Shown here in pieces: positions 1 through 26,433 of a stretch of 26,433 nt of DNA. The notes under the pieces were generated by a model. It was not told where the DNA came from and did no database searches. It was given only the letters and a program-made list of their open reading frames with translations. Both the position numbers and the translations under genes were made by a program. The stretch comes from Bugula neritina (taxonomy: Eukaryota > Animalia > Bryozoa), in NCBI GenBank assembly GCA_964035545.1, contig CAXIUT010000057.1, positions 391,153-417,585 of the forward strand. Direction: 5' to 3'. Positions within the stretch are counted from its first letter, which is position 1, and the number at the start of each line of letters is the position of its first letter.

Positions 1-92
1 CCCAAACCCCAACCCCAACCAACCCCAACCCCAACCCCAACCCCACCCCAACCCCAACCCCAACCCCAACCCCAACCCCAACCCCAACCCCC
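1..92. repeat. Left telomere, (CCCCAA)n
   Basis: Tandem CCCCAA repeats with a few imperfect units at the very start of the sequence. This is the C4A2 repeat known from Tetrahymena-type ciliates. Confidence 0.97.
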
Positions 93-160
93 ATAAATTT
101 TATATATTTATTGAATAAGTATCATTCATAATTCTACATTAAAGAACTATAATATAAATA

Positions 161-2388
161 TCATATATTAAACAATGGATAATTGACTAAATCTTCATTA
201 TTTCTGTATAAACAAGTAAATCCTCCCACCTGCTTACCTTTTTTTGTTGAATTTAACAACTTTCCAGTATCTTGTAAAACTTTCTTCACCAGTCTTTTTG
301 TTACTGGAGTCGATGCTTCCATAGTAGGACTCATATTAACCTAAATCAACCAAGGATTCAAGTTATCATCTATCATAAAATCATAGCCAAACAGTTCTAT
401 TGTCCCTTTCTTAGCTATTACATGACCTTAACAACTTTTTATGCTCCAGACAACGATATTTTTCATCTTTTATTGAACTATTGCCCACTTTTACTATCCC
501 AGCCACTATCTGAACTCATTCATTTCCCACATAGACTTTTCAGGTACATGTTTTTTGGAGTGTTTTTGAATGGAATCATTAGTTAGATGAACAAAGCGGT
601 TGTAGATATTGTCAAGAGAGTATTAATCATTAGAAAATCTGAGATAACATTCATCATAGAACCATATTTTTGGAGGATTAAAATCTTGAACAACGACCCA
701 CTGACGAATATCAAACTTTCTTCCTTCAATTAGCAAAGGATTTTCAATATACTTTTGTACTACGAACTGAGTAGGCAGACCAAGGCAGTAGTCAGCTATA
801 TCATAGATATTATTGAAACACCGAATACCTCTTCCTCTTGACATAACTAAATCATGGGATAAGTACAATTAGGCTTGGCGATCCAGACATTACGCATTCC
901 ATTGATATCGAATTGAGGATCTTTGGCCTTCAAAATTTATAAATGATCTCTCATCTTTTCATCAATTTCTTAGTAAAGACGTTATTCATAGTCTTCTTAC
1001 TAGGTTTTATCAGTTCTAAACTCCAACTTTTGAGACTTCCGCATATTCTATAACTTTTTTTTGAGTTCCTCTTCATCAGCTACATAAAATAAATAATACT
1101 GCCGATTGTTTCAGTAATGATAGTCCATTCTTCAGGTACAATACTTGGATATGATCCCTTATTAATATTACTAACCAAATTACTAAACGACTGTGACCTT
1201 CTTTTAAGAATTTAATAACTAATTCTTATTTTAAGTTATCTTCCTTTGTAACGTTACTTATCAACCAAAAATCTTTTAACTACACTCTCAGCAAAGCTAA
1301 ATTTGAAGTTTTAAACAAAATTTTAGAAATCAACCTGATCACCTAGATCAAAACACCTTGGATAAAAACGATCAGAATCAACTCCTGATCCAAGTGGTAA
1401 GGTCCTAAGACGTCTAGTAATACCATATTTGCTTGTGAGATGATGGTTATTATTGAAATGGTTGACTCCTTGAGAATGTTTCAGTCCAACAAAATTGATA
1501 TCACCTATTTTGGTGGTCCACTTGAAATCATAGTGAGGAGACCATACATCTTAGTTTTAAGCCCAACCTTTATCAATAAGAGTTCTTCTAAGTTACCCAT
1601 ACCCTCCTTTGATAATAAAAACCTTTTGATAATATCCAATCCCATTTCTTCTCTTCCATGTTGGAAAATCAATATTCTAATCTTTTTATTAATTATCTTC
1701 CTAATCAACAGAATCATCCTCATCATAGTGCACTTTCTACTTCTCTTACTTTTTAGATGAATTAACTATATAATTATTATTCCTTGCCTTATACTTCAAA
1801 CTTCTCAATTGCTAATTAGTTATATAATTAAATTTAACTCTCCCTTTATCTCTTCCCTTCGTCTCCTCATACTTAGTAAACAACTCCTCTATCTAGTTAT
1901 TCTTATAAGGAATGCTCATAATTTCTGTCTTACCCTTCAAACTATTCATATAATCATCTCTACGAGACAACAAACTATATAAACTTACAGTTTGATAGCG
2001 TAGAACCGATATGATTTTAGGGTTATCAATAACCCGTTTCTTTTTACTGGCGATAATGATTTATTTTTGATTTTTTGTCTTGGCTGTTGAGGTGATGATA
2101 TTTCTATATGTTTTTTTGACTCTTTTTCAAGAGCAGGTTGTTTAATATGAGTGCTTTAGGTCAATCTAAAATTTTTAGTAGGTTTTTGGTAGAGTTGTTA
2201 GTTGTTTTACTGTAGGATTCAACTCTAATATATTTAAGTACTGGTTGATAGTTTTGATGGAACTGTTTTGTTCTTGAGCTTGTATAACAGCGAGAAGAAT
2301 GGTCAGTGGAGTATGATTTAAGGATATATGCTGAAAAAGGGAAAACTTGATGTTGATTTTGATTCCGAGTTGCTGGACGTCTAATCAT
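161..2388 (-). CDS. TTLL3: Tubulin-tyrosine ligase-like protein, TTLL3/TTLL8 (tubulin glycylase) type
   Basis: With TAR=Glu the frame gives KVFIIKGGYG..GWAEN..DFKW, DPQFDINGMRNVWIAKP, SRGRGI, QKYIENPLLIEGRKFDIRQW, HLTNDSIQK and ELFGYDFMIDD..PWLIEVNMSP. There are 20-nt introns at 1080-1099 and 847-866, and TGA at 161-163. The frame is secure up to about 2040. The 5' part (ATG 2388) needs further introns or indels and is uncertain. Confidence 0.88.
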
Positions 2389-2478
2389 TAATAATTTTAA
2401 TGCCTAACCTGCTATTATAACTATTATTTCCTGATCAAATATATATCCAAATCTCATCATAATAAATAAAACCATAAA

Positions 2479-4821
2479 TCATATATATTACTCAACCAAA
2501 AAACCATTTCTCCATCGACCATGAACAACCCCTCCATTCATCATATAGAACCTACCTTCTCCATGAATCTGATCTTAAAAAAATTAACCAGCATAACTCT
2601 ATTTATTGGAAAAAGTCAACTTCCCTTTCCCATGTTTTTGTTAAAAAAAGAAATCACCTTAATAAGTAATCCAATCATCATCTATAATTTAATTCCCTAA
2701 ATTTTTATAATCCAGAGGTTCAAGTATAACCAAAGGAGTGTCGTTGTGAATGACCCCTTTGCCATGGAAAGAATCCATATACCAGCCGCCCTAATACGCT
2801 ACAGTTCCATTAGAATAGTAAAGAGTTCCACGACCATGCATTTTTGTTATCTTTCCAATGGCCATCATAATAACTACCATCCTGGTAATGAAAAATACCC
2901 CTACCATGTCTCCGATTGTTCTTCATCTGACCCACATATCTAGTACCGATCTAGTATTCCACTCTTCGCTACTAATTATCGTTTTAAAATGATTCAATTG
3001 AAGGCTAGTCCTCACTGACTTCTTTGATTGTTGAGTTGAAACGATGTTGGTTTTTGATTGGTTGAGTGGGAGTCGATGGCTGTATGATTGTTTTGTCTTG
3101 TTATGTGTTGGTCTATACTGGAGCAAGTTCGTTGATAGTAATTGATGATAGAGAAGAAGTAACTCTATCTTGTGATTAATCTAATTTAATTTATTTTTAT
3201 GGTAAACTTGTCCGTCTTTAATCTTGTCCTTATTTCTAATATAAATTTGATAATTATTTAGAATTTAAAACAGAATCTTAGAATTAAAACCATGACCTAT
3301 TACTTCTGATACTCGATCGCTTTTATCTTATTTATCTTATGAAGAATTTACACTAACTACCTCTTTGAAATAAGGAATAAATGAACTTTCAGGAACTGCT
3401 AGTTTTTTTGATTATTTTATTTAGGAAACATAGTATTTAGGTTCATTTTTATTTTATATTTTATTGAAATCTTATAAAGAATATGGTCTTATTTTTTATT
3501 ATTATATTAATTAGGGTTTCAATGTTGACTATTTTATTTTTGATTATTCTTTTTATAATATTATGCTTTTATAATCATGATTTGTATGTTTTATGAATTA
3601 TTTTATCTTTCGTTATTATTTTTATTATTCTATTTTATAGTCCATCCTAAAAGGATATATTAGCTCTTGTTTGAGAGGTGATTTTGGTATTACAAAAGAA
3701 TTCTGTGGAGTGATATAGTTAGGCACTGAATTATGTAAAACAATATTATTATCAAAAGGTTTATGAACAAACTTAACTGCAAGTGATCTGTTTGTTCCTT
3801 ACTGCCCATGATAAGAAATTGGACTCAAATGAGAAGAATAAACTGTTTGTACAAATGATTCATTTTGTGACCTTTGAAAAAATTCTGATTGCTGATATTC
3901 AACTGATTTCTATATGTTTACTTAACGTTATTTATTCTTTTTATTACTTATTTTTTAAACTTGATTATTTTATTAAATAAAAACACCTTGTATACTTTAC
4001 TAACAACTTATTTTTTAAATAACTTGTCTTTAGTATGGAGACAAACTCAACAAAACCTTCAATTTATGTTGCAACTAAGGAGATTGTACTTTACTAATGG
4101 CTTTTATCAAAACATCTTAAGATATTTTAGAATAGTTACTTCCTTAAACCAAATCCATTTTTTATCCATAAAACAACTCTAAAGCCAACATTCCCAATGA
4201 AAAATAATCAGACAAATAAGAATCATAATAATTAATTTTAGCATTTTTATAATTAATTTACTAAGGAGACAGATAAATTCCTTCAGGTTTCGTATTGTAA
4301 TTTGATATCAAATCACTAGAAAACAGCCAAGGATCGATCAGAAACACAGTTCTATCATTTCTAACAAATATATTTCTAAAACATATTTGCTAGTGAGTCT
4401 GCCTCATCTTTTTGAGATAAAGTATAGCCAATACAACAGAATGAATTATCTACAAAATCTGATCACAACTAAAAGACGACCCCTCATATATCTTTTTAGT
4501 CCGTATCTCTTGAAGATTCTAAGTATGCAACTCAAAAGCCATACACATTTTAGTCTGATAATTACAATACCCCAAATCATCCACTGGCTGTCTCCACTTA
4601 AGAAGACTGAGATGTCTGTTTGGCTATCTGATTTTAATCTATATTTTTTATTAGATCATTTTGGTTTAGTAATGGGAGTGACATATTAGCTACCTAGCTA
4701 TGAATGTTTATTTGGTGTTTTTGGATTGGATTAGCATCAATTGATTGTACGGGTTGTTATGGATTATATTAAATTGTTAGGACCATTGGAATGAGTTGTT
4801 GCTTGATGTTTGGGATCCCAT
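2479..4821 (-). CDS. Pseudokinase domain plus C-terminal MORN repeats, with an N-myristoylation-like start
   Basis: Starts MGSQTSS. Kinase C-lobe-like motifs are present (LYL..HEQICFRNIFV, LIDP, YLSPE, SDYFSLGMLALE). MORN repeats follow (YVGQMKNNRRHGRG, YDGHWKDNK-MHGRG, YEGGWYMDSFHGKG, YEGDFFFEQKHGKG, YAGEFFEDQIHGEG). There is a 20-nt intron at 3277-3296, and one extra base in the T5 run at 2841-2845 breaks the frame. Confidence 0.8.
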
Positions 4822-4920
4822 GTTCAAGTTTAAAGTTAAATTAATTACATTTATAATACAAACTTATTAAATTCAAATTTGGTTTATTCGAAATAATACC
4901 ATTAATAATAAATCAATTTA

Positions 4921-6922
4921 TCAACTGTTGAAACGCTGCCCCTTGAAACGACTTCGTAAGATCTGAACCTTTGTTTTATGAGGCTAGCGCATCAACTTCA
5001 ATATACGAGTATCACTAAATTGCTTATACACACTTCCCTTTGATTCATCGAATTTCTAACTACAACGATTAGTTATTGTCTACTTCGATGCTGTCACCTC
5101 ATTTATCACTCTCAATTGAGATTTCTTAGGCTTATAAAACAAACTCTCATCTTCATCGAAATTTATCAAACTATGAGACACCTACTTAGCCTATAACTAT
5201 CTATATTAATTAGGCTATCTAAAATGTACTCCTTTATTTTAAGTCAAATTACTCTCTAATTTTTGTTCAGTCAAATTGCTTTATCTCTTATTTTAAGTCA
5301 AATCGCTTGATCTCTTATCTTACACTAAAGAACTTTCTTTTTTATTTTATACTAAAGAACTTTCTTTTTTACTTGAAATAACAGAACTTTATTTTTTATT
5401 TGAAACCACTGAGCTTTATTTTTTCTTCAACATAAAATTATTTTCCAATTTATTTTCCAACAACAAATCACTTTAATATTTCTGAAGAGGCTCCTCATGT
5501 CTAAATTGATTAAAAGGACTATTAAGCACAGGTCTTTCAGGAAAGCTAATTTCTTCTTGTTTAGATAACACATAACTAATAGAATTGACTTAACTATTTT
5601 AGTTAACAGAATTGACTGTTTAGCTTTAAGCATAACATCTGCTTGATTATTCTAATTAATTTTTTTGATAAAATTCGGATAAATATCCGACGAATGAGGT
5701 TAAAACTATTCCTGCGATTATAATATTTTTTAGGTATATAAATCAATATTTTTTTTATGACTGCTAAATTAATGAACTCTGAAGTATCAAATTTACCTGA
5801 TTTCAACATATCTCCAAACATATTGATTATCGTATCATTTTTTGATGCATTCAAATTATTACTAGCAGCATTCGACTCACCCATATGCTACTCTACCTTC
5901 TCTATCTCTTTTGTCGGTGGAGAACAATAATGATGAGGATTCTATTCAGTAAAACTTGGTTGGTGATGCTGCTAGGCTATCTAGTATGGACTGCTTATTT
6001 TCTATCCCTTCTTGAATGCTCTTTACTCGAGAGATAGTTAGTTTTTTTATTATCTATTGAAAGAACCAACTGAATTATTGTCTTCATAGTAATGTTCCAG
6101 CTGATCTTTAAATGTTACAGTAGGAGTATTCCGATGTTCCTTATTATCTTCTTTATACACGTTATTTGAAATCTTTTATCTGTCTCCGCTCAGCTGACTA
6201 CTATTCTTGCTAATAGAACTGGAGACCTGTTTGCTGTTGTTTTATGATGATTGTGAGATCTAGGCCTCCTAGTTGTATATCATATAGAGGTTGTTGTTGT
6301 TCTGAATGAATAGATATATTTATGCTTATTAGAATTTGTAGTAGGGATGATTGGCAACTAGGTAAGTTTCAAAAAATTAGCATAGTTCACTCAAAATGCT
6401 TTATATGTAATTTTATTGCTGAGATTGTTGATTTTATGTAGTTGTAATTGAACTGAACAGAGTCAGAAAGGCTTTATCTATTTGAATATGCTAGTTTAAA
6501 TAATCTTAATAATACTGACAATCCTCTTCTTCCATAGCTACAAAAAATTATGCCAGATATTTGATATGTACACAAAGATCAGCATTATTAATGAGTTATG
6601 GATCAAAAATAAACTGTTTTGTTATTTATAGATAATTTTTTGAACTCTACTGATCTTCCAGTTAAAAACATAGTCTAAGAAGTTGATAGTAAAAACATCT
6701 AAATAACCCTACAGACATATTCTAGCCATTCTGGATCTGTCTGACTACTCTATCATTCGATTACAGGTTAAAATTCAAAGATTATGGAATATTTTATGCA
6801 AAAGCGAAGAGTTCAGATGGCTAGTTACTTTGAAGTTGAGGAAAAGCTGTACTATTTGCCAACTAATGCATGAGCATGTGATAGTGAGGAACCTAGGATC
6901 CTGATTGTGAAAGTTGACTCAT
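4921..6922 (-). CDS. Hypothetical protein: helical N-terminal region, long low-complexity C-terminal half with 9-aa repeats
   Basis: The frame is TGA-free from ATG 6922 (MSQLSQSGSEVPH...) to about 5750, and again from about 5650 to TGA 4921. The 5650-5760 segment needs an indel or an intron to join the frames. Confidence 0.65.
5235..5424 (-). repeat. Degenerate 27-nt coding tandem repeat, about 7 copies
   Basis: Translates as KKESSVVSN-KKESSVISS-KKESSLVEN-KKESSLVED-KRSSDLTEN-KRESNLTEQ-KLESNLTEN. Confidence 0.75.
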
Positions 6923-6964
6923 ATTAAATTAATATTTTTGAATGTAATTTATTGATAATTATAA

Positions 6965-7827
6965 ATGGAGGAATAGAGATAAGTCGATCAGTAGAACTTA
7001 CTACGTTCGCTAAGATTTATGGAATAAATATGTTTTCTTTTGAGATTATCTCGACCATGCACAAAGACAACAATGGATTTTTTCCATTTATTGAATTCAT
7101 CACAAACACATCAATATCAAATATAGATAATGATAGCTACTTCTATATTTTTGGGTGCTAAAATATTTGAAGTATAACTAAAAATCAGAGATATCCTCAA
7201 TATGGTTTTCATCGATACTGCACTCCATCGCATCATTCTAGCATAAAAAACATAAACCTAAGAAAAAGGACTATAGTTCAAATTGAATCACGTGTTCGAA
7301 AGATAAGATCTTAAAGATATTTTGCAACCATCGTATTCATTCAATAGTAATATATGTAAATATTTAGATTATAATGAGTTCAAACCTAAAGTGTTATAAG
7401 CTGAACAGCATTTATTGAGGATACTTGGATTTGATTTTGCTCAGGCTCAAAAAAATACTACATAACTTAAAAACCATTTTAGTGCTGATCCATCAACTAA
7501 GACGTAGATTTTATCACTTACTGAGTGCCCCAAGTTAGCGCCCAAACCATACTCAACACCTACAGCGACCTACCCTTCACAGGAGTTGAAAAATGGATAG
7601 CAGGAGTAGTCTATTTCGGTTACCTTGTAGGTCGATCACTCCTCAAGACAAGCAAATAGAGTATAACGATATCAAACGAGGAATGGTAGACTGTTTTTTG
7701 CACCAAAATATAAAAACTAAGAGGATATGCAACTAAACTGACAGCCTTCTACAAAAAGAAGCAAGCTAAAATATAAAACGGAGAAGTTAAGAACGAGAAA
7801 TAGTCTAAATAAATGATATAAGGATGA
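6965..7827 (+). CDS. Cyclin of the transcriptional group (cyclin K/L/Q-like)
   Basis: Cyclin box motifs RFMEEICFLLRL, DFFH, ATSIFLGAKIFEVELKIRDILN and KVLEAEQHLLRILGFDF. There is a 21-nt intron at 7347-7367. Exon structure after about 7450 is uncertain, and TGA 7825-7827 is the most plausible end. Confidence 0.75.
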
Positions 7828-7841
7828 GCAGATCTGTGATG

Positions 7842-9339
7842 TCATGTTTATAGGGAGTATATAATTTAAGTGAGGATGTTTTTGAATGTCTACTAGTAAT
7901 TAGGAAATTTTTATGTCAATTGCTAGTATATGTAGTTGTAATCTTGGTCTCGTATTATCCTGTACTTGACTATATGCCTCAGAAGTTTGAATTTGAACTA
8001 TTGAATTGATTATAACGAGTGTTCAGTGACTTTCTAAATAAAACGCTTGCATTTATCCTATTGTGTATAAATAATTTCCTTCTTCTGTATACCGAATGTT
8101 TCCTACCCTTTGTTCTTACTCACACTTTTACGTTTAGACTCCTTCTTTAAACTTTTATGATGATATTGTTCATAAATATTGGTTTTAGGTCGATTTATGT
8201 TACTTGATTTATTAGGTTTATCTTTGCTTTTCTGACGACTAGCTTCATTGTTTCTAGATATATGTTTTAAACTTTTACTCTAAGTATGTATATTTCTAGA
8301 GAGAGGACTACGAGGTGGCTTACCTAAATTTATATTGATAGTTAGTCCCTTTTTACTCATCCTCATTATATTATTATCATCTATTCATAACATTAAATAT
8401 TAACTTATCAAAATCAAGTAATCATTGAGGAGAACGTCCCACATTCCGTTTAATATTCGATCTGGATTGCTGTTTAGGTGAAAAAGTATTTCTGGCTCTT
8501 GGTTGATTAGGCACAACAGGCTGTTCTATTTTATTTCTATCAGAAGGACCAATCAATTCTTTAGGACATATACTATGTATCTAACTTTTCATTTTTTTAG
8601 TCAATACCCTCTCTCGCATAGACTGACTTATCTATTTTGTCTTCTCTATCATCTCTTCGATTCTAGAAATGATCAATTTCTATGCTTCTTCTTTGAATTG
8701 GTAATATTCGTTAAATATATTTAGCAGTTATGGATATTTCTTTTATTATGACATTAGTAACATCTTTTATAACTTTTTATCTAATGTTTTCTTTTGTATT
8801 ATTTGCTTTTATACTGGAAATTAGACCTAAAGGTCAGGATTCGACCTGGCTTAAATTAAAATATTTTACTAGGATAAATTGAATAATTTAGAAGCAGAGT
8901 GTAATAATCCTGTAACTTCTTTGAAGAAGTAGTTGATGGTGAGGTGTATGGTTTGAATGGGTTATTTTTTTTTATTTTATACTTTCTTTTTCTTATTTTT
9001 TTGATTTTATTGATTCATCTATTAAATCTTCTTCCTCAAAAAGGTATTCTCTCTTCTAAGCTGCTTTATCTACATCCTAAGTAAGTCCTATCTCTCCAAA
9101 GAATCTCCAGATATCGATGATGAATCCTAATCCTATGAAATCGGTGAGGCTATATACTATTTAACTGCAGTTGTTGGATTAGTTGCTGGCAATGGTGGGT
9201 AATCTTTGTTTTTTTGTGATAGTTATTACTTATTGATTTGATTTTGTGAACTAGTTTGGGTTTTACCCAGAGGTTCAGGAGATAACATCTTTTTTTCATT
9301 CGATTTGACTCTTATTTTTTTGGAGCTTTTCCTCTCCAT
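7842..9339 (-). CDS. Hypothetical coiled-coil/low-complexity protein (one gene, or two genes split near 8370-8560)
   Basis: Long TGA-free segments run from ATG 9339 (MERKSSKK...) and from ATG 8366 to TGA 7842. There is a 20-nt intron at 8850-8869 and a frame break near the T runs at about 8965-9000. The junction at 8370-8560 could not be resolved. Confidence 0.55.
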
Positions 9340-9520
9340 TGGTAATTATATTTTTATCAGCTTTCAATATATTCAAAACTTAAAATCTATTCATCAAGAC
9401 TAAAACTATTAAACTATGATCTTTGTTATCAATTAAACCTGATTTTAACTAAAATAAAAATAGTGACTATGACTTTCCTGTTTTTTATATCAAAATTAAT
9501 TGCTTAGTTTATAAACTTAA

Positions 9521-11017
9521 ATGCACAAAGGTTTTTCTATCCCTTCCTAGCCACATATCAACCTCAACCGCTTCAACTACCGCAGTCTACCATCTTCATC
9601 CCTCCAACAACTCCTAGAATCATAATGTACAACTTATTAACTCAGTCAAAATCAAATCCCTAGAAATATCTCCACATGGTAAAACAGGAGTAGTCTTGAT
9701 ATAGACTAGCGGAGGATCATTTGTTCTCAAAAGTAACAACTAAGGTCCCACCGATTAGTTTTTAAACAGAATGGCTGGATTACTCAACTTAAGCGTCCCA
9801 CAAAGTCTATGTTTTTGCTGTTCAGATATATTTTTCCATAAACTAGTTTTCTAAATCTAAAAGTACATCAAACTTTACTTAGATTCTGCTCAAAAGACTA
9901 GGTTCTTTTCGCAAGGATACGATCACGTCTAGATTTTCCATTTTACCAAATAATCTAGTATATTCCATCAGTTTCAATGACTGAAGTAGGTCGCTAGCGT
10001 TTCTAAAAATACTTATTATAGCCTAACAGATTTTATGAGATAGGTATGTGCATAGGTTTCGACCTTCTAACAAACAACAGCGACCGTTTCAAATTGCTAT
10101 GGACAAATGAAGGCAATATAAACAATGTTCTAATATAAGTAAAAAATCATGATATTTACTAACACAAACAAACAATAGATAGAAACAACATGAACATCTA
10201 ATTAGGACATTATGTATTTATTGACCATTCTGGATATCTACTAGATTTGAAAGATCAAATGGCTGCTTCTAATTTCTAGAAATACATGTAAAAAGTTAGA
10301 AACTTCCAAACTGATCTTATACGATCGCTAAATGATTAATATCCTTTGCCGAAGGAATTTAATCAGTTGAAAGAACAGATACAATTGTTTAGTCATTATT
10401 TACTTACTGATAATGATTTGAAATATGTATCGAGGGGAATAGTATATATAACTAATAAATTTTTATAGGTATTTGAGAGTAGAAGTTTATAGCAGTTGTA
10501 TAATAGTATGAGAAAGAATTGTAATTAAAAAAATAAAAGAAAAGATTATGATAATAACTATTGGCATAGATATTGGAATTAAACTCTCAATAAAATCAAC
10601 CTCAACTTCCTACAAGAAGTTTACAATAAAATAGCTGCCATCTATACAGCATACCCTTAAATTATCAATGATGTTGTCGAATAAATGGAAGTCAAAATTA
10701 AAGATACTCTCAAAAATACTCAATTCGATTCACTAGAAAATGCATAAAGACCATAATTTATTGAACCTAGAAGTATTGCTACTATTTCTAAACTTAGCAA
10801 TGATCCAAGAACTTAATAAAAAATACCTTTTCAAGCATTGCCCAGTCTTTCAGCGTCTCAAGCAAGTAAATCCAACAAGAGTTAGTCGAATCATACAAAG
10901 AGTGTCTTATCTAATTCATAACTTTTGGAATAGCTAAAGAAGAAGAAAAGATGGAGATAGAAATTACAAAAATATCAATAAGATACTGCAGATCCCAAAG
11001 AATAAAGAAAATATTGA
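9521..11017 (+). CDS. Actin-fragmin kinase family atypical kinase, about 485 aa
   Basis: Motifs SPHGKTGVVLIETSGGSFVLK, LDFPFYQIIEYIP, EIGMCIGFDLLTNNSDRF..W.NEGNINN and VFIDH. Introns at 9627-9645 (19 nt) and 9863-9882 (20 nt) restore a single frame to TGA 11015-11017. Confidence 0.82.
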
Positions 11018-11100
11018 TTTTATCATCATAGCATTTATATATCTTTCAATATCAAAAGGATAATTATGATAAGGTTATAACAATAGCAATTAATAAAATA

Positions 11101-12049
11101 ATGACAAATCCCTATGCACATCCTTTCCTTCGCAGATAAAACACAATGTATCTTTCAACGATTAGTACTTGCTTATCTATCCAGATAAAACAGACTTAGG
11201 TTCAAGCAAAGTATTTACAAGATAGTCAAGTTTCAAAAGAAATGATATCGAAGGCTCACAACCTAAAAAAAGAATACCATCTCAAGCAAGAAGCACTAAC
11301 TATAATTTATCAACTGAAATAGAACCTATTCCTAACCAATCAAAATCAATCAATAAAATATCAAATCCTCTATTCATCGATGACATCTAAGGCAGTCGCC
11401 CCAAAAATAAATAATTCAGAACCAAAAGAATGGTTAATCCTCTCGATCCTCAATATATTTTACCTTCATCATCTGCTATAGTACTAGCAAAAGGACCTAA
11501 ATTCATCAAAAGTAATCTATAGACATCAGATATCAATGACAAACGATGTAAAACCCAACAATCTTTTACAAAGAGCAAAGAACCAATCTAAGGATCAAGT
11601 CCATCTCTTTTAAGAAAATAAGTAAAAGCAATTCCAAGATTATAAGTACGAGATATAATAAAATAAGATAAATTCTAATCAAATAGAAAAATCAATCCTT
11701 TAGTGCCAAATTACTACTGGAGAGACAATGATAAAAAATAATTAAATATAGAATATGGTAAAATAGCAGGAAGTGCGCCTCGACAAAAGCATCCTTTGAA
11801 AGTTGATAGAAGGAATAATTTTTGTTTGGATATTGGGGATATAGAAGGAGCAAAAAATACTACCTTCTTCAATAAATCATATCTAGTTGATGTAAATGAT
11901 TAGTAATATAGAAAAGAAAGTAGTTTAGAAATTTTATGATGACTCATGATATCGATAAAGCAACTGCTTCTAGTCTTAGAAAAGGGATCAACACCAAAAG
12001 ATCAACCAATCCGCTTATGCCCAAATATCAATATCCAGGAGAAAAATGA
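11101..12049 (+). CDS. Uncharacterised protein with DIEG(S/A)xP and RxxNPLxPxY repeats, about 302 aa
   Basis: Repeats DIEGSQP, DIEGSRP, IEGSSP, DIEGAK and RMVNPLDPQY, RKINPLVPNY, RSTNPLMPKY. Introns at 11165-11184 and 11892-11911 (20 nt each). Confidence 0.8.
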
Positions 12050-12119
12050 TAATAATAATTTTATATGACTATTATAGCTATTAATAGACTATTATCTATA
12101 GACAATATGCTGATCAAGG

Positions 12120-14218
12120 TCAAAGTTCATCGTAGTTCTTGAGGTCATTCAAGTCAACAAAACATTCACATGCCTAGTAATCTGAGAATCCAAGATGATT
12201 TAAATTTTATGCAGTTCTGCGGTTTCTGTCTTTGGCTCTCTACCAAAACTAACGTTTATCTTCTCCCAAAAACATAGGAGCATCTTTCTGAGATTGATGC
12301 TTCCAAATTGCAACCGTCTTGTTCTCTACATCTTTAGGAGACATAGGCACTATCATCCGAGCCATAGCGATACTCCATTCTTCCCAAGCACCTCTGTAGA
12401 GTAAGAAATTCTAAGCTGAAGGCATAAGAGATTTGTATCCTTCTTAAAGTTTTGCCTTTTTGTGCTAAGCATCAAATACATGTAGCAAAATTTATAGACA
12501 GCAACGGTGAGTGCCATGAGGGTCAGTTAGATCACCTGAAATAGTAAATAAATACCTGCAGCGAAGATAATGGTAGGTTCAATTAACCTCAATAAACTTC
12601 TGATTTCATTATGATCTTATTATGATGGTCTTGTTCGATTGAAATGATTAGTTCCATAAAAAGGCAATTACAAACAATACGCATGAGCTGAAGTCAATCC
12701 AACATAATTGAGTGCAATTTTAGCTTAACTACTTCTGATAAACTTTTTAATCGACCAATTTAAATCTGTTTTTCTATCTTACTCTTTTTATTTATCATAG
12801 ACATGGTCAGCTTATTCAAGTAGACTATTAAATTTGGTAACAAATTTTGAATTTTATTAGCTTTTAGCCATTTTCCAGAAATACTCATTAGTAAAATCTT
12901 TCATAAAATAGATATATTTTCTTGCCTAGAGATCATTTACTCCATTAGAACCAGATGTCATATAAGCCACATGGATATCATGTCCCTGCTCGTGTAATTT
13001 TCTTAATGTACCTCCCATAGAGATCACATCATCGTCAGGATGAGGTGAAAATATCAATATTTTTTACTTCACTAAACTTTTCCTCTTTATCTTCATATTC
13101 TATATATCATTTATATCACCAATTGGAGGCTTACCACCCACTGGCCATCCTGTTATCTTCTGGAATATACTGCGATAAACATAAAGATTCAAATCCTATA
13201 CGCTACCATTGGCTACTTCCATAACCAGTTGTGATAAGTTGTGATCTTAGTAGTCGTCATAGGTCAATCGAAGTAAAGGTTTTTTAACTTTTTTAGATAA
13301 CCATGTTACACTCTTCAAAATCCAATATGGAGTTTTAGGAACAATGGGATCTTAGATATCTCCCTTTATGACCCATGGGGTAGTAAATCTAGTTAATTTT
13401 TAACCTGCAGCTTTATCAAGGAAAAACACAATATCTGGATGATCATGAAGAAATGTCGAAGGAATTTATGTTTTAGTTTATCCTTAGATAGTTTTTTTAA
13501 CAATTGGAGCCTTGCTTTCAGACCAAGCCATAATGATGATTTTCCTTGCTTTTTTAATAGTATCAATTCCCATACTAATCGCACATTTTGGTACATTTTA
13601 CATCCCTCCAAAAGAATTAGCCGCATCTTTTCTAGTAAGTCTATGCAAATAGACAAGTCTTGTGATACTTTTAATAGGCGAAGGAGGTTAATTGAATCCA
13701 ATGTGTCCAGTTCTACCAATACCAAGCAACTGGATATCAATTCCACCATATGATGCTATTTTCTTTTAATATTCCAAACAGTATTTAGTGACATCGTTTC
13801 TATTGAGTTCTCCATTGGGAATGTTGATGTTTTCTTTGGGGATGTCGATGTGGTTGAAAAGATTGAAATTCATGTAGTAATTGTAAGATTAGGGATCGTT
13901 CTTGCTTATTGGAAAGTATTAGTCCAAGTTGAAAGTTACTACTCTCTTAAAACTCAATTATCCATTCTTATGCATGCGAATCAATTCCTTGTAAACTCGC
14001 AAAGGAGTACTCCCAGTCGCTAGTCCCACCACACAGATCTCATCTTTAGCATTTTTTCTTAAGATTTCATCTTTGATAGCTTTGGCTGCAGCAATAGATC
14101 CTTAGGCTGAGGTAGGAAAAAATCTGCTAGACATCTTTTCGATGAGCGAGAACCTAGCAAATTTAGAGAGGTAGTTGCAGGTATCTTTAATGGGCACATC
14201 CTGTTCTAGTTTAAGCAT
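12120..14218 (-). CDS. nagB: Long-form glucosamine-6-phosphate deaminase (NagB) fused to a PIG-L/LmbE-family deacetylase domain, about 692 aa
   Basis: NagB motifs [15 protein letters not shown] and [21 protein letters not shown]. The second domain has [40 protein letters not shown] and KHQSQKD. One 20-nt intron at 12536-12555. Confidence 0.95.
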
Positions 14219-14326
14219 CTTATGCAACAGTTGTCAAAATGTTTAAATAATATAAGTGTTGATAAATTACTCTATTTTAAAATATTGACTTATTTTATAT
14301 CTACAACTACTACCAGTAATAATATA

Positions 14327-17300
14327 TCAATACAGAAAATCATTTTAGTTCACCTAGACAGTATTGATGAGTTGCCCCTATATTTATAAACTCATATAAA
14401 ATGAACCTTTTTAGTAAGTTAGTATTTTCTAGGTACGATGTCTGATTAATCCTTTCATCTAGTCCTGCCAGAAAAAAGAAATATCCCAATTAGCATAACA
14501 TACTTTTTAGTTATCTACTTGTTAGGGATGATATCGACCAAAGAGTTGTTTGTTGAACATTGGGATGATAAATTATATTTTTTATGAGGTTTATTCTTTC
14601 AAATCTAACTATACTTCTTCAATTGATTTGTAGCCTTTAGAAAAATATAATTTCGAGCTGTTTTTTGTTAATTTCAATGAACATATGACCTTGTTCTATG
14701 TCTTTACTACTACATTGCCAAATAACTTAAATAGCCCTTCATCAGCGGTAAAGGTATCTTTGAATTGAGAAATAAATTTAAATCTTGACAAATCTATTTT
14801 TTATAAACCATAATTTTAACGATTCTAGTATTACTCAAATTCCTACTTTGATAGTATTTTATTAACTGCAGTCATATTTTAAATCTATTTTGTTATTTTA
14901 ATATGAGAAGCTAATTTAGATGGAATATTCTTCATAGAAAATAGATAAGACGATGATTTGGCATTGTTGGGAGTGAATTTCTAAATTTATTATGATTGAA
15001 AATATGAATGATTTTTATTTTGAAATGATGATATTTGACTACATTCTACTGATAGATATGGATCGAATTAGGAATCGATCTTTCTTGGTATTGTTAGTCT
15101 CTAATATGCATATATATTGCCTTTCTTATGAATAAAACCTGACTTAGTTATCTCAGAAAACTAATTTCCACGATAATATATCATTTGATTAGTAATAGCA
15201 GTCTAAAGATAGTCAACATATCTTTTAAATAAAGAATTAGCGTAAGATAGTTAGCATTCTTTCGATAAAGCCCAAAATCTAATAACGAAATTGTTGTTTT
15301 GAGTTAGACTGCTTAAAGCAAAAGCTGATGGTGTTTTATTTATGAAGAATAAGGTTATGTAGGTTTGCTAAACTACTGTTTCTTTTAAAACTTTTTATAT
15401 GTCATAGTATTTTATATAATTTTAGTGGATTGGGAATGATTTTAAAAATGAACTAAACTCTTTCATTGTTATACTATTTATCTTCATCTTTATTTATATC
15501 TTTTCAGGCATTTTATTCTCTTTTATTTATGGTTTATTAAACTATTTTATCACTTTAGCTTTTTATTATTTTTATTGCTATTTTTAATGCTCGACTCTTT
15601 ATTTATTTACTTTCATTATCTATTCTTTTATTTCTATCTTTTATTAGTGTCTAATATTATTTTTCTCTTTTAGTTTAGACTAATTAAAAATAACTTTTTT
15701 CTTTTCCATTTCATTGTTATCTTATGAAATTCCTGTTATCTTTATTACTGAATTTTGACTTTACAATTTAGACATTTTCAATAAGTTTTATTATTTTCTT
15801 TTTTAATTGGTCTTCACTAATTTATTTCTCTCTTACTTTATTGTTAACTACTAAGATAATTATCTTTATTAAGGTTATTTTACTTTAATATCAATCTTTT
15901 TTATTGAATATTTATCAAGTTATTCTTTTTTATCAGCTATATTTACTTTTTAATTTATTTTCCCAATAGAAAATGGTCGTATTTCTATATTAATTAAATT
16001 TTTAGTCTTAAAATTATTTTATTTTTTATCATTTTAATAAATACCATCATCTTTTTCTTTCATAATCTTTCCTATTTATTAAATTTTATCTTTAGAAAAT
16101 GAAGCACTTTTATTATGTTTTTTCTGATTAACCAATCTATACTATTTATATGGATTAATAATAGCTGATTATGAATTAACCTTCTCAAAATGTTTAATTT
16201 TTTTATATTTTATTCCAGAAATATACTCTCTTATCTATTTACTATTTTTTATTCTCTATTTCTCAGCCTAAATTTTATTTTCACTAATATAATGTGATTT
16301 TTGTCTTTTTATTTTACCTGGCTAATGTATTTCCTCTTTAATCAGATTATTTCTTTACTATTTGATTTTTTATCTACGAGTATTCGAGATAGTAACCTTT
16401 TAGTTATTTATCTTTTTAATTGGATAAGATATTTTTCTGTATTTCATTAAAAGATTATCTTTTTTGCTTTATTTTTGATTAATTTTTTTTTTATGATTTT
16501 CTAGTATGATTTTAAAGAGTTTTGTATTTTGTCCTTAACATATCTTTTTCATTCTTTTTATTTTCATATTATTACTACTACTTAGAATTAGAAAAACTTG
16601 AAAATACTTGTCGATTTTCATAATTTTGAGGTTATCTAATAAGCTATCTTCGATTTAAGCTTACTATAGGTAATTATATTTTTTTAATAAGTTTTTAATG
16701 AAGTTAATCTTCTTGCTATTATCCAGATATCCAACTTATCAACAACCTTTTCATCTTAAGTAAATCATAGCTCTACTAAATAGAAATATTAGTTATCTAG
16801 CTTAATGCCTAATTCCACTAGCTATTACTGGAATTATTAACAAGTTTAAAATAGATAAAAAAAGGGTCATATTGAGGTTTCCAAACTAAATACTTCTTTA
16901 ATTAGCTTTTTAATAGTTACTAAGGAAGTTTATTTAAACTTTTAGCAAAAGATGAATAAATCTATTTACAATTTAGTATTAATTTAGTATTTTATATTTT
17001 TCTAAACTTCTACTTCACCATATTAAGATAATACGTAGCTTTAAAATTAACTTTTCTTAGTTTAATTATCAACCTACAAAACCTAATTAAATCAAACTGA
17101 TGAATTTTACCTTCATTTTGCATTCTAATACTCAACTTAAGATAACTTTATAATTTATTTTTTTAGGTCTATTCTTTCAAAAATAAATTAATCGGACTAT
17201 TTAGCAAAGAAATCTCCTGAATTTATTGTTTCATTGCTTGTTAGGCTTCCCTTTTTGATACTTTTTTCAAAGAATCAATAAAAAGTTATTGATAAAAGAG

Positions 17301-17408
17301 CGGAATGTTATGAAAATCATAACAATCTATTAGTTGAGCTTGAGTCGTCAAAGAGAAGTCAAGTCGCTTGGAGTGACATTCTTTGTTTTTATTTTATAGA
17401 GCTTTCAT
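14327..17408 (-). CDS. Large hypothetical protein (about 1000 aa) with a Glu/Lys/Asn/Ile-rich central region
   Basis: About 3 kb is TGA-free apart from one +1 frame break, most likely in the T10 run at about 16483-16492. It ends at TGA 14327-14329. No domain was recognised, and it may be the continuation of the upstream HEPN gene. Confidence 0.65.
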
Positions 17409-17431
17409 CGATGAATATATTAATACTATTG

Positions 17432-18051
17432 TCAGATGTTTTTGATAGTAGATTATTTATAATAAATATGATGAATAAGTTATTATGAGTAAAGGCAATC
17501 ATTCATTGACTTTTGTTTTTGAGTCTTAATAAGTGAGTTATACTTTTATACGCTGAAGTAGAGGAGTCTTTATCGATAGAGTTATATTTTTTTGAAGAGT
17601 TCGTAATTGGGATCTCCTGAAAACCCTTAATAGATCAGAGATAGAGTATCAAATGCTCTTTCTGTGTTCAATAATACCTGCAAGCGAATCGAATGTCAAA
17701 TTCCTAAACTTTCCAATGAGCCCATGCATTTCTGACAGATTTAAGTTCAAAAAGCCATGAACGTAGAAATGGTTTGATTTTTATGTTATCCTTGAGGAAG
17801 GCTGTTTACTTAATGAATTACATTAGGCAATTTTGTCATATCTTGAAGTATCAGTGATGTAATTGATGTATCCTAGTAAGTCATTGTTCTGATGATAAAG
17901 GAAGTACTTGATTGGGTAGTGGGAATTAGTAATTGTTATTATTACAGTAGATGCTTACAATTTATCTGAGAACTAATTGGCCCATATCAACTAACTCCCC
18001 CACTAAATGCTTTGCTGACATCTGGTCGATACCTATTGCTATTGTCTGCAT
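17432..18051 (-). CDS. Swt1-like HEPN domain protein (putative RNase), about 186 aa
   Basis: Removing introns at 17889-17907, 17802-17821 and 17658-17677 gives ...LVGELVDMGQLVLREIV...DLLGYI...LRSWLFELKSVRNAWAHWKVEEFDIRFACRAFDTLSLI... The RxxxxH motif lies at 17716-17733. Confidence 0.75.
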
Positions 18052-18213
18052 CTTACCGCCTTATTGATTTATTATAATCAGTTGATTCAACTCCAACAAA
18101 TCTATCAAATCACTTCAATATTAACATTGTACTTAAAATAAAAACAAAAATAAATGAAATATTAAGATGATAGTAGTTGTGGTGATGAATATGATATATT
18201 GAGATATTTTGGA

Positions 18214-18381
18214 TCATATGAGGGCGGCAATGAGGAGGACCAAAGAGAGCAAGGCAGCTATGTATGGTTCTGAAAGCATAGCGCTAACGACAGTAGATTG
18301 ATCATGAGTTTAAAGCAGGTTTGCTGAGGCCTAGGATACGAGAGTCAAGATGACTAAAAGCAAGATCACTAACTTGTTCAT
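18214..18381 (-). CDS. 55-aa peptide with a signal peptide and a C-terminal hydrophobic tail (candidate GPI-anchored or single-pass micropeptide)
   Basis: MNKLVILLLVILTLVSEASANLLETHDQSTVVSAMLSEPYIAALLSLVLLIAALI*. It is GC-richer than its very AT-rich flanks. Confidence 0.7.
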
Positions 18382-18637
18382 TAATTTATAATAATTTTTA
18401 TTTAATAAATTTGAATTTAATAACATCTATTCTCAACTAAAACAACCCCTCCTTTGATAAAATTTAATAATTAATAATGGAATTTTATTAATTAAGATGA
18501 TTTTTTGTCTGAAATGACCAAAATGAATAATATTAATCAAATAAACTAATCAATTATCTTGTTTTCATCATTTTTTAAATACTTATTTAATTCCCCTAAT
18601 ATTTAATGAACTAAATTATTCTCAATTAATTTATTAA

Positions 18638-18922
18638 ATGTCTGATCATCCACAGAACGAATTCTAACTTAAACCCGAACACTTCGATATCGACCTTTTT
18701 TTTGCCGACGCAGCTCAAAGATATTCAAACACTCTCATAAAAGAACACTGCATTCAGGCTGCTAGCGGATAAGTGGGTCTAACTTTTTTAGAATGTATCC
18801 GAAGATCAAGTTTTCTAGCCTAAAAGTATTACGCCAAGATATCAAAAATAGATGAAGAAATGAATCTCAGTTAGAATTAACAAAGCAGTGATCCCTCTTT
18901 CTTTGTGCCACCAAAATAATGA
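18638..18922 (+). CDS. Small hypothetical protein, 94 aa
   Basis: ATG follows an AT-rich intergenic region. The frame reads MSDHPQNEFELKPEHFDIDLFF...HCIQAASGEVGLTFLEC...FFVPPKE* and has coding-like composition. Confidence 0.65.
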
Positions 18923-18952
18923 TTGTTATTCGGTATCAAAGGTATTATAATA

Positions 18953-19258
18953 TCAGTTGGCTCTAAAAATATTTTCTTTGTTGTATTAAATAGTCTACTT
19001 GAACCCTTATTTTGTTGTCTTTGACTTCTACAACCTCCTTTCTCGGATTTCGTTCAAAAAATCCAGCCCTTCTTTGAGTAGTTACTCACAATTTTAAGAT
19101 AACTCATCTGGTATATCCATTTTTTTCAAAGAATTCAATTATTTGATAGCCATTTCAGCATACATCTTGGCTCCCAGAAGATCTCCCTCGAACATCTGCT
19201 GTCTAGCAAATTTTATTGTTTTAGTATGAACTTTTAGAGTCATCTAGTATTGTGACAT
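18953..19258 (-). CDS. Small helical protein (101 aa), possibly a stand-alone MIT-like domain
   Basis: MSQYEMTLKVHTKTIKFARQQMFEGDLLGAKMYAEMAIKELNSL...EELLKEGLDFLNEI. The pattern resembles the katanin p60 N-terminal MIT helices. Confidence 0.6.
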
Positions 19259-19309
19259 AACAGCAATTATATTATTGTATCATTAATTAAGAATAAATAG
19301 GAGGGTTTA

Positions 19310-20965
19310 TCAGTTCAAAAATATTTCATTTTTTTTGAACATTTCATCGAAAGATTCGACAAATATGTTAGCTGCCTTAGTATATGTACTCCTATCAATA
19401 GTTGTCAGCCATACTTCCTTTACTCTTCTGCAATTTTATAGCTTACTAAAAAAAGGCTAAAGGACCCATCTAGGATCACCCAAATCTTCACATATAGGAA
19501 ACACAAGTGTCTCCAAACTGATAGGTTTCTCAATTTTATCTGCAAATTTCAATACTTAATGAATTCCTTTTTGTAGACTTTCCTGTATTTAATTTTTATC
19601 AATTTTCAGGAAGACCAATGCTTAAAATGAAAAAACTTCAACTGCTTTTTGAAGATACACCCCTCCTGGAGCAGATATTTCACTACCTTTAGAGATAATC
19701 TTTTTCCGGTAGTCAACTGATGAAGAATTAATGACATTTCCTGGATAGTACTCCATCTGAGTAGTAGAATATGGAATCACCAACAATTTGCATCTGAAAT
19801 CAGCTAGCATTCTAGCAGTCAATGAGATGCGGCAACCTAAAATATTGAGAGATATTTATGGCCAACATTTACGACCTTTTGGTGGTAGTTGCTGAGTAGT
19901 CAAACAGACTACTTTTTAAGATTATTTGCTGGTATTTGATTGATTATTGTTTGAATTTGCTTCATTGGTTTTATATGTTTATTTGTTATCTATAAATCTT
20001 TCATTTTGTTAGAATTTATTATTATTATTTCTGAAACCTCCCTAATTATGATTATTATTGTTCCTATAATTCCCTTCATTGTTATTTCTGTGTCCTCCTT
20101 AATTATTTTGATAGTTATTATTATTATAATTTCTATTATTATAATTTCCAGTATAATTTCTATCTCTTTGTTGATAATTTTGATAACCTCTTCCACCATA
20201 CTCCTTTCTTCCCCTTCCATCATCTTCTCCCTAATCTTTCTATCGATACTTTCTATTATTATTATTATTATTATTATAGCCACCACCTTATCGATTGTTT
20301 CCCTGATAACCATTGTTATCTCGATAATTATTATTATTATAGTTGTTATTGTAACCTCCTCTTCCTCGATAATTGCCTCGATTTCCTTACCAGTTTTGGC
20401 CTTATCGAGCTTCACCTGTCTAAAACGTACCTCTCTTCTTTTGAAATCCATCTTGACGATTTCCTCTTCTTTAGCCCTCATTCTCTCTGTGAAATTATCG
20501 GTTTCCTCTCCTTTAACCTTCTTCTCGATTTCCTCGTTTTGGAGTCTCTCTTTCTTCCACCTATTTTTCCTGCCTTGAATTTCTATTACCTCTATTTCCT
20601 CTATTTCCACTTGTTTATTCTCTTTTTTTATTTTATTCGAAATCGTTAGTCCATGATGTATTCACTTCATCTGCTTTTAATTCCTGTAATTCTTAACCTT
20701 TAAGAAAAGAAGTATTTAAATGATTTTGGTTGATAAAAGTCGTTTATAATTTAGCTGGCAAGTCTCCAGGCTATTATTTTTACTCTTACTTCTAATCCCC
20801 ATCAAGCCAATTGCTTTCATTGAGAATATTATTGACAGGCTACTCTTTTTTATCTCTAGATGAATCTTTAGTTGAAGTGGGAGTGCTCTACTTTTTTTCT
20901 TCTTTGTTTGAGTTAGATTAGCAACTTTCCTAGGGCTACATACCCCAGCTATCATCAGGATCCAT
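19310..20965 (-). CDS. RG/RGG- and Asn/Tyr-rich low-complexity protein with a C-terminal degenerate macrodomain-like region, about 551 aa
   Basis: A single intronless frame from MDPDDSWG. The middle has RGNRGNR, YRGRGGYNNN and GGRGYQ. The C-terminal alpha/beta region (ISLTARMLADFRCKLLVIP..., APGGVYL, HEVLKFAD...ETLVFPI, VKEVWL) follows macrodomain spacing. Confidence 0.72.
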
Positions 20966-21134
20966 GCAAAAAAATTATTATAACAAGCGGTAAAATCAAT
21001 ACTTAGATTTATATTTATGCTAGCATTAAGTTAATATAAGTAAAAGCATAAAATAAGAGTTTGCTTATTCTGAAAAAGGAGACAAATATAAATATATCAA
21101 ATAAAGTTTTACCTGTTATCTATATAATTTAAAT

Positions 21135-22302
21135 ATGAAAAACAATTCTACAGCCAATTTGGATTGTATCAACATTCTTAAAGGTCTAGCCTACTCGCAA
21201 CTAGAAGTATTTCTCTTTTCATTCAGCTATAAGATCTAAAAACTCATCTTCTACAAACTACTCCTCTCAATAGTTTGGATATCTTCAACCAGATCGACAG
21301 AAAACATACAGATAAAGCATCCGCACAAGACCTTATCAACTTTCTAGGAGTGCATAGAATAGCTACCAACGAACGAGAGTGTCAATATTTGATCTGGCTT
21401 TCTGGTAGTCAAGATTCTCATCTATCACATGCTCAGTATGATGTCAATTATGAAGATTTATATCGTATCTGACCAATGGCAATCCCGAGAATCTACCAAA
21501 TATGTCAAATTCTAGTATAGTGAATAACCTTCTTCCATCAGATTAGCTACTAAAAAATAACTCATAAAGATAGATAGCTAAATTGCTCTAAAAAGAAATC
21601 GGATATTACAGAGCAATAGAACAATTAAGAGAATCATTTATTAAAACCTATGGATATCAATTTAATAATGTTATCGCATAAATAGATAGATAACATAAAG
21701 GAAGTATCAATATACAGATGATGGTTCATTTTGTACAGCAACATGGAATCGACTTCTCCAAAGATTAGTTTTAAGCCATTAGTAGAAAAATAAAAGCTAA
21801 AGTTTCAGGAATTGTTAGCTATAAAGAACTTATCAGAGCTTTTTCACCTTTTTAACCTTTGAACTTTCCTACTTATCGAAAACAATCTAACCTACAAAAA
21901 GCTATGGATCACATCAACCAACAAGTTAAACTCCTAGATATTGACGTTTATTCTCCAGTAGAAGAATAATCTACCAGAAAAACAAGAACTGGCTTTCAAA
22001 AGGTGTTAGAAGAATATAGAGATCCAATGACTCAAGGTACACATTTATCTTCTAAATACTTTTACGATAAAAACTACTATAATGAACTAAGACAATATAA
22101 AACAACTTTTTTCGATCCCAATAAAGATCTAAAGAAGAAAAGTTTCAACTAAATAATTGGACCTCAATATCACGATCACTTCTTTACTGACTATTACCAA
22201 CATCTTGAAGAAAAGAACAAAACAGAACATTACTATAATAAATTTGGCAAGAGATATGCTTTTGAAAACCAAATAGCTAAAACTCTCGACTCAAAAAATT
22301 GA
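21135..22302 (+). CDS. EF-hand family protein with degenerate EF-hands, about 375 aa
   Basis: Motifs IFNQIDRKHTDKASAQDLINFL, EIDREHKGSINIQMMVHF and SGIVSYKELI. Introns at 21207-21226 and 21436-21455 (20 nt each). Confidence 0.8.
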
Positions 22303-22337
22303 TATTCCATCATATATTAAATAATCAAATTTATGAA

Positions 22338-23053
22338 TCATTTCAAAAAATACTTACTCGCCATACTGATAACCGGACCCAGCATAGGAAAGAACATGCT
22401 AACAACTGATGCAACTCCTTATATAATAGTTCTCATAGGCAACAACCTGAAAATAATGCTTTTAGCACCTGAATCGTATCCCATCAAACCTACAAGAAAA
22501 GCAATGAATTTACCAATAAATGAAAAAGCCATTCGAGGTATTGAGCTAAATATTTTTTTACTTTTATTTTTAATTCTTTACCATAGACTTTTAGGTTAGT
22601 AGATTATTTCTAATACCTGGGAAGGTGTATAAATGGTAGCTTATATTTAACTGTATAAAGGAATAACTTAATTTCTACCTACCATTTGCTAATCAAGGAT
22701 AAATATTTGAATCTCTTTGACATAACTCTTCATAAAATCTTAAAGTTTTTCATTTTTAGTTACATCTAGATGACAAATAAATTATTTTAGAAGTAGTTTT
22801 CCTCGAATAGGCTAGCCTTCTCCTGCTATATCAACTGTATTTAATGTAAATTTATATGATACCTAAATAAATTTAAAACTACCGAAAAAGAATCCTCATA
22901 TGGAATGATTGATTCTTCATCATTTTGATATTCTTTATTCAACTTTTTTATCACCTATTTCTTCTTTCCCTTCTCTTAGGGAGTCAAAAATTAGACCCGT
23001 AAATATGTTGTCTAGGGATCTAGTTCTTTCTTTGTCTTAGAGAAAAGCCACAT
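22338..23053 (-). CDS. Hypothetical protein with a hydrophobic/amphipathic C-terminus, about 231 aa
   Basis: Runs from MWLFSKTKKELDP to TGA 22338, with one 20-nt intron at 22863-22882. The C-terminus includes AFSFIGKFIAFLVGLMG and GVASVVSMFFPMLGPVISM. Confidence 0.65.
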
Positions 23054-23258
23054 CTGATTAATTATTATATTCTTAGTTCTTTTGATCTGATTTATAAACT
23101 TGATTTTTAAACTAACATTCGTAACTGATCATATTTTGATATTATTTTTATTTTGGTAAGAAGGTTTATCTACGTCATAAAAAATAAGAAAATGTCTGAT
23201 GATGATTTAATGTTGATGTAAGATATATAAAATAAAAAATATAATTTGATTAGATCCA

Positions 23259-24255
23259 ATGAGTCCTCAAGCATCCTCACCTGCTCAAAAACCAGCTCAA
23301 AGTGGTTCCTATAAGGTCTTAAAAGATTTTTTGTTAGGAGGTACTTCAGGGGCTATCGCTAAAACTTTGGCTGCTCCCATTGAAAGAGTCAAGCTACTTC
23401 TACAAACTCAAGAAAACAATCCAAAACTTATGGAAAGACCATACAAAGGTAGCTAGAATATAATTCAGGAATTGTGGATTGTTTCAAAAGATGTGTCACA
23501 TAAGAAGGATTTACATCTCTATGGAGAGGCAACTGGGCCAACGTGGTTAGATACTTCCCTACCCAAGCCATCAACTTCGCAACCAAAGATGCTCTATATC
23601 AAATTTTCCTAAAAGGAGTTGATCCTAAAGTAGAAAGATTTCAATATCTTATTAGATCTTTGCTTTCAGGTGGTTTGGCTGGAAGTTTTAGTTTGGTTTT
23701 TGTTTATCCTTTGGATTTCGCAAGAACACGTCTTGGAGCTGATATTGGTAAATCTGAAGCTGAACGTTAATTCAATGGACTTATCGATTGCTGCCGTAAA
23801 ATATTCCAAAAAGATGGAGTTAAAGGTCTTTATCAAGGCTTCCAAGTATCAGTATTAGGTATCTTCACTTACAGAGCCTTCTATTTCGGGTAATTAGTTC
23901 TTTATTTAGAGGTTATGATGCTGGAAAATCATTTATTTGGGGTTCAGAATAATAACAGAAGAAATCATCCTTTTTTGCTAGATTTTTGTTTGCTCAAATA
24001 ATAACTTCAACTTCCTAGACCTTGGCTTACCCCTTAGACACAATCAGAAGAAGATTGATGATGGAGAGTGGAAAAGCTGTTAACGAAAGAATGTATGCAG
24101 GAACTTTGGATTGTGGAAGCAAGATTTTGAAAAGTGAAGGTGTTACAGGATTCTTCAAAGGTAACTTATCAAACTTCTGGAGAAGTATTGGATCTTCTCT
24201 CGTATTGGTCCTTTACGATTAACTACAAAAATATGTTCAAGGCAAGGGATATTGA
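23259..24255 (+). CDS. AAC: Mitochondrial ADP/ATP carrier, about 318 aa
   Basis: Motifs [39 protein letters not shown] and [12 protein letters not shown]. Introns at 23449-23468 and 23890-23909 (20 nt each). Confidence 0.97.
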
Positions 24256-24462
24256 TCTATTAGACAACAGTAATATCGATCTTTAATATTTAATTTATTT
24301 TGTTAAACAAAGAGTTAGACTAACTTTAGTTAATAAGCTCAAGCGTTTTTTCAATAGTTCTGATCTGAAAGGTGATATAAATCATAGGTGTTTGATTTAT
24401 GGGATTGAGTATAAGTATTGATGGTCTGATGATTGATGACTTCAATAATATTTTAAATATCC

Positions 24463-26250
24463 ATGGACAAGTCGAAGATGGCAAAGATCAAAGAGGAAGC
24501 TGCTAAGTTAGGCACTTCCTACTATAAGTTTGTCTAGCCTTTTATCATCAACATCAACTAAAAGATCGGACGAGGCTCTTACGGAGAAGTCTTTAAAGGC
24601 GCTGATATTAGAAATGGTAACCTCGTCGCTGTCAAAACAATCGCTACTTCTAACATAAAAAAAGATCCATAAAAATTTTACGACTCCCTAAAAAATGAGA
24701 TCTAGATTATGAAGTCAATAAAGAACCCAAACATAGTGGAATTGTATGATGTAAAAAAATCATCAAACAACATTTATTTATTCCAAGAACTATGCGATAA
24801 AGGATCTCTTGAGGATATCCTCTAAAAAAGAAAAAAAATACCATAATCAGAAACAGTACTTATTATCCAACAACTAATACAAGGCTACAAATATTTACAT
24901 CAACATTCTGTCATACATCGAGACCTGAAACCAGCAAACATATTGATCAAAGACGAAACCTACAAAATAGCTGATTTTGGATTTGCTAAATACTATCAAT
25001 AAGGAGCATAACTCGATCAAATTCACCAGTCACTAGTAGGCAGTCCCATGTATATGTGTCCATAGATCCTCAATGGCAGCACATATTCAACAAAAAGTGA
25101 TGTATGGTCAATGGGAGTAATATTCTATCAGATGTTGTATGGCAAAACACCACATAAGGCAACATCACTGTAAGAACTGATCTCTAAAGTAAATAAAAAG
25201 GTGATTAGATTTCCACAAAAGCTAACTACACCAGGACTACAATAACTTCTTGAAGCTATGTTGAAATATACACCATAGTAGAGGATGAGTTGGAAAGATA
25301 TATTCAATTTGTAGATGTTCAGATCAAAATAGAAAGAAGACAATGATATAAATAGATCAATGTCAATGGCCCAAAAGAATTCTAAAAATAAATTATAAAT
25401 GAGCACCAAGATGAATGATTTCTACTTCGCAGACAAAAAAGTTATCCAGCAGATAGAACTAGTCAACGGCAGCTAAGATAAATAAATATCAGTTGTACAA
25501 TCCAGAGATGCTAATTAAACCAAATAACAAGATATATATAAATCAATCGCACAAAAATATGAATAAACCTAAAGCAAAAAAGATATAATAAGAAAGATTA
25601 AGAATTGGTTCTTATTCAAAAGAAACAAAGCTGTCTTTCTTAACCATCTCTCACTAAAAATACATAATTGCTTTGCCCTATAGAAATTGAATATTCCTCT
25701 TCATAAAGCATAAATCTTTATCTTGGTTTTATCTAAATGGCAATGCATGATTACTTATAAAAGTTACATTCGATTAAAAGAAGGTAAAATCAACTCTAAA
25801 GCCTATACTGAAGAACAGTATAAACTCTTTGTTAATAACAATATTCGAGATAAAATCATGGATAAATTCAAAAATGATTTTACTGTCATGAAGATGTTCT
25901 TTGATTAACTTGTCAAAAAAGTAGAAGCTTACCTTGCTAAATACTAAGGCGATCTTCCTTAAAACCTCAAAAGAATCAAAAAAATATGCAATCAATCCCT
26001 CTGCCCCAAGGAACTCTTCGCTCAAATTTACAACTAAACCATCGATTAACTCAAAGAAGTCATCAAGGAAGCCATCAAAAACGATTCCAAATGCAGAGAT
26101 GTGATTCAGTTAGGATATTTAGTTAGTGAGGCCATGAAGCTTAAGAAAGACTAGTTGGAGACAAACTAGTTTTCGATGATCTATGACTATGAAGAAAAAC
26201 TAACCAACTAGGAACTGATCTTCAAGATTTAAGGGAAAATTATTGAATGA
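24463..26250 (+). CDS. Ser/Thr protein kinase (ULK/Atg1-like) with a helical C-terminal region, 595 aa, intronless
   Basis: Motifs [45 protein letters not shown] and SDVWSMG. One frame runs to TGA 26248-26250. Confidence 0.93.
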
Positions 26251-26322
26251 TAACACTATGATATTCATAGCATCAAATCTATCATCATCATACTATCAAT
26301 ACTAATTATAATATAGTATTCA

Positions 26323-26433
26323 GGGGTTGGGGTTGGGGTTGGGGTTGGGGTTGGGGTTGGGGTTGGGGTTGGGGTTGGGGTTGGGGTTGGGGTTGGGGTT
26401 GGGGTTGGGGTTGGGGTTGGGGTTGGGGTTGGG
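26323..26433. repeat. Right telomere, (GGGGTT)n
   Basis: Perfect GGGGTT tandem repeats run to the end of the sequence and are the reverse complement of the left end. Confidence 0.97.

Follow-up and report, generated by a model that had tools for sequence, protein, structure and literature searches.

The stretch of DNA analysed here, 26,433 nucleotides long and referred to throughout as the window, carries a split gene encoding an HEPN protein. In our assessment this is very likely a single-copy, three-intron nuclear gene of a ciliate that reads TAA and TAG (TAR) as glutamate, whose product would comprise a single HEPN domain, which belongs to the Swt1/Ava_2192 family (PF18731), an extra conserved helix and an unconserved tail, and would fulfil a conserved role on RNA.

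The window (G000:C66:391153-417585) starts with C4A2 repeats (1-95) and ends with G4T2 repeats (26250-26433), and on scaffold C66 a run of N stands between it and the G4T2 telomere of the adjoining piece (L001:1725-2095). Since telomeres are present at both ends and an N run precedes the next telomere, the window is one complete 26.4-kb telomere-capped macronuclear chromosome of a ciliate. The meeting of two telomeres across the N run also reveals the nature of the 'contigs' of this assembly, which are strings of separate telomere-capped chromosomes joined through N.

In this ciliate TAA and TAG are glutamate codons, as judged from aligned protein sequences. The strongest evidence for this is provided by the HEPN gene family itself, ahead of the motifs of kinase and deaminase genes. 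Indeed, residues 42, 70 and 137 of the HEPN protein, each encoded by TAR in the window, stand opposite Glu in all six aligned orthologs, and residue 103, likewise encoded by TAR, in five of the six. The gene of lineage L021 has no TAR codon at all, and its Glu residues are hence encoded by ordinary GAR codons; in L008, a TAR codon occupies the otherwise conserved Glu of IGECLD. Elsewhere in the window, TAR codons are found at the Glu of the APE motif of a kinase gene (24433-26250, plus strand) and at the Glu of the DEY and FNEP motifs of a glucosamine-6-phosphate deaminase (NagB) gene (12353-14233, minus strand), motifs that we take to be conserved and use as Glu markers. The deaminase-like part of the latter (..NLDeY.., ..GHIGFNeP..) is joined in one long frame by a C-terminal portion similar to LmbE/PIG-L deacetylases (..SPHPDDD..); by this assignment, made by eye only, the frame may be a fused two-enzyme gene.

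The HEPN gene occupies positions 17432-18051 of the minus strand, from an ATG at 18051 to a TGA at 17434-17432 (Table 1). An initial sequence-only reading had pointed out that the gene is missing from the track of open reading frames and, indeed, the standard-stop list contains no ORF of at least 70 aa between 13753 and 19990. It had also proposed that removing three GT-AG introns of 19-20 nt and reading TAR as Glu yields a protein of 186 aa. This model held: the spliced CDS (561 nt) is in frame, its exon structure is that of the orthologs, and its TAR codons align with Glu. All three introns (19, 20 and 20 nt) begin with GTA and finish with AG, and the 186-aa product, which includes 11 TAA/TAG codons, contains the strings RSWLFELKSV-RNAWAH-WKVEEF and RAFDTLSLI. 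An in-frame TGA is located some 20 codons upstream of the start ATG. Exon 1 codes for what is predicted to be HEPN helix 1 (..K.L.GE..D..); in exon 4, conservation extends from residue 112 to about residue 150 (helix 4 and the extra C-terminal helix), and the tail (about 150-186) is not conserved.

Table 1. Features of the HEPN gene in window coordinates.
Feature	Position	Strand	Details
HEPN domain, genomic span with introns	17582..18027	-	residues 9-137; global hhalign against bacterial PF18731 columns 1-138
Exon 1	17908..18051	-	144 nt; residues 1-48; ATG 18051-18049; collinear with exon 1 of all orthologs
Intron 1	17889..17907	-	19 nt; GTA..CAG; phase 0; follows ..PNQ
Exon 2	17822..17888	-	67 nt
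Intron 2	17802..17821	-	20 nt; GTA..CAG; phase 1
Exon 3	17678..17801	-	124 nt; encodes helix 3 and the catalytic motif
Codons of the Rx4H HEPN RNase motif	17716..17733	-	R94-N95-A-W-A-H99
Intron 3	17658..17677	-	20 nt; GTA..AAG; phase 2; inside ..ACR|AFDTL..
Exon 4	17432..17657	-	226 nt; stop TGA 17434-17432

A codon-usage score ranked the proposed frame first of the six possible frames for each of the four exons; the spliced CDS as a whole reached no more than the 89th percentile among all windows scored. TGA-free frames of more than 100 codons are common in every frame of the window, and ORF length alone consequently means little. Two public runs contain window DNA, both as genomic contigs collinear with the window, and are for this reason silent on splicing. 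Taken with the comparative data below, the sequences nonetheless leave hardly any doubt that the gene is real. Its true 3' end is uncertain, because the C-terminal tail (17432-17545; the last 35 or so residues) is unconserved in every ortholog, that of L008 included, overlaps a 406-codon TGA-free frame (16281-17498) that probably belongs to the downstream gene, and contains two indels of 1 nt each in public run X2 (a deletion at 17439, an insertion after 17460).

Orthologs were sought with the 31-aa stop-free core of the protein (window:17707-17799:-). In a set of 1.84 billion representative proteins this query matched two sequences, P0001 and P0002, both of them ciliate fragments, and further searches added P0003-P0020; all are fragments of ORFs called on metagenome or assembly contigs. 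A full-length, spliced and stop-free ortholog was sought among 5.8 billion proteins and none was found. We modelled the genes on the contigs, trying every possible set of at most three GT..AG elements between 15 and 30 nt long and keeping the one giving the best alignment to a spliced reference, which was the window protein alone in a first round and the proteins of the window, L021 and L015 in a second. Full-length collinear proteins were obtained in this manner from nine further ciliate lineages (L005, L009, L008, L015, L021, L027/L028, L227, L228 and L229), and the ortholog contigs L009, L011 and L227 end in G4T2 telomeres.

The nine lineages contain 23 introns, 17 of them of 20 nt and three of 19 nt, the remaining three (22, 27 and 19 nt) being less certain. 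Nearly every intron of the set begins with GTA. Intron 1 is found at the position it has in the window in all nine (that is, in 10 out of 10 lineages including the window). The position of intron 2 is common to eight of the nine, the exception being L027/L028, where the intron is missing and the protein reads unbroken through ..DKLLETFVKED... Intron 3 is present in four of the 10 lineages (the window, L008, L027/L028 and L229) and missing in L005, L009, L015, L021 and L228. In these five, the open frame is continuous through ..ANRAYDTLSLL.., precisely where the spliced window protein reads ..ACR|AFDTLSLI.., which, short of RNA, is the best proof there can be of the window junction. Introns present or absent at fixed positions can be inspected at window 17658-17677 and 17802-17821, L027:1244-1410, L005:2910-3016 and L229:1313-1568.

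The sequence-only reading had assigned the protein to the Swt1-like HEPN family, and profile searches bear this assignment out. Against Pfam, the 31-aa core has PF18731 (HEPN_Swt1) as its top match (17.0 bits, E 0.007, profile positions 76-92 of 115), below the curated cut-off of 27.5 bits, and Abi_2 (PF07751) as its second (E 0.018). The ortholog P0007, consisting of the last exon only (87 aa), exceeds the cut-off (30.0 bits, E 7e-7), while P0005, P0006, P0009, P0010, P0001 and P0002 score between 16 and 24 bits. PF18731 ranks first for every ortholog fragment, with Abi_2 second in the case of P0010. The N-terminal piece of the window protein gave no Pfam match, and a six-frame Pfam search of the window's own genome did not detect the gene because its exons are too short.

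To have true family members for comparison, we searched 1,103 genomes of three bacterial phyla with the PF18731 profile, found 75 genomes above the cut-off and translated 52 domains. An HMM built from these 52 bacterial domains gave 19-29 bits on seven spliced ciliate proteins, and 21.6 bits (about 1e-8 per sequence) on that of the window. Alignment of the seven ciliate proteins to the 52 bacterial domains with hhalign yielded a probability of 96.4% (P 1.2e-9) in local mode and of 97.4% (P 3.4e-11) in global mode, in which residues 9-137 of the window protein cover the whole domain; reversed and column-shuffled controls reached at most 2.4% (P 0.02 or worse). The C-terminal half alone gave P 3.7e-13, and the N-terminal halves matched weakly (P 0.017), helix 1 falling on helix 1. 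The homology signal thus sits almost wholly in the C-terminal half, where ciliate and bacterial domains have in common the pattern W/L..E...[IV]RN.WAH followed, after about 10 residues, by R..D[TS]...L. The 31-aa piece also retrieved a Swt1-like HEPN cluster in third place in the ESM Atlas (score 0.83), which we treat as a lead only. Sequence searches of the PDB with the 31-aa piece and with an ortholog profile returned nothing relevant apart from one chance match, to a cohesin (E 1.5). On this evidence, we assign the gene to the HEPN_Swt1 family with high confidence.

Stand-alone, active Swt1-family HEPNs derived from bacterial versions have been described in Naegleria, dictyostelids and Daphnia (Anantharaman et al. 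2013, PMC3710099); ciliates are not listed in that survey, and our literature search found no paper on HEPN proteins in ciliates, nor any searchable text citing the assembly accessions of two of the orthologs. Like the Naegleria, dictyostelid and Daphnia proteins, the ciliate protein is a single Swt1/Ava_2192-family HEPN whose Rx4H motif is intact, is fused to no other domain, and is closer to bacterial versions than to Swt1. Contrary to the situation in Daphnia, with 46 copies, the ciliate gene is single-copy and slowly evolving, a comparison made by description only.

Among bacterial proteins, those of the Ava_2192 type, which combine HEPN_Swt1 (PF18731) with a DUF499 AAA+ ATPase (PF04465), are the best matches to the ciliate profile. 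The top ones (L198, L200, L221, L201 and L199; 25-27 bits) are cyanobacterial proteins of about 1,100 aa, and the order HEPN_Swt1 then DUF499 was confirmed for L198 and L200. They carry the same core pattern as the ciliate protein. The latter, on the other hand, has no ATPase and is 186 aa long instead of about 1,100, and the N-terminal halves of both can barely be aligned. Ava_2192-type proteins, moreover, sit in restriction-modification operons (PMC3710099), a context that the ciliate gene lacks.

Eukaryotic Swt1, with a PIN endonuclease and two HEPN domains, goes by the same Pfam family name and belongs to the same HEPN subfamily, but the Rx4H motif of its HEPNs is lost or inactive (PMC3710099). 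We considered whether the 186-aa ciliate protein is a Swt1 ortholog and rejected this, because a PIN domain is missing and the single HEPN domain (residues 9-137) has an intact motif. The abortive-infection HEPNs Abi2/AbiD/AbiF (PF07751) are part of the same Abi2/Swt1 HEPN clade; PF07751 nevertheless always scores below PF18731, and the ciliate gene is eukaryotic, with introns, and not phage-associated. Another Swt1-family HEPN of alveolates is found in the apicomplexan MAL13P1.321/PY00838 family, where it is combined with aegerolysin (PMC3710099). The ciliate protein has no aegerolysin domains, and the two are likened here by description only; a shared alveolate origin of both HEPNs is possible.

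The way in which the gene evolves speaks to its function. It is single-copy in the 216-Mb assembly, whether searched for with a protein piece, with DNA or with the family profile. The dN/dS ratio is 0.026 between L005 and L009 (at dS 0.55) and 0.11 between L005 and L010, and 41 residues are invariant in an alignment of seven lineages. The nearest relative of the window protein is that of L008, with 59% identity, and synonymous sites between them are saturated. The HEPN gene is hence under strong purifying selection. The diverged variant carried by public run X2 differs at 11 of the 972 nt that cover the gene body (17495-18466) and at 32 positions, with two additional gaps, in 821 nt just downstream (16704-17524), a contrast that is consistent with stronger constraint on the HEPN gene.

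Comparison of synteny between the window and related loci revealed nothing shared except the HEPN gene itself, whose neighbours differ between lineages. In several relatives a ribosome-recycling-factor gene (PF01765; L021:4318-4677, L012:182-361) immediately precedes it, and a thiolase gene stands in head-to-tail orientation to it, an arrangement that is absent from the window. The upstream neighbour in the window (19310-20995, minus strand) encodes a long Gly/Asn/Arg-rich low-complexity region (GNRGN repeats and NNNY runs) ahead of a globular C-terminal portion. Further away, a stop-free piece at 23543-23767 (plus strand) has a match in the family of mitochondrial carriers (PF00153, E 7e-10).

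As a rule, families of immune effectors expand and diverge. Because the ciliate gene is single-copy, has a very low dN/dS and shows no expansion, we argue for a conserved cellular RNA-cleaving role; judging by copy number and evolutionary rate, the protein would perform a task in RNA processing or RNA decay rather than act as a fast-evolving immune effector. We regard it as unlikely that it is instead a defence or toxin-like effector, be it an antiviral or anti-transposon RNase or a suicide RNase of the abortive-infection kind. Such a function would be in line with the restriction-modification operons in which its closest bacterial relatives, the HEPN_Swt1-DUF499 proteins, are encoded, and with the defensive roles predicted for the stand-alone active HEPNs of Daphnia, Naegleria and dictyostelids (PMC3710099), but sits poorly with a single-copy gene without lineage-specific expansion, with very strong purifying selection (dN/dS 0.03-0.11) and with the lack of any partner gene or conserved neighbour at the window and related loci.

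We then come to the question of catalysis. The residues R94, N95 and H99 are identical in all 10 lineages, and form an Rx4H motif with a polar residue right after the arginine. The HEPN fold is an up-down bundle of four helices, with an insert between helices 2 and 3. [quoted passage not shown] In the AlphaFold model of the C-terminal piece of ortholog P0005 (96 aa, pLDDT 80), a helix spanning residues 5-35 ends exactly at the catalytic His35, and is followed by helices 43-59 and 67-95. A Foldseek search of the PDB with this half-domain model found only generic helical bundles (E 1.9 or worse) and nothing specific. The ciliate proteins end 30-70 residues beyond the HEPN domain. Since the R-N-x3-H motif is intact and invariant, an active RNase is plausible, and on balance we lean towards catalytic activity. 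As established HEPN biochemistry would predict, the protein would form a homodimer in which two R-N-x3-H motifs build one composite site, and would cleave RNA without metal ions to leave 2',3'-cyclic phosphate ends.

A protein that binds or senses RNA without cutting it, in the way suggested for the HEPNs of eukaryotic Swt1, is a somewhat less likely alternative than a defence effector. HEPN domains are able to act as binders (PMC3710099), the N-terminal half of the ciliate protein is highly diverged, and the upstream acidic residue of the Ex3[KR] motif, which in HEPNs belongs to the N-terminal hairpin, is not kept in the window protein, where it is a Ser: in the global hhalign alignment, whose N-terminal match is weak, bacterial ..VERELR.. 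stands opposite ..I/VEVYC.. in most orthologs and ..VSIYC.. in the window. On the other hand, the arginine, the following asparagine and the histidine are identical throughout the 10 lineages, whereas inactive Swt1 HEPNs have lost the motif (PMC3710099).

Where the gene comes from was approached through its relatives. No relative came up when single genomes of 185,579 prokaryotic species were scanned for the motif, and the search of the 1.84 billion representative proteins with the 31-aa core yielded no prokaryotic one either. The maximum-likelihood tree that we built from 52 bacterial and seven ciliate domains unites the ciliates in a single clade (100/100) inside bacterial diversity, with a stem 2.7 substitutions per site long. 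This clade is attached to a cyanobacterial protein of 1304 aa (87/85), a placement that is unreliable because it lies on so long a stem. The tree is consistent with one old acquisition before the ciliate lineages split. As it does not include eukaryotic Swt1-family sequences, the case for a lateral origin comes only from the overall distribution of the family. By analogy with the other eukaryotic stand-alone members, the ultimate origin is probably bacterial but ancient, and a transfer, if there was one, would be older than the divergence of lineages between which synonymous sites are saturated.

The sequence-only reading had put forward a possible lateral acquisition and had suggested that the protein could be part of an undescribed RNA-surveillance or antiviral system. 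Neither idea fared well: the former is left with no close prokaryotic relative, a stem of 2.7 substitutions per site and an unreliable placement, and the latter with a single-copy gene, without conserved neighbours, under strong purifying selection. A version joining both, in which a bacterial restriction-modification-associated HEPN was domesticated long ago and became an active single-copy enzyme central to an undescribed RNA-surveillance or antiviral pathway in ciliates with TAR=Glu and 20-nt introns, strikes us as doubtful, about as much so as a non-catalytic protein. If it were true, the enzyme might, for example, cut foreign RNAs that are unspliced or contain stop codons and that would stand out in a cell reading UAA and UAG as sense.

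The same reading was right that host-type introns argue against contamination, since introns of ciliate type in all 10 lineages rule out a bacterial contaminant. A recent transfer from bacteria, or a bacterial contaminant in the assembly, would suit a mainly bacterial family, but has a negligible probability, both being refuted by the three ciliate-type introns, the 11 TAR=Glu codons and the position of the gene inside a chromosome capped by C4A2/G4T2 telomeres, to which the lack of a close prokaryotic relative and the long stem of the ciliate clade can be added. There is just as little room for a spurious TGA-free frame holding an accidental Rx4H string, assembled in AT-rich DNA by picking GT-AG pairs: abundant TGA-free frames and the unremarkable codon-usage score of the spliced CDS would allow it, but it is refuted by the comparative data, that is, by orthologs with the same exon structure in nine other lineages, intron-less junctions in relatives that agree with the spliced product, a dN/dS far below 1 and a significant match to the PF18731 profile.

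The ciliate gene is hence a previously unannotated addition to the known stand-alone eukaryotic Swt1-family HEPNs and not a new type of system, and it leaves the understanding of HEPN domains and of ciliate biology unchanged. Standard annotation is blind to this family, of which every database entry found is an ORF fragment, since the frame is interrupted by very short introns and by TAR codons for Glu. Its orthologs constitute a natural experiment on the gain and loss of 19-20-nt introns at fixed positions. With this gene, ciliates would join the short list of eukaryotes with a stand-alone, apparently active Swt1/Ava_2192 HEPN, and its single copy and strong purifying selection point to an unstudied housekeeping role in RNA cleavage.
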